A stretch of 64,000 bases of DNA, taken from Minisyncoccota bacterium. Its GTDB lineage: Bacteria > Patescibacteriota > Minisyncoccia > Phycocordibacterales > DATDWN01. Shown here piece after piece: positions 1 through 64,000 of the stretch. Each line of letters opens with the position of its first letter. The first letter of the stretch is position 1. Made by a program: the position numbers and the translations under genes. Below the pieces are notes generated by a model. The model did no database searches and had not been told where the DNA came from. It saw nothing but the letters and a program-made list of their open reading frames with translations. Where the stretch lies: positions 2,369 through 66,368 of the forward strand of contig JBAZZC010000006.1 of NCBI GenBank assembly GCA_041658985.1. Reading direction: 5' to 3'.

Positions 1-108
1 TGCGACGAACCAATCGGACTCAAAAGGCTCGAGGCTCTACCTGAAGCAAGTCGCTGTGTGACCTGCGAAGAGAAATTCGAGGAAGACAAACAACAGCACT
101 AGCCTGCC
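1..108 (+). CDS. 3' end of a DksA/TraR-family C4 zinc-finger protein (partial at window edge, GC-rich)
   Basis: Frame 3 reads ...CVTCEEKFEEDKQQH*. The CxxC spacing matches a TraR/DksA C-terminus. GC-rich, unlike the surrounding genome. A hairpin plus T-run terminator follows at ~150-215. Confidence 0.35.
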
Positions 109-224
109 CAAGTACACTTGGGGGTGTTCCGGACCGGATCCCAGCCCGGCTCCGGAGCACTCCACCCCGCACACGCCTCGTCGGCTAACCAAAATCGGCC
201 GATGAGGTTTTTGTTATTTATCCG

Positions 225-253
225 CAGGCTAACTAGTGATATAATAATCTAAG
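225..253 (+). repeat. Solo arm of the TTATCCGCACAC-type inverted-repeat family (copy F), carrying an extended -10 TGATATAAT
   Basis: TTTATCCGCAGGCTAACTAGTGATATAAT resembles the arms of copies A-E and the sequence at 29311-29339. No partner arm is visible in the window. Confidence 0.4.
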
Positions 254-273
254 TTATAAATTAAATTAACTTT

Positions 274-2043
274 ATGTATAAAAAATTAATTTTTCTTGTC
301 CTTTTTGCTTTTTTGTCTGCCTACGCAGGCGGACCGTTATCTCTTTTTGCCGCTTCGGCTTCTATTGATTATTTCTATACCAGTACAACCGTCCCCGTCG
401 GCACTCAAATTTTCTTTAGAGTCAACCCCTTAGGCTTTCCTGGTTCTATTGTGTATTCAGTCACTGATTCCCTTTCCGGGTCCAGCGTCTCCAATTCACG
501 TATAGATAGCTATGGGTCATTTGTTTGGACACCAACCTTACAGGACGTCGGCACTCACAATATTATTATCAACTTGTCAGATTCATCCGGAAATACTGCC
601 TCTGTTACTCAACAAATAACAGTGCCTTTTGTACCCACTGTTGTAATCCAAAACCTTTTTCCCAGCACCTCGGTTAACGCCAAACAAACCGTTTTCTTTA
701 ACGCTTTTGCAACAGGATTTACAAACCCAACCTATTATGCCAGTGACTCTGTTTATAATTCAAGCATGACCGCAACAAACATGAACGCTTCTGGTGGTTT
801 CAGTTGGACACCCAGAGAATTTGATGCGGGAAGTCATGTTATTACCGTACTAGTAACAGACAGCGCCGGACACAGAGCCACTGCCACACAAACTATTACT
901 GTCGGAGTAGCCACTACGACCATAACGTTACTTTCTCCAGGAAATACAGTCGCCTCCAAACAAAATGTTACTTTTAAAGTTACCCCCACAGGTTTTACAA
1001 ACCCCACCCATGCAGTATCTGATTCTGTTTCGGGAAGTAGTATTGGTAATGGAAACATAAACGGTCTTGGGATTTTTAGTTGGACCCCCACTATAAATGA
1101 TTTAGGTACCCATCTAATTACAATAAAAACAAGTGATACCTCTGGAAATACCTCAACTATTTCACAACAAATAACCGTGACCAGTCCAAAAATAGAAATT
1201 TTATCTGTAAACCCTGGCACAGCCGTTAATGTTGGAACTATCCTATCTTTCATTGCGACTTCAACTGGATTAACAAACCCAAATTACACAATTACTGATT
1301 CATTGAGTGGAACAAGTGTCTCTAAGAGCAGTAGAGCCACAACTGGTGGCTTCTCTTGGACTCCAAAAGGTAACGACTTGGGGTCGCACACCATAAGAAT
1401 ATTGGCCATGGATAATTATGGTAGTAGTGCAAATGGAGAGGTGTTAGTAACAGTCAAACCGCAAACAAATGCAGTAATTTCTTATCCTGCAGGTAGCGGA
1501 ATTGTAACCCCCCCAACAAATACTAAGACCACAGTCACAAATTATACCTTTAAAAAATATCTTTCTCTTGGGTCATCCGGTGCTGATGTTTCTGCACTAC
1601 AGACCATTCTAAAACAAAAAGGATTTTTGTCTGGAGATATTACTGGATATTATGGAAATCTAACGACAAAAGCTGTTAGAGATTTTCAGTTGTCAAAAGG
1701 TCTAGAACAAGCTGGAGTTATAGGCCCAAGAACAAGAGTGGCGTTAAATAGCTTGAGTAATACTACAACTACTTCAACTCCCCCAACCACATCAGCGACC
1801 CCAGGAGCAGGAACAAACACTGCAAAATACACATTTACTAAACCATTAACGATAGGTTCGGCCGGCACCGAAGTGTTTGAGTTACAAAAAAAATTAACCA
1901 GTCTAGGTCTATATTCTGGGCCAATTACTGGAACATATAACTCATTAACCTGGGAGGCAGTTAAAAAATTCCAATCTCAACATAACCTAGAACAAGTTGG
2001 GAGTATTGGGCCGGGCACAAGAAACGCCCTAAATAATAACTAA
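274..2043 (+). CDS. Secreted cell-surface protein with a signal peptide, four tandem ~110-aa Ig-like repeats and two C-terminal peptidoglycan-binding (PG_binding_1-like) domains
   Basis: 589-aa ORF with a hydrophobic N-terminus. The repeat motif GFTNPTY...SDS.SGSS...GGFSWTP..DLG.H.I occurs four times. The C-terminus has two copies of L.LGS.G..V..LQ..L...G.....ITG.Y...T..AV..FQ... Confidence 0.7.
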   Translation: MYKKLIFLVLFAFLSAYAGGPLSLFAASASIDYFYTSTTVPVGTQIFFRVNPLGFPGSIVYSVTDSLSGSSVSNSRIDSYGSFVWTPTLQDVGTHNIIINLSDSSGNTASVTQQITVPFVPTVVIQNLFPSTSVNAKQTVFFNAFATGFTNPTYYASDSVYNSSMTATNMNASGGFSWTPREFDAGSHVITVLVTDSAGHRATATQTITVGVATTTITLLSPGNTVASKQNVTFKVTPTGFTNPTHAVSDSVSGSSIGNGNINGLGIFSWTPTINDLGTHLITIKTSDTSGNTSTISQQITVTSPKIEILSVNPGTAVNVGTILSFIATSTGLTNPNYTITDSLSGTSVSKSSRATTGGFSWTPKGNDLGSHTIRILAMDNYGSSANGEVLVTVKPQTNAVISYPAGSGIVTPPTNTKTTVTNYTFKKYLSLGSSGADVSALQTILKQKGFLSGDITGYYGNLTTKAVRDFQLSKGLEQAGVIGPRTRVALNSLSNTTTTSTPPTTSATPGAGTNTAKYTFTKPLTIGSAGTEVFELQKKLTSLGLYSGPITGTYNSLTWEAVKKFQSQHNLEQVGSIGPGTRNALNNN

Positions 2044-2607
2044 TTATACTAATTTTTGTTCAGTGTGACTATGTATATCTCCAACTTTATTTTGGTGACT
2101 AAATATTATTCTACGAACTTCTTCTGGATGCCTAACGGTTGTCATATTAAATTCCTGACTATTTTCACTGGCAGTTTGAACTCTAATGTTTCCGAACTTT
2201 AAAAAAGTTGGGATAAAACCCTGAACATCTAATGTAACATCCTGTATTCTATCAAAACGCAGATTTGAAACCTCTCTATGAAAAATGTTTTTTTGGTCAA
2301 TTATAATAATACGTTTTTCCGTTACATACCAAACATCTAAATAGTATTTTGTCCATTCAACAAAAAAGGAAATCCACAGAAAAAGTAACCACAGTGTATA
2401 AAAAAATAAAAAAAGAGCATATTTATTTCCATAAAAATTTATATTAAAAAATTCAGGAATAAATATTTCAACTATCTTAAATAAGATAATCGGCAAAAGA
2501 GCAGCAAATAGCAAAACTGTGGCATAACCCACAAAAACGATCCAGTGTTTACGAACTTCAAAGACAACATGCTCGTCCGACTCTAGATGTAGTGCTTTGT
2601 ATAACAT
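2044..2607 (-). CDS. Membrane protein with a bPH_2/YdbT-like (membrane-flanked PH) domain
   Basis: 187-aa ORF with two TM helices followed by a soluble domain. It abuts the upstream stop with no gap. Confidence 0.5.
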   Translation of the reverse strand: MLYKALHLESDEHVVFEVRKHWIVFVGYATVLLFAALLPIILFKIVEIFIPEFFNINFYGNKYALFLFFYTLWLLFLWISFFVEWTKYYLDVWYVTEKRIIIIDQKNIFHREVSNLRFDRIQDVTLDVQGFIPTFLKFGNIRVQTASENSQEFNMTTVRHPEEVRRIIFSHQNKVGDIHSHTEQKLV

Positions 2608-2609
2608 GA

Positions 2610-2858
2610 TTAGTAATAATTTAAAGCTATAGTGGAAATCACAAACAAAGTTACCGATACTATTACAAATGTAGTCTCAGCAAGAATAACCTTAGCACTA
2701 TACATTCCATATTCAGACCAGTGATAGATAAGAGCCGCAGAGACAATCACATATAAAACAAAAAAGAGTCCTAAAACAATAGGAAGAATTGGTGTGGTAC
2801 TAAAAAAGGATGACATAAAATTTGGAAGTGCTGGAATTATGAATGGTGGTGGTTCCAT
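2610..2858 (-). CDS. Small integral membrane protein (start trimmed to MEPPPF)
   Basis: ORF 2610-2909. The extension beyond Met18 runs into repeat arm G, so the start is trimmed. Three predicted TM segments. Confidence 0.4.
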   Translation of the reverse strand: MEPPPFIIPALPNFMSSFFSTTPILPIVLGLFFVLYVIVSAALIYHWSEYGMYSAKVILAETTFVIVSVTLFVISTIALNYY

Positions 2859-2864
2859 ATAAAT

Positions 2865-3005
2865 ATTTATCCGCACACTAATTTTGCCATTGTTTTCAAT
2901 ATTCTGCAACAGAACCCTGTATAAATTCGACTTGAACTGTTTGCGTCAAAAAAATAGAAAGCCATGTTGAAAACCAGAATGATGGCAAATTTAGTGTTCG
3001 GATAT
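2865..3005. repeat. Paired-arm inverted-repeat element, family 1 copy G
   Basis: Left arm TTTATCCGCACACTAATTTTGCCATTGTTTT pairs with right arm AATGATGGCAAATTTAGTGTTCGGATA across a ~75-nt AT-rich spacer. It lies between the DedA stop and the small membrane ORF start, 7 nt from the ATG. Confidence 0.6.
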
Positions 3006-3021
3006 ACCAAATAAAGAAAAA

Positions 3022-3618
3022 CTATTCACTTTTGATAAGATACTTTTTAGCAAGCTTGCTAGATATTATAAACGAAAGAACAACAATAATAATACTTATT
3101 ACAATAAACCCAATAATATTTAGATACCCGTCTATTTTTATATATGAACTACCAATATAATACCCCAAAAACAACAAAGCAGAAGTTTTTAGAATAGTCA
3201 TTATTAAATTAATCCAAAGATATTGAAGGAAATTAACTTTAGCAATTCCCGCTGTTATCTGTATTACCGTACCCGTACCATGAAAAAATTTTGCCGCAAG
3301 GAGTGTCTTGATTTTGTGCTTTCTAAAGTGATTCTCCAAAAACTCCTCACTATTTTCATCATAGCCAAACCAGGACCCGTGTTTTTTTATCCAGACAGAC
3401 TTTTGCCAATATCTACCAACAACATAATGTAATACATCTCCCGTTAAATCACCCACAGCCAACAAAATATAAACTATATAAATATTCAACAAACCCAAAT
3501 AAATAAAAAAGCCAGAAATAACCGTGACGATTGGGCCTTCAAACACTGCGATTGGAAAAATCAGTAAGTATTTATATTGTTCTAAAAAAAACGAAATATC
3601 CGATGAGGATAAAAACAT
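3022..3618 (-). CDS. DedA/SNARE-associated family membrane protein
   Basis: 198 aa, multi-TM, with the DedA-like motif VTVISGFFIYLG...GDLTGDVLHY. Confidence 0.7.
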   Translation of the reverse strand: MFLSSSDISFFLEQYKYLLIFPIAVFEGPIVTVISGFFIYLGLLNIYIVYILLAVGDLTGDVLHYVVGRYWQKSVWIKKHGSWFGYDENSEEFLENHFRKHKIKTLLAAKFFHGTGTVIQITAGIAKVNFLQYLWINLIMTILKTSALLFLGYYIGSSYIKIDGYLNIIGFIVISIIIVVLSFIISSKLAKKYLIKSE

Positions 3619-3788
3619 ACTAAAATAATGACAATTATATAGATAAAAAGCAAGTAGAAAAATTAAATTGACTTATGGAAAAAAATTTGCTTTAATTGGC
3701 CTATCAACTGGCTCTGGGGCCTTTTTTAAATTGAACTGTATCTTTTGATTTGAAGATTTGGATGCAGTTCGCGAAAGACGAAAAAAAT

Positions 3789-3830
3789 ATGACGAGCTTT
3801 ACTCGTCGTAAAGTGAGGAATGTTTTTTGA
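3789..3830 (+). promoter_or_regulatory. 13-codon upstream ORF (MTSFTRRKVRNVF) overlapping a perfect hairpin in the typA leader
   Basis: ATG at 3789 and TGA at 3828. Codons 2-7 form the hairpin GACGAGCTTTACTCGTC. A TTGACT -35-like motif sits ~100 nt upstream. Confidence 0.25.
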
Positions 3831-3870
3831 AGTCCGACAAAGAAATGCGCCAAATATACAAATCAAACAT

Positions 3871-5673
3871 ATGGAAATTAGAAACATAGCTATCATAGCC
3901 CACGTAGATCACGGCAAGACCACACTGACTGATGCTCTTATGCGTCAAACAGGAATGGTCACAGAAGAAAACGTGACAATGGATTCAAATGCACTTGAAC
4001 TAGAACGAGGTATTACTATTTATGCAAAAAACACATCCATTTATTATCCGTCCCAAAACTCCGGTAGAGAAGTAACAAAAATAAACATTGTAGATACTCC
4101 AGGGCACTCTGATTTTGGTTCAGAGGTGGAGCGAGTGCTTCGTTCTATTGATACAGTTTTACTTTTAGTTGATGCTCAGGAAGGACCAATGCCTCAAACA
4201 AGATTTGTTTTAAAAAAATCTCTAGAACTAGGATTAAAACCAATTGTTATAATAAACAAAATTGATAAGCCCGCATCCAGACCAGAAGAAGTCCACGAAC
4301 TTGTTCTTGAACTTTTTATGGAGCTCGGAGCAAATGATGAACAGCTAAACTTCACAACTGTCTACGCAATAGGGCGAGATGGAATAGCTAAGATGAAGTT
4401 AGAAGATGAGAGTAAAGATTTGACTCCCCTACTAGAGACAATTCTAGGGGAAGTTCCACCTGCCTCTGGTGACAAAAATCTTCCAGCCAGACTTCAGTCT
4501 TTCAATTTATCATATGACAACTTTCTCGGACGACTTGCTGTTTGTCGAGTATACGAAGGCACAATAAAAAACGGCGATGCTGTTTTTGTTAAACAACATG
4601 AGGGAGGAAAAATTATTCCAGGAAAATTGACAAAGCTTTTTAGTTTTGAGGGAATAAAAAGAAAAGAAATAGAAGAAGCTGTGGCTGGAGATATTGTTAT
4701 GATAGCCGGATTGCCTTCGGTCTATATTGGAGACACAATTTGTAAAGATGAAAACGCAGAGATGCTTCCCTCTATTAACATAGACGAACCAACAATCTCT
4801 CTCAATTTTTTGGTTAATGACTCCCCCTTTGCCGGAAGAGAAGGAAAATATGTGACAGGAAGACAAATCCGAGAAAGACTAGAAAAAGAACTAGAAATAA
4901 ATGTTGGTCTGAAAATTGACTGGAATGATAATTCTCCGTCAATTGGTTATACAGTTTACGGCCGTGGCGAATTACATATTGCCATCCTTCTTGAAAACAT
5001 GCGCCGAGAAGGTTATGAACTTCAAGTGTCACAACCAAAAGTTATCATAAAAGAAAAGGATGGAGTACAACTTGAACCATTTGAGGAAGTAACCATAGAT
5101 GTTCCCGAGGAATTGGCTAGTTCTGTTATATCAAAACTGACCGAAAGAAGAGGAATTCTCATGAATGTAAAGAAAACCCACGGGCACCAGAGAGTAATTT
5201 TTGAAATCCCAACCAGAGGACTTTTGGGTTATAGAGGACAATTTATTGTAGATACAAAGGGTCTGGGAATATTAGCCTCTAGGTTTGTAGAATTTCGTCC
5301 ATATGTCGGTGAGATAAAACGCACAAGTTATGGCTCTATGGTTTCAATGGAAAGTGGTAAGGTTTTGGCTTTTGCACTAGATAATCTCCAACAAAGAGGC
5401 ACTCTTTACGTTGAGCCTGGGGTTGAGGTCTATATTGGAATGGTGATAGGAAATGTTTCCAAGGGTGATGACTTGTCAGTCAACCCAACAAAAGGCAAAC
5501 AACTATCAAACATGCGGGCTTCCGGTTCAGATGATAAAGTCTATCTTGCCGCAACATATAAATTAGATATTGAAAAAGCTATGGAGACAATGAATGCCGA
5601 TGAGTTTATAGAAATTACTCCAAAATCAGTGCGTCTCAGAAAAAAAATAGTAAAGAAACCACTACCTAAGTAG
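3871..5673 (+). CDS. typA: GTP-binding translational GTPase TypA/BipA (start moved to MEIRNIAIIAHVDHGKTT)
   Basis: G1-G4 GTPase motifs (AHVDHGKTTL, DTPGH, NKID), EF-G-like domains and a BipA-type C-terminus. The ORF upstream of Met18 is read-through. Confidence 0.9.
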   Translation: MEIRNIAIIAHVDHGKTTLTDALMRQTGMVTEENVTMDSNALELERGITIYAKNTSIYYPSQNSGREVTKINIVDTPGHSDFGSEVERVLRSIDTVLLLVDAQEGPMPQTRFVLKKSLELGLKPIVIINKIDKPASRPEEVHELVLELFMELGANDEQLNFTTVYAIGRDGIAKMKLEDESKDLTPLLETILGEVPPASGDKNLPARLQSFNLSYDNFLGRLAVCRVYEGTIKNGDAVFVKQHEGGKIIPGKLTKLFSFEGIKRKEIEEAVAGDIVMIAGLPSVYIGDTICKDENAEMLPSINIDEPTISLNFLVNDSPFAGREGKYVTGRQIRERLEKELEINVGLKIDWNDNSPSIGYTVYGRGELHIAILLENMRREGYELQVSQPKVIIKEKDGVQLEPFEEVTIDVPEELASSVISKLTERRGILMNVKKTHGHQRVIFEIPTRGLLGYRGQFIVDTKGLGILASRFVEFRPYVGEIKRTSYGSMVSMESGKVLAFALDNLQQRGTLYVEPGVEVYIGMVIGNVSKGDDLSVNPTKGKQLSNMRASGSDDKVYLAATYKLDIEKAMETMNADEFIEITPKSVRLRKKIVKKPLPK

Positions 5674-5778
5674 TAAAATCTAGAATTTCTATTGATTTTT
5701 ATTAAGAAGATGACCTCACCACACGCCGGAGTGTTGTAGTGCGTGCGATGAGGCCATTTTCTCTACAAGAACTGGGGG

Positions 5779-6102
5779 CTAGTGCTGACGGACGGCATAT
5801 CGCCACCGGTGGTTTAATCTCACGGGTGCTTGCCGTGGCCGAGTAAAGACCAAAAGAAACTGCTCGGCCCGCCTTTTCTCATCTTTTTCCAGTCGTTCCA
5901 CAGCGAAAAGCACGGCGACAATCCTGCCAAGTGGCTCCTGAGGAAACTTGTACGCCTCCCCATGCTCCACATCGCGCACGACTTCTCTTTCCACGTGCGC
6001 AAGCTCGGCGAGTTCAACCCGACTGATTGAGGGATACCTCTCTCTCCCACACCGAACAATATGACCAAACGCCCTCACGACCCGAACCATCGCCTTTGAC
6101 AT
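5779..6102 (-). CDS. GC-rich cassette gene: Xre-family helix-turn-helix regulator
   Basis: SISRVELAELAHVEREVVRDVEHGEAYKFPQEPLGRIVAVL matches the Xre HTH signature. RBS GGGGG lies before the ATG at 6102. A TTGCAA/TGATAAT promoter-like pair lies upstream and a hairpin downstream. ~60% GC. Confidence 0.5.
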   Translation of the reverse strand: MSKAMVRVVRAFGHIVRCGRERYPSISRVELAELAHVEREVVRDVEHGEAYKFPQEPLGRIVAVLFAVERLEKDEKRRAEQFLLVFTRPRQAPVRLNHRWRYAVRQH

Positions 6103-6173
6103 GCGACCCCCACGATTAGATGCCACACTCCACTTACAATCAAATCATTATCACAAAAACTTTGCAAACACAT

Positions 6174-6938
6174 TTATAAACAGTCATTTATATCAAACTC
6201 TCCAATACGTGTTCTTTTTATGTGAAAAGTTGTGGCAATAGCATCAAAAACCCCAGCAAAATCGGAGACAAGTTGTCTAACATAAAAACCACTTGATGCA
6301 GACATTGAGATTTGATCTATAACAAAATCTTTTTCCAAATTATTTACCAAAATTTCTACCCATTTGTTTAAAATTTCTTTCTGTCTGAAATCCCCAATAA
6401 CCAATTTAATTTTTGCTTTAACATCATTTAATAAATCACTACCCTTGATTGTCCTCCTAGAGATATGACCGGCTTCAAATATCTCAACCTCGTGTTTTGG
6501 TATCTCTATTTCATGAAGTTTTCCGCTTCTGGCCCAAGTTAAAAGAGGTACTCCGTTTACTGGTTTGGATGAATAGGCCGGATATTTTTGTTCAAATTTA
6601 CCAACTAGCTCTTCAACGGCTTTCTTGACCTCCACCGTTGTGGGTATACTTAATTCTTTTGTAGAAACAAGACCAAGCAAATCCAAGGTGTCGGTCGAAA
6701 ATCCCCAAAGTATTTCAAAAACATATGTTTTTTTTAAATCCAAATATTTTTCTTTTTCAAGAATTTCGACACCAGACAAGACCAAAAGAAGCCCCTCGGC
6801 AATTGGGTCAAGACGACCAGCATAGGTCATGGGAACATCAAAATATGCCTTATTTTCCATCTTAAATCTCATGACGGCCTGATTCGGTGTCTCCCCCAGT
6901 TTCTTGTATAATAAATGTTGACCACTATTTTTTTCCAT
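6174..6938 (-). CDS. truB: tRNA pseudouridine(55) synthase TruB (start trimmed to MEKNSG)
   Basis: Catalytic motif AGRLDPIAEGLL, TruB N-terminal domain and a PUA-like C-terminus. The ORF extension reads into repeat arm A. Confidence 0.8.
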   Translation of the reverse strand: MEKNSGQHLLYKKLGETPNQAVMRFKMENKAYFDVPMTYAGRLDPIAEGLLLVLSGVEILEKEKYLDLKKTYVFEILWGFSTDTLDLLGLVSTKELSIPTTVEVKKAVEELVGKFEQKYPAYSSKPVNGVPLLTWARSGKLHEIEIPKHEVEIFEAGHISRRTIKGSDLLNDVKAKIKLVIGDFRQKEILNKWVEILVNNLEKDFVIDQISMSASSGFYVRQLVSDFAGVFDAIATTFHIKRTRIGEFDINDCL

Positions 6939-6951
6939 ATACTCTGATACA

Positions 6952-7099
6952 ATTAATCCGAACACTAACTTTAGCATCGTTGCCTAGTGTTTTCGTATAT
7001 TATTACCCAATTTGATATTTACTATAGAATAATACATAGTTAATACTAAATAACAAGCAACAGTAAAAACACAATGCTAAAGTTAGTGTGCGGATAAAT
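6952..7099. repeat. Paired-arm inverted-repeat element, family 1 copy A (between divergent truB and hisS)
   Basis: Arms TTAATCCGAACACTAACTTTAGCATCGTTG and CAATGCTAAAGTTAGTGTGCGGATAAAT. The right arm ends 1 nt before the hisS ATG. The spacer is AT-rich with outward promoter-like hexamers. Confidence 0.65.
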
Positions 7100-8386
7100 A
7101 TGAGCAATAAATCAAAATTAAGCACAGAGAGTTATAAGGGGGTTAGGGATTTTTATCCTGAGGATTTATTTATTCAAAATTATATTTTTAACACCTGGCG
7201 GAGGGTTGTGGAAAGTTTTGGCTACACAGAATACAGTGCTTCAGTACTGGAACCAGCTGAACTTTACAAAGCTAAAACTGGAGAAGAAATCGTTAACGAA
7301 CAAACTTACACCTTTACTGACCGTGGAAAACGAGAGGTAACTTTGCGTCCCGAAATGACTCCAACTGTTGCCCGAATGGTTGCCCAAAAACAACATGATT
7401 TGGTTTTTCCTCTGCGTTGGTATTCAATACCAAATCTTTTCCGATATGAGAAACCACAAAAGGGGCGCCTGCGAGAACACTGGCAATTAAATGTGGATAT
7501 TTTTGGAGTTGATTCTAATTATGCTGATATTGAAATAATCACTATCGCCCACCGAATAATGAAAGGCTTTGGAGCAAAGGATGATGACTTCGTAATAAAA
7601 ATCAATAATAGAAAAATAATAAATGCTTTGTATAAAAAATTTGATTTAGATGAAGAAAAATCCCACAAAGTCTCAAAAATTATAGACAAAAAAAATAAGA
7701 TTTCTGTTGCCGGCTTTGAAGAAGCCCTGACAGAAATTATGGGTGAAAGAGCCTTAGAGTTTATTACATCCATGGAATCAAACGAAAAACTAATTGAGGC
7801 CCTAGGAAGTAATAACAAATATACAAATGAACTGGCTTCCCTCATTGAACAACTTCAGGACTCTGGAGTAACAAACATTACTTTTGACCCAACACTTATG
7901 CGTGGCTTTGATTATTATACAGATATGGTTTTTGAGGTTTTTGATTTACACCCAGATAACAACAGGTCGGTTTTTGGGGGTGGCAGATACAATGACCTTT
8001 TGGACATCTTTGGGGCACCAAAAGTACCCGCAGTCGGATTTGGAGCTGGAGACGTAACGATAAGAGACTTTATGGAAACACACGGCCTAACACCCAAGTA
8101 TAAAAAAACTATTGACCTTTATATTTGCACTACCGAAACTAAATATGTAAAAGAGGCAAATAAACTGGCCAATAATTTACGACAAAACGGTTTGAATGTA
8201 GCTGTAGATTTTAGTGACAAAAAACTCGGTGACCAGGTCAAGACAGCCCACAAACAAAATATTCCTTATGTTATTTGTGTTGGTGAAGATGAGGTAAAAT
8301 CTGGTCTGTATAAAGTAAAAAATATGGATACTGGTGAGGAAGTAAAGGCAAGGATAGATGAGATAGTGAATGCTATTAAAAAATAG
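7100..8386 (+). CDS. hisS: Histidyl-tRNA synthetase
   Basis: Class II motifs (RPEMTPTVAR, FRYEKPQKGR, GGGRYD) and a C-terminal anticodon-binding domain. Confidence 0.9.
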   Translation: MSNKSKLSTESYKGVRDFYPEDLFIQNYIFNTWRRVVESFGYTEYSASVLEPAELYKAKTGEEIVNEQTYTFTDRGKREVTLRPEMTPTVARMVAQKQHDLVFPLRWYSIPNLFRYEKPQKGRLREHWQLNVDIFGVDSNYADIEIITIAHRIMKGFGAKDDDFVIKINNRKIINALYKKFDLDEEKSHKVSKIIDKKNKISVAGFEEALTEIMGERALEFITSMESNEKLIEALGSNNKYTNELASLIEQLQDSGVTNITFDPTLMRGFDYYTDMVFEVFDLHPDNNRSVFGGGRYNDLLDIFGAPKVPAVGFGAGDVTIRDFMETHGLTPKYKKTIDLYICTTETKYVKEANKLANNLRQNGLNVAVDFSDKKLGDQVKTAHKQNIPYVICVGEDEVKSGLYKVKNMDTGEEVKARIDEIVNAIKK

Positions 8387-8409
8387 TCTCAAATTTTAAA
8401 TAATATTTT

Positions 8410-8576
8410 AGACACGTATAAATCACTGGTGTGATTTTACTATGCTCGTCAATCAAGAAAACAATCTTCCTCAGTACTGGCCCTCTCGCAAACTCCTCGT
8501 TGAGTACAACTTCGTCAAACAGTGCTTCGGGCTGGCGTACTTCGTCGTTGTTTTCTAATTGACTGTGCAATGTCTA
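8410..8576 (-). repeat. Copy 1 of a duplicated ~160-nt GC-moderate structured element (candidate ncRNA or MITE)
   Basis: ~90% identical to 47493-47646 on the opposite strand, with one 19-vs-10-nt indel. Terminal complementarity GTCAATTAGAAAACAA / TTGTTTTCTTGATTGAC. Confidence 0.5.
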
Positions 8577-8628
8577 AAATATCACTTAAAATTTTGCGAA
8601 CGGTTAGGTTCACTGTTATACTGACAAT

Positions 8629-9210
8629 ATGAAAAAAATTGTTTTTGATATTGAAACAAAAAATATATTTCAGGATGTCGGGTCAAGTGACCCAGTTGAT
8701 TTAGATATCTCCCTAGTCGGAGTTTATGATTATGAAACAAATAAGTACGACAGTTTCCTGCAAGAGGATTTTGATAAGCTGTGGGACCTAATAAAAAAGA
8801 CAGATATGTTTATAACCTTCAACGGTGACCATTTTGATATTCCCCTGCTCAATAAATACTATAAAAAAGCCGGTCACGGAGACCTCTCAAAAATTCGTTC
8901 GCTGGATTTGCTTAAAGAAATCAGAAACTGCTACGGTCGGAGAATGAAACTAGACCAAATAGCCCAAGGCACTTTCGGAGCTGGAAAAAGCGGAGATGGA
9001 CTAGAGGCGGTAGCCTGGTGGCGAAACGGAGAAATAGAGAAAATAAGAAAATATTGTCTGGACGACGTCCGTCTGACCAAAGATGTCTACGAGTATGCCC
9101 TAAAAAATAAGAAACTAATCTTCAAAGAAGGGCCTTTTACAAAAGAAATCAAATTGGATACCAAACATTGGGAGCCAGTATCAGAAGTTAAAACGCAGAG
9201 TTTGTTTTAG
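8629..9210 (+). CDS. Stand-alone DnaQ/PolB-exonuclease-like 3'-5' exonuclease (RNase H fold)
   Basis: Exo I motif FDIET and Exo II-like motif ITFNGDHFDIP. TTGCGA-17-TATACT promoter upstream. Confidence 0.5.
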   Translation: MKKIVFDIETKNIFQDVGSSDPVDLDISLVGVYDYETNKYDSFLQEDFDKLWDLIKKTDMFITFNGDHFDIPLLNKYYKKAGHGDLSKIRSLDLLKEIRNCYGRRMKLDQIAQGTFGAGKSGDGLEAVAWWRNGEIEKIRKYCLDDVRLTKDVYEYALKNKKLIFKEGPFTKEIKLDTKHWEPVSEVKTQSLF

Positions 9211-9235
9211 GTAAAAATCTTTTTTTCATCACAAT

Positions 9236-9370
9236 CTTTTCAGAGCAACCCTAAGAAATTCCAGCGAATTTCTTAAGGCCAGTCCTCACCCTCTATCTGT
9301 CAAGAGCCCTCGCTTTGCTCGGGTCTATGACAGAACCATGCTAGAGGGTTGCGGGGTCTCTGAAAAAATT
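9236..9370 (+). ncRNA. Candidate structured RNA element (multi-stem, strand uncertain)
   Basis: Closing helix CAGAGCAACCCT...AGGGTTGC(GGGGT)CTCTG. Internal perfect hairpin AAGAAATTC-CAGC-GAATTTCTT and nested stem CTGTCA...TGACAG. No family recognised. Confidence 0.25.
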
Positions 9371-9776
9371 ATGATTCAACAAGATTTTAATTTTTATTTA
9401 TCCCTAAGGTTGTGCCTTTAAAATTATTGTTTTTATAAACGAAAAAGAGGCGGCGGGGACTCTGCTGGCAGTCCCCACCCCTCTCGTGTTCCTTGGCCAG
9501 AGTGCCTCGCTCCCTCGAGAGCTACTGGCCGTCAATCCACACATCTGACCGTGTCGTGTCGCTACTGGCCAGTCGAGGTCGCCGTCGGCGCCATCTTGGT
9601 GGTTGTCGCCGCCGCCGTCGTCCTGGTCTTCGCCGTGCGTCGCTTCGTCGCCGTGGTCATTTCCTGCACCTCCTGTGTCCCGGAAAGAGTTGACGTGGAT
9701 GACGCGACTCCGCGATGCCATCCTCTATTAGCATAACAAAACAGTATTTACTGTGTCAATAGTTATCCACAGCACC

Positions 9777-10592
9777 CTAAAACACTAGAAATAGAATTAT
9801 TGCCAAGACTACCCTATACCAAATAAAGAGATTAAGGTTGTGAGTTTTAAGATAATTAATTAAAAAATTTATGGCAAATAGACCAGTAATAAAAGCCGTG
9901 ATACATCCAAGTAAAAGTGGTAAACCAAAATCCATAGAAAGTAACCCATGGCGAACTTCAAAAAGTTTTTTCAGTCCAGCCCCTAATAAAACCGGAATGG
10001 AAAGCAGGAAACTAAATCTCACAGCTTCATCTTTACTAAGACCTGCGATTAATCCACCAGAAATAGTTGAGCCAGAACGAGACATGCCTGGAACCAAAGC
10101 CAAACACTGAAACAGACCAATTATTATTCCCCTGACCCATGAGAGTGATTTGTTTTGTTTGGCTGTTTTTTCCGCATACCAAAAAAGAATACTCCCGAGA
10201 ATTAAAGTCAGGGCCACCAGCTCCACATTACGAAAAATTGTCTCCATCCAGTTTTCAAATATAAGACCAAAAAAAACGGCTGGAATTGTACCAAGCAAAA
10301 TCGCATAAATTAATGTTTTATTTGCTTGTAATTCCATGTTTTTCCGCCTAATGGTTCGCCAAACATCCTTAATTAATGGCCAAATATCTCCCCAAAAATA
10401 GATAATAAGTGCTAAGGTAGCCGATAACTGCAAAATAGCATCAAAAGCCAGACCACTTAAATCATTTGTATCAAAAAGCCTCCTGAATATGATAAGGTGG
10501 CCGGAGGACGAAACAGGAATAAATTCTGTTGCTCCTTCTATAAAACCAAGTATTATTGCTACAACGTACGTCATATAGTACAATGTTAGCAC
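9777..10592 (-). CDS. uppP: Undecaprenyl-diphosphatase (UppP/BacA)
   Basis: 271-aa polytopic membrane protein with BacA motifs (SRSGSTI, PGMSRSG-like). Confidence 0.85.
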   Translation of the reverse strand: MLTLYYMTYVVAIILGFIEGATEFIPVSSSGHLIIFRRLFDTNDLSGLAFDAILQLSATLALIIYFWGDIWPLIKDVWRTIRRKNMELQANKTLIYAILLGTIPAVFFGLIFENWMETIFRNVELVALTLILGSILFWYAEKTAKQNKSLSWVRGIIIGLFQCLALVPGMSRSGSTISGGLIAGLSKDEAVRFSFLLSIPVLLGAGLKKLFEVRHGLLSMDFGLPLLLGCITAFITGLFAINFLINYLKTHNLNLFIWYRVVLAIILFLVF

Positions 10593-10616
10593 AAAATTAA
10601 AATTAACTTAAAAAAT

Positions 10617-11309
10617 ATGAGTGTAGAAAAATTGTCTGTACCAATAGCCATCGTAATTGCCGGAGGTCTAATAGCTGGGGCTTTATATTATTCAAACACA
10701 AAGGCTCCAAGCCAAGTAGTAAACAACAATGTACCACCAACAAACAATAATCTTGAGATGAAACCTGTTTCGTCCGATGACCACATCTTAGGAAACCCAA
10801 ATGCAGATATAATAATAGTGGAATATTCAGACCCCGAATGTCCATTTTGTAAAACATTTCATACTACATTACAAAGAGTCATGACTGAATATGGCAAGGA
10901 CGGTAAGGTCGCTTGGGTTTACAGACATTTTCCTATAGACCAATTACATTCAAAAGCACGAAAAGAAGCAGAGGCAACAGAATGTGCTAATGAACTTGGT
11001 GGTGACGGAAAATTTTGGGAATATATTAACCTCTTATATCAGACAACAAATTCAAATAACTCTTTAGACCCAGCAGAGTTACCTAAAATAGCAAAAACAG
11101 TAGGACTTAATGTTGATGCGTTTAATACCTGCTTATCAAGTGGAAAATATGCTGAAAAAGTGGAAGCTAATTATCAAGATGCAGTAAAAGCCGGTGGACG
11201 AGGTACTCCGAACTCAATAATTCTTTCAAAAGATGGCACAAAAACACCCATTGAAGGAGCCATGCCTTATGAGTCTCTCAAGGGTATCATAGACGCCTTA
11301 CTGAAGTAG
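10617..11309 (+). CDS. Membrane-anchored DsbA-family thiol:disulfide oxidoreductase (CPFC active site)
   Basis: N-terminal TM segment, thioredoxin fold with YSDPECPFC, and a DsbA-like helical insertion. Confidence 0.7.
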   Translation: MSVEKLSVPIAIVIAGGLIAGALYYSNTKAPSQVVNNNVPPTNNNLEMKPVSSDDHILGNPNADIIIVEYSDPECPFCKTFHTTLQRVMTEYGKDGKVAWVYRHFPIDQLHSKARKEAEATECANELGGDGKFWEYINLLYQTTNSNNSLDPAELPKIAKTVGLNVDAFNTCLSSGKYAEKVEANYQDAVKAGGRGTPNSIILSKDGTKTPIEGAMPYESLKGIIDALLK

Positions 11310-14270
11310 TTTGCGATAACCGCAATATTTACATTCCCTATCTGAACAATATTCAGTGGTGATTTTACCACTCCAGACACTTTCTATAACAGATTGAATT
11401 TCTTGTTTCACTCGTTTTACATCATCTTCTTCTACTGGAAGTGTTATCGTTGGACACCTGCCTTTGTCATCTGGAGATACAAAAACCAGTGACGTAGAAA
11501 TCTTTTTTGTTCGCCACTCACGGTTGTTTTGCAAAAGCAATTTGTAAAAAATAAGTTGTCTAAAATAATTACCGTCATCATTTTTTGTCTCTCCTTTAAT
11601 AGCTTCAACGGACATTTTTTGCCGAGTCTTATAGTCAAAAACAGCAGTCTCATCCCCCGTATCAATAATAACATCAAGTTTGCCGTGAACAGGAATGGTT
11701 ACTTTCTCTTTTTTATATACTCCATCAAATGGAAACTTTATCCATCTTTCTGTTGACACAATTCCTTTAGTATTAAAGTGTTCAGTTAAAGCAACAGCTA
11801 CTGCAGGAGTATTTTCAATTAATTCTTTTTTTAGGGCTTCTTTGTCGCCGGGAGAAAGCAGAGATTTATCAATATATTCCGTAATTCTGGTCGCAATAAT
11901 TTTTTCTATTTTTTTAGGAGAATGTTCTTGCTCTCTCCACACTTCCGATAAGGCATCGTGCATGCTACTTCCCTTCTCGGCTGAAACTGACGGAGCCTGT
12001 GGTAATTTTAAAATACTCTCATACATAAACTTGCTTGGACATTCTAAAAAGTGATTTAAGGCCGTGACAGACAAACCATTCTCCAACAGAACTCTCTTTG
12101 CTTCACTTATCATTAAATCATTGTACTCACTATTTATAGTTTTGCCTTTTGCGTTCTCTAGGGAGATATCACTTCTAGGCAAAGAAACTGTGACAACATT
12201 GTCTTTGTGCAGTTCATCCACAAATCGAAGGGGGGTTAAGGTTTTCCCGTCTGACTCTTCTAAAGAAGACAAAATAACTGCGTGCTTGCGAGCGCGGGTT
12301 ATGGCCACATAAAACAATCGCCTAATATCTCGAACGTCGTGGTCCCTTAAATTTTTCTCTGGAAGAATAAAAGAGGAGCCGTGAGACCTCCCCACCCAAG
12401 TCTCCTCGCTGGTGTATGGCATAAAGATATAATCAAATTCTAATCCCTTTGACCCGTGAGCAGTCATGGCTTTGATTGGAAAATCTGGTGCACCGACAGA
12501 AACCTTAACGGTCTTTGATTCAGCTGACTGTCTATGAGCCAACATTATTTTCATTAACTCTGTCGGATTATCTATGTCTCCATCACGAGCCAGTGACTCT
12601 GCTAGAGTAATAATAGCTCGCCAGACATGAACAAATGATGGGTCTCTGGAGACCAGAGCGGTAAACCCAGATTCTTCTCCACAATGGATAATTCCTCCTA
12701 CCGCCCCACTATCTAACATTCTTTTTTTAATATTTAAAATAGCCGGTATCTGTTTGTCTAATTCAGAAACCTGGCCGGACCTCAGTAAACGAATAATCTC
12801 TACCGCCTTACCAAAATTCAGACCCCACATACCAATAGCTAAAGTTTTACTGAGGGCATCAATTTTTGATGGGTCTACAACATATTCAATTAAATCAAAG
12901 AAGGCCATGCCAATAGGGTGATGAAAAATATCTAAACTTCTTTCCGAAGAAACAGAAATACCATGTGATTCAAGGACCCTTAAAACCCTTTCTAATTCAC
13001 GATTCCTTCTTGTAATAACCGCCACTGTCGCCTTGGGTTCATCTTTGGAAATTTTTCTAAGCTCATCTACCAAATATTTTTCGGTGGCAGAAGTGTTTTC
13101 TCCGATGACTATATCAAGAGGCCTCTTTTTTAAATCACTCCCAGGTTTTAACTGTACTCTGAGGTCTACATACTGCCCCTCATCATAATTATTTTCAATC
13201 ATAGCAAAACTGGCGTCCAATATTCCTTGATGTGACCGATAATTAGTGTTAAGAGCAATGACTTCCATGGATGGCCATCTTTTTTGCAGAGATAAAAAGT
13301 TGTCCACCGAGGCCCCTTGAAAACGATATATAGCCTGCTTTTCATCACCAACTATAAAAATATTTGGGGTCTCAAAAAATTCGGCAATTAAACTAATAAT
13401 ATAATTCTGGGCATCATTTGTGTCCTGATGTTCATCAACTAGTATGTAAAGAAATCTTTCTTGGACCAACCTCAACAACAGCTGGTCGGTACGCAAAGCC
13501 ACAAGAAATTCTATTATTAAATCATCATAGTCACGTAACTTTGCAGAATTTTTTTCTTCTTCGTATTTTTCGTATAAGTCAGCAAATAAAAAAGTCTTGT
13601 CTAATTTTTCTAATTTTTCTAGTGCCTCTGCTTTTAATTTGCCTTTGGTGATTCCTCTGGTAGATATATTTGACTCGTCATTTTTTGTTTTTTTTGTTTC
13701 TGCTTTGACATATTCCCGTACCATACTAGGAGTTAGGGCTTCTTTTTTTGAATCAGATATGGCTTTGATTATGGAAGATATGTAGGCGTCTGGCCGACTA
13801 AGCGGTCTAAGGGAAGTAAATCTTTGGTCTGTGAGAATGGAGCGGACGATCGATTCCTGTTCAACATCCGTCATTTGTTTAAAATCTCCTATCCTAATAA
13901 AGTGGTCAGGATATTCAGCCATCATAGCAGAAGCAAATCCATGAAAGGTGTGAATGTAAACATCGTGAGCCTCACTACCAATTACTTCCCGAAGTTTTTC
14001 TCGCATGGCTTTTACTCCAGCATCAGTATAGGTAATGGCTAAAATGCCGTGTGCTGGTGTGTCTGTTTTTCGTAAAATTTGAGCGATTCGTAGAGTCAAA
14101 ATTGTGGTTTTCCCGGTACCTGGACCAGCCACTACCAAAACCGGACCATCAATAGTATCAACCGCTTTTTTTTGTTCTGCGTTTAGTTTTTTATATTTTT
14201 CCTCAAATTCTTTACTAGAGATCATATGTATAGGATAACACGAAAATAGTTCCGTGTTGATTGGGGACAT
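11298..14270 (-). CDS. UvrD/PcrA-family SF1 helicase fused to a C-terminal Cas4/RecB-type PD-(D/E)xK nuclease with a 4-Cys cluster (AddA/AdnB-like)
   Basis: Walker A GPGTGKT, SF1 motifs and a DEHQD box. The C-terminus has ...CPSKF... plus VIIDTGDETAVFDYKT plus C-SDRE-C-KY-C. Confidence 0.85.
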   Translation of the reverse strand: MSPINTELFSCYPIHMISSKEFEEKYKKLNAEQKKAVDTIDGPVLVVAGPGTGKTTILTLRIAQILRKTDTPAHGILAITYTDAGVKAMREKLREVIGSEAHDVYIHTFHGFASAMMAEYPDHFIRIGDFKQMTDVEQESIVRSILTDQRFTSLRPLSRPDAYISSIIKAISDSKKEALTPSMVREYVKAETKKTKNDESNISTRGITKGKLKAEALEKLEKLDKTFLFADLYEKYEEEKNSAKLRDYDDLIIEFLVALRTDQLLLRLVQERFLYILVDEHQDTNDAQNYIISLIAEFFETPNIFIVGDEKQAIYRFQGASVDNFLSLQKRWPSMEVIALNTNYRSHQGILDASFAMIENNYDEGQYVDLRVQLKPGSDLKKRPLDIVIGENTSATEKYLVDELRKISKDEPKATVAVITRRNRELERVLRVLESHGISVSSERSLDIFHHPIGMAFFDLIEYVVDPSKIDALSKTLAIGMWGLNFGKAVEIIRLLRSGQVSELDKQIPAILNIKKRMLDSGAVGGIIHCGEESGFTALVSRDPSFVHVWRAIITLAESLARDGDIDNPTELMKIMLAHRQSAESKTVKVSVGAPDFPIKAMTAHGSKGLEFDYIFMPYTSEETWVGRSHGSSFILPEKNLRDHDVRDIRRLFYVAITRARKHAVILSSLEESDGKTLTPLRFVDELHKDNVVTVSLPRSDISLENAKGKTINSEYNDLMISEAKRVLLENGLSVTALNHFLECPSKFMYESILKLPQAPSVSAEKGSSMHDALSEVWREQEHSPKKIEKIIATRITEYIDKSLLSPGDKEALKKELIENTPAVAVALTEHFNTKGIVSTERWIKFPFDGVYKKEKVTIPVHGKLDVIIDTGDETAVFDYKTRQKMSVEAIKGETKNDDGNYFRQLIFYKLLLQNNREWRTKKISTSLVFVSPDDKGRCPTITLPVEEDDVKRVKQEIQSVIESVWSGKITTEYCSDRECKYCGYRKLLQ

Positions 14271-14288
14271 GGTGACCTCAACACGGAA

Positions 14289-14486
14289 CTATTCAGCGAC
14301 ACAAACTGGAACTGGAGGTAAGACAACCGCCTTCCAGACCCCTTCTTGGTGATTGAACTCCATATCCTCAAGAAGTTTCCAGCACTCATCACAGTAGCGA
14401 TACCCCTGAAAAATGACACGAACTTTCTTTCCGTGGCAGAATGGGCAACGCCTCTCGCCATCCTTGATATACGAAGCTTCAATCAT
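14289..14486 (-). CDS. Small C4 zinc-ribbon protein co-transcribed upstream of the helicase-nuclease
   Basis: CPFCHG...YCDEC. RBS GGAGGT lies 4 nt before the ATG at 14486. Palindrome ATGACCATGGGGTCAT sits just upstream. 18 nt separate it from the helicase start. Confidence 0.5.
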   Translation of the reverse strand: MIEASYIKDGERRCPFCHGKKVRVIFQGYRYCDECWKLLEDMEFNHQEGVWKAVVLPPVPVCVAE

Positions 14487-14562
14487 GTGACCTCCAAAAA
14501 ACAAATATGACCCCATGGTCATTTCGCATTTATAGTAACATTTTATATTTTTTTACACAAAC

Positions 14563-14620
14563 AAAAAAGCCTCGTGCCGGTGGGGATGCCCACATTGGGC
14601 ACCCCACCTACACGAGACCG
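14563..14620 (-). terminator. Rho-independent terminator of GC-island gene 1
   Basis: GGTGGGGATGCCCA-CAT-TGGGCACCCCACC stem followed by a U-run on the minus strand. Confidence 0.6.
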
Positions 14621-14622
14621 CG

Positions 14623-15240
14623 TCAGAAGTTCAGCCTTAGACCGGCCGAACCCCCAACTTTCTTCCCTTCCTTGACCGGCGCGACCCAGAGGTCGAACGG
14701 ACCGAACGACCTCTCAATGTACGGCCCGGTTCCGACGAACCGAGTGGAATTGGCCCCGAGCTTCCAGGAGCCGAGACGGACGGTGCCGGTGTACCGATAC
14801 CAGTATCCGCTCCCGCCGTTCTCATGTGAACTCTCAAGAGTCACTCGACCCTTGCTAATCCACAAGTTGCCTGCGAAGCGAAGTGGCTTCCTGTTGGTCT
14901 CCGCACCAACCAAGAAAGCCACCTGGATGGAGTCAACGGGGGCAAACGTCAGACCGACGAGCCCTTCGGCCCATTTCTCGGTTGACCACTGTCCCCCATC
15001 CTCTGTCCACTGGTTCGTGCCCCACCCCCACACGGCCCACCCGAACTTGCCCTTGATGGGGCCTTCCAGATAGACCGTAACCGAGGGGCTCGTATGCCCC
15101 CCAACGTACTCGTTGTACGATTCGACGAATCGAGTTGGCTCCTGCGCCGACGCCGGCACAAGTGAGGCCACCATCATGACGAGCAAGATGATGACCGTGA
15201 CACCGAAAGTCCGCGGACGAGTATCCAGTGTGATGTCCAT
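14623..15240 (-). CDS. GC-rich secreted protein, possibly an outer-membrane beta-barrel (signal peptide, C-terminal ...LRLNF)
   Basis: 205 aa with an SP ending ASAQ. It has alternating hydrophobic beta-strand-like segments and a C-terminal Phe. ~62% GC with its own promoter and terminator. Confidence 0.5.
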   Translation of the reverse strand: MDITLDTRPRTFGVTVIILLVMMVASLVPASAQEPTRFVESYNEYVGGHTSPSVTVYLEGPIKGKFGWAVWGWGTNQWTEDGGQWSTEKWAEGLVGLTFAPVDSIQVAFLVGAETNRKPLRFAGNLWISKGRVTLESSHENGGSGYWYRYTGTVRLGSWKLGANSTRFVGTGPYIERSFGPFDLWVAPVKEGKKVGGSAGLRLNF

Positions 15241-15254
15241 TGAAACCTCTTTGG

Positions 15255-15330
15255 AATCGGCTGGGGCGACATGCCCCTCTGCTCACAACAATAGCACCAA
15301 AATATTAAATTGTCAATATAAAATTTTGAT
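15255..15330 (-). promoter_or_regulatory. Promoter/5'UTR module of island gene 1 (TTGACA-17-TATTGT, then a GGGGC..GCCCC hairpin)
   Basis: 40 nt are nearly identical to 16085-16125 upstream of the paralogue. Confidence 0.5.
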
Positions 15331-15333
15331 ACG

Positions 15334-15384
15334 AAAAAAGCCCCGTGCCTGCGGAACCCGAGATGGGTTCCGCCGCACGAGACC
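15334..15384 (-). terminator. Rho-independent terminator of GC-island gene 2
   Basis: GCGGAACCC-GAGAT-GGGTTCCGC followed by a U-run. The outer flanks are shared with the terminator at 14563-14620. Confidence 0.6.
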
Positions 15385-15389
15385 GCGCA

Positions 15390-16064
15390 CTACTTGGTCG
15401 ACGCCCAGTGGACACCGACGTAGTACATGTACTGCTTCGCGTTCCCGTTCCGAGAGACGCTCCCGGTAACCGAGAAGTTGTTGTTGACCCTCTGGGTGTA
15501 CGACACCCCAGGGATCCGGTTCAGCGGGTCGTCGAGGAAGTTGAGAAGCGTGTAAGTCAAGCCGACAGGCCCGATATTGGCGTTGAAGCTCGCCAAGTAC
15601 CCAATCCACAGCTTCTCGGGGTTAACCCCGGAGCGCCAGTTCCTCGGCTCGACGCCGATGAACAGACACGGCCACTGAAAAGTCCCTACCGAGACCTCCT
15701 GCCCGGCAATCTTGCCGACCGGCAGACTCATATTCAGGTAGGGACCGACCCACGGAGAGCCCTGGAAGTGCCCAGCCGAACCGGCGACGGTTCCTGTGAG
15801 CTTTCCGAGCTTGAACTCGGGCCCCCAGACAACCCACGCCTGCTCCTGCTGAAATGCCACCTCGAGAAGATGGCCCCGGCCGTTCTTGAAGTCGACGATC
15901 CCGGTTATGCCAGAGCTGATCGGATCCTCACCGGCGGACACCGTGGCACCGGACAGCTTGTAGCCGCCGGGGTCCGCAGGCGGAGTCGCCGTCTGTGCCT
16001 GCGCCGCGAACGGCGTGAGACAGAGGACAAACAGGATGGATGCGACGAGTGTCTGTCTCTTCAC
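15390..16064 (-). CDS. Paralogous GC-rich secreted protein (GTG start, signal peptide ...AAQAQ)
   Basis: Start moved to the GTG at 16064, behind the duplicated promoter module. N-terminal signal peptide; overall similar architecture to 14623-15240. Confidence 0.45.
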   Translation of the reverse strand: MKRQTLVASILFVLCLTPFAAQAQTATPPADPGGYKLSGATVSAGEDPISSGITGIVDFKNGRGHLLEVAFQQEQAWVVWGPEFKLGKLTGTVAGSAGHFQGSPWVGPYLNMSLPVGKIAGQEVSVGTFQWPCLFIGVEPRNWRSGVNPEKLWIGYLASFNANIGPVGLTYTLLNFLDDPLNRIPGVSYTQRVNNNFSVTGSVSRNGNAKQYMYYVGVHWASTK

Positions 16065-16084
16065 GTTGGTCCTTTCGGTATCTT

Positions 16085-16140
16085 GGAGGCGACATGCCCC
16101 TCTGCTCACAACAATAGCACCAAACATCCATTTTGTCAAT
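16085..16140 (-). promoter_or_regulatory. Duplicated promoter/5'UTR module of island gene 2
   Basis: TTGACA...TATTGT plus the same GC hairpin as upstream of gene 1. Confidence 0.45.
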
Positions 16141-16202
16141 ATATCTCCTCCCCCCACCTTCACACAATAAAACCTTTAATCTCGTTGAACTAAAATCTTT
16201 TT

Positions 16203-16310
16203 GGAACATCCGCAGGCTTCCAGCATAGTTCTGTCAAGGCATCCCTTCTTGACAGATGGAAGCCGAGGACATGAACAAACCCAAGCGCTGGCTTGGGTTT
16301 GTGTTTTCAA
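16203..16310 (+). ncRNA. Candidate small RNA: nested 5' hairpin plus an intrinsic terminator, with no upstream plus-strand gene
   Basis: GCTTCCA..CTGTCAAG..CTTGACAG..TGGAAGC followed by CAAACCCAAGC-GCTG-GCTTGGGTTTG and TGTTTT. Confidence 0.2.
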
Positions 16311-16339
16311 AAAGGTTTTGGTGAAAAAGAGATTAAAAA

Positions 16340-17659
16340 TTAATAATAACTTCTCAGTCGATTTATCTTCTCATGCTGTCTTATCTTCTCATGTGCCTTG
16401 GCTTCAATCTGTCTGATACGCTCACGAGTAACCCCAAACTCCTTCCCCACTTCTTCTAGGGTATGCGTCACACCATCAACTAACCCGTGTCGAAGCTCTA
16501 AAATCTTTCTCTCTTTCTCTGGTAAGTCATTTAGAATTTCCTTGACTTGGTCAGAAATAATTCGTCTAGCCGACTCCTGCTCTGGAGACAATATTTTTTC
16601 ATCAGCCAAAAAGTCACCGAGTTTGCTTTTACTATCATCTTCATTTTCTCCTATCGGAGCTTCAAGCGAAAGAGTGCTTTGGTCAATTTTTTCAATAGTA
16701 TAAATTTTATCAACAGGAAGATTCATTTCAATAGCAATCTCTTCTGGTAGTGGGTCACGCCCCAAGTCCTGACTAAGACGCCTGACTACCTGTTTATACT
16801 TGGCAATGGTTTCCACCATGTGCACTGGAACACGAATGGTTCGTGACTGGTCCGCTAAAGCCCGAGTGATGGCCTGACGAATCCACCAGGTAGCATAGGT
16901 AGAAAACTTGTAACCCTTAGTCCAATCAAACTTACTAACGGCCTTAAAAAGGCCCAGGTTTCCCTCTTGTATGAGGTCAAGAAGCGTAAGGTCAGGACTT
17001 CGGTTAGCATATTTCTTGGCAATGGAAACCACCAAGCGTAAGTTAGCACGTGCTAAAAGATTTATAGCCTCAATATCTCCTTTTTCTATACGTTTTGCCA
17101 GTTCCTTTTCTTGACCACCGGAGATAAGTTGATATTGGCCAATTTCTTTAAGATACATCTGGATTGAATCGTAGGAAGATTCCCCACCACGACCATATGA
17201 ATATTTTTTGTTTAAGAGGTCATCACTTAAAGGCGACTCCAATAGTCCGCCCCCCTCCAAAATATCAATACCACTTACTGATAATTTTTCATAGAGTTCA
17301 TCGAGAAAAATAATATCATCTTCAATTGTTGGAAATTCTTTCAGAATCTCATCATAAGTTACATAACCTCTTTCTTTACCTTTGGCTAAAAGCCTAATTA
17401 ACCCCTCGCTTTGTTTATCAGCTTTTTTCATCACCACCTCTTTTTTCTTGGGGAGTGTCTTTGAAGCTCTCATAGCTAAAGAAGTTCTGCTCTTTTTCTT
17501 TTTGCGAATTTTTGGTACAACAAATTTTTTAGATTTTTGTAACTTACGTTTTATGTGTTTTTTGGATGCCTTTACCTTAGCTTTTACCAATTTTTTAGTA
17601 TGCTGTCGTGGTTTATGCCCAGTCTCTTTCTTGTTTTTTGTTTTTTTCTTTTTTTTCAT
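16340..17659 (-). CDS. rpoD: RNA polymerase sigma-70 (RpoD) with an ~80-aa Lys-rich N-terminal tail
   Basis: Regions 1.2, 2 ([12 protein letters not shown]), 3 and 4 ([20 protein letters not shown]). The N-terminus is a [11 protein letters not shown]... low-complexity tail. Confidence 0.9.
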
Positions 17660-17660
17660 T

Positions 17661-19397
17661 TTATATTATTTTGCTTTTAATTAAATTGATTTGTTGTGAC
17701 AAAACCTGACACTCTTCTAAATATTTTGATATTTCCTTTTCGTTTTTTGATTGTTCAGCTTTTTGAAGATTTATCATGGCTATAGCAAACTCTTGTTTCA
17801 AATATTCTTCCTCCAATCCTAAAAGCAAATAATCAATATCCTTTTTTAAATTATTTTTGCCACCATAGTAACTTTCTATTTCAAACAAAAGTAGGTCCCT
17901 TTCTTTCTCGTGTTGACTTACAAGTTGTTCCATTCTGTCTCCAAAAATTTCTTTGGCTTTTTTTTCTATTTCTTCAATATCAATATTATTTTCTGTCGTA
18001 GCTTGCGCCTTATATGTTAAAGGGTTCAATCCTTTTTGCCATATAATAATACCCAAGATTCTTCTTTCCATAGCTTCTATACGTTTTCTTGGTATAGAAA
18101 CCTGCCCCTCATCTTTTAAAATATTTACGGAATCCGTTCCGACCAATTTCAAATCATCCCACAGAGCCTCCTCTTTTATAAAGGTTTTTTGGGCAATGCT
18201 TTTTATAAAGTGAGCTTTTTCTATGGTACTAGTTAGTAAAGCAATATAAGGTAAGACATTTTTTCTTATCTCTTGGCCAAGTTTGCGGGGTTCTAGATTA
18301 CGAGAAAGCAAATTATCTGTGTAAAAATCGATTATGTGTTTAGAATTTTTTAAACACTCTCTCAGTTTTGTTGGGTCATCCTTAGCTAAATCAGCTGGGT
18401 CAAACCCTTCTGGTATGGTAGCCAACTTTAATTCCATACCCATAGAAAGTGCTAAACGACTACTTCTATCCGAAGCAGAGAAACCAGCACTGTCGCCATC
18501 ATATGACATAATAATTCTGTTTGAAAGTCGACGAAGTTTAATGAGATGATTTTCGGTCAGAGCTGTACCAGACGAAGCAACTGTATTTGTAATACCAACC
18601 TGATGGAGCATTATTAAGTCCATTTGCCCTTCTACCAAAATTGAATAATCTTTTAGTCGGATGTCTTTTTTGGCTTTATCCAACCCGAACAAAATTTCTG
18701 ATTTATTAAATAGAGCCGTTTCTGGACTATTGAGATATTTTGGCGATTTGTCATCAGAAATCAGAATCCTTCCCGAAAAACCAACCACTCTTCCTGATGA
18801 GTCATTAATTGGAAACATAATTCTCCCACGAAAAGTGTCGTAGTGGGAATCTTCTGTACCCTCTTTTCTTTTTATTAAACCAACAGAAAGCATGTCTTTC
18901 GGAGTTACATCTCTATCTAAAAGATATTCGTATAAATCTCGCCACTCTACAGAACTTAAACCCAGACGAAAATCTTTTATTGTTTTATCTGTTATCCCCC
19001 TATTATAGAGATAATCCAGGGCTTGTTTGTCTTCTGATAACCTTTTCTCATAAAAGAAAACGGCTTGTTCTAAAATTGAGTGTAGCTTTTGTTTTTCTGT
19101 TTTTTCCCCGGCATTATATTGTTCCAATTCTACTCCCGCTTTTTCAGCTAGAACTTTCAAACTACCAATAAAATCCAGCCCTTCAAACTCCTGAACAAAG
19201 GTAAATATATCCCCCTTGGCCTGACATCCAAAACAATAATAACTTCCCCTATCTGGAGAAACAAAAAAGGATGGTGTCTTTTCATTATGAAATGGACACT
19301 TACCTTTAAAATTACTTCCCGCTTTCTCTAACTTCATATAACTAGAGATAAGTGAGACAATATCTATTTTTGATTTGATTTGGTCTACAGAGGACAT
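17661..19397 (-). CDS. dnaG: DNA primase DnaG
   Basis: Zinc-binding domain [11 protein letters not shown]...CFGC, TOPRIM domain (EGQMD) and a C-terminal helical domain. Its stop lies 2 nt from the rpoD start. Confidence 0.9.
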
Positions 19398-19505
19398 GGA
19401 TTTAAAATGAGTCTACAAAGTCCTTAAAGTCAAAAGTCTTTAAAGTAGATACCCCCATCCTGGATTAGCTTTATGGACTTTATAGACTTTATGAACTTTT
19501 GACTG

Positions 19506-22500
19506 TTATTGATAACGGTTTCGTTCGTCAATGATTTCTGGTCTAGCGGCTCTCATTTCAGCAATCATGTCGTACTTTTTACTACCCTTAAACCCTGTTC
19601 CAGCTGGAATAAGCCGTCCAAGAATAACATTCTCCATAAGTCCGGCTAGTTTATCGGCTGTGCCTTTAATGGCACTTGATATAAGCATTCGTGTTGTATG
19701 CTGAAAGGCTGCTGCTGCCAAGAAACTCTTTCGCGACAAAGATACATCTGTGATACCCATAACCACACCCTCGGCTTTTGCTTCTTCTAATCCAAGTTCT
19801 TTCAATCTTGCATTTTCTTCAGCAAGAAAAGCTAGTTCAACTAAATCCCCCTCCAAAAAGATACTGTCCCCAGGATTTTTTACTCTCTTTCTCGAGAACA
19901 TTTGTCGCACGATGGTTTCAATGTGTTTTCTGGAAACATTTTCACCCTGAAGTTCATAAGGTTTGTTAATTTCGTGAATAATATAATCAATCGTCTTGTC
20001 CTTACCTGCATATCTGAAAAGCTCATCTATATCAGCCGAACCATCTGTAATCATCTCTCCTTTTTTTACCTCATCACCAATCTTGACTAAAATTGTTCGA
20101 CTAAGAGAAATTGAATACTCAATCTTATCTTTACTCTTTGTTCTATCTTCTAAAATTGGGGTAATAACAATTACCTTTTCTTTGTCGGTCACCCTTATAT
20201 CAGAAATTGTACCAGACACTGAACAAACAACTGCTGGATTTTTTGGTTTTCTTTTTTCAAACAATTCCTCTACTCTAGGAAGACCAGAAACGATATCTCC
20301 AGCAACTGATGCTGTACCTCCTGCGTGGAAAGTTCTCATTGTCAGCTGTGTTCCTGGCTCTCCAATCGCTTGTCCAGCCACTGTACCAACAGCCTCACCA
20401 AGTTCAACCACCTTATTTTTACCAAGATCAGCTCCATAACATTTCACACAAATACCATTTAGGGTTTTACATGAAAGTGGAGACCTTACGTTAACAGAAG
20501 TAACACCCACCATCTCTATTTCCTGAGCTTCTTTTTTGTTAATCAATTGGTCTTTTTTAAACATGACTTTTCCATTCTTATCTACAACATCAGCAGCCAA
20601 AAATCTCCCTTTTATGTGTTTTGCAATAGGAATTTCTATTCCTGATATGGCAAATTTATCTATAACCACACCCTCCTTTGTTCCACAATCCTCTTCTGTG
20701 ATAATTGTATCTTGAGCTACGACGAACATTTTCCTAGTTAGATATCCAGATTTAGCCGTGTTAAGAGCAGTATCGGTTAGACCTTTTCTAGCTCCGTGGG
20801 TGGTAATAAAATATTCAAGTGGAGTAAGACCCTCCTTTGAACAAGAAATTATCGGGAAATCAATAGTCTCCCCCGCTGTGTTTGTAATAAGTCCCTTCAT
20901 ACCAGCCATTTGGGTAATATTTCCCATCGTACCTCGAGCACCCGACGACACCATGTCTATAACCGAACCGTTTTTTGGAAGAGTTGCGGGCATAAGCTTT
21001 TCTACTTCAGCTTTTGCGGCATGCCAGATTTCTATAGTTTGTCTTAAGCGTTCTTCTTTAGAAATAAGTCCTGTATTAAAGTGTTCCATTATGGCATCGG
21101 CTTTCTTTCTAGATTTATCAATAATATCCTTTTTGCCTTCCGGAATTAAAATATCATCTATTCCCCAAGTTGTACCAGAATGGGTAGCATATTTGAATCC
21201 GAAATTTTTAATTTTGTCTATAATAACCGCCACATTTTCAATGCCATATTTTTCTATCAGGTCGTCAACCAAAAAAGTTGTCTTCTTTTTATTTATTTCT
21301 CCATTTATGAAAGGATAATCCTTTGGAAGAACCGAATTAAACAGCAAACGCCCCACAGTTGTCTCAAATAACTTCCCGTTAAATTGTCTGTATCTCTCTG
21401 ATTCAGAAGGCAAGACTTTTATTTTTGCTCTAAACGATACAGCCTCAAGGTCATAGGCGGTAATAGCTGTGTTTGGAGATGAGAAAAATTTTCCTTCTCC
21501 CTTTTCACCATCAATTTCTTTTGTCATCCAATAACAACCCAAAACGATATCAAGCATTTTAGCAGACACGGTTGGGTCTCCTGAACCAGGTTTTAAGATG
21601 TTTTTATCTGACGCCATTATTTCTCTAGCTTCTAATTGAGCTTCGTCGGATAACGGCACATGAACAGCCATTTGGTCACCGTCGAAATCGGCATTAAATG
21701 CTGAACAAACCAAAGGATGAAGTTGAATGGCATTTCCTTCTATCAGAACTGGTTTAAAGGCTTGAATACCGAGACGATGTAAAGTTGGCGCACGGTTTAG
21801 AAGAACATATTTACCAGAGATAACTTCCTCAAGAATAGCCCAAACTTCTGGAATACCATCTTCTATAAGCTTACTAGCTCCTCTTATATTGTATGCAAGT
21901 TCTTTTTGTATAATTTGTGAAATAATAAAAGGTTTAAAAAGCTCTAAGGCCATGTGTTTTGGTAGACCACATTGATTTAGGTGTAAATCTGGACCAACGA
22001 CAATCACAGACCTTCCAGAATAATCTACTCTTTTACCCAAAAGATTTTGTCGAAACAAACCTCTTTTTCCCTTAAGATTGTCGGCGATGGATTTTAATGG
22101 TCGTCTCTGTGACTGGTTTATGGCACCAGATGCCGAACCATGTCTTATGGTGTTATCTATAAGAGCATCAACTGCTTCTTGAAGAATTCTTTTTTCGTTT
22201 CGCAAGATAACATCTGGAGCATGGATTTCCTTTAGCTTTTTTAATCGATTGTTTCTATTTATAACTCGTCTATATAGGTCATTAACATCCGACGTAGCAT
22301 ATCTACCACCATCAAGTGGAACCATTGGTCGAAGAGCAGGTGGCATAACAGGAATGTTTATCAAGAACATCCATTCAGGTCTTATGTTGGAGTTAATCAT
22401 TGCCCCAATGACATTGATTCTTTTGTTTATCTTTGCAACATCCAAACTATTGGCTTTTTCCAATTCTTTTTTAAGTTGAGATAAGAGTTTATGTAGGTCA

Positions 22501-23183
22501 ATTTTTTTGAAGATATTATAAATTGCCTCAGCTCCTATACCAGCCTCAAAAAGGGTTCCGTATTTCATCCCAAAATTATAATATTCTATCTCGTCTAGCA
22601 CTCTACCCTCTTGGATAGATTCTATTTCTCGTTTTGCATTAAGAAGCATTTCTTTAACTACTTCTTTTGTTTTTTCATCCTGGAGAGATTTGATTTTCGC
22701 TTTGTATTCTGAATCAAGGTCCTTTAATGTCCGAGTCCTGTCTTCTTCTGAAACTTTCGTGATAATATATCCGGCAAAATAAATCACTTTTTCTATATCT
22801 GCTGTAGGAATACCCAAAACCAAACTAATGCGACTTGGCATTGATTTCAAAAACCAGATGTGTGAGACAACTGTCGCAAGCTCTATATGTCCCATTCTCT
22901 CCCTACGAACAATAGACCTGGTTATTTCCACCCCACATTTTTCACAAACAATTCCCTTGTAACGAATACCACGATATTTTCCACAATAACATTCGTAGTC
23001 CTTATCTGGACCAAAGATTTTCTCATCAAAAAGACCATTTTTTTCACTACGCTGTGTCCTATAATTTATTGTTTCCGGTTTAGTTACTTCGCCAAAAGAC
23101 CATTCCTTTATTCTTTCAGGAGAAGCTACTTTCAAAGCTATTGTTTCAAAATTATTTGGGTCTGTTGTTGTTCTTGTTTTCAT
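19506..23183 (-). CDS. rpoC: RNA polymerase beta' subunit
   Basis: Zn finger CYCGKYRG...CEKCGVE, catalytic NADFDGDQM and trigger loop. 1225 aa. Confidence 0.95.
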
Positions 23184-23230
23184 CTTTTTTGTTTAGAAAT
23201 TAGAAATTAAAAATTAGAAATTTATTTATC

Positions 23231-26200
23231 TTAACTTTCTAATCTTTCCCCATTTATATCTTTCGACCCTTTTTTAATCTGAACATCTAAAGCAAGCCCT
23301 CGTAAATTATTTAGAAGAACATTGAAAGATGCTGGCGTGTTGAGCTGAGTAATCGGCAGACCCTTAACAATGGCATCAAAAGCCGCTGACCTACCAATAA
23401 TGTCATCTGATTTGATAGTTAGAATTTCTTGTAGTGTATGTGCTGCCCCGTGACCCAAAAGTGCCCAGACTTCCATTTCTCCAAATCTCTGTCCTCCATT
23501 CTGAGCTTTTCCACCAAGAGGTTGCTGTGTAATAAGAGAGTATGGACCAATAGAACGCATGTGAATCTTGTCTTCCACCATGTGATGCAGTTTAAGAATA
23601 TACATGTAACCAACAGCAACATCTTGCTCAAAAGCTTCACCAGTTCGGCCGTCAAAAAGTTTCATTTTTCCAGTTTCACTGAATCCTGCTTTTTTTAATT
23701 CGTCCTTGATTTCCTCACCAGTTGCTCCAGCAAACGGAGGAACAATTGCTTGGTAACCCAAGGTATGCGCTGCTAATCCTAAGTGAAGCTCTAGGATTTG
23801 TCCCAAGTTCATACGAGACGGCACACCAAGCGGAGTCAAAATAACATCAATAGGTGTACCATCCACCATATATGGCATATCTTCCTCTGGAAGGATTCTT
23901 GAAATAACACCTTTGTTTCCGTGTCGTCCAGCAAGTTTGTCTCCTACTGAGACATTTCGAAGTTGAGCCACCTCAATATGAATTCTTTTTATAATACCAG
24001 AATCTAATTTATCACCATTTTCTCTTGAAAAAATTTGGACCTTTATGATTCGCCCTTTTTTACCACCCTCCATTCTTTTTGATGTATCTTTTACATCATG
24101 AGCCTTCTCCCCAAAGAGTGAGCGCAACAATCTTTCTTCTGGAGTAAGTTGGGTTTCTCCTTTTGGAGTAATTTTACCAACGAGAATATCTCCCGGTCTA
24201 ACTTCTGCTCCGACTTGGACAATACCATCCTCTGCAAGGTTTTTTAATTTTGCCTCACCTACATTAGGAATATCACAAGTAGTAACTTCTGGACCCAATT
24301 TTGTATCCCGAACATTAACCACAAATTCTTCTATGTGAATAGATGTGAATTTACTGTCTTTTACCACCCTTTCAGAGAGAATAATAGCGTCTTCATAGTT
24401 TGAGCCACTCCAAGACATAAAGGCAACTAACATGTTCTGTCCGATTGCTGATTGTCCATCCTTGCTTGCTGATGTGTCTGCAATTATTTCTCCTTTTTTT
24501 ATCTTGTCACCAACATTAACCCTTGGTCTCTGATGGAAAGCTGTAAAGTTATTTGTTCGAGAAAATCTTATAAGTTCGTACTCTTTATATTTGTCCTGAT
24601 TGTTTTTCGTAATGATTTTTATGCCGTCAGAATGAGTAACAACCCCATCTTCAGTTGCTATAACTAGTCTGCCGGTATCTCGTAAGGCATCCGCTTCTAT
24701 ACCTGTAGCAACAAGAGGTACCTCTGAAATAACACAAGGTGTAGCTTGTCTCTGCATATTAGAAGCCATAAGGGCTCGGTTTGCTTCATCATGGTTTAGA
24801 AATGGAATCATTGATGTAGAAATAGAGAAAGCTTGGTTGGTTGAAACATCAATAAAATCGACTTTATCTCTTGAAATAATACCGGGGTTCCCTTCTGTAC
24901 GAATCTCAACATCATCCACTAAAATTTTTCCATTTTCATCTACCGGGGTCGCCGCATGAGCAATGGCATAGCTTTCCTCTTCAGAAGCATTTAGAAATAC
25001 AATTTCATCAGTTACTACTCCCTTTTTAACTTTTGCATATGGGGTCTCTATCATTCCAAAACTATTAATTCTGGCGTAGATGGCCAAACGTAAAACCAGA
25101 CCAATGTTTGGACCCTCTGGCGTATTAATCGGACAAAGTCGTCCATAGTGAGAATGATGCACGTCACGAACCTCATATCCTGCTCTTGTACGATTAAGAC
25201 CTCCGGGACCAAGTGCAGACAACGTTCGCAAATATTCTATTTCAGAAAGAGGATTTGTCTGGTCCATAAAGTGAGAAAGTTGGTTCGTGGTGAAAAATTC
25301 TTTAATACGTGCCTGAAGTGGCTTTGGAGATATAAATTGAACAGGTAAGGTAACGTCGGTATCAATAGTAGACATTCTGTTTTGAATGTTTCTTTTGATT
25401 TGAGCCATGCCTGTACGGATTTTCTGTTGAAAAAGCTCCCCAACAAATCTCACTCTGCGACTACCAAGATGGTCAATGTCGTCTTCCATAGCATCCGGAG
25501 TGTTGTTTAGAAAAGCCACATGAGAAATTATAGTAACTAGATCATCAAGGGAGATGGTCTTTTTCTTGAGTTCCTTGTCGTCCATTTTTTTATTGAATCG
25601 CTTATTAAATCGATATCTTCCGACAGGAGAGAGGTCGTATCTTTCCTCTTCAAAAATTGAGTTAACAAACTCACGAGCATTTTCGGCTGTGGCCAAATCA
25701 CCATCACGTAATCTTTTGTGTATTTCAATGAAAGCATCATCTACACTCTTGTCTCTGTCTTTCAGTAAGGTTTTTTCTATGGTTTGAGTTGCAAACTTGT
25801 CATCAGCAAAAAGCTTTTTAATCCCCGCATCATCTTTGGCCCCTAAAACCCTAAGAAGGGTTGTACAGACAAATTTTCTTTTGCGGTCAATACGCACATA
25901 AACCACCCCATCTAGGTCAGATTCAATTTCTACCCAAGCCCCACGAGAAGGTATAATCTTGGCCCCAAAAAGTTTGCGCCCTTTTATTTCAGAAGCAGTA
26001 AAAAACACTCCATATGAGCGTGCTAACTGAGGAACAATAACTCGTTCAATTCCAGAAATAATAAAGGTACCGTGGGAAGTCATCAAAGGAAAATCAGCCA
26101 TAAAAATCTCCTGCTCCTTTTCTGTGCCAAGAACATGATTCTTTAATTTTACCTTAACCTTGAGGGGTGCTTCGTAGGAAAGTTTGTTATCTTTTGCAAA

Positions 26201-26428
26201 ATACTCATCATGTTTAGCCTGGGCCAATTCAAAACCAGTAAAATCTAGAGTAAACTTCTTTTCCGAAAAATCTTTTATAGAAGAAAATTCTTCAAAGACT
26301 TCTTTTAGTCCCTTTTCTACAAGCCATTTAAAAGAGTCCAGTTGTGGTTCAACAAAGTTCGGCGTCGAAACAAGTGGCTTTTTAAAGCGACTGAAAAACT
26401 TCTGTGGACGAGCAGTTGTTGTATTCAT
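23231..26428 (-). CDS. rpoB: RNA polymerase beta subunit
   Basis: 1065 aa with the conserved rif region, GEMEVWAL and the C-terminal clamp. Confidence 0.95.
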   Translation of the reverse strand: MNTTTARPQKFFSRFKKPLVSTPNFVEPQLDSFKWLVEKGLKEVFEEFSSIKDFSEKKFTLDFTGFELAQAKHDEYFAKDNKLSYEAPLKVKVKLKNHVLGTEKEQEIFMADFPLMTSHGTFIISGIERVIVPQLARSYGVFFTASEIKGRKLFGAKIIPSRGAWVEIESDLDGVVYVRIDRKRKFVCTTLLRVLGAKDDAGIKKLFADDKFATQTIEKTLLKDRDKSVDDAFIEIHKRLRDGDLATAENAREFVNSIFEEERYDLSPVGRYRFNKRFNKKMDDKELKKKTISLDDLVTIISHVAFLNNTPDAMEDDIDHLGSRRVRFVGELFQQKIRTGMAQIKRNIQNRMSTIDTDVTLPVQFISPKPLQARIKEFFTTNQLSHFMDQTNPLSEIEYLRTLSALGPGGLNRTRAGYEVRDVHHSHYGRLCPINTPEGPNIGLVLRLAIYARINSFGMIETPYAKVKKGVVTDEIVFLNASEEESYAIAHAATPVDENGKILVDDVEIRTEGNPGIISRDKVDFIDVSTNQAFSISTSMIPFLNHDEANRALMASNMQRQATPCVISEVPLVATGIEADALRDTGRLVIATEDGVVTHSDGIKIITKNNQDKYKEYELIRFSRTNNFTAFHQRPRVNVGDKIKKGEIIADTSASKDGQSAIGQNMLVAFMSWSGSNYEDAIILSERVVKDSKFTSIHIEEFVVNVRDTKLGPEVTTCDIPNVGEAKLKNLAEDGIVQVGAEVRPGDILVGKITPKGETQLTPEERLLRSLFGEKAHDVKDTSKRMEGGKKGRIIKVQIFSRENGDKLDSGIIKRIHIEVAQLRNVSVGDKLAGRHGNKGVISRILPEEDMPYMVDGTPIDVILTPLGVPSRMNLGQILELHLGLAAHTLGYQAIVPPFAGATGEEIKDELKKAGFSETGKMKLFDGRTGEAFEQDVAVGYMYILKLHHMVEDKIHMRSIGPYSLITQQPLGGKAQNGGQRFGEMEVWALLGHGAAHTLQEILTIKSDDIIGRSAAFDAIVKGLPITQLNTPASFNVLLNNLRGLALDVQIKKGSKDINGERLES

Positions 26429-26461
26429 ATAAAATATGTTTGTAAAAATCTTGCCTTATTA

Positions 26462-26604
26462 ATAAATCCGAACACCAACTTTGACATCGTTACTTCTGTC
26501 CCAAGTTTTGCTAACCAGACTTATCTATGTGTCCATCAATACTTAATGGGTCATATCATTAAAGTAACAATGGGACAATGTCAAAGTTGGTGTGCGGATA
26601 AAAA
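26462..26604. repeat. Paired-arm inverted-repeat element, family 1 copy B (rpoB upstream/leader region)
   Basis: Arms AATCCGAACACCAACTTTGACATCGTTACTTCTGTCCCA and TGGGACAATGTCAAAGTTGGTGTGCGGATAAAA. The arm-specific variants CCAACTTTGAC co-vary in both arms. Confidence 0.65.
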
Positions 26605-26615
26605 CGAACACAAAC

Positions 26616-26648
26616 ACAAAGAGACCCTTTCCCCAAAGGGCTCTGTTT
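26616..26648 (-). terminator. Intrinsic terminator closing the lexA-DUF167 operon ahead of rpoB (hairpin is near-symmetric)
   Basis: AGAGACCCTTT-CCCC-AAAGGGCTCT with T-runs on both sides. Confidence 0.55.
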
Positions 26649-26811
26649 CTGTTATTAATTTTTTAGCGATTTTGTCGCAAAATAGTGTAAGCGGACCAAT
26701 TAACCTTGTAATCCCTTCACTTTCCACCAAGACTCAATCGTATGAAGTTAAAACTGAGTATACGTCAAGAGCATATTATCTGTCAAGTAAAGTCAACAGA
26801 GTTATCCACAG

Positions 26812-26922
26812 TTTATCCAGGCACCAAGTAGACAAGAAAAACACACCCTTACTAGCCACTTCTGTACATCGATGAACACAGATTAATTAATACTAATGAG
26901 TTATACTTGTCTACTTGGTGCC
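26812..26922. repeat. Family-2 inverted-repeat element, module 1 (arms TTTATCCAGGCACCAAGTAGACAAG)
   Basis: 25-bp perfect inverted arms across a ~60-nt spacer that contains ACTAGCCACTTCTGTACATCGATGAACA. Confidence 0.6.
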
Positions 26923-26949
26923 TGGATGAATTCACAGTGGGTTTGACAC

Positions 26950-27070
26950 CTACATCCAGGCACTAATTGAATGAGTGTAATTCCTTGATATTAATCTATT
27001 TATGTTCATCGATGTACAGAAGTGGCTAGTAGAGATATTTTCTTCTCATTCAATTAGTGCCTGGATAAAT
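26950..27070. repeat. Family-2 inverted-repeat element, module 2 (arms ATCCAGGCACTAATTGAATGAG), an inverted and diverged copy of module 1
   Basis: Its spacer carries the reverse complement of the same 30-nt core. The arms are perfect within this copy but differ from module 1 after ATCCAGGCAC. Confidence 0.6.
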
Positions 27071-27327
27071 TAGTCTGGAATTTCAAAAATCTTCCTCTTG
27101 GACGTTGCCCCAGAAACCAACCTTACAAGAGATGGAGCAATATCAAAATATTTTGCCAATACTTTAATAATGGCTTCGTTGGCTTTTCCTCCTACAGGCA
27201 CCTCTTTTACTGAAACTTTGTATTCTACCATCCCCTGTCCACCTTTATCAAAATCAAGTGTTGGCTGTCCGACACGTTCCACCACTTCAATCTTTGCTTT
27301 TGGTTTAGCTATAACTACAATCCTCAT
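27070..27327 (-). CDS. DUF167/YggU-family small protein
   Basis: 85 aa with a YggU-like fold signature (...EGKANEAIIKVLAKYF...). Overlaps the lexA stop. Confidence 0.55.
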   Translation of the reverse strand: MRIVVIAKPKAKIEVVERVGQPTLDFDKGGQGMVEYKVSVKEVPVGGKANEAIIKVLAKYFDIAPSLVRLVSGATSKRKIFEIPD

Positions 27328-27328
27328 T

Positions 27329-27907
27329 TTAATATTTTCGGATTACTCCGCGTACTATCGCTGCTACCTTCAGGTCATACTGTGGATAAATTGGTGAATA
27401 GTTTTTATTGGCCGGTTTTAGATAAACTAATCCCCCCTTCTTTTTAAAATACTTCATAGTCCAACCCCCGTCAACTTCTGCAATAACAATATCTCCATCC
27501 TTTGGGTCTCCCTTTCTTTCCACCAGAACCAAGTCACCCTCTTTTATACCCTCATCTATCATTGAGTCACCTTTTACTTCTAATAAATAAGTTCCCTCTT
27601 TATTACCCACAAGATATTCATCTAAGCTCAAAGAATCAAATATGTTGGCATCAACAGAGGTTGGAATACCCGCCTCAACCAAACCAAGAAGTGGAATCTC
27701 TCCAAAAATTTTCATGGGGGTCAGTCTCCCGCTTGAGTCCTTATCAACCACCTCATCCTCAACCAACTTATTGATTAATTTGTAAACAGCATTTTTTGAC
27801 CTGAATCCAACAAGAGACATTATTTCCTTGTACCCAGGCATTCTCCGATTTTTTTGATAGAAAGAGATAATTTTATTTTTTTGTGAGATGTATTTTTCTT
27901 CAGACAT
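27329..27907 (-). CDS. lexA: LexA repressor (S24 peptidase)
   Basis: N-terminal wHTH, cleavage site near AG, and the catalytic Ser and Lys in GDSM...KGDPKDGDIVIAEVDGGWTMKYFKK. Confidence 0.85.
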   Translation of the reverse strand: MSEEKYISQKNKIISFYQKNRRMPGYKEIMSLVGFRSKNAVYKLINKLVEDEVVDKDSSGRLTPMKIFGEIPLLGLVEAGIPTSVDANIFDSLSLDEYLVGNKEGTYLLEVKGDSMIDEGIKEGDLVLVERKGDPKDGDIVIAEVDGGWTMKYFKKKGGLVYLKPANKNYSPIYPQYDLKVAAIVRGVIRKY

Positions 27908-27912
27908 ACTAG

Positions 27913-28055
27913 TTTATCCGCACACTAACTCTGGTATCGTTGCCTCGTCTCCAGATTTAGTTGTGGTTATTTTTATTTGCGTTTATAAAAGTAATAAATT
28001 TAATATTAATTATGGCAACACTGGAGACAATACCAGAGTTAGTGTTCGGATTAAT
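27913..28055. repeat. Paired-arm inverted-repeat element, family 1 copy C (between the small ORF and lexA)
   Basis: Arms TTTATCCGCACACTAACTCTGGTATCGTTGCCTCGTCTCCAG and CTGGAGACAATACCAGAGTTAGTGTTCGGATTAAT (~40 bp). The left arm ends 5 nt before the lexA ATG. Confidence 0.65.
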
Positions 28056-28255
28056 TAAACTGTACTAAATGCTCTCCCAAACCAATTATTAGCAGACCTA
28101 TTTTCTTTCTTAACTTCTGCCAATCTGGATAAAATAAATCTATGCCTTTTTGCTTCCCTTGCATACGATAAACCTTTTATGATTTTGTGGTCAATAACAT
28201 CATTTAAAACTTCCAATTCACTTCTCAATATTTTTTCTAAATTTTGTTTACTCAT
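28055..28255 (-). CDS. Hypothetical 66-aa basic protein, first gene of the lexA operon (likely SOS-controlled)
   Basis: The ORF lies 36 nt downstream of the LexA box and co-directional with lexA. No family recognised. Confidence 0.4.
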   Translation of the reverse strand: MSKQNLEKILRSELEVLNDVIDHKIIKGLSYAREAKRHRFILSRLAEVKKENRSANNWFGRAFSTV

Positions 28256-28290
28256 GATGTTTGTTATTAAAATTTATATATAGATAGTAT

Positions 28291-28306
28291 AGTGAACTAC
28301 GGTTCA
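28291..28306. promoter_or_regulatory. LexA (SOS) box, Cheo-type GTGAAC-N4-GTTCAC
   Basis: Perfect 6+4+6 dyad GTGAACTACGGTTCAC matching the Gram-positive-type GAAC-N4-GTTC consensus. It sits between the divergent lexA operon and the IS transposase. Confidence 0.6.
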
Positions 28307-28339
28307 CCCGTCAAGTAGGTAGATGTGGATAACTCCACG

Positions 28340-29340
28340 CATATCCCTTGACAACATAATTACAGGGTATATACTTAGGGTATGAAAACAAACAAATACA
28401 CAATACAAGACTTAAAAAACCAGTTCCCCACAGACGAGGTTTGTGCGGAATACATCTTTGACTCCCTACATAGCCGTAAATGCTCATGTGGTGGCGAATA
28501 CAAGCAATTAAAGGGTCGTAGACAGTTTCAATGCTCTAAATGTAGGTATCAGGTAGCCCCGACTGTTAACACCATATTTCACAAATCACCCACCCCACTA
28601 ACTCTCTGGTTTCATGCTTTGTTTGTTTTCTCTACTTCAAAGTCTGGTCTTTCTGCAAAGAACCTAGAAAGCCAAATTGGTGTAACCTATAAATGTGCTT
28701 GGAGGATGTTAAACCAGATTAAGAAGGCACTAAAACAAAGTGGCGATAAATTAAAAGGTGTTGTAGAAACTGACGCTGGATATTTTGGTGGTGTAAAAAA
28801 CGCAGGTAGAAACAATGAGAACTTAAGTGAATCTATGAGAGCTAAAGCTGTTGTTTTAATAGCAGTAGAAAGAAATGGAAACATTAAAGCTAAAATAAGC
28901 GAAAACGCCACAGCAGACAGCCTTGAAAAGTTTGTGAGAGATAGTGTAGAAGAAAAGGCAATATTACTATCTGATAACGCAAGGGGTTTTAACAGATTAA
29001 ACAAAAACTATAGGCATTTCTCAGTCAATCACAGTAAAGGCGAATATGTGAGATACAAAACTCATGTAAACACAGTAGAGACATTCATTTCTCACCTAAA
29101 ACGAAGTATCGGGGGGACATTTAAGAGCGTTTCAAAGAAACACCTGCAGTCTTACCTAGACGCTTTTGTCTTTCATTATAACAATCGGCACAACGACAGA
29201 GAGAGGTTTTCTTCTTTGCTCGGTGCTGTATTACAGTCTTAAGGGTAAATAGGAAACTTGACTTTTTCATATAAATAGTATAAACATTATAACTTATACA
29301 CAGGTATTTTGCATCCGTAGGTAATAGTGATATAATTACA
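28340..29340 (+). mobile_element. Approximate extent of the IS1595-family insertion (ends not resolved)
   Basis: A ~20-nt imperfect direct repeat, AGTAGGTAGATGTGGATAA and CGTAGGTAATAGTGATATAA, flanks the transposase. The right flank resembles a family-1 arm. No clean terminal inverted repeat or target-site duplication was found. Confidence 0.3.
28382..29242 (+). CDS. IS1595-family (ISXO2-like) transposase
   Basis: N-terminal zinc ribbon (CSCGG...CSKCRY) plus a DDE domain. TTGACA-16-TATACT promoter ends 6 nt before the ATG, suggesting a leaderless mRNA. Confidence 0.8.
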   Translation: MKTNKYTIQDLKNQFPTDEVCAEYIFDSLHSRKCSCGGEYKQLKGRRQFQCSKCRYQVAPTVNTIFHKSPTPLTLWFHALFVFSTSKSGLSAKNLESQIGVTYKCAWRMLNQIKKALKQSGDKLKGVVETDAGYFGGVKNAGRNNENLSESMRAKAVVLIAVERNGNIKAKISENATADSLEKFVRDSVEEKAILLSDNARGFNRLNKNYRHFSVNHSKGEYVRYKTHVNTVETFISHLKRSIGGTFKSVSKKHLQSYLDAFVFHYNNRHNDRERFSSLLGAVLQS

Positions 29341-29394
29341 AAAGTTCGCAAATTAATGCTTTTTGTCAAGGCAAGATGAGATGAGGGGAATATT

Positions 29395-29484
29395 TGCGGA
29401 GGATACAGGGATTGAACCTGTGTAACGGTATTAAGCGTGTTGTCGGTGTCGTAGACCGATGCATTACCACTCTGCCAATCCTCC
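29395..29484 (-). tRNA. tRNA gene: anticodon loop CUACGAC gives ACG (Arg) tentatively, with an atypically long ~21-nt variable region
   Basis: Reverse complement has GGAGGAT acceptor stem, AGTGGTAA D-loop, TCGGT/ACCGA anticodon stem, ACAGG-TTCAATC-CCTGT T-arm and ATCCTCC 3' acceptor. No encoded CCA. Confidence 0.5.
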
Positions 29485-29754
29485 TTTTATCTTGTCTTGA
29501 TAAAGAACATTAGTTTTAACAATTACCGCTTAGGCGGTTTTTGTTTTGTATAAAAAACACTCCCGTCAACAGCCAATAATGGTTAGATTATTAGCTAATG
29601 ACTGGAGTCTTTAATAAAAACCACACTTTTAACTGATAATGTAACTAAGCTGTTGAACTTCCGAACAGAAAACTTGAAGTTACCCCTAATTATATCAGTT
29701 TTACTAGACACGCACAAGGGATTTTGGTCAATTTTACTATTGACATCAACTATT

Positions 29755-29931
29755 TTCTGTATTTGAAAGTTTTTCTTTCTTAATAGACTTTCTCTTCTCT
29801 CTCCAAAGTATAAACCATACTACACCAATAATAACTAGAAGAAATACCCCTTTAGTTTCTAAAGTGATTTCCCAGAAGACTTTTATTAAATCTATTACTA
29901 ATCTAGATACTGAACCCATATTTTTATATTA
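29755..29931 (-). CDS. 58-aa single-TM membrane peptide
   Basis: MGSVSRLVIDLIKVFWEITLETKGVFLLVIIGVVWFILWREKRK... Absent from the ORF track, which omits ORFs under 60 aa. Confidence 0.3.
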
Positions 29932-30000
29932 TATAGAGGTGTTTGAACTATTTAATTTATTTTTTCGGTGTCTCTTTGCCAATGTAAAAGTTTAGTTAAG

Positions 30001-30147
30001 GAGCATAAATCTCATCGGGAACACATCCATCTGAAGGACTCCCCTGAGAAGGTTCTGAAGGAGAAATTACAGCTTGTACTATGAACCACAATACGAGCAC
30101 TATAACTAAAACAAATATCCAGTCAGATAGATTTTTCATATATTTTA
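30001..30147 (-). CDS. 48-aa secreted/membrane peptide
   Basis: MKNLSDWIFVLVIVLVLWFIVQAVISPSEPSQGSPSDGCVPDEIYAP. Overlaps the start of the upstream gene by 3 nt. Confidence 0.3.
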
Positions 30148-30660
30148 TTTATTTTTTGGTTTGTCTAAATCTTCAGGAGTAAAGCCATTTTCAGATAGTA
30201 GTATATCTCTAAAATAAATACCCCCAATCCTTCTTACAGTTTCAAGGCTCATCCCATATTTATAGGAAGTCTCTTTTAGTTTAGATTCAAAATCTCCAAA
30301 ATCTAGTTTATCAAAACAATCAAAGGCATTCTCTTGAATATCATATTGATTTGTTAAATCTTTTTTAAATCCACACCTAGAAATAAGCATGTTTTTGTTT
30401 TTATTAATATATTCTTTTAGTCCACTATTTTCTAATATCTCAACTCCCCTAGGAAGTAGTTTTATTGGTGAAGCTGAACCAAAAGCGTTATCCATCCTAC
30501 CCTCAAGTTTAGTGATACTTTCTTTAATCCACGTTATTGAGGTTTCAATACCTGTAAAACGTCCTCCAGATTTCCATGCAATAATAATAAGAGAACCTGA
30601 GATAGTTACGATTACTCCAATAAATTGAGGCCATCCAATTTGTATAACAAGATTTTCCAT
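30145..30660 (-). CDS. Membrane-anchored hypothetical protein (N-terminal TM plus 140-aa soluble domain)
   Basis: 171-aa ORF with no recognisable family. Part of a four-gene small-protein operon next to the tRNA and IS. Confidence 0.45.
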   Translation of the reverse strand: MENLVIQIGWPQFIGVIVTISGSLIIIAWKSGGRFTGIETSITWIKESITKLEGRMDNAFGSASPIKLLPRGVEILENSGLKEYINKNKNMLISRCGFKKDLTNQYDIQENAFDCFDKLDFGDFESKLKETSYKYGMSLETVRRIGGIYFRDILLSENGFTPEDLDKPKNK

Positions 30661-30743
30661 TTGATTTAATTATATCATTTTTAACAATAAAGGAATAACG
30701 AGACACATTACTCCTAATGGGGAGGAGTGCGGGTATATGACTT

Positions 30744-30971
30744 TTATTCCTTTATTTCAACGTGTTTCCACCACCCTATAAAGATACTAAGCATAACAGC
30801 CGAAAAAACAAACAATGCCCACCATTTTGAGGAAAAAGGTTCAAATTGTAAACCCCTGATAAATAAATCCAAAATGTTAGTAATAAAAAATGTACCTATA
30901 AGAAATCCCACCATCCTTACAATTTTATTCATAACATCATTATAGACTAGTTTATTTATATTTGAAAACAT
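30744..30971 (-). CDS. 75-aa two-TM membrane protein
   Basis: Hydrophobic ORF heading the operon. Confidence 0.35.
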   Translation of the reverse strand: MFSNINKLVYNDVMNKIVRMVGFLIGTFFITNILDLFIRGLQFEPFSSKWWALFVFSAVMLSIFIGWWKHVEIKE

Positions 30972-31095
30972 GAGTTATGTCGCTATGGGATATGCATGGA
31001 TAACTCAAAAGAAAAACTGACTGTTTAATTTATTTCAAGATTGTGATAGATTTACGGTAGACACGGGCCAAGAGGCCCAAACAAGGAGCTAGACA

Positions 31096-31317
31096 ATGCG
31101 ACTGCGAGTACAACTACCAGCTCTTGAGATCCAACCCCCGAACTTCGACGATTTTTCTTCTGGGAGAACTATCCCAGAGACTGTTCCGAAGAGATGGCGA
31201 CTGCGAGAAGGCGATATCATTCCGTGGAAGTTCAAGATGTTCAACGGAACCGCCATCGTGGTCTCGGCGACAACTATTTCTGGAGAGTGTGTCGCTACTC
31301 TCAAGAACGGGCTCTAG
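31096..31317 (+). CDS. GC-rich cassette gene: 73-aa hypothetical protein
   Basis: RBS CAAGGAG 8 nt before the ATG. Followed by the terminator CCGCCTACACAACCCGTTGTGTGAGGCGG plus TTTGTGTTT at 31337-31375. Confidence 0.45.
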   Translation: MRLRVQLPALEIQPPNFDDFSSGRTIPETVPKRWRLREGDIIPWKFKMFNGTAIVVSATTISGECVATLKNGL

Positions 31318-31336
31318 TTCGTCGCCCGATAACCCC

Positions 31337-31375
31337 CCGCCTACACAACCCGTTGTGTGAGGCGGGTTTGTGTTT
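31337..31375 (+). terminator. Intrinsic terminator of the 31096 cassette
   Basis: 13-bp stem with a 3-nt loop, followed by a T-run. Confidence 0.6.
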
Positions 31376-31862
31376 ACACAATGTCACCTATTATTGGATT
31401 AACCAAGTCAGCATAGTCAGTTGATTTCATTCCGATAGAAAAACTTTTGTCTCCTGCATTAAAAATAATTTTTTCTTGCTGTAACAATCCCCTATCAACA
31501 TAAATAGATAGGTTAAACAAGTTCCCAAAGGGCGGAACTCCCCCAAGCAGTACCCCATTTGTGATTTTCAAAACCTCTTCTTCTGTGGCAAATCTGATAT
31601 CAGACAGACCAAACTGTTCTTTTATTTTTGCTGTATCAAATTTTTTACTGCCTTGTACAACAAACATTACAAAAAGTTTGCCAACGCCAGGCTTTTTTAC
31701 CCGAGTAATAAGAGCTTTTGCTCCCTGGTCTATTGTGTAGCCAGTACGAACCCTTGAGGCTTCCTCACTTGTCCTCACCGGCTCGTGTTCAAAGGTCTCA
31801 AACCAATAACCACTGTTTGTTAAAATTCTCTTTATTATCTCCGTTAGCTGGTGGTAAATCAC
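31374..31862 (-). CDS. YbaK/ProX-type aminoacyl-tRNA deacylase
   Basis: 162 aa with the YbaK fold motif (...GGVPPFGN...). Confidence 0.65.
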   Translation of the reverse strand: MIYHQLTEIIKRILTNSGYWFETFEHEPVRTSEEASRVRTGYTIDQGAKALITRVKKPGVGKLFVMFVVQGSKKFDTAKIKEQFGLSDIRFATEEEVLKITNGVLLGGVPPFGNLFNLSIYVDRGLLQQEKIIFNAGDKSFSIGMKSTDYADLVNPIIGDIV

Positions 31863-31946
31863 GAGTAATAAACTATAAGATTTATAAAATTGAAAGCGAT
31901 TCCTTTCACAAGGAGACTTCTTGAAGAATTAATGAGAAAATCCTCT

Positions 31947-32789
31947 TTAATCATTAATAAAAGCCCCGTACATAGTAGATAAACCATTACTGAAATAAAT
32001 ACTTCTTATCGCCTTCTTTTTCGGGTTATCATTTATGATTTCATTTTTTAAATAATGTTCACCAAGTTTTCCTTCTGTTCTTACTTCTTCAATTCCACAC
32101 AAAGGCCTCAATTGTTCTTCAAAATATAAAAAGAGTCTTTTTGGAGCGTTTATATCACTACCCTCTAGAGAAGATGTTGATGTAATACCATTTTTTTTAA
32201 GAAGTTCGTAGGCTTTAGTTCTTACTTCTGCTACCATATCATACACCATATCTCGGACCCCAGAATTTACTGGATTTCCACTATCATTAAATGATTCATC
32301 AATTTTTGAAATTATTTTATCAACTTCTTTTTCTAATACTTTAATTTCTGCTTTTATTCCCTCATCTCTTATTTCTATTCCACGATCTATTACAGCTTCC
32401 CCTTGAATTTCTTCAAAAACAGCAGGCTGGGAAGCTAATAAAGCAAGTCTCTCTTTTTCGGCGTCAAATTGATTCTTGCGTATCCTTATCAATCCTTCAA
32501 CTTTTTTTAATTCGGCCTCATCAGATCTGGTAAATTCGCCAGTTTCTCTCATACTAACAAACATAGTTCGTAATGTCTCGGCTTCCTGTAATAACTCAAA
32601 TAACCCTGGAAGGTTACTGGCCAATTCCCTATGTAACTTAACTTTTTCCTCTAGATAAGATTGTTGTCTTTTTTTTAATCTGACTATTGTTTCTCTTAAT
32701 AGTCTTGTTTGCTCCACAATTCCATCTTCAGTCAAATCAGCATCTTCATTTTTTTCCACTTCTTCTGTTTTAGATCCTTCTTCGCTCAT
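31947..32789 (-). CDS. Coiled-coil hypothetical protein (start trimmed to MSEEGSK)
   Basis: ~280 aa, Glu/Lys-rich and heptad-like. No family recognised. Confidence 0.4.
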   Translation of the reverse strand: MSEEGSKTEEVEKNEDADLTEDGIVEQTRLLRETIVRLKKRQQSYLEEKVKLHRELASNLPGLFELLQEAETLRTMFVSMRETGEFTRSDEAELKKVEGLIRIRKNQFDAEKERLALLASQPAVFEEIQGEAVIDRGIEIRDEGIKAEIKVLEKEVDKIISKIDESFNDSGNPVNSGVRDMVYDMVAEVRTKAYELLKKNGITSTSSLEGSDINAPKRLFLYFEEQLRPLCGIEEVRTEGKLGEHYLKNEIINDNPKKKAIRSIYFSNGLSTMYGAFIND

Positions 32790-33029
32790 GTTTTTATAAG
32801 CTAATTCTAATAACATTATTCTACTCCCCCTAAAAAAGATTACAAGGCCCAAATCCCTAAGGAGTCTCCTTGGGGAATGGTCATCGTTCTAGTAGACAGC
32901 AAAATTTTACAATAAAACCCCGCCGTAGAAAATCTACGCGGGGTCCAGAAACACGGGAGGGCTAAGGTCAAAGGGTCCAAGAAGGACACAGTGACCTTAG
33001 CCCTAAGTGCTAACTTGCCTGCCCCGTAG

Positions 33030-33389
33030 TCAGCTTTGCTGTACTACTGGGGCGAGAACGGCAGACATGTTGATGACGTTGAAGTCGCCACCCAGCCAGC
33101 GCACGTCCCAACGCCATTTGCCGTCGAGGTTGCCCCAGTAGAGGTACAGGACGCAACGAAGACCACCTGGGTTCCGAAGAACCGTGCCATCAAAGGTGAT
33201 GAACTGGATGTTCCCGTTCACCCGTTCCTTCCATGTCTCGGGAATGAGGTGCTGATTGCACCAGAAGAACAGAAACACGACCGCGTCGAGGCGGATGTGC
33301 CTCAAGGCCACCAGTCGTTTCAGCCTCTTTTCGCCTTTAACCGACAACTCGCCAGTCTTGAGCGTCGACACCAGGCGAACTTGGTCCAT
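33030..33389 (-). CDS. GC-rich cassette gene B (119 aa, hypothetical)
   Basis: ~58% GC and co-directional with 33477-33719. Confidence 0.35.
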   Translation of the reverse strand: MDQVRLVSTLKTGELSVKGEKRLKRLVALRHIRLDAVVFLFFWCNQHLIPETWKERVNGNIQFITFDGTVLRNPGGLRCVLYLYWGNLDGKWRWDVRWLGGDFNVINMSAVLAPVVQQS

Positions 33390-33476
33390 ATTGATCTCGG
33401 TCAGCCCGAGTGAGCGAACGTCCTGTTCCTCACTGCCCGTGAGACCGTTGCCATTGGCTGGACCTTTCCAGATCGT

Positions 33477-33719
33477 CTAGCCCGTGCCGATGAAGGCGGA
33501 GTCGAACGATTTGGGTCGGTCGATAATGACCCTGAACGCACTGACGATAAGGCGAGCACCGTTCTTGAGGAAGGCGGTGAATCTCTTACCGAATTCCTCG
33601 GGTGTGAGTTCGATCACTTCATTCTGAAGTGACCCTCCGTCGAGTTCATCCCAGTTGACCTGGGTTCCAACCCGAGCAGAGATTTGCAGAGCTTGACCGC
33701 GTGATACGGCTTGACTCAT
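33477..33719 (-). CDS. GC-rich cassette gene A (80 aa, hypothetical)
   Basis: ATG at 33719. A 16-bp perfect inverted repeat lies just upstream. Confidence 0.35.
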   Translation of the reverse strand: MSQAVSRGQALQISARVGTQVNWDELDGGSLQNEVIELTPEEFGKRFTAFLKNGARLIVSAFRVIIDRPKSFDSAFIGTG

Positions 33720-33756
33720 GACATCTCTCCCTTTCTTGCTAGAGGACTCCCGATGT

Positions 33757-33809
33757 GGTAGTCATAGCCAAAAAATCTCATATCTATAAGACCTTTTGGC
33801 TATGACTAC
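33757..33809. promoter_or_regulatory. 16-bp perfect inverted repeat GTAGTCATAGCCAAAA-N21-TTTTGGCTATGACTAC (operator-like)
   Basis: Lies between the capA-like gene's 3' end and the start of the GC cassette at 33477-33719. Confidence 0.4.
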
Positions 33810-33870
33810 TCGCAAGTTAGTGTGTTAAAGAACTTGATCTACTACATTAGACACCTTTTAGGTAACCACG

Positions 33871-34917
33871 TCAAGATATCGGGGTAATTTCAAAACTACA
33901 TCCAGCCGGATTTAGACTTTTTAAATACTTCTCACAAAAAACAGTTCTTTCATCACCCACCATAAATTCTGGAGCAAATACTTTTATATTAAATGGAAAC
34001 AAAGTATAAACACTTTTTGAGTCCTGAAATTCAACTCCCACCCCAAGCCCCACAGTTGTATCTCCAAAATTTTGGTCGAAAACAAAATTACCAAGAGAAT
34101 AGAAAACCATTTTACCTTTATATATTTCCATCGGCTCTACCACATGTGGATGGTGACCAAATATAACGTCAGCCCCGTTGTCTATAAGCTTATGAGCTAT
34201 ATCAATTTGTGTACTATTGGCTTCTAGTTTGTATTCTTCTCCCCAATGAATATTAACTACGATATAATCATTTTCTGAATCTAGTTTCTTTATTAAAGCA
34301 TAAGCCTTGTCGGTAAGAGCTGGCGAAATCGTCTGGTCTATTCCTACAAAAGCCATCCTTTTATCATTAACCATAACCAACCTATAACTTTCTTCTAGTT
34401 CTTGATCTCCAATATAACTGATCCCAAATTGCTTTAGATACTGTTTGGTGCTTTCATACCCGACAGAAAAACAGTCACGGCTATGGTTGTTGGCAATATT
34501 GACCATATTTATACCAATGGTTTTTAATAATTCGGGAGTAGTAGAAGCAAATTGAAAGTTATAAGCCTTTTGCTGACACTCGTTTCTATCCATTTCCACA
34601 ATAGGACCTTCTAGGTTTGCAATAATAATGTCAAATTTATCTATAAAATCAAAATCTCTCTTGATGTATTCAAATGGGTCACGCCCTCGGTTTTCTATTA
34701 TATTTCTCACCCCTCTGTCAAACATGACATCACCAAAATTTAAAACGGACGGATAGTTCTTTTGGACAACATCTTGTTTTGTCATATCAACGATACTAGC
34801 CTTCATCTTATCCTTCGACATATCAAAAGAGTAATTATAAATATAATAGTTTGTGCCAAAAAAGAGGGTGAGTAGTATACCTAATAATAAACATTGCAAA
34901 CTATTCATGTTTTGCAT
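33871..34917 (-). CDS. CapA/PgsA-family metallophosphatase (poly-gamma-glutamate/capsule synthesis-like)
   Basis: N-terminal TM segment, DRG...GNHE-like metallophosphoesterase motifs (ANNHSRD, GHHPHV). Confidence 0.65.
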   Translation of the reverse strand: MQNMNSLQCLLLGILLTLFFGTNYYIYNYSFDMSKDKMKASIVDMTKQDVVQKNYPSVLNFGDVMFDRGVRNIIENRGRDPFEYIKRDFDFIDKFDIIIANLEGPIVEMDRNECQQKAYNFQFASTTPELLKTIGINMVNIANNHSRDCFSVGYESTKQYLKQFGISYIGDQELEESYRLVMVNDKRMAFVGIDQTISPALTDKAYALIKKLDSENDYIVVNIHWGEEYKLEANSTQIDIAHKLIDNGADVIFGHHPHVVEPMEIYKGKMVFYSLGNFVFDQNFGDTTVGLGVGVEFQDSKSVYTLFPFNIKVFAPEFMVGDERTVFCEKYLKSLNPAGCSFEITPIS

Positions 34918-34973
34918 TTTAACACAAAATCAGAAATCCAATTTACTACGATATATCGTAGTAAATTGAAATT

Positions 34974-36647
34974 TTATAAAAACAGCCTAGCCAGACGCAA
35001 TTTAAGATAACTTGTCTTCTTTTTTTGTTTTGCCATTAAATTATACACCGGAGAAAGGGTTGTGGTTTTGGTCTTTTTGAAAGCCAACAAAATATCATCC
35101 AACTCACTCCGCTTCAGTTCCCTTTTTAAATATGTCACATCTGGACATTTTTTCGCTATTATCAAGTCTTCAATATGGGAGACAATGGTTTCTTGTTTTA
35201 CTCCCCTGGCCTCGGCAATATCTTTTAATGGAACTTCTTGTTCTAAAAATCCAGCTGTTATTTCCTGTGAAGATTTCTTGACCTCCTTATTCTGCTCTTT
35301 TTCTTTTCGTCGAATTTTTACTTTTTCTTCCGGCTCAATCTTTTTCATCCATTCTTTTTGTTTCTCCAAAATTTCTTCTCGCGACATACTGTCAAGTCGC
35401 GTTCTTGACACCTCAGAATCCTTCTGAAATTTTTGGTCCATCTCTAATACTTCTAAATCCACCTCCAAAGACATGTCGTTAAAACCCAAGAGTTTCATCC
35501 CATCTAAAGATCTAACTCTTGAGAGAGCCACATAACCCATTCCTCTTACAAACGACTTGGACAAATCCACTTCCATAGCATCCAGAGACATTCCTTGACT
35601 TTTGTGTACCGTTATGGCCCAAGCGAGACGAAGAGGACGCTGTGAAATTTCGGCCTTGACTTTTCCTTCTTCCTCAATTTTCCACGATTGAGGCGTAACA
35701 GAAAACTTCATACCATTATTTGTTTCCACAATTGGGTCGCCAAAAGAATTAAAATCTACCACTACTCCCAATGTACCATTTACATACCCACCTTCAGCGT
35801 GGTTTTTAGTAAACATAACTCTTGCTCCCTTTTTTAATTCAAGCACTTCTGGTGAAAGACAGTTTTTCTTCAGGGTCTCTGCTAGATTCCGTGCGCCTTT
35901 TGATGTCATGTGATAATCTTTTTTTGGAGTACTCAAAAGGTCAAGGTATTTTTTGTTAACCACATCCACATCTATATTGTGAGTGTATAGTCTAGTAGAT
36001 TCCTTGCCTGACTGCGGGTCCTTATCTAGACGAGATTTTAGAAGTTCAAGTGTCTCAACATCAACTTTATTTTTTCTAATTTTGTTTAATATAGAAAGAT
36101 AGACATTGTCTTTTTGGCGATGTTGCTCGGATATGTAACAAACTGTTAGTTTCGCATCTTTCCAACAATCAGCTTTGTAAGCAAACTCGGACTCCACAAC
36201 ATTTCCACGAGTAACAGGAGGGAGTTGAAAAAAATCTCCAGACAAAATAACTTGCATTCCGCCAAACGGCCTTTCGTTATGTTTCATTTGCCTGCAAATC
36301 CACTCAATGAGGTCTAGTCTAAAATGATGAAGCATGGAAACTTCATCTATTATCAAAACCCTTGTTCTCTCAAATCTTTTATAGAGATAGGCTCTCTGCA
36401 TCATTTCATCTATATCTCTGTCAGTTAAAACATCTCGCACACCAATTCCCGACCAAGAATGTATAGTCATACCACCAAGATGGGTAGCGGCGATACCAGT
36501 AGAGGCGGTTACCGCAACATCCACAGCATGTGATTTTAAATATTGAATGTAAGAATTAAGCACGTGAGTTTTACCGCTCCCCGCAGGACCGGTCAGAAAG
36601 ACATTTTTACCCATTTTTAATATATCCAGAGCTTCTTGTTGAGTCAC
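34974..36647 (-). CDS. Pif1/RecD-family SF1B helicase with a C-terminal HTH-like tail
   Basis: Walker A GPAGSGKT and Pif1 motifs (DEVSM, VTVHKSQG). 557 aa. Confidence 0.8.
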   Translation of the reverse strand: MTQQEALDILKMGKNVFLTGPAGSGKTHVLNSYIQYLKSHAVDVAVTASTGIAATHLGGMTIHSWSGIGVRDVLTDRDIDEMMQRAYLYKRFERTRVLIIDEVSMLHHFRLDLIEWICRQMKHNERPFGGMQVILSGDFFQLPPVTRGNVVESEFAYKADCWKDAKLTVCYISEQHRQKDNVYLSILNKIRKNKVDVETLELLKSRLDKDPQSGKESTRLYTHNIDVDVVNKKYLDLLSTPKKDYHMTSKGARNLAETLKKNCLSPEVLELKKGARVMFTKNHAEGGYVNGTLGVVVDFNSFGDPIVETNNGMKFSVTPQSWKIEEEGKVKAEISQRPLRLAWAITVHKSQGMSLDAMEVDLSKSFVRGMGYVALSRVRSLDGMKLLGFNDMSLEVDLEVLEMDQKFQKDSEVSRTRLDSMSREEILEKQKEWMKKIEPEEKVKIRRKEKEQNKEVKKSSQEITAGFLEQEVPLKDIAEARGVKQETIVSHIEDLIIAKKCPDVTYLKRELKRSELDDILLAFKKTKTTTLSPVYNLMAKQKKKTSYLKLRLARLFL

Positions 36648-36733
36648 TGTGTTATTGTATCAGTTTGAAAGTTCTTTATAACACTTGACAAATACTAATA
36701 ATGGTTTAATATCTCTTTTGGAAGGAGCCCAAT

Positions 36734-36946
36734 ATGACTGAGTACAGGACAGTAGCTGGCCCGACTATTTCAACAATACAGATAGGGGGGGTCAGCAACG
36801 CGACAGTGACAGACATGGAGAATCCGTGTCTCAACAAAATGGTCAAAGAAGGGTGGGAGATTCACGCCGTCATCACCCATCACTCCATCAACCCCGACTG
36901 CACCGCAATCGCATTCATTATGGAGAGAAAGGTGGAGGAGGAATAA
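36734..36946 (+). CDS. GC-rich cassette gene: DUF4177-like 70-aa protein
   Basis: RBS GGAAGGAG. MTEYRTV...LNKMVKEGWEIHAVI resembles DUF4177. Terminator CCGCCGAGAAACCGCCAAACGGTCTCCGGCGG plus TTTTCT at 36950-36990. Confidence 0.45.
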   Translation: MTEYRTVAGPTISTIQIGGVSNATVTDMENPCLNKMVKEGWEIHAVITHHSINPDCTAIAFIMERKVEEE

Positions 36947-37171
36947 CACCGCCGAGAAACCGCCAAACGGTCTCCGGCGGTTTTCTCAATTAAAAATCTC
37001 GTTGAGTCATGTCTTGAGAAAGGCCTTTCGCAGGAGTTTAGAAAATAAAGGAAGTATTCTGACTATTATTTTCTTGAACGACGAGAAGTTCGCTAGCTCA
37101 CCAGAGCTAGATAGATTGCCTTTCGAGAGATATGACGAGAAAGAGATTTTGAAAGTATTTATAGTGAAAAA

Positions 37172-37831
37172 TTATTTGCTCTCTTTTTTCCATTTTTCAA
37201 TTTCCGTATGATTTCCTGAAAGTAGAACTTTTGGCACTTTATATTTTTTTCCTTTATATTCAAAAATTTCGGGGCGAGTATAAACATCATGACTTGAAAT
37301 ACGAGATTCTTCTAGAGAATCAAAATTGCCGAGTACACCCTTCACCTGCCTTGCTACACAATCTAGAACAACCATAGCTGGTAGTTCCCCACCAGTTAAT
37401 ACGAAAGGTCCGACAGAGACTTCTTCCATTTTAAATATTTTTTTTACCCGTGCATCTATGCCCTCATATCTACCACAAACAAAAATGATATCTGTGTATT
37501 TTTTTGCTGTTTTTTTTGCATAGTCAGTTGTAAATTGTTTTCCACCAGGTGAGAAAAATACAATCTTTATTTTTGATTTTGTACTCAACTTGGACATCCG
37601 ATGTCCAAGTGCTTTTTGAATGGCTTTTATTACTGGAAGCGCTTGCAGTACCATCCCCGGGCCACCACTATATGGTTTCTGGTCTATATGTCTCCATTTA
37701 TTATCAGAAAAATCCCGAGGATTATAGAAACTAACTTTTATTTTTTTATCTTTTATGGCCCGCGCAATAATAGACTCGTTTAGATACGAGCTGAAACTGT
37801 TAGGAAATAGTGTAATAATGTGAAATCGCAT
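37172..37831 (-). CDS. trmD: tRNA (guanine37-N1)-methyltransferase TrmD
   Basis: SPOUT knot motifs (CGRYEGIDAR, PFVLTGGE). TTCAAA...TATAAAT ends 5 nt before the ATG, suggesting a leaderless mRNA. Confidence 0.9.
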   Translation of the reverse strand: MRFHIITLFPNSFSSYLNESIIARAIKDKKIKVSFYNPRDFSDNKWRHIDQKPYSGGPGMVLQALPVIKAIQKALGHRMSKLSTKSKIKIVFFSPGGKQFTTDYAKKTAKKYTDIIFVCGRYEGIDARVKKIFKMEEVSVGPFVLTGGELPAMVVLDCVARQVKGVLGNFDSLEESRISSHDVYTRPEIFEYKGKKYKVPKVLLSGNHTEIEKWKKESK

Positions 37832-37927
37832 TTAATATTTATAACACAAATTCTATGTTTTGAACAGACACGAAAAAGGAGGGGTGGCATCCCCCTCCTC
37901 TAGCCACACGACACCAGACCCAGATGT

Positions 37928-38233
37928 CTAGCCGACGACCTTACGAAATAGCCTCGCAAATTCGGCTGGTCCGTACACATCCACCTTGTGACCAGGGAAT
38001 ATCACGACCTTATCCCCGGAATTAACAAAGTTTCTGGTGCCGTCAACCACGAAATCGTACCGTGGAAAATTCTTGTGTTGGTTGCAGGTGTATGAATCCG
38101 TGGCGTCACAGGAGCACCGAACGAGTTTGACCACGAAGATGTTGCTGTTCGGGCCTGACGGAGCGAAAGTCTGTACTTTCACCCGCACAGGAATGGTCTC
38201 GTACGCTTCTGGCTCGACAGATCTGTTACTCAT
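37928..38233 (-). CDS. GC-rich cassette gene (101 aa) inserted between the KH gene and trmD
   Basis: Own promoter TTGACT-17-TACTAT, RBS GGGGGT, and terminator AGGAGGGG-GATGCCA-CCCCTCCT plus U-run at 37880-37915. Confidence 0.45.
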   Translation of the reverse strand: MSNRSVEPEAYETIPVRVKVQTFAPSGPNSNIFVVKLVRCSCDATDSYTCNQHKNFPRYDFVVDGTRNFVNSGDKVVIFPGHKVDVYGPAEFARLFRKVVG

Positions 38234-38317
38234 AATACCCCCAAAAAACTGGTTGTCATTGATGTTCCAATCTGATAGTAGAATGTGCCAAATTAACAAA
38301 TTAGTCAATATAAACAA

Positions 38318-38345
38318 AAAACACCCGGCAGGTGTTTTTTGTTTA
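38318..38345. terminator. Bidirectional intrinsic terminator (AAAAAACACC-CGGCA-GGTGTTTTTT)
   Basis: Closes the rpsP-KH transcript before the GC cassette. The stem is flanked by A-runs and T-runs on both strands. Confidence 0.55.
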
Positions 38346-38489
38346 AAATTTAATTTAAATTTATATCTTTAAGGTCCTAAAGGATAATTTTGAGTGAAGT
38401 TCAAGGCGCGAAGTTTTGTTTGTGACCAAGCTGTATAGAAATACTGCGCGTGGAACAAACAAAACAAGCAACGCAGAAATTCGCCAAAA

Positions 38490-38804
38490 TTAGATCTTTA
38501 GGTCGGCCATTGCGTCGTCAAGGGATTTCGTCGCTCCAGCCTTTACCTCTGGCATGCTTCCTGCCGGCTCATTGATTTTTAAATTTACTCTTGAGTTGTT
38601 TTTCATTCCAACTACACGAAGTAGTGTTCTGATAGCCTTTGCTGTATTTCCCTCACGACCAATTATTTTACCCATATCGTCCTTGTGAACGTCTAGGTTC
38701 ATAAGCACTCCCATTTCATCTACTGTCCTCACGATTTTTACATCTTCTGGGTGTTCAACTAATGCCTTAACCACGAAATCTAAAAATTTTACGTCGTTTT
38801 CCAT
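38490..38804 (-). CDS. KH-domain RNA-binding protein (YlqC-like)
   Basis: GKIIGREGNTAKAIRTLL KH motif. Downstream of rpsP as in rpsP-ylqC operons. Confidence 0.8.
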   Translation of the reverse strand: MENDVKFLDFVVKALVEHPEDVKIVRTVDEMGVLMNLDVHKDDMGKIIGREGNTAKAIRTLLRVVGMKNNSRVNLKINEPAGSMPEVKAGATKSLDDAMADLKI

Positions 38805-38964
38805 AATGAATTCTATCGATTAATTGTAAAAGAATACAGAAATATTATATCAACAAAAATTGACTTTCGTCAAACCCGGTAGTGAATTTTGGCATAGGCG
38901 CAGCCATGCTCTGAAAGAGCAATGCCAAAATCTACTACCAGGTCAAACTATCTATTTTAGATGC

Positions 38965-39393
38965 TTATTCTGTTGCTTTCTCTTCAGTCGGAGTGACTGT
39001 TTCTACTGGAGCCTCTACAACAACCTCTGCCTCGGCTGGAGTTTCAACAACTTCTTCTTTGGTCTCTTCTACTGACTCTGTCTTTACTGCCGCCTCTTCT
39101 TTTGCTTCCTTAACGATTGGTTTTTTCAAAGGTAACACATTGATTTTCTTACCATCAATGATTTTTTTCGTCACAAGCATATTATGAACGGTGTGAGAGG
39201 TTTGAGCTCCTTTTGACATCCAATAGGTAACTCTGTCCGCTTTAAAAGTCGAGTCCTCTCCGTGTCTAGAATCAAAATTGCCTAGATTTTCTAAATATTT
39301 ACCACTCTTTGTTGAGTTCTTTGAGTCAGTCAAAACCAACCGAAATGTCGGTTCGTGTTTTCTTCCCACTCTTTGTAATCTAATTTTTAGCAT
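38965..39393 (-). CDS. rpsP: Ribosomal protein S16 with a ~60-aa acidic Glu/Val/Thr-rich C-terminal extension
   Basis: MLKIRLQRVGRKHEPTFRLV... followed by a KEAKEEAAVKTESVEETKEEVV... tail. Confidence 0.85.
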   Translation of the reverse strand: MLKIRLQRVGRKHEPTFRLVLTDSKNSTKSGKYLENLGNFDSRHGEDSTFKADRVTYWMSKGAQTSHTVHNMLVTKKIIDGKKINVLPLKKPIVKEAKEEAAVKTESVEETKEEVVETPAEAEVVVEAPVETVTPTEEKATE

Positions 39394-39712
39394 TATAGAA
39401 CCTAATTCAAAAATAATTGTTAATAAAATAATAAATACTTGATTGTCTAAACACCATAATTTTGGCAAAAAATAGAGTTTCGTCAGTCGCTCGTACAGTT
39501 GTACGCCTCCCTCCTCATCTTCTATTTTTTTCTCAAAATTCTGCTGTTTATACTAATCATTATTTTCTGAATTAGGTTCTGATATACTAACAGAATAAAT
39601 CAAAACGGTCAATTTTAACCAAAAAACGAAAAGGTGCTCGCGACTTGTATCCAACGATCGGACAGCACGAACACCTTTTCCCGACATCAAACTGGTTGTC
39701 ATGAAGCGCCCC

Positions 39713-39979
39713 CTACTCCTTTTGACCACCCGCCTTTACTTTATTGAGAGCCATTTCTTTCTCAAGGGAGAAAAACTCGGCTCTTTTAATCCTCTGGGAG
39801 AGAGCATAAATCCAGCTTACATTGCAGGGGTCGTGGGCTTTTACCCACTCAAGGTAAGCTTTCCCTTCCGTGATGAGTTGGTACATCCACTCAAGAGGAT
39901 CTTCCGGGTGAAGCTTTCTAAGGGCTTCAGCGCAGTCGACAAGTTCTTGTTCCACTTGAACCTTGTTTTGTTTTCCCAT
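39713..39979 (-). CDS. Moderately GC-rich 88-aa hypothetical protein with its own RBS and terminator
   Basis: RBS GGAGGTG and a terminator hairpin plus T6 at ~39610-39665. Confidence 0.4.
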   Translation of the reverse strand: MGKQNKVQVEQELVDCAEALRKLHPEDPLEWMYQLITEGKAYLEWVKAHDPCNVSWIYALSQRIKRAEFFSLEKEMALNKVKAGGQKE

Positions 39980-40082
39980 TTTTTCACCTCCTTCGTGGGA
40001 AAATGGATTGGGTTGTCGGGTTACAAATCTAACAAGAATATATCATTTTTTGTTAATTGAGTAAATATGCTATAATGCTGGC

Positions 40083-42050
40083 GTGAAGATAGATTTAAAA
40101 AAGAAGGTTTTAGTGGGACCCATAAGCATCAACACAAAAGGTGTTGGTTTTTTTGACATAATTGATAAGGACAGCATAGAAATCCAGCCACAATACGTTA
40201 ATAGGGCCTTCCATGGAGATACAGTAGAGATTTCCCTGACTGGAAAAAGGATAAAAGGAAGAGAGCAGGGCAAGGTCAACAAAATAATTCAAAGGATAAA
40301 AACAGAATTTGTCGGAGTTGTAGATAAACATGATGGAAGTATTTTTATTATTCCAGACGATAAAAGATTGTATGTGGACATATTTTTACCAGAAGAAACA
40401 AAAGTCACTGCCGGAGATAAGGTTTTAGTAAAAATCGTTGATTGGGAAGCAAAAAATCTCCAGGGCAACCTCTTAAAAGTCATTGGTAAGAAAGGTGAAA
40501 ACAACACAGAAATGGAATCTATCGTCCTGGAGAAAGGTTTTAGAATTGAATTCCCTGTGGAAGTGCAGAGAGAGGCAGAAAAGATAAAAAATGAATATAA
40601 AAACCATTTCGAAGCCGAGGCAAAAAACAGAAAAGACATGAGAAGTATAACAACCATGACCATAGACCCGGCAGATGCCAAAGACTTTGACGATGCTATC
40701 TCCTTTCAGGATTTAGGAAATAATCAATACGAAATTGGTGTTCATATTGCCGATGTCTCGTATTTTGTAACCCCAAACACAAAACTTGATAAAGAATCAG
40801 AAAAAAGAGGACTGTCTGTCTACCTTGTTGACCGAACAATTCCAATGCTCCCAGAAATTCTTTCTAACGACTTGTGTTCCCTGAACCCAAATGAAGACAA
40901 GTTTACTTTTTCTGCCGTATTTACCTTAAATAGCAATGGTGATGTAGAAAAGGAATGGTTTGGTCGCACAGTAATACATAGTGACAAAAGATTTTCATAT
41001 GAGGAAGCGCAGGATGTTATAGACGGCCTGCCTGCCATGCCTGCGCATGCAGGGCAGGCAGGGAAAAAGCAAGGGTCCCACCAAAAAGAGCTTCGTAAAC
41101 TAAAAGAAATCGCTCAAAAACTGGAGAAGAAAAAATATCATGGCGGAGCAATAAACTTTGAAACAGAAGAAGTAAAATTTGAGTTAGACAAAGCCGGTAA
41201 GCCGATTCGTGTTTATAAAAAAAGTCGCCTAGAAACACACAAACTGGTAGAAGAGTTCATGCTTTTAGCCAATCGAGCGGTAGCAAAATTTGTTTTCATG
41301 TCACAAAATAAAGACATCCGTAAAAAAGGCGCCCAGAGTGTCTACAGAATTCACGCCAACCCAGACCCAGAAAGAATACAAAACTTGGCTATATTTTTAA
41401 AAGCCCTTGGTTTTGAATTGAAAAATAAAGATGGACACGTAACTTCAAAAGATATAAATAAACTTTTGGAGGAAGTTGAGGGTACACCAAACGAGGAACT
41501 GATAAAAACAGCCACTATCCGTAGTATGGCCAAAGCGGTTTATTCCACAAAAAATATCGGGCACTTTGGTCTGGCTTTCACATATTACACACACTTCACT
41601 TCACCCATCCGCCGGTATCCAGACCTTCTTGTTCATAGATTTCTTGAAAGAGAATTAAAGGGAGGAAAAATAGAACAAAACGAGTATCAAAAATTTGAAC
41701 AAATCTGTTTGGAATCCAGCGAGCTTGAAAAGAAAGCCTCTGATGCAGAAAGAGCAAGTATAAAATACAAACAAGTAGAATACATGACAGAACATGTCGG
41801 ACAGGATTATGATGGAACAATAACTGGTGTGACGGAGTGGGGTATCTACATAGAAGAAAAAGAAACAAAGTGTGAGGGTATGGTAAAACTTCGTGATTTA
41901 GATGATGACTACTACTCACTTGATGAAAAAAATTACACCCTGAAAGGAGAAAAAACTGGACGAAAATTTACTTTGGGTGATTCTGTGAGATTTCGGGTTG
42001 TGTCAGCCGATATGGAAAAAAGGGTCTTAGATTATAAACTGTTGGACTAA
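40083..42050 (+). CDS. rnr: Ribonuclease R (RNB family 3'-5' exoribonuclease)
   Basis: Cold-shock-like N-terminus, RNB catalytic domain (DPADAKDFDDAIS) and a C-terminal S1 domain. Confidence 0.85.
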   Translation: MKIDLKKKVLVGPISINTKGVGFFDIIDKDSIEIQPQYVNRAFHGDTVEISLTGKRIKGREQGKVNKIIQRIKTEFVGVVDKHDGSIFIIPDDKRLYVDIFLPEETKVTAGDKVLVKIVDWEAKNLQGNLLKVIGKKGENNTEMESIVLEKGFRIEFPVEVQREAEKIKNEYKNHFEAEAKNRKDMRSITTMTIDPADAKDFDDAISFQDLGNNQYEIGVHIADVSYFVTPNTKLDKESEKRGLSVYLVDRTIPMLPEILSNDLCSLNPNEDKFTFSAVFTLNSNGDVEKEWFGRTVIHSDKRFSYEEAQDVIDGLPAMPAHAGQAGKKQGSHQKELRKLKEIAQKLEKKKYHGGAINFETEEVKFELDKAGKPIRVYKKSRLETHKLVEEFMLLANRAVAKFVFMSQNKDIRKKGAQSVYRIHANPDPERIQNLAIFLKALGFELKNKDGHVTSKDINKLLEEVEGTPNEELIKTATIRSMAKAVYSTKNIGHFGLAFTYYTHFTSPIRRYPDLLVHRFLERELKGGKIEQNEYQKFEQICLESSELEKKASDAERASIKYKQVEYMTEHVGQDYDGTITGVTEWGIYIEEKETKCEGMVKLRDLDDDYYSLDEKNYTLKGEKTGRKFTLGDSVRFRVVSADMEKRVLDYKLLD

Positions 42051-42091
42051 AACCTAATAATGTTGTATAATGCCAGAGGAGGTGTCACGCC

Positions 42092-42520
42092 ATGGTAGCA
42101 AGAGTGTTGCAATGGCTTCAAGTGATGCCATTGAAAAAGAAGCGAGAGAAAAAACTCCGCGGAGTCGCCCTTGCAGTAAAGATCGCGGGTGACATCGCAG
42201 AAGCTGGACTGCTTAGGGTGGTGGAGAGAGATGACAATCCACCTGGAGAGGTCTGCGCCAAAATCAGAGTCTACACCAGACTGAGGGTAACTACCAAGAT
42301 AGAGGGTACGGAACCACCAGTCTACTACTCCGAATGGAAAGAGTTCAGGTGGTGGGTCAATCTTCGCCCAAAACACTTTCCAGCAAGTGTGGAAAACCCA
42401 GGTCCCCTGATTCCAGAAGCACACCAGATTCACTCTATTGAATTCTGGTTCGCAAAGAAAAGAAGCTGTCGGCATCTCGCCGACCCCAGTACACATCTCA
42501 CGATCAAATCGTGGGAATGA
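42092..42520 (+). CDS. GC-rich cassette gene (142 aa, hypothetical)
   Basis: TTGGAC-17-TATAAT promoter overlapping the rnr stop, RBS AGAGGAGG, and a downstream CCCCC...GGGGG hairpin. Confidence 0.4.
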   Translation: MVARVLQWLQVMPLKKKREKKLRGVALAVKIAGDIAEAGLLRVVERDDNPPGEVCAKIRVYTRLRVTTKIEGTEPPVYYSEWKEFRWWVNLRPKHFPASVENPGPLIPEAHQIHSIEFWFAKKRSCRHLADPSTHLTIKSWE

Positions 42521-42579
42521 TAACCCCCAAGTGAATCGTTTTCGTGACGGTGAACAAGGGGGTTTCGCGTTTTAAAAAA

Positions 42580-44613
42580 TTATAATCTTTCAAGTATCTT
42601 TACTACTCCTTTATTTGCATCAACCTCTACAATGTCTCCATCTTTCAGTATTTGAGTTGCAATCCTTGTTCCAATAATACATGGTTTTTTGAGTTCCCTA
42701 GCAGTAATAGCTGCATGAGAAGTGATTCCTCCCTCATCAGTTATAATTGCACCAGCTTTTAATACAGCAGGTAAAAAGTCAGTTGTGGTCATAGGAGAAA
42801 CAATAACATCTCCTTCCATCACCTCCCCCACCTGTTCTCTTCGTCTTAAGATTTTTACTTTACCAGTCACCCTCCCCTTTTGAGCGATTTCGCCTCTTAT
42901 CTCATTAGACCCCTCCCCACTTACAACATCTTTTTTAAAAATAAAGTTTGGATGTAATTTATTAAATTCATCTAGGGTTATCATTAATCTTTCTGCCCCT
43001 TGAACCGCAAGAAAATGCTCCCTTCGTTTTTTTAATATATCAATATCTGGAATTGAATCTAGCTCGTCAAAGAAAATTGTTGTCTCTAAACCTTTTAATT
43101 CTGGATACAAACTAATAAGACTGTTACGAATAACTATGTCGTTTTTTGCAAAGAAGTCGTCTTCGTTTCGCATTTCAATAGCCTTATCCATCACATTTTT
43201 TGGTGTCCTATCATCTAAAGTAGAGTAATAGTACGGAATATAATAAGCCATGGTCTCTTTTGATATTTCAATCAATTTCTTTATCTTTTCAATAGAGAGC
43301 ATCTTTTCTTCCCACAATTTATGGATTGCTGACAATTTTTCTTTGTATTTTTTCAGAACTTCATCCATAAATTCCGAAGTTTCAGAGTTTTTCTTTAAAA
43401 TAGTACTTGATAACCACCTAGTAGCCCTTACATTTTCCCAAACTTCAATACTTCCTTGACTCATATAGTTAATAATGATTGGAGTATATGGATTTTTCCA
43501 ACCATATTCTTTTTCAACTGCTTCAGAACAGCCATAAGGCCACATTTCCTGCATTATGTACGTTGTGTCACGAGTTATTTTTTCAAAAATTATTTTTCTT
43601 GGTCCAAATATTGTGGTTAATGTTTTTTTCCAAAAACCATTTTGACTCTTTTGATTTGGTTTTTCTTTTAATAAGGTTGTGATTGGACGGCTTTGTAAAA
43701 TATAAAAATTTCCACCCTCAAGTGCCCACTCAATGTCACAAGGAAAATCGTAGTGATTCTCAATTTTTATTATTAAGTCAGCCAACTCAAGAATTTGTGC
43801 TTCTGTAAGAACTTGAGATGAGGCTTTGGGTTCTGAAATATCTAGCCATTCATTACCACCAGTCTCTGCACGATAAAGCCCCCTCGTTTGAGTGGAGATA
43901 TTCGTATCAATAATTTCTCTTGGTTCTTTTTCAACGACATAAGAATTTGGGGTAATCTGTCCTGATACAATTGCTTCGCCCAAGCCAAACCCGGCTTCTA
44001 TTACTATTTGATTTTTGTCTTCTGTAACAGGATGAACAGAAAAGGCAACGCCTGATATTTCGGAATCAACCATTTTTTGAACAACAACTGCTACTGATAT
44101 TTTAGTTGTGTGCAAGCCCTTTTCAAACCTGTAAAATATAGCTCTCGGGGTAAAGAGAGAGGCCCAACATTTTTGAATATTTTCAAGTAAATTTTCTTCT
44201 TTTGTATTTAAAAATGAATCAAGTTGTCCCGCCCAAGCGTTTTCTGTTCCATCTTCGGCCGTAGCAGAAGAGCGAACGGCAACAAATTTAGCATCTAATT
44301 CTTTAAACTGTTTTTTTATTTCATCTACAATATTCTCTGGTATTGTTACATTCTTAATTAGACCTTGTATTTTTTCTGAAACATTTTCTACTGTGTGTAT
44401 TTCTCTGTGGTCAACCCCATAAAGAGCACTATCAATTTCTTGAATCAAATCCGACTCTTTTATAAACTGGTCAAAAGCTGTGGACAAGATAATAAATCCA
44501 GAAGGTATCGGCATCCCCGCCTGTGCCATTTCACCAAGGGAGGCACCCTTACCTCCAGCCAAAGTAACATCTTTTTTATTTATCTCTGTAAATTTTTTAG
44601 TAAAATTCCACAT
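42580..44613 (-). CDS. PEP-utilising enzyme family protein with an N-terminal PpsA-like ATP-grasp and a C-terminal phosphohistidine swivel domain; no obvious PEP/pyruvate TIM barrel
   Basis: N-terminal KGASLGEM...GFIILSTAFDQF and C-terminal GGITSHAAITARELKKPCIIG. 677 aa. Confidence 0.65.
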   Translation of the reverse strand: MWNFTKKFTEINKKDVTLAGGKGASLGEMAQAGMPIPSGFIILSTAFDQFIKESDLIQEIDSALYGVDHREIHTVENVSEKIQGLIKNVTIPENIVDEIKKQFKELDAKFVAVRSSATAEDGTENAWAGQLDSFLNTKEENLLENIQKCWASLFTPRAIFYRFEKGLHTTKISVAVVVQKMVDSEISGVAFSVHPVTEDKNQIVIEAGFGLGEAIVSGQITPNSYVVEKEPREIIDTNISTQTRGLYRAETGGNEWLDISEPKASSQVLTEAQILELADLIIKIENHYDFPCDIEWALEGGNFYILQSRPITTLLKEKPNQKSQNGFWKKTLTTIFGPRKIIFEKITRDTTYIMQEMWPYGCSEAVEKEYGWKNPYTPIIINYMSQGSIEVWENVRATRWLSSTILKKNSETSEFMDEVLKKYKEKLSAIHKLWEEKMLSIEKIKKLIEISKETMAYYIPYYYSTLDDRTPKNVMDKAIEMRNEDDFFAKNDIVIRNSLISLYPELKGLETTIFFDELDSIPDIDILKKRREHFLAVQGAERLMITLDEFNKLHPNFIFKKDVVSGEGSNEIRGEIAQKGRVTGKVKILRRREQVGEVMEGDVIVSPMTTTDFLPAVLKAGAIITDEGGITSHAAITARELKKPCIIGTRIATQILKDGDIVEVDANKGVVKILERL

Positions 44614-44615
44614 AT

Positions 44616-46868
44616 TTATTTGGCTATTGTCACTGCTTGGTCAAAAGCCACAGACAAAAGCTTAGACCCGCCACCCATACCCATAGTTACACCATATAGA
44701 ACTCCGGCGCGAGACATTGTTTCGCGGTTGTGGGTAATTAAAATTAGTTGAGAATATTTTGAAAGATTTTCTATCATATCTCCGTATTTTTTTGAATTTG
44801 CTTCATCCAGCGCTGCGTCTGTTTCATCTAGAATAATAAACGGTGGTGGATTAACTTGAGAAACAGCAAAAAGTAAGGCGATGGAGGTCAGGGCCCTTTC
44901 GCCACCAGAGAGCATCATAAGTCCTTTTATTTTTTTCTTTGGAAGATTCACCTCTATATCTATTCCTTCCTCTACTTCCTCTGGAACTGTATCCTCCAGA
45001 GTTGGGTCTTCCTCGAGAAGCAAATCATCTACTTCTTTCTTTTTGTGCTTCGGCGGTGCCACGACGGAAAGCCTTGCTTCTCCCCCCCCAAACATAACAG
45101 CAAAATATTCTTTAAACTGAATGTTTATTTTATCAACTCCATTTTTAAACTCTGTTGAAAGTCGCACATCTAAATCAGCAATTAGTTCTGTCAGAGACTG
45201 TGCTGATTTTTCCAAATCAGTTAATTCTTTTTCCAAAAAGGCATCCCTTTCACTCACTTCCGTATATTCCTTTAAAACGTCAGTACCTTCTGTCCCTCCA
45301 GCGTCCTCAAGACGGATTTTTGTTTTCTCTATTTTGCGACGACGTTCTTCCTGTGCACTTCTTGGTTCGTCAAAATCAAATAAAAGAGACTGAAACTGTA
45401 AGACGTGAGTGCCAAGCATCATACCAAGTTCCGTCAGTTCTCTTTTGAAATCCTCACGAACCAGACGAAGTGTCTCTTCCTCTGCTTTTAAACTGTGTAG
45501 TTTGGAGCGAACTTCTTGCGATTCGGACATAATTCGAAAAACCGCTTTCTCAGCATCACGATTTGAATCTTTTTCTTTCTCTATTTTATTTTGCAGGGCT
45601 GTATATTGGTTAGTTAATCCATTTTCTTTATTCTTTATCTCTTCCAGAGACTCTTCAATTTGCCTCTTTGAGTTTTTAAGATTTTCAATATCTTTGGTGG
45701 CCTCAGAAAGAAGTGAGCTGTCAACCTTTTCCTTGTTTTTGTCCACAAATCTCGAGAGCAATTCCCCAACCTCGTCCAGTGCCGTCAGTAACTTCTCCAA
45801 ACTGCCATCTCTTTTTGCCTCTTTTATTTTTTCTTCAATTTGAGAAGATAGTGTTTCCACAGAAACTAAAGTTACGGTCTTGTGCTCTAAGGAATGTGCT
45901 ATTTCCTCCTGTTTTTTGACCATCCTGACAAGTGAAGAAATCTCGCCATCAAGTTTGCCGGCCTCACGAAACAAACCATCTTTTTCTTCACGAATTTTTT
46001 GTAATTCTCTCTCCAGTGTAATAAGTTCTTCCGATGTGGCATCTTTATGTTTACTACTATCTAAAATATGTTTAGCCTCTTCTAGTTCTGTATTGAGCTC
46101 TTTTTCTTTTTCTAGCAATGGCAACTTTTGACTTTCGACTTTTGACTTTTGACTACTAATATATTCTTCTTCTCGTCTGCAATATTCAAGAGCATCTTTT
46201 TGTAATTCATCGCGAAGCTCAATTGATTTTTGAACTTTTTCAACTTGTTTTTTCAGGAAGCGAATGTGTGGCATTATTTCTCGACGAAGTGATTGGGTTT
46301 GAGTAATGTTTTCTCTTGTCTTTTCCAACTTTCTTTCACTTTCTTGTTTTTTATATTGATACATCTTGAGACCCAAGGCGTCCTCTATCATTGATTTTCT
46401 TTCTTTTATATTTGCATTGAGAATTCTGTCCGCTTCACCTTGGGAAATAATATGATGCCCCGATGAGCCAATATGGGCAGAAGCCAAAAGTTCCACCACA
46501 TCACGAAGGCGCACCTGTGAGCCATTTATTATGTACTCATTTACCGAATCACGATGAACTACTCGTTCAATGGTGACTGTTTCATAATCAATCGGGAGAA
46601 ATTTACTACTATTATCAAAGATGATTTTTACACTAGCTCTGTTTGCCCTCGGTGTATCATTTGAGCCATTCCAGATTAAATCTTCACCCTTTTTTCCACG
46701 AAGAGACTTAATGGATTGTTCACCCAAAACGAAACTAAAGGCTTCAGCCACATTTGACTTACCAGAACCATTTGGCCCAACAATAGCCGAAATTTTAGAC
46801 GTGAACTGAAGCTCGCTCTTTTTAGCAAAGGATTTAAACCCGTTTAGTTCAATACTTTTTAAATACAT
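44616..46868 (-). CDS. smc: Short SMC-like chromosome-segregation ATPase (750 aa, coiled coil, no recognisable hinge)
   Basis: Walker A GPNGSGKSN and C-terminal signature LSGGERALTSIALLFA with Walker B ILDETDAALD. Confidence 0.75.
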   Translation of the reverse strand: MYLKSIELNGFKSFAKKSELQFTSKISAIVGPNGSGKSNVAEAFSFVLGEQSIKSLRGKKGEDLIWNGSNDTPRANRASVKIIFDNSSKFLPIDYETVTIERVVHRDSVNEYIINGSQVRLRDVVELLASAHIGSSGHHIISQGEADRILNANIKERKSMIEDALGLKMYQYKKQESERKLEKTRENITQTQSLRREIMPHIRFLKKQVEKVQKSIELRDELQKDALEYCRREEEYISSQKSKVESQKLPLLEKEKELNTELEEAKHILDSSKHKDATSEELITLERELQKIREEKDGLFREAGKLDGEISSLVRMVKKQEEIAHSLEHKTVTLVSVETLSSQIEEKIKEAKRDGSLEKLLTALDEVGELLSRFVDKNKEKVDSSLLSEATKDIENLKNSKRQIEESLEEIKNKENGLTNQYTALQNKIEKEKDSNRDAEKAVFRIMSESQEVRSKLHSLKAEEETLRLVREDFKRELTELGMMLGTHVLQFQSLLFDFDEPRSAQEERRRKIEKTKIRLEDAGGTEGTDVLKEYTEVSERDAFLEKELTDLEKSAQSLTELIADLDVRLSTEFKNGVDKINIQFKEYFAVMFGGGEARLSVVAPPKHKKKEVDDLLLEEDPTLEDTVPEEVEEGIDIEVNLPKKKIKGLMMLSGGERALTSIALLFAVSQVNPPPFIILDETDAALDEANSKKYGDMIENLSKYSQLILITHNRETMSRAGVLYGVTMGMGGGSKLLSVAFDQAVTIAK

Positions 46869-47005
46869 TTCGTCTTCTAGTATATCAAATTTTTTTCATA
46901 ACAGAAAAAACAATAACAAAGGAAAAAAGTAATCTACTAAAATAATTTGACAAAACCGTCCTTTAATAGGATCATATTGGCTGGACCCTTTCAAGGAGGC
47001 CCGTT

Positions 47006-47326
47006 TTGAAAGCTAGAGGCTTCAACCTTTTCGCACTCGGCGCTCTGTTCGGAGTTCTCCTAACGGCAGGTGTTGGCCGATACAAGGCCAACGACCAGCC
47101 GACGGAGGTCGTCACGAACCACGACTGGACGTGGGTCAAGGTGGAAAACCTCGTGGGCGTACCCACGAAGGGACACGACTACAGTTTCGGTGACATGTGT
47201 AGCATCATGCCTGGCGGGGTACTGGAGGTCCAAAGAAAGGTGGACCCCTGGGTAGTGCTGGAGTACACAAGTCCCCGAGAACCAACCGAGCCCGAGTGTG
47301 GGAGAGCGGGACCATTTTCAGCATGA
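47006..47326 (+). CDS. GC-rich cassette gene: small secreted protein (TTG start, signal peptide)
   Basis: RBS AGGAGG 7 nt before the TTG. TTGACA promoter upstream. Two hairpins follow, the second with T6, at 47372-47460. Confidence 0.45.
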   Translation: MKARGFNLFALGALFGVLLTAGVGRYKANDQPTEVVTNHDWTWVKVENLVGVPTKGHDYSFGDMCSIMPGGVLEVQRKVDPWVVLEYTSPREPTEPECGRAGPFSA

Positions 47327-47492
47327 AGCTGGCTGAGTTCGACAGACGATGGCCTGCGACACGATAAGTACCTCATGGGATCCTGTAGACTGACAATGCG
47401 TCACTCTACAGGATCCCAGCCCCCGAATTGGAAAACTCCGTTCGGTGGGTTTTTTCGTTTAAAAATCACAATATTGAGTTATAACTTTTTCA

Positions 47493-47646
47493 AGACATTG
47501 CACAGTCAATTAGAAAACAACGACGAAGTACGCCAGCCCGAAGCACTGTTTGAGCGTAGCGAGTTTGCGAAAGGGCCAGTACTGAGGAAGATTGTTTTCT
47601 TGATTGACGAGCATAGTAAAATCGCACCAGCGATTTATACGTGTCT
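47493..47646 (+). repeat. Copy 2 of the duplicated ~160-nt structured element
   Basis: See 8410-8576. Immediately precedes the rnc stop. Confidence 0.5.
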
Positions 47647-47671
47647 TGAAAAAGTTAGTAACGAAATAATT

Positions 47672-48367
47672 TTATTGCCAACCACGAGTTACCAGAGCTG
47701 AGCGGGCTGCAGCCTGTTCCGCCTCCTGTTTGGAAACACCATCACCTGTGGCTACTAAATCTTTGCCAACATATACACCAACCGTGAATCTTTTTTCGTG
47801 GTCAGGTCCGGCTTCTTTTATTGTTTTATATGCAGGAGTAATACCATCAAACTCCTGAGCTTTTTCTTGAAACAAGCTTTTAGCGTCAACGTGACTCCCT
47901 GTTGAAATTATATTTTCTATCTTTGGTGTAAAATTTTTCTCAATGAAGTCTTTTGCGGAATCATATCCTTGGTCAATGTAAATCGCACCAATAAGAGCTT
48001 CTAAAGCATTGGCTAGAATATATTGTCTGGCGCGCCCAACATCTTTGCTCTCACCTTTTGAGAGCAGTAAGTAATCACCCATTCCAAGAACCGTAGCAAT
48101 CTGGGAACAAGTATCTGCATTTACTAAGGCCGACCTGTAAGCGGTTAGTTCCCCCTCGGCCCTGTCTTCATATTTTTTAAATAAATAGTCGGTGATAACC
48201 AATTCCAAAACAGCATCGCCAAGAAATTCCAATCTTTCATTGTGTGCCAGACCAGATTGTTTGTTTTCATTTATATATGAACGATGAACAAAAGCCTGCG
48301 TCAAAAGAGCCTCATCTTTAAATGACAGCCCCGCCTCTTTTTGAAATTTTGCAAAATCTGTTGTCAT
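47672..48367 (-). CDS. rnc: Ribonuclease III
   Basis: Signature ERLEFLGDAVLELVITDYLF and a C-terminal dsRBD. Confidence 0.9.
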   Translation of the reverse strand: MTTDFAKFQKEAGLSFKDEALLTQAFVHRSYINENKQSGLAHNERLEFLGDAVLELVITDYLFKKYEDRAEGELTAYRSALVNADTCSQIATVLGMGDYLLLSKGESKDVGRARQYILANALEALIGAIYIDQGYDSAKDFIEKNFTPKIENIISTGSHVDAKSLFQEKAQEFDGITPAYKTIKEAGPDHEKRFTVGVYVGKDLVATGDGVSKQEAEQAAARSALVTRGWQ

Positions 48368-48374
48368 GGTATTT

Positions 48375-48480
48375 ATACGAATATGCGAACAATGCGAATC
48401 TACGAATGGCTACGAATTAAATGCTGGTTTGATTGTGTTATTCGTTGACATTCGCATCATTCGTTACATTTGTATATTCG
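48375..48480. repeat. Converging arrays of hexamer ACGAAT (x5) and its complement ATTCGT/ATTCGC (x4) in the nusB-rnc intergenic region
   Basis: TATACGAATATGCGAACAATGCGAATCTACGAATGGCTACGAAT ... ATTCGTTGACATTCGCATCATTCGTTACATTTGTATATTCGTATC. Confidence 0.5.
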
Positions 48481-48483
48481 TAT

Positions 48484-49392
48484 CTACTTCTTCAGTAGTA
48501 TATTTATCGCCTTGGTAATTAGTGGCAATATATCATTATAGAAGTTTAAGTCAATTATGTCGGCTAGCTTAAACCATTTAGCATCATCAAGCCCACCCTT
48601 GGCTTCTGGATGTAAATCTTGGTATTTTGCCTCAGCTAAAAAATACGTAACGTGTTTTCTTATCTTGCCTTTTTCTGGATGATAGGTTGGGTATTCATTT
48701 TCACCAAGTTTTTCTTTTATTTTTATATCAAGCCCCAACTCCTCTTTTATTTCTCGAATAGTTCCGTTCTCAACACTTTCATTTTTTGTCTCTTCCGAAT
48801 CACCAATTTTCCCTTTTGATAAAGTCCAGTGACCAAAGACATCGTGAACTAAAGCAAGATAAATATCTTCTCCATCCTTGGCATAAACAACCGCACCACC
48901 CAAATGTTGCATGGGAATATTTGTCGGCATATGCACTTTCCTTTTGTCTTTTGATGTTTCTTCTTTACCGGGCTCTCCCAGTTCTTTGTAAACCGCACCC
49001 AAAACTCCATTAACAAATTTACTTGAGGTCTCTCCACCAAAGGCTTTAGACAGTTCAATGGCCTCGTTTATAGCAACCTTTGGAGGAACTTCCCCTCTAT
49101 CAGAGAACAACAGTTCGTATAACCCAATACGAAGAATATTTCTGTCTATAATACTTATTTTATCTATTGGCCAGTCAGGAGCTGCCTTTTCTATAATCAA
49201 ATCTATATCTTTTTGTTTTTCCAAAACACCGTCTAGTAAATTCTCCATAAATGAAAAATCTCCGTGACCCGGAGCAAATTCCTGTACATTGCGCTTAAAA
49301 ATAGTAGGTATTTCTTTTTTATCTTTTGAGGCAAAGTCCCACTCAAAGAGTGTTTGTAATACTATACTTCTGGAAAGGTGCCTGTTTGCCAT
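48484..49392 (-). CDS. NusB antitermination factor fused to a C-terminal NUDIX hydrolase
   Basis: NusB fold at residues 1-135. The Nudix box GKIGDSEETKNESVENGTIREIKEELGL lies in the C-terminal half. Single uninterrupted 302-aa ORF. Confidence 0.7.
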   Translation of the reverse strand: MANRHLSRSIVLQTLFEWDFASKDKKEIPTIFKRNVQEFAPGHGDFSFMENLLDGVLEKQKDIDLIIEKAAPDWPIDKISIIDRNILRIGLYELLFSDRGEVPPKVAINEAIELSKAFGGETSSKFVNGVLGAVYKELGEPGKEETSKDKRKVHMPTNIPMQHLGGAVVYAKDGEDIYLALVHDVFGHWTLSKGKIGDSEETKNESVENGTIREIKEELGLDIKIKEKLGENEYPTYHPEKGKIRKHVTYFLAEAKYQDLHPEAKGGLDDAKWFKLADIIDLNFYNDILPLITKAINILLKK

Positions 49393-49486
49393 TAAACTAG
49401 TGATTAGGTTCTAGTAACTAGGTTTTAGTATATCAAGAAACATATTCCCTGCCTAGACACTAGAACCTATAACCTTAAACCTAATC

Positions 49487-49702
49487 TTATCTGTCCTCTT
49501 TCTTTGAAAGCTTTTCTCTCTTTGTTCTCTTAGCAATCTTCGCCTGCATATCAATAACTACTCTACCCTTATACTGGCCAGTAACAATAGATGCTCTGTG
49601 ACGTAAGTGCGGAACATTTGTGTTTTTGTCCAAAGTTACAGCAGGAGAAGACAATCGGTGATGAGACCGAGTTCTGTTTCGCTGACTCTTTGTATGACGC
49701 AT
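49487..49702 (-). CDS. rpmF: Probable ribosomal protein L32 (bL32), Cys-less (zinc-free) variant
   Basis: MRHTKSQRNRTRSHHRLSSPAVT...YKGRVV matches the L32 pattern K.R.RR..H.L..P with the Cys positions replaced. Confidence 0.5.
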   Translation of the reverse strand: MRHTKSQRNRTRSHHRLSSPAVTLDKNTNVPHLRHRASIVTGQYKGRVVIDMQAKIAKRTKREKLSKKEDR

Positions 49703-49850
49703 TCTTACAACCATAATTAAAAATCATAACATATCTGTTTTAAAAAAACAACTTTACATACATAAAATAAATCCCAACTTACTTACTACCTCATTATTAT
49801 AAATTAGACAAAAATGTGCGACCGCATTATTTTGTCTAATTTATGACTTA

Positions 49851-50456
49851 CTATCCTTTAGTATAATTTGACACAAACCGACAAAAACTCTTTCGGTGAA
49901 TGTCGGATAGACCAACTTTTTTTAAAACTCCTCGGTGTCTCAAAGTTCCATACCCTTTATGAATTTCAAGCCCATATTTTGGATATTTTTTTGCTAGTCG
50001 ACACATCAAGGTATCGCGAGACACTTTTGCTAATATTGAGGCCCAAGCTATTATTTTTTCCTTTTCATCACCCCTTATGATTGTCCTTTGATTAATAAAT
50101 TTTTTTGGCGCCTTAAGACCACCATCTAATAAAATTTTTAATTCACAATTTTTAATTTTTAATTTTTCAAAACCTTTTTCAATCGCAAATCTAATGGCAA
50201 ACGAAATTCCTTTCTTATCAATAATTCTATTTGAAACATTTACCACCACATAGGAAATTTCTGTGTGTTTTAAATATTTTGCATATTTTTGACGAAGTTC
50301 TGGAGAGAGTTTTTTGCTATCTTTTCCAAGTGGTGGTAGACTTTTGTTTCTCTTTAATTTTTTATACAAATTTTCTTCACAAACAACCACACAAACTGTA
50401 ACTGGTCCTGCCAAAGGCCCCCTTCCTACTTCATCAATTCCTACTATATATTTCAT
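49851..50456 (-). CDS. rnhB: Ribonuclease HII
   Basis: GIDEVGRGPLAGPV catalytic motif. 201 aa. Confidence 0.85.
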   Translation of the reverse strand: MKYIVGIDEVGRGPLAGPVTVCVVVCEENLYKKLKRNKSLPPLGKDSKKLSPELRQKYAKYLKHTEISYVVVNVSNRIIDKKGISFAIRFAIEKGFEKLKIKNCELKILLDGGLKAPKKFINQRTIIRGDEKEKIIAWASILAKVSRDTLMCRLAKKYPKYGLEIHKGYGTLRHRGVLKKVGLSDIHRKSFCRFVSNYTKG

Positions 50457-50631
50457 TTCGTTATTTTAACATACCCTATGTTTACCTAAATAATTTTTTA
50501 TGATATTTCAATTTGGTACAATATATTGTATCAAATTGAAATATTGGAGAGATTGTTTTTTTATAAAAACAAAAAGAGCCGTCGGCGCACGAAACGCAAA
50601 CGGACTCTTTGGAAAAAACGTACTGACACAC

Positions 50632-50898
50632 TTACTTGCGCTTGGCAAGTCGTTGAAGCGCATTATCCGCTTCACGGACTTGCGTCGTCAGGCGAAATAC
50701 CTCAAGACGCAAATCCTCACACTCACGAACCAGACGAACAGCGTTTGCCAAAAGGCTAATCTTGGCGTTGGCATCTGGGTCTGGATTGCCAGAATCAACA
50801 CCATCCTTGAGAAACCTGATTTGGACAAGCATCAGGGCTTTGAAAGCATCAAGGGGAATCTCGAGCTTCCTTCCTGTTACCAACTCTTGCGTACTCAT
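50632..50898 (-). CDS. GC-rich cassette gene b (89 aa), N-terminal paralogue of 50910-51248
   Basis: RBS GGAGGA. Terminator AAGAGCCGT...ACGGACTCTT plus U-run at 50565-50625. Confidence 0.4.
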   Translation of the reverse strand: MSTQELVTGRKLEIPLDAFKALMLVQIRFLKDGVDSGNPDPDANAKISLLANAVRLVRECEDLRLEVFRLTTQVREADNALQRLAKRK

Positions 50899-50909
50899 AC
50901 TTCCTCCAA

Positions 50910-51248
50910 TCAAGAACCTGTTGTTGTCTTGGCCTGCAGTTCAACGAGGCCACAGGTGCATGGCTTGGCCTCGTGAACAACGACACCACCATGACCGATG
51001 ACGGCCGGAACCATGGTGCACCCGTCTGTGTGCTGGATGTACGGCTTCAGCGCCTCGACCTTCGCACGAAGGTCAGCGAGTTCGCGAACCGCAAGGACAG
51101 CAGGCTCGAGGACTTCTTCCTGCTCTCTGGTGTAACCATCACCACCCCCGGTCCTGAGGTAATGAATTTTGATCAGGATTTTCTGCAACACCCGATCAAG
51201 AGAGTCGACGAGCTTTCTTCCTTTGACCAAATCACTCAGGTCGTCCAT
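50910..51248 (-). CDS. GC-rich cassette gene a (113 aa) with a CxC motif near the C-terminus
   Basis: RBS GGGAGG. N-terminus ...LVKGRKLVDSLD... parallels ...LVTGRKLEIPLD... of gene b. Its stop lies 12 nt upstream of gene b's start codon. Confidence 0.4.
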   Translation of the reverse strand: MDDLSDLVKGRKLVDSLDRVLQKILIKIHYLRTGGGDGYTREQEEVLEPAVLAVRELADLRAKVEALKPYIQHTDGCTMVPAVIGHGGVVVHEAKPCTCGLVELQAKTTTGS

Positions 51249-51389
51249 TGACTTTGCCTCCCACCACAAAATACCACTACTTTTCCCAAATATCAAGCCC
51301 CTCTCCACCATAATGATGACATGCTATAATGTGAATCGAGCCTGTATTCACTTTATAACTTTCTACTTTATAACTTTATAACTCCTCAC

Positions 51390-54300
51390 ATGTCATCGAA
51401 ATTTATTCATCTACACACCCACTCCCACTATTCTCTTCTTAACGCCTTACCAAAAATTGAGGCCCTTATTTCTGAAGCTAAAAAATATGATATGCCAGCA
51501 TTAGCTCTAACCGACAACTGCAACTTATATGGAGCTATTGAATTTTATAAAGCCTGTAAGAAAAAGGAGGTGAAACCAATAATCGGCATTGATGCCTATG
51601 TTGCTTATCGCTCAAGACACGACAAACAAACTGGAGTTGATAAGGAGCGCTATCGACTAGTTCTTCTTGCAGAAAATGAGGTGGGTTATAAAAATTTAAT
51701 TAAACTGGTTACATATGCTCACCTAGAGGGTTTTTACTACAAACCCAGAGTTGACCGTGAGCTTTTAGAAAAATATCACGAAGGACTTATTGCTATCGCC
51801 CCATCTTTTTCTAGTGACATCTTGAAATCACTTCAGCTGGCTAACGACGAGCAAGCAATGGAAAGATTGACTTGGTACAAACAAGTCTTTGATGGTACAA
51901 GTCAAAATCCAAACTTTTTTCTTGAGGTAACCCATCACCCAGAAATGAAAGGTCACGACAAAGATATGGAAAGAATTGTGGAATTTGCCACACGCACAAA
52001 TACACCTTTAGTTGCCGCACATGATGTTTACTATATAAACAAAGAAGACCGTGTGGCTCGAGATACTTTACTTGCGGTTCAATCTCAGAATGATGAAAAA
52101 ATAGAAGAAGGAGATGATGATTTTTCTTTCATAAGTCCAGAACAAGCAGAAAAATATTTTAAAGATTTACCAGATGCACTTGAAAATAACGCAAAAATTG
52201 TTGATAGATGTAATTTAGAAATTTCAATCGGCAAATGGTTTCTACCAAATTATGTTGTGGAAAGTGGTCTATCATATGACGACGAACTTCGTCGAATTAC
52301 AGAAGAAGGTATAAAAAAACGAGGGCTAAAGAAAACCCCAGAAATTGAGGAAAGAATGGAATATGAATTAAAAATAATAAAAGATAAGGGATATGCATCA
52401 TATTTTTTGGTTGTATCTGACCTCCTACGTTTTGCCCATGAAAATGGCATCTTAACTACAATTAGAGGCTCTGTCGCTGGTTCTCTGGTTACCTATCTTG
52501 CTGGTATTACAAACGTAGACCCGATTCTTTACATGCTTCCTTTTGAAAGATTTTTAAACCCAGAAAGACCATCAGCACCAGATATTGATATGGATTTTGC
52601 CGATACTAAACGAGATGAAGTGATAGATTATGCAAGACAAAAATACGGCGTTGATAAAGTAGCCCAAATAGGAACCTTTGGAACAATGGCTGCTCGCGGA
52701 GCAGTGCGAGATGTTACTCGTGCTCTCGGATTTCCATATGGAACCGGTGATGCAATTGCAAAACTTATTCCAATGGGAGCCCAAGGTTTTCCAATGACAC
52801 TTGATAGAGCCATAAAGGAAACTCCGGAACTCAAACAAATGTACGAAACGGATGTAGATGTAAAAAAAATAATCGACATGGCAAAAAAGATAGAGGGGTG
52901 TGCAAGACACATTTCTGTTCACGCTGCTGGTGTTGTTATTTCTCCGACACCACTCACTGACTATGTACCACTTCAATACGATACTAAGGGTGACAACAAG
53001 ATTATAACTCAATATGACATGAATGATGTTGGTGAAGACGGTGTTGGTCTTCTAAAGTTTGATTTTCTTGGAATAAGAAACCTTTCTATCTTAGCTGATG
53101 CGGTAAAACTAACTGAAAAATTGGAGGGTGTAAAAGTAGACATTGAAAATGTTCCAATAGATGATAAAAAAACTTTTGAGATGCTGGCCAAGGGAGAAAC
53201 CGTCGGGCTCTTTCAACTTAATGGTGATGGAATGACACACGCTCTTATGGAACTTGTACCGACGGCTATATACGACATTAATCTCATGGTTGCTCTTTAT
53301 CGTCCTGGACCAATGGATAACATTTATGAATACATAGCCAGAAAACATGGCAAGAAGCCAGTAACATATTTACACCCAAAAATGAAGGGTTTTTTGGAAA
53401 GAACTTATGGAGTACTGGTTTATCAGGACGACTTGCTTTACACCGCTATTGAAGTTGCAGGATACACTTGGGGTGAAGCAGATAAATTTCGAAAAGCCGT
53501 TGGAAAGAAAATCCGTGAAGAAATGGCTAAACAGCACGTTAAATTCGTAGAAGGCTGTCAGAAACACGGAGGGATGTCAGAAAAAAAGGCGGAAGAACTT
53601 TGGAACCTATTTGAACCATTCCAGGGTTACGGTTTCAACAAAGCCCATGCCGCAAGTTATGGAAAAGTTGCTTACCAGACAGCCTATATGAAAGCCAACT
53701 TTCCTGCTGTCTACATGTCTGCTGTTCTAACAGCCGAATCTGGTGATGTAGAAAAAATCGCAGAAATAATCAGCGAATGTAAAAGAATGGGTATCCCTGT
53801 TTTACCTCCAGACGTCAATGAATCTTTTGAAGGCTTCACGGTCATTAAGAAAAGTGGTGAAAACGAAAAGGACGCTATTCGATTCGGACTAACAACAATT
53901 AAAAACTTTGGGGAAGGAATCGCCTCATCAATTATTGCCGAGAGAAAAGCCGGTGGAAAATTTACTTCTCTTTCAGATTTTCTTCGTCGCATAAAAGATA
54001 AAAATTTGAATAAAAAATCTCTTGAATCACTTATAAAAACCGGTGCCATGGATTTATTTGGAGACAGAGCAGAAATGTTACACAATTTGGATAGAATACT
54101 TGCATTCAGTAAAGAAGAAAGAGGTAAGGGTGATGCCCAGGATTCGCTTTTCGTCGGAATCGCCGAGGTCATATCTGCTGGTGATATCATTCTTGAACCA
54201 ACACCAAAAACAAACCCGACAGATAAATTAATGTGGGAAAAAGAACTTCTTGGGCTTTATATTTCTGGACACCCCCTGGAAAGCTTCAAACACAAATTAG

Positions 54301-54596
54301 AAAACAAAGAAACAAACATTAAAAAAATAAAAGATAAGGCCAAAGAAAGAGAAGCTGTGGTCGTAGGCGGAATTATTGAGGAGATTAGAAGCGTTACAAC
54401 AAAAAATGGTGAAAAAATGGTTTTCCTTAAACTGGCCGACTTAACAGATTCAATTGAAGCGGTAGCTTTTCCAAAAGTCTTTGAAGAATTTCAAGATATT
54501 TTGATTCCAGAAAGTTGTGTGGTTATAAAGGGCACATTTTCCACCAGAAACGCCGGAAAAAGTATTTTGATTGATAAGGTGAAATTGATGGAGTAA
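51390..54596 (+). CDS. dnaE: DNA polymerase III alpha subunit
   Basis: PHP domain HLHTHSHYSLL, Pol IIIalpha catalytic core (GLLKFDFLGIRNLS) and an OB fold. 1068 aa. Confidence 0.95.
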   Translation: MSSKFIHLHTHSHYSLLNALPKIEALISEAKKYDMPALALTDNCNLYGAIEFYKACKKKEVKPIIGIDAYVAYRSRHDKQTGVDKERYRLVLLAENEVGYKNLIKLVTYAHLEGFYYKPRVDRELLEKYHEGLIAIAPSFSSDILKSLQLANDEQAMERLTWYKQVFDGTSQNPNFFLEVTHHPEMKGHDKDMERIVEFATRTNTPLVAAHDVYYINKEDRVARDTLLAVQSQNDEKIEEGDDDFSFISPEQAEKYFKDLPDALENNAKIVDRCNLEISIGKWFLPNYVVESGLSYDDELRRITEEGIKKRGLKKTPEIEERMEYELKIIKDKGYASYFLVVSDLLRFAHENGILTTIRGSVAGSLVTYLAGITNVDPILYMLPFERFLNPERPSAPDIDMDFADTKRDEVIDYARQKYGVDKVAQIGTFGTMAARGAVRDVTRALGFPYGTGDAIAKLIPMGAQGFPMTLDRAIKETPELKQMYETDVDVKKIIDMAKKIEGCARHISVHAAGVVISPTPLTDYVPLQYDTKGDNKIITQYDMNDVGEDGVGLLKFDFLGIRNLSILADAVKLTEKLEGVKVDIENVPIDDKKTFEMLAKGETVGLFQLNGDGMTHALMELVPTAIYDINLMVALYRPGPMDNIYEYIARKHGKKPVTYLHPKMKGFLERTYGVLVYQDDLLYTAIEVAGYTWGEADKFRKAVGKKIREEMAKQHVKFVEGCQKHGGMSEKKAEELWNLFEPFQGYGFNKAHAASYGKVAYQTAYMKANFPAVYMSAVLTAESGDVEKIAEIISECKRMGIPVLPPDVNESFEGFTVIKKSGENEKDAIRFGLTTIKNFGEGIASSIIAERKAGGKFTSLSDFLRRIKDKNLNKKSLESLIKTGAMDLFGDRAEMLHNLDRILAFSKEERGKGDAQDSLFVGIAEVISAGDIILEPTPKTNPTDKLMWEKELLGLYISGHPLESFKHKLENKETNIKKIKDKAKEREAVVVGGIIEEIRSVTTKNGEKMVFLKLADLTDSIEAVAFPKVFEEFQDILIPESCVVIKGTFSTRNAGKSILIDKVKLME

Positions 54597-54641
54597 TCAT
54601 AATTTATCATTACTCAACTTAAAAATTATTTAATATCTCAT

Positions 54642-55028
54642 TTACGCCATGGCTGAAATGGAAGAGTTGTATGGTTGTGCTAATTTAAATGTTTTGAATT
54701 TATTCCTTATTTTTATCTCCTCAAGGTAGCTTAGAAATTGTTTTGGCAGTGGTGACGGCCCGACCCAAATACTCTTTTGTATCATGACATATCCAAATTT
54801 AATTAAATGTCGCCTAAACCAATCTCTTTCTTTTTTTAGCTCGTGTGGAATATCATACATGACGATAAGATTTTTTGGTAAACTTTTATTGAAAGGAGAC
54901 TGGAAAGAAATATGATATGGGTTTCTTTTTTTTATTACTGATTTGTTGTTTTGTTTTTTAGTAGATACTGGTAAACCAAACATATTTACTTTCACACCTT
55001 TATAATTAAAAATTTTTTGCTTACCCAT
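54642..55028 (-). CDS. Solo Cas2/VapD-superfamily protein with a ~45-aa Lys-rich N-terminal extension
   Basis: LIVMYDIPHELKKERDWFRRHLIKFGYVMIQKSIWVG parallels the Cas2 pattern (ILMFDMP..ERK.YRKFRKFL..GF.M.Q.SVY). No cas1 or CRISPR array nearby. Confidence 0.45.
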   Translation of the reverse strand: MGKQKIFNYKGVKVNMFGLPVSTKKQNNKSVIKKRNPYHISFQSPFNKSLPKNLIVMYDIPHELKKERDWFRRHLIKFGYVMIQKSIWVGPSPLPKQFLSYLEEIKIRNKFKTFKLAQPYNSSISAMA

Positions 55029-55050
55029 ATATTCTATTATACACTACTAT

Positions 55051-55078
55051 CCCCATATACGCCATGGCGTATATGGGG
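55051..55078. promoter_or_regulatory. 28-bp perfect palindrome CCCCATATACGCCATGGCGTATATGGGG overlapping the -35 region of the Cas2-like gene
   Basis: It lies directly upstream of TGTATAAT (extended -10), which ends 8 nt before the ATG of 54642-55028, suggesting a leaderless mRNA. Confidence 0.5.
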
Positions 55079-55159
55079 ATATACAGTATTGTTAGTGTTT
55101 TTATATAGTTGTTTGTATAACAAAGGGCTGGTCGAGTTGACCAGCCCCAAGAACACACA

Positions 55160-55714
55160 TCAGTCTCTGTCGGCCCTGTGCCGATCTGATTCGGTACGCT
55201 TCACAGCATGTGTGGCACGTTCTGCTCGCACCTGCGCCACAATCTTGCGTTTCCGCTCGAGGAGATCGGTCGGGGAGCCAGGATCACCACACAGTTGTTG
55301 TAGATAGAATTCGCTCAGGCGCCGAGCACCTGCCAGACTGGCTTTGTCACGAGCAGGCTCAGAGTGAAGCCGGATGAGGTGGAAAGCCTCGTTCTGATCC
55401 ACTCGAGCAATATGCTCAATGACGGCCACCCAAACAGCTGACAGAAGAGAATTTCTGTAGATCTCCTTGAAAATCTCCAGGTCCCCGATCTGTTGGAGTT
55501 GACGCAGAGCATCGTAGGCTGCATCCTGGTCTACTCCAATTGCAATCTCGTACAGCCGGCGCCCCAACCGGAATGCATCCGCTACACTCCTTGCAAAAAC
55601 CTTGCGATACTTACGAAAGAACTCTGTGTCTTTCGTAGTCACTTCATGTTCTGAGAGAATCTGAAGTGTTGAGTTGATCTCCGTTCCCGTCATGGACGAA
55701 AGTAAGCTGGCCAT
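55160..55714 (-). CDS. GC-rich cassette gene (184 aa, hypothetical)
   Basis: TTGACA-16-TATAAAT promoter and RBS GGAG. Terminator GGGCTGGTC-AACTC-GACCAGCCC plus U-run at 55110-55145. Confidence 0.45.
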   Translation of the reverse strand: MASLLSSMTGTEINSTLQILSEHEVTTKDTEFFRKYRKVFARSVADAFRLGRRLYEIAIGVDQDAAYDALRQLQQIGDLEIFKEIYRNSLLSAVWVAVIEHIARVDQNEAFHLIRLHSEPARDKASLAGARRLSEFYLQQLCGDPGSPTDLLERKRKIVAQVRAERATHAVKRTESDRHRADRD

Positions 55715-55881
55715 ATGGCTGGCTCCTTCTAATAAGGTAACTGCTGGCTCGGGATGAGCTGGCTCAAAGTTACCCTTTCCGTGTTTATTTATACTCTAAA
55801 AGCTACGTCTGTCAACAGAATGAGGAGAGTTCTTCTACATTTGACATTGACACAAGATTTAAGATTTTGTAGGATAAAAAG

Positions 55882-55944
55882 GTGAAATCAGCATTAAGAA
55901 CTACAACAACCACAACAACAACTATTCTGCCCTCCTCGAGGTAG
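55882..55944 (+). CDS. thrS leader peptide, 20 codons with eight consecutive Thr codons (MKSALRTTTTTTTTILPSSR)
   Basis: GTG start with AGGA 6 nt upstream. The codons are ACT ACA ACA ACC ACA ACA ACA ACT. A terminator hairpin follows 29 nt after the stop, and thrS starts at 56044. Confidence 0.4.
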   Translation: MKSALRTTTTTTTTILPSSR

Positions 55945-55972
55945 TGGTTTTGTTAAAATCAAACTTTAACTG

Positions 55973-56004
55973 AACGGGCCTCGAAAGAGGGCCGTTTCGT
56001 TTTT
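55973..56004 (+). terminator. Attenuator terminator between the Thr leader peptide and thrS
   Basis: AACGGGCCTC-GAAA-GAGGGCCGTT plus TCGTTTTT. The leader 3' segment GCCCTCCTCGAGG can pair alternatively with CCTCGA / GAGGGC. Confidence 0.5.
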
Positions 56005-56043
56005 ATTAGATTATTTAATACAAATAGGATAATATATAAACAT

Positions 56044-57801
56044 ATGGAAAAGGAAAAATTAGAGAAAATAAGACATTCACTCTCACACCTCATGAGTATG
56101 GCAGTCCAAGAACTGTATCCACAAGTTGGCCTGGGAGTTGGACCAGCCATTGATAATGGTTTTTATCAAGACTACGACTTACCAGAAGCAATTACCCCAG
56201 AAATTCTACCGAAACTAGAGAAACGAATCAGAGAAATGATAAAAGAAAATATTGAGTTCAAACAACACAATATGGATTTTGACAAAGCTTACAAATTATA
56301 CGTTCACGACCCTTATAAAACTTGGTTTATTGATGATTTGAAAGCACGAGGAGAAAAATATGTTAGCTTTTATAAATCTGATTGGTTCGACAACCTCTGT
56401 GCCGGTCCACACGTTAATTCAACCAAGGAAATTGACCCTGAAACCTTTCGGTTAGACAGAATTGCTGGAGCGTATTGGCGAGGAGATGAAAAAAATAAAA
56501 TGCTTACTCGTATTTATGGACTAGCTTTTGAATCAAAAGAGGTTCTGGATGCATATATCCTCCAACAAGAAGAAGCTAAGAAAAGAGACCACAGAAAGCT
56601 TGGTGTAGAGCTTGACCTTTTTCACTTTTCAGACACCGTTGGTAAGGGTCTTCCCCTCTTTACTCCAAAAGGAGCAACTATCAGGCGCGAACTGGAAAGA
56701 TTTATTATTGATGAAGAAATAAAACGTGGATATTTACACGTTAAGACACCAGACCTTGCTAGGTTGGACCTGTTCAAAAAATCTGGTCATTATCCTCATT
56801 ACAAAGATTCAATGTATGCCCCAATAAAGATTGATGATGAAGAATTTATGCTAAGACCCATGACCTGTCCTCATCACTTTGAACTTTACCTGAGACAACC
56901 ACACAGTTATCGTGAGTTACCAATGAGAATTGCCGAACTTGCCCAACTCTATCGCTACGAACAATCTGGTGAATTGTCGGGGCTTCTTCGAGTGAGAACA
57001 TTTTGCTTGGCCGATGCTCATATAATTTGTGCGTCACCCGAACAAGCTGTTTCTGAAATTGGTAAAGCCTTGGACCTCATAGAATATGTTTCTGGGGTTT
57101 TTGGACTCAAGCATGGAGAAAATTTCTGGTATAGATTATCTTTGGGCGACAGAAATAACACCGAAAAATATTTTAAAAATGACTCCGCCTGGGACATGGG
57201 TGAGGACCTTCTAAGAAAACACCTACAATCTCGCGGTTCTTATTTTGTTGAGGCGCCGGGAGAGGCTGCATTTTACGGACCAAAGGTTGATATCCAAATG
57301 AAAAATATTAACGGAAAAGAGGACACTGCTTTCACTGTGCAGTATGATTTTTGTATGCCGGAGAGATTTGACCTGACTTACACAGCAGAAGACGGTTCCA
57401 AAAAACAGGCTGTGGTAGTTCATCGGTCATCTATTGGTGCGATTGAACGCATAATGGCCTTTCTCATTGAACACTATGCTGGAAACTTCCCTCTTTGGCT
57501 TTCTCCGGTGCAAATCAAAGTAATTCCAGTCAGGACAAACCATAATGAGTATGCAAAAAAAGTTTTTGATTTGTTAAAAGAAAGTGGAATTCGTGCAGAG
57601 ATTGATGTTGAGGATTCAAATCTTGGAGGAAAAGTTCGAGAGACCAAAAATCAAAGAATTCCATATTGGATTGTTGTTGGAGACAAAGAAGTAGAAGCAG
57701 ATAAAGTTAATCTAGAATCTCGTGACGCAGGTCAGCTTGGACAAATGACAGCCAAAGAGTTGGTTTCAAAACTCTTAGAAGAAATCAAACACAAAAAATA
57801 A
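56044..57801 (+). CDS. thrS: Threonyl-tRNA synthetase (short form lacking the N-terminal TGS domain)
   Basis: Editing-domain HxxxH (HSLSHLM), class II core and C-terminal anticodon-binding domain. 585 aa. Confidence 0.95.
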   Translation: MEKEKLEKIRHSLSHLMSMAVQELYPQVGLGVGPAIDNGFYQDYDLPEAITPEILPKLEKRIREMIKENIEFKQHNMDFDKAYKLYVHDPYKTWFIDDLKARGEKYVSFYKSDWFDNLCAGPHVNSTKEIDPETFRLDRIAGAYWRGDEKNKMLTRIYGLAFESKEVLDAYILQQEEAKKRDHRKLGVELDLFHFSDTVGKGLPLFTPKGATIRRELERFIIDEEIKRGYLHVKTPDLARLDLFKKSGHYPHYKDSMYAPIKIDDEEFMLRPMTCPHHFELYLRQPHSYRELPMRIAELAQLYRYEQSGELSGLLRVRTFCLADAHIICASPEQAVSEIGKALDLIEYVSGVFGLKHGENFWYRLSLGDRNNTEKYFKNDSAWDMGEDLLRKHLQSRGSYFVEAPGEAAFYGPKVDIQMKNINGKEDTAFTVQYDFCMPERFDLTYTAEDGSKKQAVVVHRSSIGAIERIMAFLIEHYAGNFPLWLSPVQIKVIPVRTNHNEYAKKVFDLLKESGIRAEIDVEDSNLGGKVRETKNQRIPYWIVVGDKEVEADKVNLESRDAGQLGQMTAKELVSKLLEEIKHKK

Positions 57802-57823
57802 TTATTAGCCTAATTATACTTCG

Positions 57824-58057
57824 ATGAAAAAAAGATTATATAAGAGTGAGGAAGATAAAGTATTCGCTGGAGTAATTGGAGGTATTGCGGAATATTTTGA
57901 TATGGACCCAACAATTCTCCGACTTCTTTATATTCTAATAGCTGTCCTAACGGGGTTGGTTCCGGCTATTATTGGCTACATCATCGCAGCCCTCATTGTC
58001 CCCCACAAACCAAGAGTTTACCACGTGGAACACACCGAACCAGAAAAAACCGCTTAA
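57824..58057 (+). CDS. PspC-domain membrane protein
   Basis: VFAGVIGGIAEYFDMDPTILRLLYIL motif plus a TM segment. Confidence 0.6.
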   Translation: MKKRLYKSEEDKVFAGVIGGIAEYFDMDPTILRLLYILIAVLTGLVPAIIGYIIAALIVPHKPRVYHVEHTEPEKTA

Positions 58058-58077
58058 CAAAGCGATCTTTTGGCTTA

Positions 58078-60180
58078 TTAGATATCAATATTGGCGCGAG
58101 TGGCATTAGACTGGATAAATGACTTCCTGGCTGGAACGTCAGTTCCCATGAGGACATCAAAAACCTTGTCTGCAGAAACAGTATCGTCAACTACAACTTG
58201 TTTTAGGATTCTTCTTGCTGGGTCCATTGTTGTCTCCCACAATTCTTCCGAGTTCATTTCTCCAAGACCTTTGTAACGCTGAATATTTATTCGTCCCGAT
58301 GCCGATGTTGCTTTCTTTGATTGCTTTCCCTCTTTTTCCGATTCATCCTCCTCTAGTTCACTTTCAACCTCGGCACTGGTATTGTTTTCAATCTCGTCAA
58401 TTTCGGCAATAGGACGACCAACAATTTTTGCTTTTTCTTCATCAGAATATGCGTAAAACACTTCCTTACCTTTTTTTATTTTATAAAGTGGCGGTTGTGC
58501 AATATAAACAAACCCACCATCAATAAGCGGTCTGAAATATCTGTAAAGCAAAGTCAAAATAAGTGTGCGAATATGCGCACCATCAACATCAGCATCCGTT
58601 GCTATGATTATTTTGTGATAGCGAAGTTTAGAAACATCAAATGTGTCGCCTATTGCCGTCCCCAAAGCAATAACTAAATTCCTGATTTGCTCTGATTCAA
58701 GAAGTCTATCCAGTCTTGCTCTCTCAATATTTAAAATTTTTCCTCGGAGTGGAAGTATGGCCTGTGTTCGTCTGTCTCGCCCAGTCTTTGCCGTACCACC
58801 AGCAGAATCTCCTTCCACAATAAACAATTCTGAATCTTCTGCGCTTTTACTTTGACAATCCGCAAGTTTTCCTGGAAGGGTCATGCCTTCCAAAGCGCCC
58901 TTTCGTAAAACAGAATCTTTGGCTGCCTTTGCGGCTTTTCTGGCCTTCAGGGCAATAACTACCTTATTGATTATAGCCTTAGCATCATCGGGATTTTCTT
59001 CTAGAAAATAGGTAAAGGCTTCGGAAAAAACTGTATTAACAGAACTTTGTGCCTCCACAGAGCCTAATTTTGCCTTTGTTTGACCCTCAAATTGAACTTC
59101 ACGAAGCATAACTGAAATAACTGCAGTCAAGCCTTCCAGCACGTCTTCCCCTGTAAAATTATCCTCCGAATCTTTAATTAAATTATTTTTTCTACCATAT
59201 GTATTTAATGTTCTAGTCAGTGCTGTTTTAAAACCAGTAACATGTGTTCCGCCTTCGGAGTTATAAATATTATTCGCAAAAGGTAAAAGCCTACAAGAAA
59301 TATCATCTACATATTGAAGAGATATTTCCACTGATTCATATTCGTTGGTTTTCTTTTCTATGTAAAAAACATTTTTATGAATCGGTTTTTGGTCACTGTT
59401 GTAAAATTTTACAAGAGACAGAAGACCCCCCTCAAAATAAAACGTCATTGAAGGAATCTCTAGTCCCAGTTCAGTTATATTAAAAACTTCATCTTCTTTT
59501 ATTTTTCCCGTAAAGCCTCTGGCATCATTTACTACAATTCTCAAACCCTTAACAAGATATGCCTGTTGACGAAGATGTTCTACGATATTATTAAAATCAA
59601 ACTCAACAATTGGAAAAATTGATTTATCTGGCTCAAATATAACAATCGTTCCGTTTTGCTTAGTCGTTCCGATTTTTTTTACAGCCGCTTTCTTTTTTCC
59701 CTGAGAATATTCTTGCATGTAAATTCCTCCATCTTTATATACTGTAACTTTACAATAAATAGAAAGTGCATTTACAACAGAAGCTCCCACACCGTGAAGA
59801 CCTCCAGAGACCTTATAGCCACCATCCTCACCCCCAAACTTACCTCCGGCGTGAAGTGTGGTCATAATTGTCTCAAGTGCAGAAACTTTCGTCTGTTTAT
59901 GAATGTCCACCGGAATACCACGACCGTTGTCTGTAACACGCACACGATTTCCGGGTAAAAGAGTAACTTCAATGTGGTTGGCAAAACCTCCCATCGCCTC
60001 GTCGCGAGAGTTGTCAAATATCTCCGTTATAAGGTGATGAAGTCCATCGGGCCCTGTTGTACCTATGTACATACCTGGGCGCTTCCTGACGGGCTCTAGG
60101 CCCTCTAAAATGGTGATTGCATCTGCCCCGTAAGAGTCTGTCGTAGCTTTCGCCTTATATGTCTTTGGGTTCTTGGCCAT
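58078..60180 (-). CDS. gyrB: DNA gyrase subunit B
   Basis: GHKL ATPase (HAGGKFGG), TOPRIM (EGDSAGG) and a GyrB C-terminal tail. 700 aa. Confidence 0.95.
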   Translation of the reverse strand: MAKNPKTYKAKATTDSYGADAITILEGLEPVRKRPGMYIGTTGPDGLHHLITEIFDNSRDEAMGGFANHIEVTLLPGNRVRVTDNGRGIPVDIHKQTKVSALETIMTTLHAGGKFGGEDGGYKVSGGLHGVGASVVNALSIYCKVTVYKDGGIYMQEYSQGKKKAAVKKIGTTKQNGTIVIFEPDKSIFPIVEFDFNNIVEHLRQQAYLVKGLRIVVNDARGFTGKIKEDEVFNITELGLEIPSMTFYFEGGLLSLVKFYNSDQKPIHKNVFYIEKKTNEYESVEISLQYVDDISCRLLPFANNIYNSEGGTHVTGFKTALTRTLNTYGRKNNLIKDSEDNFTGEDVLEGLTAVISVMLREVQFEGQTKAKLGSVEAQSSVNTVFSEAFTYFLEENPDDAKAIINKVVIALKARKAAKAAKDSVLRKGALEGMTLPGKLADCQSKSAEDSELFIVEGDSAGGTAKTGRDRRTQAILPLRGKILNIERARLDRLLESEQIRNLVIALGTAIGDTFDVSKLRYHKIIIATDADVDGAHIRTLILTLLYRYFRPLIDGGFVYIAQPPLYKIKKGKEVFYAYSDEEKAKIVGRPIAEIDEIENNTSAEVESELEEDESEKEGKQSKKATSASGRINIQRYKGLGEMNSEELWETTMDPARRILKQVVVDDTVSADKVFDVLMGTDVPARKSFIQSNATRANIDI

Positions 60181-60424
60181 GATTTTCTGGTATTTTTCTT
60201 TAATTATATAGTATGTATTATAGCAAAAAGTGGAGTCAGAAGCTAGTCTTTTTTGGTATTATTTTGCGTCTTTGTGTGGATATGTTAGACTTATTTTATG
60301 AGCAAAAATCTACAGCAAAACACAGTTGGATTTTTCTTCTTTAGCACTCAATCCCGAGAGCCGATGTTTGTGCTGTAGAAACCCCAAAAACTTACAACCT
60401 AAACACCAGCTCTCGAGGCTGGTG

Positions 60425-60570
60425 TTTACCCGCTACACTAACTTTACCATTGTTTTTGTATTCTAATTCAAAATGTTGTTGAATAGTGTTTTTTTCATGA
60501 GACTACTGAAAATAATAGTAGTATTCTGTTAGAAAAACAGAATGATGGTAAAGTTAGTGTGCGGGTTTAC
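60425..60570. repeat. Paired-arm inverted-repeat element, family 1 copy D (between divergent gyrB and pheS)
   Basis: Arms TTTACCCGCTACACTAACTTTACCATTG and AATGATGGTAAAGTTAGTGTGCGGGTTTAC. The arm-specific variants CCCGC and TTTACCAT co-vary. Confidence 0.6.
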
Positions 60571-60602
60571 TTTTTAATAATTTTTAACTAAACTATAAAA
60601 AC

Positions 60603-61418
60603 ATGAAAAAAACCATCTATAAAGTGCCAACAGACGAACAAGATAAGCTCTTAAAAGAGTTGGAAGGCAGGAGTGATACAGAGGCAGTACGAATAAAACA
60701 CTACTTAGCCATGGAGGACTTGTCTCGAACAAAAGGCAACCCTTTATGTGAAATTGTAGAAAAAGTAACAAATTTACCGAATTTGAAGGATTTTGACCAC
60801 ATTAATATCCCAGAAGTTATACCAACAAGTATAATCTTTGATTTGTTCGGTTTTTCGGCTGATCATCCAGCTCGAAGTAAATCTGACACATATTATGTAG
60901 ACGAGAAAAATGTTTTGCGTACGCACGATACGGTTATGTGGTATTACTATTTCAACTTACCAGAAGTAAAAGAAAAAATAGCAAGGGGTGAGGATTTGGG
61001 AGTCTTCTGTTATGGTAAAGTCTACCGTAAGGATGAGATAGACCGAAAACACATGAATATTTTCCACCAAATGGGCGCTCTTTATCTTGTGCCAGACAGT
61101 AAAAGAACGGTACCGTTTGATGAATTAAAAAAGGTGTTGGCAGATATTGTAGAAACAGTTTTCGGAAAAGAGATAAAATATCGTTTCTCTCCTGAGACAT
61201 TCCCCTACACAGACCCATCGACTGAAGTCGAAGTTGAAATAAATAACGAATGGTTTGAGATACTAGGTAGTGGTATGCCAAAAAAGGAGGTTTTGAAAAA
61301 TTTTGGTATTGAAGGTTATAACGGTTGGGCTTTTGGATTTGGTCTGGAAAGACTAGCTATAATTGACATGGAATTACCTGATATTCGCCGCTTTGGTCAA
61401 AAGACCCAAGGGTTATAA
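60603..61418 (+). CDS. pheS: Phenylalanyl-tRNA synthetase catalytic core of mitochondrial/monomeric type (no N-terminal coiled coil), truncated by a frameshift
   Basis: HPARSKSDTYYV, LRTH, GKVYRKDEIDRKHMNIFHQ, motif 2 YRFSPETFPYTDPSTEVEVEI and motif 3 AFGFGLERLAII. Ends ...DIRRFGQKTQGL*. Confidence 0.8.
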   Translation: MKKTIYKVPTDEQDKLLKELEGRSDTEAVRIKHYLAMEDLSRTKGNPLCEIVEKVTNLPNLKDFDHINIPEVIPTSIIFDLFGFSADHPARSKSDTYYVDEKNVLRTHDTVMWYYYFNLPEVKEKIARGEDLGVFCYGKVYRKDEIDRKHMNIFHQMGALYLVPDSKRTVPFDELKKVLADIVETVFGKEIKYRFSPETFPYTDPSTEVEVEINNEWFEILGSGMPKKEVLKNFGIEGYNGWAFGFGLERLAIIDMELPDIRRFGQKTQGL

Positions 61419-61741
61419 AGCAATTAAAGCTTGGCCAAAAATTCGTAGAGGTCAGTAAATATCCACCTATCGTCCGTGATATTTCATTTGTTGTCAAAAA
61501 TGATTTCATACCAAATGATTATTTTGACCTGGTTAGAGAAACAGCCCCCAATCTTGTTGAAGAAGTTCATCTGTTGGACAAATATGAAAATGAAGAAAAA
61601 TTCGGAAAAGAGATGGTAAGTTATGCTTTTAGAATTACCTACCGCTCCACAGAAAGAACTCTTGCTTCCGAGGAAATAGATGTGATTCACAAAAAACTTG
61701 AACAGGAAACTACAAGAATATTCAACGCAAAGGTTCGTTAA
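61403..61741 (+). pseudogene. Frame-shifted continuation encoding an FDX-ACB (ferredoxin-fold anticodon-binding) domain. Together with 60603-61418 it would form a ~379-aa monomeric PheRS.
   Basis: The -1 frame reads DPRVIKQLKLGQKFVEVSKYPPIVRDISFVVKNDF...RITYRSTERTLASEEID, which is typical of FDX-ACB. The junction is at the A-run CAAAAGACCC near 61398-61404. One extra A would restore DIRRFGQKDPRVIKQL, matching the PheS C-terminal consensus. Confidence 0.55.
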
Positions 61742-61753
61742 ACAACATTAAAA

Positions 61754-63001
61754 ATGCCTGATATTTCAAATATAATTACATATATATTTTTATTTATATC
61801 TCTTTACTTTGAGGTCTTTATCCTTATTACTTACTTTGAAAACCGTCTCGAAATAAAAAGTGAGGAAAATTTTATAACCCTCGGAGTAAAAAAATATCCA
61901 ACAGTTACAATAATAGTTCCGTGTTGGAATGAAGAATTTACTGTTTCAAAAACTATACATTCTTTGCTCTCTCTGGATTATCCAAAAAGTAAGCTGAAAA
62001 TAATGGTTATAGATGATGGCTCCACAGACAAAACTTGGGAGAAAATCCAAAAGTTCAAAAATAATTCGCAGGTTGAAATATACACCAAGACCAATGGGGG
62101 TAAATACACCGCATTAAACTTTGGAATCTCAAAAATGAGTAGTGATTTGGTGGGTTGTCTCGACGCGGATTCATATGTTCATAAAGATGCACTAAAAAAT
62201 ATTGTGGTTTATTTTCAAGACAAAGAAACAATGGCCGTTGCTCCATCGGTAAGGTTGTGGCAACCAAAAGGCCCTCTTCAACTTTTGCAAAAAGTAGACT
62301 ATGCTTTTGGAATATTTAACAGAAAGATGTTTCATTATTTGCAAGCTGTCTATATTACACCAGGACCGTTCTCCATATTCAGACTTGATGTCTTCAAAAA
62401 ACTCGGAGGGTACAGACACGCTCATAATACAGAAGATATAGAGATTGCCCTCAGAATGCAGAAGAACGGTTACAAAATTGTTCACGCTCATAATGCTATG
62501 GTTTATACAGTCGCTCCAAACAGTTTAAGAAAATTACTCAAACAAAGGACCCGATGGGTTTATGGTTTTATTAAAAACGCTGGTGATTACAGACAAATGT
62601 TTTTCAAAAGAAAATACGGAAATCTCGGAGTTTTTATTTTGCCTATGGCTGCGATTTCAATTATTTCTATCTTAAGTATTGCCAGTATCTCAATCATTAG
62701 TGTATTAAATCTTTTATCGAACAAGTACTTGGAAATACAAGCTGTGGGATTAAGTTTTCATTGGCCATTTAGCAGGTTTGAGTGGTTTTATGTAAACACA
62801 GAAATCATCTCAATTGTTGCAATAATAACCACTGTCGGAACAATAACAATGATAGTAATCTCAAAAAGAATGGCTGAAGGAAAATTCAATCTTGGAATGG
62901 ACTTGATATATTTTCTAACATTGTATATGTTTATAGCGCCCTTGTGGATTGGTAAAGCAGTCTACAATGTCATATTCAGCATTAAAGCCTCCTGGAGATA
63001 A
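61754..63001 (+). CDS. Family-2 glycosyltransferase (membrane-embedded, cellulose/chitin-synthase-like topology)
   Basis: GT-A motifs (DDGSTD, DAD, QRTRW-like QxxRW) with N-terminal and C-terminal TM segments. Confidence 0.75.
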   Translation: MPDISNIITYIFLFISLYFEVFILITYFENRLEIKSEENFITLGVKKYPTVTIIVPCWNEEFTVSKTIHSLLSLDYPKSKLKIMVIDDGSTDKTWEKIQKFKNNSQVEIYTKTNGGKYTALNFGISKMSSDLVGCLDADSYVHKDALKNIVVYFQDKETMAVAPSVRLWQPKGPLQLLQKVDYAFGIFNRKMFHYLQAVYITPGPFSIFRLDVFKKLGGYRHAHNTEDIEIALRMQKNGYKIVHAHNAMVYTVAPNSLRKLLKQRTRWVYGFIKNAGDYRQMFFKRKYGNLGVFILPMAAISIISILSIASISIISVLNLLSNKYLEIQAVGLSFHWPFSRFEWFYVNTEIISIVAIITTVGTITMIVISKRMAEGKFNLGMDLIYFLTLYMFIAPLWIGKAVYNVIFSIKASWR

Positions 63002-63142
63002 ATCCGCACACTAACTCTAGCATTGTCTTTTTTGTTGCAGGGGTTAGTATCAAAATAATAGATTTTATTAATATAATAGTAGATAGCATTACTAAGTTTG
63101 GAAAGACGATGCAACGATGCCAGAGTTAGTGTGCGGATAAAA
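63000..63142. repeat. Paired-arm inverted-repeat element, family 1 copy E (between the GT2 stop and the next gene's start)
   Basis: Arms AAATCCGCACACTAACTCTAGCATTGTC and GATGCCAGAGTTAGTGTGCGGATAAAAC. The left arm starts at the GT2 stop codon and the right arm ends 1 nt before the ATG at 63144. Confidence 0.65.
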
Positions 63143-63143
63143 C

Positions 63144-63848
63144 ATGGAACCAAAAAAAATAAGCTCAAAAAAATATCTGTTTTCTTTTATTATTACCGCA
63201 ATAATATTTGCGACTGCGATTTACCTTAGTAATTATTTTAGTCAGAAAAAACTAGATGAAATAAGAAACATCCAAGACAAAATATCTATTGACATCCTCT
63301 CCTCAGAAACTCAATTTTCCTTGCTCGAACAATCTCTTTGTAAAGATTTGGGTACAGGAACGTTGTCTTCTGAGCTCGGTGAGCTCGAAAACAAGCTAAC
63401 ATATACAGAAAACACCAGAGGGACAAATGACCCGGAAGTTTCAACCCTTAAAAGATATTATTCCCTTCTGGAAATCAAGGACTATCTGTTAATGAATAAG
63501 ATAAGTGAAAAATGCAAGAAAACACCACTCTCAATAATATATTTTTATTCAACAAATAATGACTGCCTGGACTGCGAAAAGGAGGGCTATGTATTAACCA
63601 AACTTAGAGAAACCTATCCAGAGCTACGAATATACTCTTTTGACTACAACCTAGACCTGTCAGCGGTTAAAACTCTCATATCTATAAATAAAATTAAAAA
63701 CGAACTCCCTGCTCTTATAATTAAAGAGAAAACTTATTATGGTTTTCAAAGTATAGAAGATTTGGAGAAAATTATACCAGAATTACAGACACTCAAAAAA
63801 GAAAAAGAGGCCACAAGCACAACGGCTACAACGACAAAGAGAGATTAG
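63144..63848 (+). CDS. Membrane-anchored hypothetical protein with a CxxC (CLDC) motif, possibly thioredoxin-like
   Basis: N-terminal TM segment, coiled region, ...NNDCLDCEKEG... and a Thr-rich C-terminal tail. Confidence 0.45.
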   Translation: MEPKKISSKKYLFSFIITAIIFATAIYLSNYFSQKKLDEIRNIQDKISIDILSSETQFSLLEQSLCKDLGTGTLSSELGELENKLTYTENTRGTNDPEVSTLKRYYSLLEIKDYLLMNKISEKCKKTPLSIIYFYSTNNDCLDCEKEGYVLTKLRETYPELRIYSFDYNLDLSAVKTLISINKIKNELPALIIKEKTYYGFQSIEDLEKIIPELQTLKKEKEATSTTATTTKRD

Positions 63849-64000
63849 GGGTTTTTAATATACTTATTCATCCTCCACTTTCTACCCTTTCCCTTGTTTA
63901 AATTTTTAAAATAAGGTGTTAGAGAATGACAATTTGGACACAGCAATCTCAAGTTTGCTTCTTTGTTGTTTTCTGAATTACCATCAATGTGATCTACCTC

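Follow-up and report, generated by a model that had tools for sequence, protein, structure and literature searches.

A conserved NusB protein with a C-terminal Nudix domain in Parcubacteria

The nusB::nudix locus and its surroundings

The DNA analysed here, referred to as the window, is a 64-kb stretch (64,000 nucleotides) of a contig from a Minisyncoccota bacterium. It contains a gene that joins a NusB domain to a Nudix domain, located between the genes for ribosomal protein L32 and RNase III. The features of the locus are as follows, in the direction of transcription.

49487..49714, minus strand: rpmF (ribosomal protein L32), upstream neighbour (Pfam Ribosomal_L32p)
49405..49469, no strand assigned: inverted repeat in the rpmF-nusB spacer (repeat and folding analysis; lineage-specific)
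48484..49392, minus strand: nusB::nudix gene, 302 codons and a stop (ORF list, sequence, homologues)
48979..49392, minus strand: NusB domain, aa 1-138 (PF01029, TIGR01951, AF2 model against 3r2c, F126 alignment)
48904..48978, minus strand: linker, aa 139-163, GEPGKEETSKDKRKVHMPTNIPMQH (pLDDT, pTM, family alignment)
48487..48903, minus strand: Nudix domain of the ApnA-hydrolase type, aa 164-302 (PF00293, Foldseek, PDB profile search)
48730..48813, minus strand: Nudix box, aa 194-221, G-X10-E-X7-R-E-I-K-E-E-L-G-L (translation, column counts in 81 and in 356 relatives)
48368..48483, minus strand: 116-nt spacer between the fusion gene and rnc, with a CGAAT/ATTCG-rich hairpin (folding; lineage-specific)
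47672..48367, minus strand: rnc (RNase III), downstream neighbour (Pfam Ribonuclease_3 and dsrm)

The ORF starts with ATG, encodes 302 aa and has no internal stop. The protein consists of a NusB domain (aa 1-138), a disordered linker rich in Lys, Glu and Pro (aa 139-163) and a Nudix domain (aa 164-302). A sequence-only reading of the window had proposed that a single ORF of this length encodes a complete NusB together with a Nudix domain, and the Pfam search bore this out with both domains above their cut-offs: NusB (PF01029) at aa 7-136 with 119.2 bits (cut-off 23.1) and NUDIX (PF00293) at aa 166-281 with 43.3 bits (cut-off 21.1), so that the C-terminal half is indeed NUDIX. A hidden frameshift or stop between the domains was looked for and not found; the ORF is uninterrupted. 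Full-length homologues are encoded at all 80 related genome loci, with the match in these best 80 loci spanning aa 1 to about 300, indicating that the fusion is not due to chance. The uninterrupted ORF is also common to independent assemblies from NCBI, JGI, ENA and Logan. An artefact, whether a frameshift, read-through, a chimeric assembly or two genes joined, is refuted by the recurrence of the intact ORF across hundreds of species; one nonsense variant, on contig L087, is its sole support, and we give it practically no credence.

The gene order around the fusion is conserved. The rpmF gene lies upstream in 78 of the 80 loci and rnc downstream in 79, and the order rpmF - nusB::nudix - rnc - smc is found in 78 to 79 of them. 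The same order surrounds two distant fusions that are 35 to 41% identical to the 302-aa protein, with rnc following the fusion gene after 5 and 15 nt; many of the 80 loci have a gap of no more than 20 nt here, or an overlap of the two genes. In the window the two genes are 116 nt apart without overlap, which we count against the interpretation favoured below.

The two spacers flanking the gene are structured in this lineage. The arms of the inverted repeat (49405-49422 and 49452-49469) are 18 nt each and 89% complementary, with 29 nt between them, and a promoter-like TAGGCA-17-TATACT with TG is located in the loop. As RNA, the rpmF-nusB spacer has a folding energy of -31.3 kcal/mol (z = -3.7), which none of 200 shuffles reached, and the arm motif was matched 2 times in a search where chance would yield 0.09 matches. 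The upstream 18-bp inverted repeat of the sequence-only reading is real, but it is absent from even the closest relatives. No counterpart was detected by blastn in the related loci L001 to L085, nor a second copy in the window. The spacers between rpmF and the fusion gene range from 10 to 260 nt across loci, and those of L001 and L002 are short and unstructured (53 to 67 nt, folding at about -5 kcal/mol), so the repeat was rejected as a conserved regulatory element. The hairpin in the spacer before rnc (-29.2 kcal/mol, z = -2.8) was likewise rejected as a conserved element, being without a counterpart in related loci. An Rfam scan of two GC-rich intergenic islands returned no credible match.

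The NusB half, the linker and the Nudix half

The first module of the protein is a canonical NusB. It scores 126.8 bits against the NCBIfam nusB model TIGR01951 (cut-off 88.35), and AF2 predicts an all-helical NusB fold with a pLDDT of about 80 to 97 over aa 1-138. In Foldseek comparisons, this model matched Aquifex NusB (3r2c/3r2d) with a TM of 0.88 to 0.89 and an rmsd of 1.8 to 1.9 A, and E. coli 3imq with an rmsd of 1.5 A. The structure 3r2c is Aquifex NusB within the NusB-NusE-BoxA complex. In Aquifex NusB, the BoxA contacts include Phe122, which stacks on U8, and E81 (PMC3177189). F126 of the fusion protein aligns with this phenylalanine and D83 is the counterpart of E81, a conservative change; both residues are invariant among 93 relatives. 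We infer that the NusB half has ribosomal protein S10 as its partner and boxA as its RNA target. Models for RsmB match only the NusB half, and only partially (58 bits against a cut-off of 319 in NCBIfam), and no RsmB/F methyltransferase domain was found in the protein with Pfam or NCBIfam. There is no second NusB within the 64-kb window or the flanks of the 80 loci, no second NusB or Nudix in the window at E < 1e-5, and no rRNA leader within the window.

The linker was predicted to be disordered, as shown by the structure prediction that the sequence-only reading had proposed for this region: the AF2 pLDDT is below 50 at aa 141-157 and the pTM is 0.50, indicating that no fixed interface between the domains is predicted. 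Its length varies from 14 to 44 aa across the family, with a composition rich in K, E and P. The family shares a conserved basic motif at the start of the linker, GEPGK[DE]E.SKKKK, followed by a variable second half.

The Nudix half has the alpha/beta/alpha-sandwich fold of the superfamily in the predicted structure, and both this structure and its sequence profile place it among the asymmetric ApnA (Ap4A/Ap6A) hydrolases. The best Foldseek match was the Aquifex Ap4A hydrolase 3i7u (TM 0.82 to 0.84), and the top matches comprised 3i7u, Rv2985/MutT1, 1vc8, 4mpo and 1ktg. In the PDB profile search, the top 8 distinct sequences were all ApnA hydrolases (E values of 1.3e-18 to 8.8e-11), followed by Dcp2 decapping enzymes as the next-best matches; NrtR and AraR were also found among the structural and profile matches. 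The RppH equivalog model NF001936 remained below threshold (15 bits against a cut-off of 118). E. coli RppH was not among the 60 PDB profile matches listed, and BdRppH gave a partial match only (3.6e-5).

The Nudix box GKIGDSEETKNESVENGTIREIKEELGL (48730-48813) had been read as canonical. All of its residues are present (E205, R213, E214, E217, E218, G220 and L221), with the EX7REUXEEXGU part exact, but it spans 28 residues rather than 23 and has GX10E rather than GX5E. The spacing from G194 to E205 results from a 5-aa insertion at aa 198-202, which occurs in only 73 of 356 relatives, the rest having the canonical GX5E. Y234 lies 13 residues past the box, as does its Aquifex counterpart, and corresponds by alignment to the base-stacking tyrosine. 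K193, the lysine of the PKG motif, and Y285, the second stacking aromatic, align with the Aquifex, CT771, Ndx1 and human enzymes; the roles of this lysine and of the base-stacking aromatics in ApnA hydrolases have been described (PMC4734340, PMC2425470, PMC5389931). G267 takes the place of a glutamate that Aquifex, CT771 and human NUDT2 carry in the loop preceding helix 2, and Thermus Ndx1, an active Ap6A hydrolase, likewise has glycine there. The loop glutamate is the catalytic one in the eukaryotic enzymes and acts as the catalytic base in the C. elegans Ap4A hydrolase (E103).

Spread of the fusion and variation of its catalytic residues

The distribution of the fusion across CPR/Patescibacteria was examined as the earlier reading had suggested, and at least 344 species-level Patescibacteria genomes, along with thousands of protein clusters, were found to have the full-length architecture. 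The best 120 clusters (73 to 93% identity) are all full-length at about 300 aa, and both Pfam domains are recorded in 119 of them, the remaining one (P0101) having PF01029 only. With a profile built from distant members, the best 120 matches were again all NusB plus NUDIX, and the fusion is retained down to about 33% identity. The fusion is thus unusual, as had been claimed, in comparison with model bacteria, but in a large Parcubacteria/Paceibacteria clade it is the standard nusB gene. With synonymous sites saturated in nearly every pair, dN/dS could be computed for a few pairs only; these rough values, 0.02 to 0.15 in both domains, support the conservation qualitatively. The members are all annotated simply as NusB. 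We found no description of a NusB-Nudix fusion in the literature on NusB with Nudix, on fusions or on CPR/Patescibacteria, and the 2017 review of the Nudix clan does not mention NusB. The arrangement in these ultra-small CPR/Parcubacteria is real, conserved and unstudied.

Among the apparent cases examined, none was a true free-standing gene of the fusion-type Nudix clade, which is recognized by a GGLDD signature. Two candidates (P0129 and P0133) are truncated at the edges of their contigs, and a third (P0142 on contig L087) has a single in-frame TAA at the codon for the invariant Tyr135. True free-standing Nudix relatives are at most 46% identical. Viral contigs gave one weak match only, indicating that the domain is not a phage feature. 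One free-standing relative (P0150) has mobile or phage-like surroundings.

The catalytic residues of the Nudix half vary across the family, whereas the nucleotide pocket hardly does. The five key box residues are all intact in 169 of 356 proteins, and E214 is kept in only 196; on an approximate tree, this glutamate changes at least 52 times, and no compensating acidic residue was found in the proteins without it. Its equivalent is present in 17 of 22 free-standing relatives and, counted at the level of 50% clusters, in 10 of 39 fusions. The pocket residues are 97 to 100% conserved (K193 in 355 of 356, Y234 in 351 and Y285 in 353), and the free-standing enzymes keep them likewise. With the glutamate of the "RE" pair gone in about half of the family, the trait kept family-wide would be binding rather than turnover. 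What is conserved looks like binding of a nucleotide polyphosphate, with hydrolysis optional. An acidic residue at position 217, E218 and D269 stay conserved, and with these two or three carboxylates some residual activity may persist. The protein of the window probably does hydrolyse its ligand, as all catalytic residues are present; for the same reason, hydrolysis is plausible in the host organism. The label "hydrolase" may fit this 302-aa member but, judging from the residue pattern, not describe the conserved function of the family.

Interpretation and comparison with known systems

NusB and the rrn antitermination complex are standard textbook material. To our knowledge, no enzymatic or nucleotide-binding appendage of NusB has been described so far. 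In one of the most abundant uncultivated bacterial groups such an appendage is the rule, hidden by the plain annotation "NusB". The architecture, conservation, synteny, fold assignment, pattern of residue conservation and flexible linker are directly established, whereas which ligand the Nudix half binds, and whether it catalyses a reaction, is a matter of inference. The fusion hints at a direct link of rRNA transcription to RNA 5' ends or to stress nucleotides. The sequence-only reading had suggested RNA decapping or a coupling to nucleotide or alarmone pools. These are still the leading candidate functions: members of the ApnA-hydrolase group, into which the domain falls, act on Ap4A, and PPP-RNA is a further substrate of human NUDT2.

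The reading we favour, tentatively and with slightly less than an even chance of being correct, takes the protein to be a bona fide NusB by which a purine-polyphosphate-binding module is brought to the boxA-bound nascent rRNA leader. The boxA-bound NusB half would be part of the antitermination and rRNA-folding complex on the nascent leader. The lysine-rich, disordered tether of about 25 residues could hold the Nudix pocket near the leader RNA on the RNA-exit side of RNA polymerase, where the pocket would bind a purine nucleotide bearing a polyphosphate. Most plausibly, the ligand would be the triphosphate or Np4 cap at the 5' end of the nascent leader, with free Ap4A or an NTP as the alternative. 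Hydrolysis, where it occurs, would leave a 5' monophosphate on the leader and so feed its processing along with RNase III, which is presumably co-transcribed. We count in favour of this reading the domain assignments and their conservation, the flexible tether and the conserved position next to rnc, which ties the operon to rRNA processing. Several published observations bear on this proposal: the rrn antitermination complex is believed to retain the leader so that it can pair into the RNase III site (PMC6614801); Np4A caps occur on bacterial RNA and are removed by the Nudix enzyme RppH (PMC7044304, PMC8833179); and NUDT2, a Nudix enzyme belonging to this subgroup, converts PPP-RNA to P-RNA (PMC8616924). 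Besides the distance to rnc in the window, we count against it that the closest solved Nudix relatives act on free dinucleoside polyphosphates, that the RppH model fails and that glycine replaces the loop glutamate at position 267. The frequent loss of catalytic residues disfavours hydrolysis as the conserved role.

The erosion of the glutamates with retention of the pocket would be expected if a mainly non-catalytic Nudix receptor for Ap4A, ATP or another alarmone tuned NusB and with it rRNA antitermination and processing. CF Im25, a non-catalytic Nudix protein that binds Ap4A/ATP in RNA processing (PMC2425470), is a precedent, and NrtR and AraR, found among the matches above, provide an analogy in which a degenerate Nudix domain serves a DNA-binding domain as the sensor of ADP-ribose-type effectors. 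However, the disordered linker and the lack of a modelled interdomain interface leave no obvious allosteric route, and the protein of the window retains all catalytic residues; we regard such sensing as possible, if somewhat unlikely. A broader proposal, that the Parcubacteria antitermination factor is itself a nucleotide receptor whose largely non-catalytic Nudix domain either senses Ap4A-like alarmones or captures the nascent leader by its 5' polyphosphate or Np4 cap, appears unlikely to us. If it were true, this would set the efficiency of rRNA elongation, protection and hand-over to RNase III, a regulatory input to the antitermination complex without a counterpart in model bacteria.

Another explanation is a fusion without functional coupling, in which a housekeeping Ap4A/NTP pyrophosphatase was joined to NusB only for co-expression in a streamlined genome and the halves act independently. 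The flexible linker and independently folding domains would fit, as would the nearest relatives, which are ordinary ApnA hydrolases of free nucleotides, and the stop on contig L087 would part the halves. But a housekeeping hydrolase should retain its glutamates, as the free-standing relatives mostly do and the fusions do not, and the GGLDD-signature clade is not truly free-standing in any of the apparent cases examined. The retention of the fusion at low identity next to rnc and the conserved start of the linker also argue against independent halves, and this explanation too is an unlikely one in our estimate. Highly doubtful is a purely structural accessory, in which the Nudix fold would serve without a nucleotide ligand as a protein or RNA scaffold that stabilizes NusB/S10 on the transcription complex, analogous to SuhB, with its inositol-monophosphatase fold, in E. 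coli. Catalytic residues are dispensable in the family, as this would predict; the pocket tyrosines and lysine should then drift like the glutamates, yet they are about 99% conserved.

If the Nudix half acts on the 5' end of the leader, as in our favoured reading, co-transcriptional 5'-end processing would be wired into antitermination; if it senses Ap4A, this would be a long-sought effector role for the "mysterious" alarmone. The natural intact and degenerate variants are a ready-made series for separating binding from hydrolysis, and the hypotheses can be addressed with recombinant protein, the organisms being uncultivated.

Among known systems, canonical NusB (TIGR01951/PF01029; 3r2c and E. 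coli 3d3b) is the direct counterpart of the N-terminal 138 aa, which pass the equivalog model, superimpose with an rmsd of 1.5 to 1.9 A and have in common with it the U8-stacking phenylalanine (F126) and an Arg-rich N-terminus. Canonical NusB ends at about 140 aa, whereas the fusion continues with the GEPGK...KKKK linker and a Nudix domain of 140 aa. RsmB/Sun has a similar design logic, with a NusB-like RNA-binding domain at the N-terminus of a 16S rRNA m5C methyltransferase. It differs in that its partner is a methyltransferase rather than a Nudix domain, and in that the NusB half of the fusion scores as a true NusB (126.8 bits).

For the Nudix half, the asymmetric ApnA hydrolases compared were those of Aquifex (3i7u), Chlamydia (CT771, 4ilq), Thermus (Ndx1, 1vc8), human (NUDT2, 3u53) and C. 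elegans (1ktg). They have in common with the fusion the W-T-x-x-K-G motif, the tyrosine at box +13, the second stacking aromatic and the box residues, at an identity of only about 21 to 26%. Unlike them, the 302-aa protein has the 5-aa insertion in the box and Gly267 in place of the loop glutamate of the Aquifex, CT771 and human enzymes, and the fusion family is joined to NusB and has variable catalytic glutamates. CF Im25/NUDT21 and NrtR/AraR are likewise Nudix proteins with degraded box glutamates, in which a nucleotide-binding module belongs to a factor that handles nucleic acids; CF Im25/NUDT21 binds Ap4A/ATP, does not hydrolyse them and acts in pre-mRNA 3' processing (PMC2425470). No specific relationship to them is detectable, however, and the 302-aa protein still has all box glutamates. 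RppH, Dcp2 and NUDT2 acting on PPP-RNA provide the working analogy for the removal or recognition of a 5' polyphosphate or cap that we propose for the fusion, with the difference that its Nudix domain fails the RppH equivalog model.

Fusion gene and its distribution

The sequence-only reading had described one ORF joining NusB to a Nudix hydrolase domain, and this description held. Both Pfam models scored above their gathering scores, NusB at aa 7 to 136 (119.2 bits versus 23.1) and NUDIX at aa 166 to 281 (43.3 bits versus 21.1), and the NCBI equivalog model for NusB, TIGR01951, scored 126.8 bits (cut-off, 88.35).

Features of the fusion gene
48484..49392, minus strand: nusB::nudix ORF, ATG start, 302 aa, no internal stops
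48730-48813: Nudix-box string quoted in the sequence-only reading, translated position confirmed
48937-48978: conserved linker start, aa 139-152, GEPGK[DE]E.SKKKK across the family

The Nudix box had been called canonical. This is correct for its residues, as R213-E214-I-K-E217-E218-L-G220-L221 and E205-X7-R213 fit the consensus GX5EX7REUXEEXGU exactly, but not for its first spacing, which is G194-X10-E205 rather than GX5E because of a 5-residue insertion at aa 198 to 202 (DSEET). Only 73 of 356 relatives carry the insertion, and the rest have GX5E.

We compared the best 120 protein clusters (73 to 93% identity) from NCBI, JGI, ENA, and Logan assemblies. All were full-length, at ~300 aa, with both Pfam domains recorded for 119 of them (P0101 had PF01029 only); where named, they are plain "NusB" in the source databases. 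Across CPR/Patescibacteria, at least 344 stretches encode the fusion in a scan with one genome per GTDB species, and residues 1 to ~300 were covered in all of the best 80 of these loci (62 to 90% identity). A hidden frameshift or stop between the domains, named beforehand as a finding that would refute the reading, is contradicted by this uninterrupted ORF, full-length in both sets. The fusion is neither an artefact nor rare. Titles among the loci include Zambryskibacteria, Kaiser-, Adler-, Nomura-, and Taylorbacteria, and Paceibacterota/Parcubacteria; "Saccharibacteria" titles on several TPA assemblies were taken to be generic labels. The closest named relative among the matches listed is a Candidatus Zambryskibacteria MAG of the Parcubacteria group (91% identity). 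With a profile made from 21 distant family members, the best 120 of 5352 matches were again all NusB+NUDIX proteins, and the 50%-cluster representatives include ~35 to 40 full-length fusion lineages, reaching down to ~33% overall identity. In one NCBI assembly (GCA_013565675.1; locus L087, 542-1462), the fusion gene is interrupted by one in-frame TAA where the invariant Tyr135 is normally encoded, and NusB and Nudix are called as separate genes; the TAA reflects a sequencing error or else a nonsense variant of recent origin.

Domains, linker, and pocket residues

The AF2 model was confident for aa 1 to 138. The NusB half matched Aquifex NusB from the NusB-NusE-BoxA complex with a TM of 0.88 at 1.9 Å and superposed on E. 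coli NusB at 1.5 to 1.9 Å. R4, R8, F16, D83, N85, R88, E93, E110, K116, F126, and N128 are invariant in 93 relatives, and F16 presumably corresponds to Y18, an S10-interface residue of E. coli NusB. In HMMER alignments, F126 pairs with Aquifex F122, which stacks on BoxA U8 and whose mutation disables E. coli NusB, and D83 pairs with Aquifex E81, which reads the same uracil (PMC3177189). Judged from sequence and model, the NusB half has all the features expected in a working NusB. No further NusB was found within the 64-kb window.

The linker was predicted by AF2 as a low-confidence tether between two well-folded domains, with pLDDT below 50 at aa 141 to 157, a pTM of 0.50, and no fixed orientation of the domains. 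Its length across the family ranges from 14 to 44 residues (median, 26), with K, E, and P abundant. Conservation is strong at the start (Y135-K-E-x-G-E-P-G-K-[DE]-E-x-S-K-K-K-K) and gives way to variability in the second half. The linker has the look of a tether carrying a basic patch rather than of an allosteric hinge, and the patch could contact RNA or another factor.

A search with the Nudix domain alone matched only 858 of 1.84 billion representative proteins at E <= 1e-3, which indicates a narrow subfamily. A profile made from the Nudix domains of 20 fusions best matched the Aquifex Ap4A hydrolase (1.3e-18), followed by Chlamydia CT771 (3e-14), the Thermus Ap6A hydrolase Ndx1 (2e-13), human NUDT2 (3.5e-11), and the C. 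elegans Ap4A hydrolase (8.8e-11); Dcp2 decapping domains (2e-9) and MutT1 came after these ApnA hydrolases. The best Foldseek match was 3i7u (TM, 0.82 to 0.84), with Rv2985 ("Nudix diadenosine polyphosphatase"), Ndx1, CT771, and 1ktg next. Profile and fold agree in pointing to an ApnA-hydrolase type. A C-terminal half that is not Nudix, the other finding named beforehand as refuting, is contradicted by its score above the Pfam NUDIX gathering score. None of the NCBI equivalog models was reached by this half (RppH, 15 bits versus 118; MutT1, 29 versus 475). Among the relatives listed, the closest true free-standing one is P0150 (L083, 5001-5453), with 46% identity and an intact box; its neighbours are phage-integrase, DNA-methylase, and Phage_rep_O genes, a mobile element. 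In a 577-aa protein, P0204 (L085, 3605-5338; ENA contig ctg506970l), a NusB-like domain and this Nudix type follow a long N-terminal extension that weakly matches a cold-shock domain. Its gene neighbours encode an NB-ARC STAND NTPase, an HEPN_Swt1 protein, and a DDE transposase, and the module seems to have been re-used there in a defence-island-like setting.

Residue conservation was counted in 356 full-length fusions.

Nudix-half residues kept in 356 full-length fusions (window protein numbering)
W189: 356/356
K193: 355/356
Y234: 351/356
W273: 354/356
Y285: 353/356
E218: 350/356
E205: 307/356
R213: 302/356
E217: 280/356, plus 41 Asp
E214: 196/356; Gly 59, Lys 47, Val 21

By HMMER alignment, K193 corresponds to the Lys in the W-T-x-P-K-G motif and Y234 to the Tyr that follows the box (within "IHY" in Aquifex and "LNY" in human). 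Y285 takes the place of the second aromatic residue, which is Y in the Aquifex enzyme and F in CT771, Ndx1, and the human one. Adenine stacking and first-phosphate binding have been assigned to these positions from published structures (PMC4734340, PMC2425470, PMC5389931). The five box residues are jointly intact in only 169 fusions. Among 50%-cluster representatives, 10 of 39 fusions retain E214 versus 17 of 22 free-standing relatives, and on an approximate UPGMA tree the state of E214 changes at least 52 times (K193, 1; Y234, 5; Y285, 3). No compensating acidic residue was found in E214-less proteins. Where the Aquifex, CT771, and human enzymes carry a Glu, the window protein has G267; active Ndx1 likewise has Gly. 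The full catalytic set is present in the window protein and in 42 of 62 relatives at >=80% identity. Mean pairwise identity was 0.69 for NusB and 0.60 for Nudix, and dN/dS was 0.02 to 0.15 where computable, with synonymous sites saturated; these comparisons indicate purifying selection on both halves. We take the nucleotide-polyphosphate pocket to be strongly constrained, and efficient hydrolysis not to be.

Gene order and intergenic elements

The order dnaE(-), rnhB-rpmF-nusB::nudix-rnc-smc was found in essentially all loci. Among the best 80, rpmF lies upstream in 78 and rnc downstream in 79, and loci lacking the expected neighbour are mostly cut at a contig end. In many loci the gap between the fusion gene and rnc is <=20 nt or the genes overlap. 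RNase III excises pre-16S and pre-23S rRNA from the leader/spacer duplex. Even at P0180 (41% identity) and P0262 (35%) the rpmF-fusion-rnc-smc order persists (fusion-rnc gaps, 5 and 15 nt), indicating that the RNase III link is old in the clade. In locus L035, a second, separate Nudix ORF of 147 aa (4000-4444) lies just downstream of smc, so a further Nudix protein is encoded close to the fusion locus in some of these genomes.

Intergenic features of the window
48368-48483: 116-nt nusB::nudix-rnc spacer with its own hairpin
49405-49422 and 49452-49469: inverted-repeat arms, 18 nt each, 89% complementary
47006..47326, plus strand: island ORF, 106 aa, hydrophobic N-terminus, no Pfam match
50632..50913 and 50910..51311, minus strand: overlapping island ORF pair, no Pfam match
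6952-7099, 26466-26599, 27910-28057, 60435-60560, 63002-63138: copies of a repeated element

The spacer before rnc forms a long imperfect hairpin of CGAAT/ATTCG repeats (-29.2 kcal/mol; z = -2.8). Given its position directly upstream of rnc, it could act as a site of RNase III autoregulation, by analogy with the E. coli rnc leader. Several related loci have other large, strongly folding inserts at this place.

The 18-bp inverted repeat noticed upstream of the fusion gene exists, and the rpmF-nusB::nudix spacer folds at -31.3 kcal/mol (z = -3.7). Related loci have rpmF-fusion spacers of 10 to 260 nt, those of the two closest relatives being 53 to 67 nt and almost unstructured and others carrying unrelated, strongly folding inserts. 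By blastn, neither window spacer, including the hairpin before rnc, had a counterpart in related loci L001 to L085 or a second copy within the window, and with spacers this variable the repeat was rejected as a conserved part of the fusion system. The window holds 27 inverted-repeat pairs of this sort. We treat this one as a lineage-specific intergenic hairpin outside the conserved system; it may be an rpmF mRNA 3' stabiliser or local promoter context, and its loop contains a promoter-like TAGGCA-17-TATACT with TG upstream.

Two GC-rich islands (47000-47450 and 50600-51350; 50 to 58% GC versus a ~37% background) are intergenic, at positions variable among related loci. Rfam gave no credible match for either, and they are probably horizontally acquired cassettes. 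The repeated element (~130 to 150 nt) has terminal inverted repeats that are related among the copies (ATCCG[AC]ACAC[TC]AACT...CAT[CT]GT / ACAATG...AGTTAGTGTGCGGAT); its five copies in the window suggest a MITE- or REP-like repeat.

Possible functions and known systems

BoxA in the rrn leader is bound by NusB-S10. The rrn complex is thought to keep the leader near the RNA exit, allowing pairing with the spacer to give the RNase III site (PMC6614801). A tether of ~25 residues on NusB would put the Nudix pocket in reach of the leader, where its natural ligand would be the purine triphosphate at the 5' terminus or else an Np4 cap, which is gained when RNA polymerase initiates with Np4A (PMC7044304, PMC8833179). 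NUDT2, of the same Nudix subgroup, trims PPP-RNA to P-RNA (PMC8616924). Hydrolysis is plausible in the window organism; in relatives with a degraded box, the Nudix domain may only hold the 5' end or bind free ApnA.

We tentatively favour, at a little under an even chance, a tethered module that binds 5' polyphosphate or ApnA and here probably hydrolyses it. The constrained pocket would also suit a Nudix domain that senses free nucleotide, an account we consider rather unlikely. An uncoupled housekeeping fusion seems unlikely by a similar or slightly greater measure. Erosion of the box would fit a pure, SuhB-like scaffold and the retained K193, Y234, and Y285 would not; we regard it as improbable. 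An artefact has a negligible chance, given the full-length homologues. The residue-erosion pattern and the rnc link offer concrete, testable hypotheses; the architecture itself is easily found.

The NusB and Nudix domain families are both textbook. A literature search found no paper on a NusB-Nudix protein, which is also missing from the Nudix clan review; the fusion is widespread, conserved, and uncharacterised. Its nearest design analogue is RsmB, which pairs a NusB-like domain with an rRNA methyltransferase, and its nearest functional analogues are CF Im25 and NrtR, nucleic-acid factors that carry a degenerate Nudix module.

Follow-up and report, generated by a model that had tools for sequence, protein, structure and literature searches.

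What does a gene named for the CRISPR endonuclease Cas2 do when it lies between two palindromes and among housekeeping genes? The question is raised by a coding sequence of 128 amino acids with an ATG start (54642..55028, minus strand) in the window, by which we mean the whole 64,000-nucleotide stretch of DNA that was analysed. An earlier note on this DNA, made from the letters alone, took the gene for an orphan of the Cas2/VapD family within an autoregulated, toxin-like module. We favour a different reading, to which we give a probability of about 0.6, in which the product is a PaaX-derived dimer that binds both palindromes and represses the expression of its own self-contained unit.

The window protein and its relatives

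The exact protein of the window (P0001) bears the NCBI name 'Cas2' and has more than 1,250 full-length homologues, all from Patescibacteria and 64-74% identical, most of which, where named, carry the label 'CRISPR-associated endonuclease Cas2'. Its best match is the Pfam family PaaX_M (PF20803; residues 55-117, E=7e-13, 48.9 bits with a cut-off of 24), with a weaker match to Pfam CRISPR_Cas2 (E=3e-6, 27.7 bits against 23.8). The Cas2 model TIGR01573 is passed (29.7 bits against 24.5) and the PADLOC Cas2_II models also match (1e-10), both over residues 54-106, while the PaaX equivalog TIGR02277 fails by a wide margin (18.9 bits against 264.55). VapD families are absent from the Pfam and NCBIfam matches up to E=1, and neither Y1_Tnp nor any other transposase family appears among the matches of the protein to these two collections. 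A sequence search of the PDB returned only weak Cas2 matches and did not recover PaaX.

The AlphaFold2 (AF2) model of the protein is a ferredoxin-like β-α-β-β-α-β fold. Foldseek places Cas2 structures exclusively at the top of its PDB matches, with PaaX and VapD coming after them; the VapD structures 3ui3 and 6zi1, at ranks 17 and 30, show a distant likeness of fold only. Based on the profile matches and this model, we place a Cas2-like (PaaX_M) domain at residues 54-117 (54678..54869, minus strand). The core quoted in the earlier note is real and corresponds to residues 54-90, and the aspartate of its MYDIP motif, D59 (codon 54852-54854, minus strand), at the C-terminal end of strand β1, is invariant in all four of our alignments (A1, A2, A3 and A4); D59, R68 and R72 are unchanged even in relatives with 25% identity. 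The proposal of a Cas2-like fold is thus borne out by model and by curated cut-offs alike. Membership of a Cas2/VapD family stands as far as the Cas2 profiles go, but PaaX_M is the better match and VapD is not matched; the claim about fold holds, while the function read from it does not.

Upstream of this domain lies a basic arm (residues 1-53, 54870..55028, minus strand), which in the window translation contains 12 Lys/Arg and no Asp/Glu. In alignments A1 to A3 it consists of a conserved YKGxxVNxFGLP hairpin followed by a Lys/Arg-rich linker, and the AF2 model places a hairpin at residues 7-14 and disorder at 24-33. Relatives of 160 amino acids combine a PadR-like winged helix with the same Cas2-like domain, and the top PDB match to the model of this long form is Escherichia coli PaaX, spanning both domains. 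Aligning the two forms shows a gap of about 30 residues in the short one, covering the recognition helix and the wing. Judged from these alignments, the arm is the conserved remainder of what was once a winged-helix domain; the N-terminal extension of the earlier note is indeed basic, but it is not an add-on. We therefore describe the window gene, from its profiles and predicted structure, as encoding a truncated, PaaX-type protein of Cas2 fold and not a CRISPR Cas2. The protein is probably dimeric.

PaaX (PDB 8A39, 3L09) and the small PadR-like regulators share the central Cas2-like dimerisation domain PF20803 with the window protein, and the long-form relatives share with PaaX the two-domain plan of winged helix and Cas2-like domain. 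However, the C-terminal effector (phenylacetyl-CoA) domain of PaaX is absent from the window protein, which ends at residue 128, as are the recognition helix and wing. Literature searches on Cas2, PaaX, Patescibacteria and palindromes returned no account of this family.

Palindromes at both ends of an inserted unit

Immediately upstream of the gene lies a perfect palindrome of 34 nt, TATCCCCATATACGCCATGGCGTATATGGGGATA (55048..55081), a probable operator. It is the longest palindrome in the window, where about 8e-6 of that length would be expected by chance; in 100 shuffles of the window the longest reached 22 nt. Its conserved 20-nt core, ATATACGCCATGGCGTATAT (55055-55074), is centred 36 nt 5' of the ATG and covers the -35 region. 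On the gene strand the palindrome is followed by GTAGTG, a TATAAT -10 hexamer (55041-55036), 7 nt and the ATG (55026-55028). A second, imperfect copy, CATTTACGCCATGGCTGAAATGG (54639..54661, core 54640-54659), spans codons 124-128 (ISAMA) and the stop, between the convergent ends of the ORF and dnaE. A search with a 14-nt core found two matches in the window against 0.09 expected, and a position-weight scan of the 64 kb found two sites, the upstream and downstream copies alone. The earlier note had thus correctly seen a palindrome, which is longer than the 28 nt it gave, and had overlooked the second copy; its extended -10 is only approximate, since TATAAT is present but the TG lies at -14/-13 instead of -15/-14. 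No Shine-Dalgarno motif is present upstream of the ATG, and from this we consider the mRNA probably leaderless.

This layout is conserved across the family. For 80 homologous loci, sites were counted with a position-weight matrix, which avoids the AT-rich false leads of a generic finder of longest palindromes and also recognises the imperfect 'TCAGCC...GGCGTA' variant that strictly symmetric filtering overlooks. The upstream site is present in 77/80 loci, the downstream site in 75/80 and both in 72/79 (about 90%), whereas sites elsewhere are nearly absent from 838 kb; in 835 kb, about two are more than 1.5 kb away from any copy of the gene. The upstream centre falls 33-38 nt from the ATG in 54/58 loci, and TATAAT is matched at 5 or more of its 6 positions in 77/80, 69 of which have it 6-9 nt before the ATG. 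Shine-Dalgarno-like motifs occur in 5/80 loci. The operator-like, leaderless arrangement described in the earlier note is therefore a family trait, but it is not diagnostic of a toxin, since Shine-Dalgarno motifs are scarce lineage-wide (9% of neighbouring genes).

Within the site, no variation is seen at pairs 1, 3, 7, 9 and 10, and pair 4 reaches a conservation of 96-99%. The codons of the gene's tail are fixed at synonymous positions (GCG in 28/29, TCA in 25/25), and these counts indicate that the tail codons under the downstream copy are constrained at the level of DNA. Paralogues in the same genome and long-form relatives carry distinct palindromes, again at both ends. The outer arms vary in sequence and are yet perfectly complementary, over lengths that reach 43 nt at gene loci and 46 nt at solo sites. 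Complementarity of this extent exceeds the obvious need of a dimer of 128-aa subunits and could instead reflect hairpin or cruciform biology.

The gene and its two palindromes together form a unit of ~450 bp. Across the 80 loci its neighbours are housekeeping genes (rpsG, fusA, folD, smc, dnaE and thrS), among which we found no recurring cas gene and no neighbour conserved across loci that could be a partner. Empty orthologous slots exist, and these are without any palindrome. In 928 pairwise alignments similarity begins and stops at the palindromes. In one genome, two copies share 91% identity between position -14 relative to the upstream centre and +21 relative to the downstream one, while the sequences on either side are unrelated. 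We are thus dealing with a discrete inserted block. Its slots are stable, each being shared by 10-16 genomes.

Covariation of protein and palindrome

We compared protein and upstream palindrome in 98 distinct units, using a tree that was built without the column of residue 62. In all 98 units, Asp or Glu at residue 62 accompanies the palindrome centre C[T/G]AT[A/C]G and any other residue accompanies CCATGG; the window protein has H62 (codon 54843-54845, minus strand). The association involves 13 parsimony switches (Fisher 2e-23, not fully corrected for phylogeny), or conservatively about 6 independent switches when units are grouped by clades of C-terminal tail type. Residue 62 explains 100% of the entropy of centre type, residue 85 explains 52% and all others 30% or less. 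A second position behaves similarly: Arg as opposed to Lys, Leu or Ser at residue 35 (R35 in the window, codon 54924-54926, minus strand) follows base pair ±8 in 93/98 units. The nearest long forms also obey the rule for residue 62, and the downstream site disagrees with it in 5/96 units. Linkage within the block was considered as a cause of the covariation and rejected, since residues encoded nearer the site explain at most 30%, as compared to 100%. The linker (residues 24-32) also shows high mutual information with outer pairs 11-14, but these are columns of very high entropy and we give it no weight.

Because residues 62 and 35 predict base pairs of the palindrome, we infer that a dimer of the protein very probably reads the palindromic DNA directly and sequence-specifically. 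The pattern points to sequence reading by a Cas2-fold domain placed on the dyad of the palindrome, with a non-acidic residue 62 (e.g., His) going with C·G at ±2 and Asp/Glu with T·A or G·C. We know of no sequence reading of DNA by a Cas2-fold domain, either in Cas2 or in PaaX, and the loss of the recognition helix and wing through which PaaX and PadR proteins bind DNA counts against the proposal. In Cas1-Cas2 complexes a DNA duplex is bound at its middle by the Cas2 dimer, along the two-fold axis of the latter. The window protein resembles CRISPR Cas2 in its fold, in the Asp at the end of β1 and in its probable dimerisation, and it differs in its extra N-terminal arm, in a reading that is apparently sequence-specific instead of backbone-only and in having its own promoter and operator.

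Our proposal is that the dimer would sit on the dyad of the 20-bp core, where the β1-α1 junction (D59 to H62) would read the central CCATGG and the basic arm, around R35, would reach the outer TATAT of each half-site. When bound to the upstream copy, whose centre is ~35 bp from the start codon, the dimer would occupy the -35 region of a promoter that probably yields a leaderless mRNA, and would repress transcription of its own gene in the manner of PaaX. The downstream copy may serve as an auxiliary operator, or as a roadblock that seals the unit from neighbouring transcription (here that of the convergent dnaE). Over evolutionary time such units have been inserted, duplicated and lost in intergenic slots among the housekeeping genes of Paceibacteria. 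PaaX itself is a dimerising winged-helix autorepressor with a palindromic operator, which represses its own promoter by occlusion (PMC9493321), and the window layout fits this plan. Autorepression of the gene by its own protein is probable. It should be noted that, in contrast to PaaX, a second copy of the operator lies at the gene's 3' end, gene and sites together make up an insertion cassette and the covariation would place sequence reading in the Cas2-like domain and the basic arm.

A main operator at the promoter with a weaker second copy ~400 bp downstream, inside the coding sequence, also recalls lac O1/O2. The window unit differs in that there is no sign of tetramerisation or looping and in that the second site ends an insertion unit. 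DNA looping is unsupported because the centre-to-centre spacing of the two sites, 382-496 bp, shows no 10-11 bp periodicity and hence no helical phasing.

If the preferred reading is right, the family would offer many putative, natural and mutually orthogonal repressor-operator pairs of minimal size. The cassette lies within core operons (e.g., rpsG-fusA) of very small genomes and is gained or lost as a block, so that selfish or insulating elements could be studied here in organisms that have little DNA to spare.

Other readings of the unit

Solo palindromes, found mainly at the 3' ends of genes and not at promoters, are left unexplained by a pure autoregulator. The chief alternative, which we regard as possible but clearly less likely than autorepression, is that the unit is an unrecognised compact mobile element of Patescibacteria. 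Its palindromes would be ends or recombination sites that the Cas2-fold protein itself recognises and processes by cutting or recombination, neighbouring genes would sometimes be captured, solo palindromes would be footprints or targets, and the upstream end would confer autoregulation as a by-product. Such a reading overlaps with the preferred one and does not exclude it; autoregulation through an end that overlaps the promoter is common in many insertion sequences. Besides the empty slots and the halt of homology between copies at the outer palindrome edges, it draws on the presence of 1-3 diverged copies per genome, on close relatives that occupy different slots and on the use of the rpsG-fusA slot by two clades. 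Solo sites make up 46 of 130 exact-core sites in metagenomes; some of them lie in slots that are gene-occupied elsewhere and one shares a contig with a gene copy. Extra sites bracket unrelated neighbour genes in 5/80 loci and in a further locus (L101), and in L032 and L062 the two sites are mutually inverted. The invariant D59, R68 and R72 would also suit a catalyst, with D59 then placed on the axis of the dimer, above the centre of the palindrome.

Against this, catalysis by the protein is putative, and its sequence contains none of the known motifs of transposases or recombinases. The junctions inspected showed no target-site duplication, and bursts of near-identical copies are absent, the best intragenomic pair being the one at 91%. 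The stability of the slots and strong purifying selection on the protein fit a resident gene and so disfavour a mobile element. A simple model of crossover at the palindrome centre predicts chimeric outer arms, which are not evident, the upstream sites being mostly perfect, and was rejected. We also rejected a phage origin, as both the protein and the exact palindrome are absent from IMG/VR contigs; the lack of copies in viral contigs likewise speaks against mobility.

Comparison with known elements is similarly divided. Like insertion sequences (IS200/IS605 for size and hairpin ends), this is a compact single-gene unit bounded by repeats, with occupied and empty sites, an intragenomic duplicate and an upstream repeat whose position over the promoter means that binding of the end would autoregulate; unlike them, it has no known transposase fold, no families of multiple high-identity copies and ends that are each palindromic. 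It resembles REP/RAYT systems as a low-copy gene between palindromic repeats, with a palindrome variant for each protein clade, extragenic solo palindromes mostly at gene 3' ends and largely vertical inheritance of slots. However, its protein is not an HUH/Y1 transposase, its palindromes are longer and perfect, and the solo ones apparently number a few per megabase, as opposed to tens to hundreds per genome. Were the unit mobile, a Cas2-fold protein would be the working part of a mobile element, paralleling the casposon origin proposed for Cas1, and this would hint at the source of the DNA-binding Cas2 module of CRISPR adaptation and of the PaaX dimerisation domain.

We consider it improbable that the palindromes work by forming hairpins in RNA or single strands (a terminator, processing site or stabiliser), with the basic protein binding or cleaving RNA. 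Cas2 and VapD have established RNase activity, and the length and perfection of the palindromes, with outer arms that vary and stay complementary, would fit a hairpin. Solo sites favour gene 3' ends and convergent gaps (~16 convergent, 20 co-directional and 4 divergent), and a few (L100, L130, L153) are flanked by an A-tract and a T-tract like bidirectional terminators. Yet a T-tract is found at only 8/46 solo sites and at none of the gene-flanking copies, and the upstream copy, being 5' of the -10 box, lies outside the gene's own transcript. Mismatches show no strand bias (G·T against A·C, 25:17 upstream and 35:33 downstream), and both the invariant positions and the residue-base covariation suit double-strand reading by a dimer. 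In an Rfam scan of the window the sole match was a tRNA.

More improbable still is the orphan ribonuclease toxin of VapD or Cas2 type, in an autoregulated module, that the earlier note had in mind. The Cas2/VapD-like fold, the conserved Asp and a palindrome that overlaps the promoter would agree with it, but no VapD profile is matched, and the one gene of the unit has neither a second ORF for an antitoxin nor a conserved antisense ORF beside it (20/81 loci have one of 40 aa or more). Its closest relatives are regulators with a winged helix, fast-evolving toxins would not be expected to keep 55-75% identity across a class, and the protein covaries with DNA bases and not with a partner protein.

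That the gene is a functional or relic Cas2 of CRISPR adaptation is scarcely credible, for all its NCBI name and its matches to TIGR01573 and Cas2_II: its neighbours are housekeeping genes, PaaX_M outscores Cas2, the N-terminal domain is foreign to Cas2, and the window holds no CRISPR-like repeat array and shows no Cas1 model among the best 25 of the 86 PADLOC families matched by its 37 ORFs of at least 150 aa (E 1e-66 to 3e-22 for these best matches, apart from two families each matched by two ORFs). The earlier note had likewise kept the gene apart from CRISPR. More than 1,000 proteins of Patescibacteria, mostly labelled Cas2 where named, would then not be CRISPR components, and CRISPR censuses of the candidate phyla radiation that count Cas2 matches would be inflated.

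A Cas2-like protein between two copies of a palindrome

The Cas2-like gene is an ATG-started ORF of 128 aa on the minus strand (54642-55028 in the ORF listing), and the Cas2 core quoted in the earlier note is present at residues 54-90. The upstream palindrome, TATCCCCATATACGCCATGGCGTATATGGGGATA (55048-55081), is perfect, as had been claimed, and measures 34 nt rather than 28 bp. It is the longest perfect palindrome within the 64-kb window, where ~8e-6 of 34 nt are expected from base composition and the maximum across 100 shuffles was 22 nt. After it, on the gene strand, come GTAGTG, TATAAT, seven bases and the ATG, in that order. A second, imperfect copy, overlooked earlier (CATTTACGCCATGGCTGAAATGG, 54639-54661), covers the last five codons and the stop of the ORF, and scanning the 64 kb with a position-weight matrix derived from homologous palindrome sites returned these upstream and downstream sites only. 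In agreement with the earlier note, no CRISPR-like array was found in the window; PADLOC, run on the window's 37 ORFs of 150 aa or more, gave no Cas1 model among the best 25 of 86 families matched, leaving room for a weak match.

The proposed Cas2-like fold proved correct. Among profiles, PF20803, which describes the Cas2-like domain in the centre of PaaX, matches best (residues 55-117, 48.9 bits, E=7e-13); the Cas2 models of Pfam (27.7 bits) and TIGR01573 (29.7 bits) score above their own cut-offs, and PADLOC Cas2_II matches at 1e-10. The AlphaFold2 model (pLDDT 77) has a hairpin at the N-terminus, from which a disordered basic linker leads into b-a-b-b-a-b, and its best PDB matches are Cas2 throughout, with PaaX (8A39) and VapD at lower ranks. 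Database searching brought up over 1,250 homologues of ~125-130 aa, exclusively from Patescibacteria (Paceibacterota, Nomurabacteria, Minisyncoccia) and with 64-74% identity along the full length; the same proteins are 'Cas2' per NCBI and 'PaaX' per JGI. Since homologues match over their full length, the N-terminal part, previously taken for an extension, belongs to the conserved family sequence, in which alignments reveal a Lys/Arg-rich linker after the motif YKGxxVNxFGLP. The nearest relatives, found by profile search among 1.8 billion representatives, are proteins of 160-170 aa (long forms), with a C-terminal domain identical in kind and a longer N-terminus that matches winged helices of PadR-type and eS19-type. 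A long-form model (pLDDT 92) joins a winged helix to the Cas2-like domain and has E. coli PaaX as its best PDB match, with both domains covered. By alignment, the short form seen in the window is a long form minus ~30 residues (recognition helix and wing), with the basic linker there instead.

The layout was compared across 80 loci from species-representative genomes. The palindrome lies upstream of the gene in 77/80 loci, downstream in 75/80 and on both sides in 72/79; nine other sites occur in the 838 kb of this set, all within 1.3 kb of the gene except at L013 (a second gene copy) and L074 (a mis-placed start), and a lower score threshold added two weak sites more than 4.5 kb from the gene. 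The upstream palindrome is centred 33-38 nt before the ATG, a TATAAT box at no fewer than 5/6 positions is present in 77/80 loci, ending 6-9 nt before the ATG in 69, and a Shine-Dalgarno-like motif precedes the gene in 5/80. This leaderless arrangement had been read as the mark of a toxin-like module. Shine-Dalgarno-like motifs are, however, scarce in neighbouring genes too (9% of 602 ORFs in L003-L082, starts assigned naively), and the layout is therefore a lineage trait and not a toxin sign. With starts again assigned naively, 22% of the 602 neighbouring ORFs have a TATAAT-like box ending 6-9 nt before the start, and these sequence patterns suggest that leaderless or Shine-Dalgarno-independent initiation may be widespread across these Paceibacteria.

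Within the palindrome, counting from the dyad, pairs 1, 3, 7, 9 and 10 never vary and pair 4 hardly does; the outer pairs 11-14 are variable, yet complementary in 75-82% of upstream sites. Mismatches have no G·T-over-A·C strand bias and thus give no sign of selection for an RNA hairpin. Copies within one locus are more alike than copies from different loci (23.3 vs 18.4 of 28 positions), a similarity reached in 0 of 2,000 permutations over 22 strictly defined loci. Under the downstream copy, what is conserved is the DNA site and not the peptide: synonymous positions of the coding tail ...ISAMA* are frozen, with GCG for the last Ala in 28/29 genes, as against 11% in the gene body, and TCA for Ser in 25/25. 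The long forms share this layout, with quite different palindromes at both ends.

Residue 62 and the palindrome centre

Residue 62, the first of helix a1 and straight after the b1 motif MYDIP, partitions the central hexamer of the upstream palindrome perfectly across 98 distinct units, drawn from both genomes and metagenomes (98/98). Asp or Glu accompanies the centre C[T/G]AT[A/C]G (24 units), and His, Ser, Phe, Tyr, Gln, Asn or Ala accompanies CCATGG (74 units). On a neighbour-joining tree made with the residue-62 column left out, parsimony gives 13 switches per character (Fisher 2e-23), or conservatively about six, counted over C-terminal tail-type clades. All of the entropy in centre type is explained by residue 62; residue 85, which is Arg solely where residue 62 is acidic, comes next with 52%, and other columns explain at most 30%. 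The latter include residues encoded nearer to the palindrome than residue 62, so co-transfer of a linked block is not the cause of the covariation. In the basic linker, residue 35 (Arg vs Lys/Leu/Ser) tracks pair ±8 (A vs T/C) in 93/98 units. The nearest long forms fit the residue-62 rule, with E and CTATAG in P0124, E and CTATCG in P0131, and Q with CCATGG or CCATAG in P0127; the downstream copy agrees less strictly (91/96 units). Half-converted centres (CTATGG, CCATAG) occur in L014, L024, L029, L035, L047 and L054 and bridge CCATGG and CTATAG through single C-to-T or G-to-A transitions; their sequence would fit deamination of methylated cytosine in CCATGG.

Cas2 dimers have the b1 Asp at their two-fold axis, and in Cas1-Cas2 complexes Cas2 binds mid-duplex. 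We infer that the window protein would bind as a dimer on the palindrome dyad, with its b1-a1 junction over the centre and its basic arms over the outer half-sites. The upstream core spans ~-45 to -25, counted from the presumed start at the A of the ATG, and so occupies the place of RNA polymerase's -35 contact, where TGGCGT matches 2/6 positions of the -35 consensus. Because of this position, a bound dimer should act as a repressor on its own leaderless promoter, in the manner of PaaX. The downstream copy would serve as an auxiliary site or a roadblock; as the next gene past it, dnaE (51390-54596), is convergent, it is no operator for a downstream gene here. Looping between the copies is unsupported, since their spacing (382-496 bp) has no helical phasing.

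PaaX, a repressor with a winged helix and a dimerisation motif, recognises a palindromic operator and by occlusion keeps its own promoter repressed (PMC9493321). In its predicted action the window protein comes closest to an autorepressor of the PaaX or PadR type, but it is not a member of the PaaX family by that family's defining tests, as it has no winged helix and no effector domain and scores far below the equivalog cut-off. It shares the fold and conserved Asp of CRISPR Cas2 but not its genomic context, and the VapD reading of the earlier note fell on both the family profile and the partner tests. No description of the family or its palindromes was found in the searchable literature.

Gain, loss and duplication of the unit

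The gene and its palindromes are gained, lost and duplicated as a whole. Copies of the gene recur in a few intergenic slots between housekeeping genes, namely rpsG-fusA, folD-PAP2-secD, downstream of smc, thrS-adjacent (the window's upstream side) and dnaE-adjacent (its downstream side), which do not map one-to-one onto protein clades. Several genomes carry two or three diverged copies with differing palindrome variants; in related genomes, orthologous slots are empty and hold no palindrome, for example between the stop codon of a DEAD-box helicase and the helicase terminator. L064 and L072, two copies within a single genome, share 91% identity over 479 nt within unrelated flanks, from 14 nt before the upstream centre to 21 nt past the downstream centre, and across 928 pairwise alignments the palindromes mark the start and end of similarity.

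In metagenomes, the exact 20-nt core was found at 130 sites in 119 loci: 48 sites beside a copy of the gene, 46 clearly solo, and 36 so near a contig end that no call could be made. Solo sites are intergenic perfect palindromes of 20-46 nt, more frequent where genes converge than where they diverge; some lie in slots occupied by the gene elsewhere, and one shares a contig with a gene copy. A third copy brackets an unrelated neighbouring gene in 5/80 loci. At the system level the unit resembles REP/RAYT and small insertion sequences, but it lacks their transposase, copy number and target duplications. Mobilisation of the unit by the Cas2-fold protein itself is unlikely in our view; if true, it would be categorically new.

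Other palindrome arrangements were also observed. In L108, a solo palindrome (~4113) precedes by 55 nt an IS200/RAYT-like ORF with the motif NHFHIIL; the slot, which has dnaE on one side and genes 20 and 19 on the other, holds the Cas2-like gene in L003 and L059. Paired or clustered palindromes without the gene occur in L101 (2321-3062, two sites around a 159-aa ORF), L090 (6518-7579), L133 (147-235, three sites inside 90 nt) and L093 (10517-10573, two different variants 56 nt apart). The short-read contigs L001, L002 and L206 (Logan) and L202 (JGI) end, on the side of their first bases, at or inside the upstream palindrome, likely where a perfect palindrome exceeding the assembly k-mer broke the graph; if so, units would often be split in metagenome assemblies.

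Other features of the window

A dispersed element is present in six copies (2866-3006, 6953-7098, 26463-26602, 27913-28054, 60426-60564 and 62999-63141), each with a 29-nt arm, TTTATCCGCACACTAAyTyTgnCATyGTT, and an inverted partner ~113 nt on; it could be MITE-like, a structured RNA or a regulatory module. Two islands of 50-56% GC (50600-51350 and 55100-55714) stand out from a genome of ~35% GC. The ORFs that they carry on the minus strand (50632-50913, 50910-51311 and 55160-55714) had no significant match in Pfam/NCBIfam and none in PADLOC. Compared with L041 and L044, the second island, with the ORF 55160-55714, is an insertion that separates thrS from the upstream palindrome, and it carries its own terminator hairpin (55148-55124). 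A second long perfect palindrome, CAATTTACTACGATATATCGTAGTAAATTG (30 nt, 34939-34968), is single-copy in the window and unrelated in sequence to that of the Cas2-like gene; it separates two genes of the minus strand and stands 21 nt ahead of the ATG with which the downstream one starts. The sole tRNA of the window, tRNA-Arg(ACG) at 29396-29484, is unusually long among bacterial tRNA-Arg at 89 nt, a length that may reflect an intron or insertion.

Follow-up and report, generated by a model that had tools for sequence, protein, structure and literature searches.

A putative leader-peptide attenuator with eight consecutive threonine codons upstream of thrS in a member of the Patescibacteria

An element upstream of the threonyl-tRNA synthetase gene thrS, in a 64,000-nucleotide stretch of DNA (hereafter, the window) from a metagenome-assembled genome (MAG) of Candidatus Paceibacterota (Patescibacteria/CPR), is most probably a ribosome-mediated (leader-peptide) transcription attenuator, which would tune thrS expression to the supply of charged tRNA-Thr. 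Judged by its sequence, the element has the cognate-codon ORF, terminator and antiterminator by which the class of leader-peptide attenuators is recognised, together with a candidate promoter. The existence of a leader peptide rich in Thr codons together with mutually exclusive folds controlling thrS had been claimed in a preliminary description of this DNA, and this reading is supported in silico both by RNA folding and by the recurrence of the design before thrS in other Patescibacteria.

Results

Organization of the region upstream of thrS

The thrS gene (56044-57801, plus strand) encodes a full-length threonine--tRNA ligase of 585 aa with an editing domain (TIGR00418, 636 bits), which is 100% identical to a threonine--tRNA ligase protein of a Candidatus Paceibacterota MAG. 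The gap 5' of thrS comprises 329 nt (55715-56043) and is bounded by a divergent minus-strand ORF (55160-55714). In the window, the dnaE-thrS interval carries a 1.45-kb insertion, and two extra minus-strand ORFs plus the leader lie between the two genes. Read along the thrS strand, the gap contains each part expected of an attenuator, correctly ordered: TTGACA, a 17-nt spacer and TAGGAT, followed by a leader ORF, a terminator hairpin, a U-tract and then the thrS ATG at 56044. The features are as follows.

55847-55852, plus strand: -35 hexamer TTGACA, from a consensus scan
55870-55875, plus strand: -10 hexamer TAGGAT, after a 17-nt spacer and ending 6 nt before the leader GTG
55882-55944, plus strand: leader ORF of 20 codons plus stop (VKSALRTTTTTTTTILPSSR), from GTG 55882 to TAG 55944
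55900-55923, plus strand: eight consecutive Thr codons (ACT ACA ACA ACC ACA ACA ACA ACT), the putative regulatory codons (region 1)
55929-55942, plus strand: antiterminator 5' strand (GCCCUCCUCGAGGU), formed by the five sense codons that close the ORF plus the first stop-codon base; pairs with both terminator arms
55945-55955, plus strand: G/U-rich segment (GUGGUUUUGUU), complementary to the Thr codons; folds with 55914-55924 (-10.8 kcal/mol)
55974-55995, plus strand: terminator hairpin (ACGGGCCUC, GAAA loop, GAGGGCCGU), -14.2 kcal/mol for the core and -17.7 kcal/mol with flanks
55996-56007, plus strand: terminator U-tract (UUCGUUUUUAUU), without an equivalent on the minus strand
56030-56035, plus strand: candidate weak proximal -10 (TAATAT), 8 nt before the thrS ATG and below the promoter-scan threshold

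The leader ORF sits 99 nt before thrS on the same strand, and the spacer between the hairpin and the thrS ATG consists of 48 AU-rich nt, of which the first 12 are the U-tract. Both the TTGACA-17-TAGGAT promoter and the 20-codon GTG ORF with eight Thr codons that the preliminary description had placed here were found in the sequence, with coordinates and codons borne out. The promoter agrees with 10 of 12 consensus positions and is joint best in a 4-kb scan, as a consensus match only; a second TTGACA (55841-55846) overlaps the -35 of the promoter region. Because an in-frame TAG lies at 55870, the leader GTG is the sole possible start of the ORF. The (ACN)8 run occurs a single time in the 64-kb window and was found in none of 100 dinucleotide-preserving shuffles.

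Two mutually exclusive folds of the leader RNA

An intrinsic terminator lies at 55974-56007, 37 nt before thrS. A strong terminator had been claimed at 55973-56004, and the hairpin with its U-tract is confirmed at nearly the same coordinates. A terminator serving a gene on the minus strand, which the earlier description had named as evidence against an attenuator, was rejected: read on that strand, the hairpin runs into TTCAGTTAAAG instead of a U-tract, and the neighbouring gene is divergent. Moreover, no plus-strand gene ends 5' of the hairpin, and gyrB, the nearest minus-strand gene able to run into it, ends 2 kb off, past thrS.

The segment at 55929-55942 can pair with both arms of the terminator, i.e., GCCCUC (55929-34) with GAGGGC (55987-92) and UCGAGGU (55936-42) with GCCUCGA (55978-84), as had been proposed. 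The resulting antiterminator comprises 13 bp, and folding the complete leader gives this structure as the free-energy minimum (-29.3 kcal/mol). The position of the ribosome was modelled by masking the bases it would cover, followed by constrained folding. With the ribosome at the leader stop, the terminator was intact (8/8 stem pairs), while an A site on Thr codons 1-3 gave the antiterminator (-29.3 kcal/mol) with 0 terminator pairs. A ribosome placed further along, on Thr codons 6-8, covered the antiterminator's 5' end, and the terminator formed again. The suggested folding check thus yielded two exclusive structures, between which the RNA switches with ribosome position. The naked, untranslated RNA folds as the antiterminator, which means that the default without translation would be ON and that termination would happen only if translation reached the stop codon in time. 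Both this dependence and the termination favoured by stalls on Thr codons 6-8 count against the attenuator model.

The hairpin formed by the Thr codons and GUGGUUUUGUU resembles the 1:2 pairing of classical attenuators and may have a pause or protector role. Analogous GUGGU-rich segments were found in three of the related loci described below (L017, L127, and L154).

In the mechanism that we infer from these elements, transcription would start about 7 nt past TAGGAT, at or beside GUG 55882, and the leader ORF would be translated from a leaderless transcript in coupling with RNA polymerase. When Thr-tRNA(Thr) is plentiful, the ribosome would pass the eight Thr codons to the UAG (55942-44) and cover 55929-55942, thereby allowing the hairpin at 55974-55995 and the U-tract to stop RNA polymerase before thrS. 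When Thr-tRNA(Thr) is scarce, owing to low threonine or low ThrRS activity, the ribosome would stall at the first five or so Thr codons, leaving 55929-55942 free to pair with both terminator arms (-29 kcal/mol), and this would permit readthrough into thrS. Since Thr-tRNA(Thr) would be the signal that switches thrS, the product of the enzyme would act as negative feedback on the enzyme's own synthesis.

Recurrence of Thr-codon leaders upstream of thrS

We gathered 160 Patescibacteria thrS loci, 127 of which were unique with at least 150 nt of upstream sequence. Nine of these 127 loci (about 7%), including that of the window, have a short ORF on the thrS strand with 4-9 consecutive Thr codons. 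The leader peptides of the other eight, given by locus label, are as follows.

L084: MIPRLTTTTTTTTTLLEEAVFAV, preceding a two-gene operon that ends in thrS
L089: MKCIRTTTTTTAHKPFGEGLLV
L017: VNTHYTTTTTTDICC
L029: VLRNSHTATTQTTTTTTEVGF
L118: MRVKNIFTTTTITLGPVGE
L127: MFANASTTTTT
L154: MMRKRYTTTTATRNLF
L025: MIVSNLLSVKFYTTTTTPFGGNF, atypical, with a different layout and only a weak hairpin, inside the ORF

A canonical G+C-rich hairpin with a U-tract separates the leader ORF from the gene that follows in 8/9 loci (not L025); in the loci other than the window and L025, it lies 21-37 nt past the leader stop. The nine peptides are otherwise unrelated, sharing only the Thr run and the terminator/antiterminator. 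Two further candidates were not counted as leaders: L057, in which a Thr-rich stretch has no start codon, and L032/L033, in which "...IKTTT" is the C-terminus of the upstream gene.

Runs of at least five ACN codons were found six times in 50 kb of thrS-upstream sequence versus twice in 1.54 Mb of other sequence (both strands), which amounts to 92-fold enrichment; the L084 leader accounts for one of the two background matches. For other codon families and other repeat phases, no enrichment was detected upstream of thrS. The third positions of the Thr codons across the loci (A18, C17, T14, and G4) are free to vary, which points to the codon or amino acid, and not a CA-rich nucleotide motif, as the target of selection. 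When the full 1.5 Mb of collected sequence was scanned for homopolymeric runs in short ORFs, it gave nothing convincing besides the thrS leaders and the pheS leader of the window (see below).

Masked folding showed that the fold flips from antiterminator to terminator in the window, L029, L084, L118, and L154; L017 flipped in part. L089 and L127 did not flip: their minimum-free-energy fold retained the terminator in every ribosome state, which counts against the model. Throughout the eight canonical loci, the terminator 5' arm finds its best partner at or beside the leader stop, and the complementarity between the stop-codon segment and this arm exceeds that of shuffles (Fisher combined p = 4e-7, eight loci).

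The earlier description had proposed conservation of the Thr run in orthologous thrS leaders as a check, and the outcome was mixed. The nearest relatives lack the leader: neither L001, L002, L077, and L162-L164 (70-76% ThrRS identity), whose thrS intergenic regions measure 40-100 nt (in L162, dnaE and thrS are 40 nt apart), nor L161 has one. On the other side, the Thr run recurs in eight other Patescibacteria lineages, and the leader-bearing loci are scattered over the ThrRS similarity dendrogram. Two sister pairs carry the leader in both members, namely L029/L118 (77% ThrRS core identity) and L017/L084 (79%). Within these pairs, the leader DNA is 37-45% identical versus 60-74% for the thrS coding sequence; leaders of different lineages show about 40% identity in global alignment and are not alignable. 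This sister-pair pattern indicates that the features persist even as the sequence around them changes, and that elsewhere there has been repeated gain or loss, as is typical of attenuators. Hence, the support from recurrence, as read from these sequences, comes from distant lineages and two sister pairs, not from the nearest orthologues.

Promoter geometry and translation start of the leaders

The preliminary description had also assigned a Shine-Dalgarno (SD) sequence, AGGA, to the leader ORF, and this part did not hold. The AGGA (55871-55874) falls within the -10 hexamer TAGGAT, and it is therefore not an SD, since a promoter box and the transcript are mutually exclusive. Apart from this coincidental AGGA, an SD is absent from all nine leaders. 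A TAnnnT hexamer ends 6-9 nt 5' of the leader start in 7/9 loci (background 6.3%, binomial P = 1e-7), and a TTGACN -35 at 16-17 nt was found in five of the nine leaders; a -35 of the TTGACA/TTGACC/TTGACT type is present in L084, L127, L017, L089, and L154. The same tendency was seen at other genes. Only 3/40 gene starts of the window's genome have an SD-like motif, and leaderless geometry was observed at many of its genes, including two with putative GTG starts. Among the thrS genes themselves, 68/127 have leaderless geometry, compared with an SD-like motif in only 7/127.

Based on this promoter geometry (-10 hexamer 6-9 nt before the start) and the rarity of SD sequences, we consider leaderless translation of the leader ORF most likely, from a transcript that would begin at or beside GTG 55882. 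A GTG start on a leaderless mRNA is inefficient in model bacteria, which counts against the attenuator model of the window. In addition, the proximal TAATAT (56030-56035), which has a poor -35 in the promoter scan, might supply an attenuator-independent, leaderless thrS mRNA.

T-box-like leaders and other RNA elements

The window leader was checked for T-box features, as had been suggested, and none were found: it contains no GGUGGNACCRCG core and no Stem I, and nhmmer gave no match to a T-box-like profile. Rfam searches of 55000-57000 at E <= 10 detected no T-box (RF00230), Thr_leader (RF00506) or other family, and at the gathering threshold the sole match in the whole window was one tRNA.

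T-box-like leaders do occur before thrS in 28/127 loci (about 22%). The GGUGGNACCRCG core was found in 17 loci, and the sequence profile built from those 17 finds 28. With the Rfam T-box model, 6/7 tested loci matched at full length with E values of 2e-7 to 2.5e-4, below the gathering score and with a shortened Stem I; in 19 related loci, the gathering threshold gave nothing, the T-box-like leaders appearing only below it. No locus among the 127 carries both a Thr leader and a T-box-like element. The two kinds of leader therefore look like interchangeable sensors for thrS. The rest of the thrS loci have a bare, often leaderless promoter.

An E. coli-type ThrRS operator was rejected as a candidate. 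The region around the thrS start (55996-56075) is unstructured (-4.8 kcal/mol, no better than shuffles) and has no anticodon-like loop, and the only stable hairpin bears a GAAA tetraloop. A Val-run leader for the divergent gene on the opposite strand was likewise discarded, because there is no minus-strand terminator from 55812 to 55714 and the gene is not valS.

A candidate leader upstream of pheS

The only other aminoacyl-tRNA synthetase (aaRS) gene identified in the window is pheS (60603). It is preceded by a 26-codon ORF (MSKNLQQNTVGFFFFSTQSREPMFVL, 60298-60378) containing a cognate FFFF run, whose promoter geometry is leaderless too (TTGCGT-16-TAGACT-6-ATG). A hairpin 3' of this ORF has a left arm complementary to a segment inside the ORF, and a very long hairpin past the ORF (z = -7.5) is one of six copies of a palindromic repeat of about 125 nt in the window. 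A Phe leader before pheS was absent in 5/5 relatives with a visible pheS. From its sequence features, the pheS element is a plausible second attenuator.

Discussion

Ribosome-mediated attenuation by runs of cognate codons is textbook knowledge (trp, his, thr, and pheA), and the element described here shares features with several known systems. In E. coli pheST, an aaRS gene is controlled through a cognate-codon ORF (pheM) and a terminator/antiterminator, the signal being the charged cognate tRNA. The aaRS gene of the window is similarly preceded by a short cognate-codon ORF, a terminator and an alternative antiterminator; however, the codons are for Thr instead of Phe, the gammaproteobacterial pheM is translated from a leadered mRNA, and there is no sequence relationship between the two. 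Enterobacterial thrL controls the thrABC biosynthesis operon and mixes Ile with Thr codons. The window's element is like thrL (RF00506) in having a Thr-codon run in a leader ORF of about 20 codons, a terminator and, as proposed, attenuation by ribosome stalling, but its target is the synthetase gene thrS, and no Rfam model matches it at the E value used above. Patescibacteria generally lack amino-acid biosynthesis, which would explain why the target here is a synthetase and not a biosynthesis operon.

Two other modes of thrS control are also instructive. The T-box leader RNA of Bacillus thrS/thrZ binds uncharged tRNA directly. It has in common with the present element the regulated gene, the variable sensed (tRNA-Thr charging) and the terminator/antiterminator output, whereas the proposed sensor in the window is a stalled ribosome and neither a T-box core nor a Stem I was found there. 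E. coli controls thrS through an operator in which ThrRS binds tRNA-like hairpins beside the ribosome-binding site, thereby blocking translation. This, too, is feedback control of thrS via the 5' leader; in contrast, the thrS start of the window is unstructured, and control is proposed to occur at transcription termination.

Attenuators on aaRS genes have been reported elsewhere. Classical attenuators were described on trpS and leuS in Streptomyces, with pheST cited as precedent (PMC1262725), and hisS paralogues in Bacillus are under leader-peptide attenuators (PMC2965389). For hisS, an exchange between T-box and leader peptide was described by Naville and Gautheret, to which the T-box-like and Thr leaders of thrS in Patescibacteria offer a parallel (PMC2965389). 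In S. lividans TK24, thrL-thrS and alaL-alaS leaders have been proposed, and Streptomyces leader ORFs are transcribed leaderless, a trait to which the likely leaderless leader ORF of the window is similar (PMC8079986). The S. lividans thrL (MKRVRPFLETTPGFVPAR) has two Thr codons only and no clear Rho-independent terminator (PMC8079986), whereas in the window, from a different phylum, eight Thr codons are combined with a canonical terminator and an evident antiterminator. The preliminary description had regarded a Thr-leader attenuator on thrS as not commonly described. This holds in part: aaRS attenuators are known and S. lividans thrL-thrS is a weak earlier candidate, but for Patescibacteria/CPR no account of leader-peptide attenuation turned up in the literature that we searched.

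Several other explanations of the element should be considered. The promoter, ORF and terminator could form an independent unit producing an sRNA or a Thr-rich micropeptide, with thrS transcribed from its own leaderless TAATAT promoter. The geometry of this hexamer, 8 nt before the thrS ATG, is that of the 68 leaderless thrS genes mentioned above, L017 has a perfect TATAAT at the same place past its terminator, and attenuator-derived RNAs are able to act in trans (PMC6614838). Nevertheless, we regard such a unit as unlikely: a stand-alone gene would not be expected to be thrS-specific and placed on the thrS strand, nor would it leave nine peptides unrelated save for the Thr run and the terminator/antiterminator, and the antiterminator overlapping the end of the ORF would be without a role. 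The proximal promoter, with its poor -35 and its score below the scan threshold, would, if real, add a basal level of thrS transcription and not replace attenuation. It is even less probable, indeed very improbable, that a chance or decaying ACA/ACC low-complexity repeat, brought together with an ordinary hairpin by the 1.45-kb dnaE-thrS insertion, has no regulatory role at all. Such an origin would fit the two minus-strand ORFs inserted between dnaE and thrS as well as the missing leader in the nearest relatives, including L162 with its short dnaE-thrS distance. Chance, however, hardly accounts for an (ACN)8 run that the shuffles never produced, for the correct placement of the start, stop, promoter, terminator and 13-bp antiterminator alike, or for the independent, Thr-codon-specific recurrence in eight other lineages.

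The least likely explanation, to which we give very little credence, is that the leader is read by a trans-acting RNA or protein rather than by a ribosome on the Thr codons, as in a divergent T-box or an E. coli-like ThrRS operator, or that it is a Val-codon leader of the opposite strand. The 28 related loci with T-box-like leaders before thrS are compatible with the first of these, and the reverse complement of (ACN)n does read as poly-Val in one frame (ORF 55913-55812, VVVVVL...). Against them stand the failure of Rfam (E <= 10), the core motif and nhmmer to reveal a T-box in the window, the unstructured stretch from the terminator to the ATG with its shuffle-like energy and no anticodon-like loop, the missing minus-strand terminator from 55812 to the start of the divergent gene at 55714, which is not valS, and the position of the run on the thrS strand in 9/9 loci.

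A leader-peptide attenuator thus remains our preferred reading of the element. The putative thrS attenuator is an instance of a known mechanism, found in a phylum from which regulation of this kind had not been reported; given that the mechanism is not new and that other aaRS attenuators are known, a specialist would be moderately surprised. A large part of bacterial diversity belongs to the Patescibacteria, which are ultra-small and mostly uncultured, have tiny genomes and are mostly unable to make amino acids. To our knowledge, gene regulation in these bacteria is almost unstudied. The thrS element offers a concrete, testable case of matching synthetase supply to tRNA charging and, if true, implies transcription-translation coupling in Patescibacteria. 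The thrS leaders also show the turnover of regulatory sensors on a single essential gene, as well as how small leader ORFs escape gene callers and Rfam.

A broader view, to which we would give slightly less than an even chance, is that leader-peptide attenuation with leaderless ORFs is recurrent for aaRS genes of Patescibacteria (CPR), being repeatedly gained and lost and interchangeable with reduced T-boxes, and that both thrS and pheS of the window are examples of it. If this is true, transcription in Patescibacteria would be coupled to translation, the cells would have a direct sensor of tRNA charging, and it would be the first documented regulatory RNA mechanism of the leader-peptide kind for these bacteria.

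Short ORF and hairpins upstream of pheS

The gap preceding pheS is 420 nt long and houses a short ORF, MSKNLQQNTVGFFFFSTQSREPMFVL*, which contains four Phe codons in tandem. The features of this region are as follows:
60298-60602, + strand, short ORF with Phe codons and its downstream hairpins, upstream of pheS
60603-61418, + strand, pheS, the gene downstream of this ORF

The promoter geometry of the Phe-codon ORF (TTGCGT-16-TAGACT-6-ATG) resembles that of the thrS leader, and a hairpin lies 3' of the ORF (60400-60428), the left arm and loop of which (GCUCUCG) are complementary to CGAGAGC within the ORF. The ORF and hairpin may form a pheM-like Phe attenuator. No canonical U-tract was found behind the ORF before the end of the long hairpin (60429-60567), and the Phe leader was absent in five relatives with a visible pheS, where the pheS upstream region is only about 90 nt.

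A palindromic repeat of about 125 nt

The long hairpin downstream of the Phe-codon ORF belongs to a palindromic element of about 125 nt whose ends (ATCCGCACACTAAC...GTTAGTGTGCGGATAAA) are conserved and whose interior varies. Six copies of this element are present in the window:
2875-2997, palindromic element copy
6962-7089, palindromic element copy B
26472-26593, palindromic element copy
27922-28045, palindromic element copy
60435-60560, palindromic element copy
63008-63132, palindromic element copy

Arm matches number 12, versus 0.45 expected by chance. The arms are complementary inside each copy and differ from copy to copy, with compensatory changes in 11 of the 28 stem pairs. All six copies are intergenic, and five lie immediately 5' of gene starts (about 0-45 nt), including those of rpoB and pheS; copy B adjoins or overlaps the gene starts at 6977 (- strand) and 7088/7101 (+ strand). 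The element matched no Rfam family; it could be a MITE-like repeat, a promoter/operator module, or a structured RNA.

thrS loci in Patescibacteria

In 28 of the 127 unique Patescibacteria thrS loci (L087, L088, L096, L115, L131, L133, and 22 others), thrS is preceded by a T-box-like leader in which Stem I is shortened. The Rfam T-box scores of these leaders are 35-46 bits versus a gathering score of 93, and standard annotation therefore overlooks them. In the relative L084 (355-1466), a leader with nine Thr codons and a terminator head a two-gene operon, in which a DIT1_PvcA-family gene (PF05141, E = 5e-49) is followed by thrS; thus, the PvcA-like enzyme appears to be under joint control with thrS by Thr-tRNA availability.

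The window ThrRS is full length. Roughly half of the ThrRS genes collected from Patescibacteria encode short forms (~405-420 aa; many among loci L033-L080 and L109-L160), whose first residue corresponds to about position 175 of the window protein; the N-terminal (editing) part is thus missing from them.

Insertion and GC-rich island in the window

The dnaE and thrS genes, adjacent in locus L162, are separated in the window by two inserted minus-strand ORFs (54597-55714), one encoding a 128-aa protein with a Cas2-like/PaaX_M domain (PF20803, E = 7e-13) and the other a 184-aa protein with no family match. Two hairpins lie near these ORFs:
55039-55089, strong palindromic hairpin
55148-55124, - strand, terminator-like hairpin

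Another stretch (~14500-16200) is a GC-rich island (55-65% GC versus ~38% elsewhere) containing overlapping ORFs alone, on both strands. None of these ORFs has a Pfam match, and nothing in Rfam matched the island. It may derive from foreign DNA or reflect a chimeric assembly.

Translation starts

Few gene starts have a Shine-Dalgarno-like motif: 3 of 40 do in the window, and 7 of 127 among the thrS starts. In 68 of the 127 thrS genes, and in many genes of the window, the end of a TAnnnT hexamer lies 6-9 nt 5' of the start codon. Leaderless mRNAs thus appear to predominate in this lineage.
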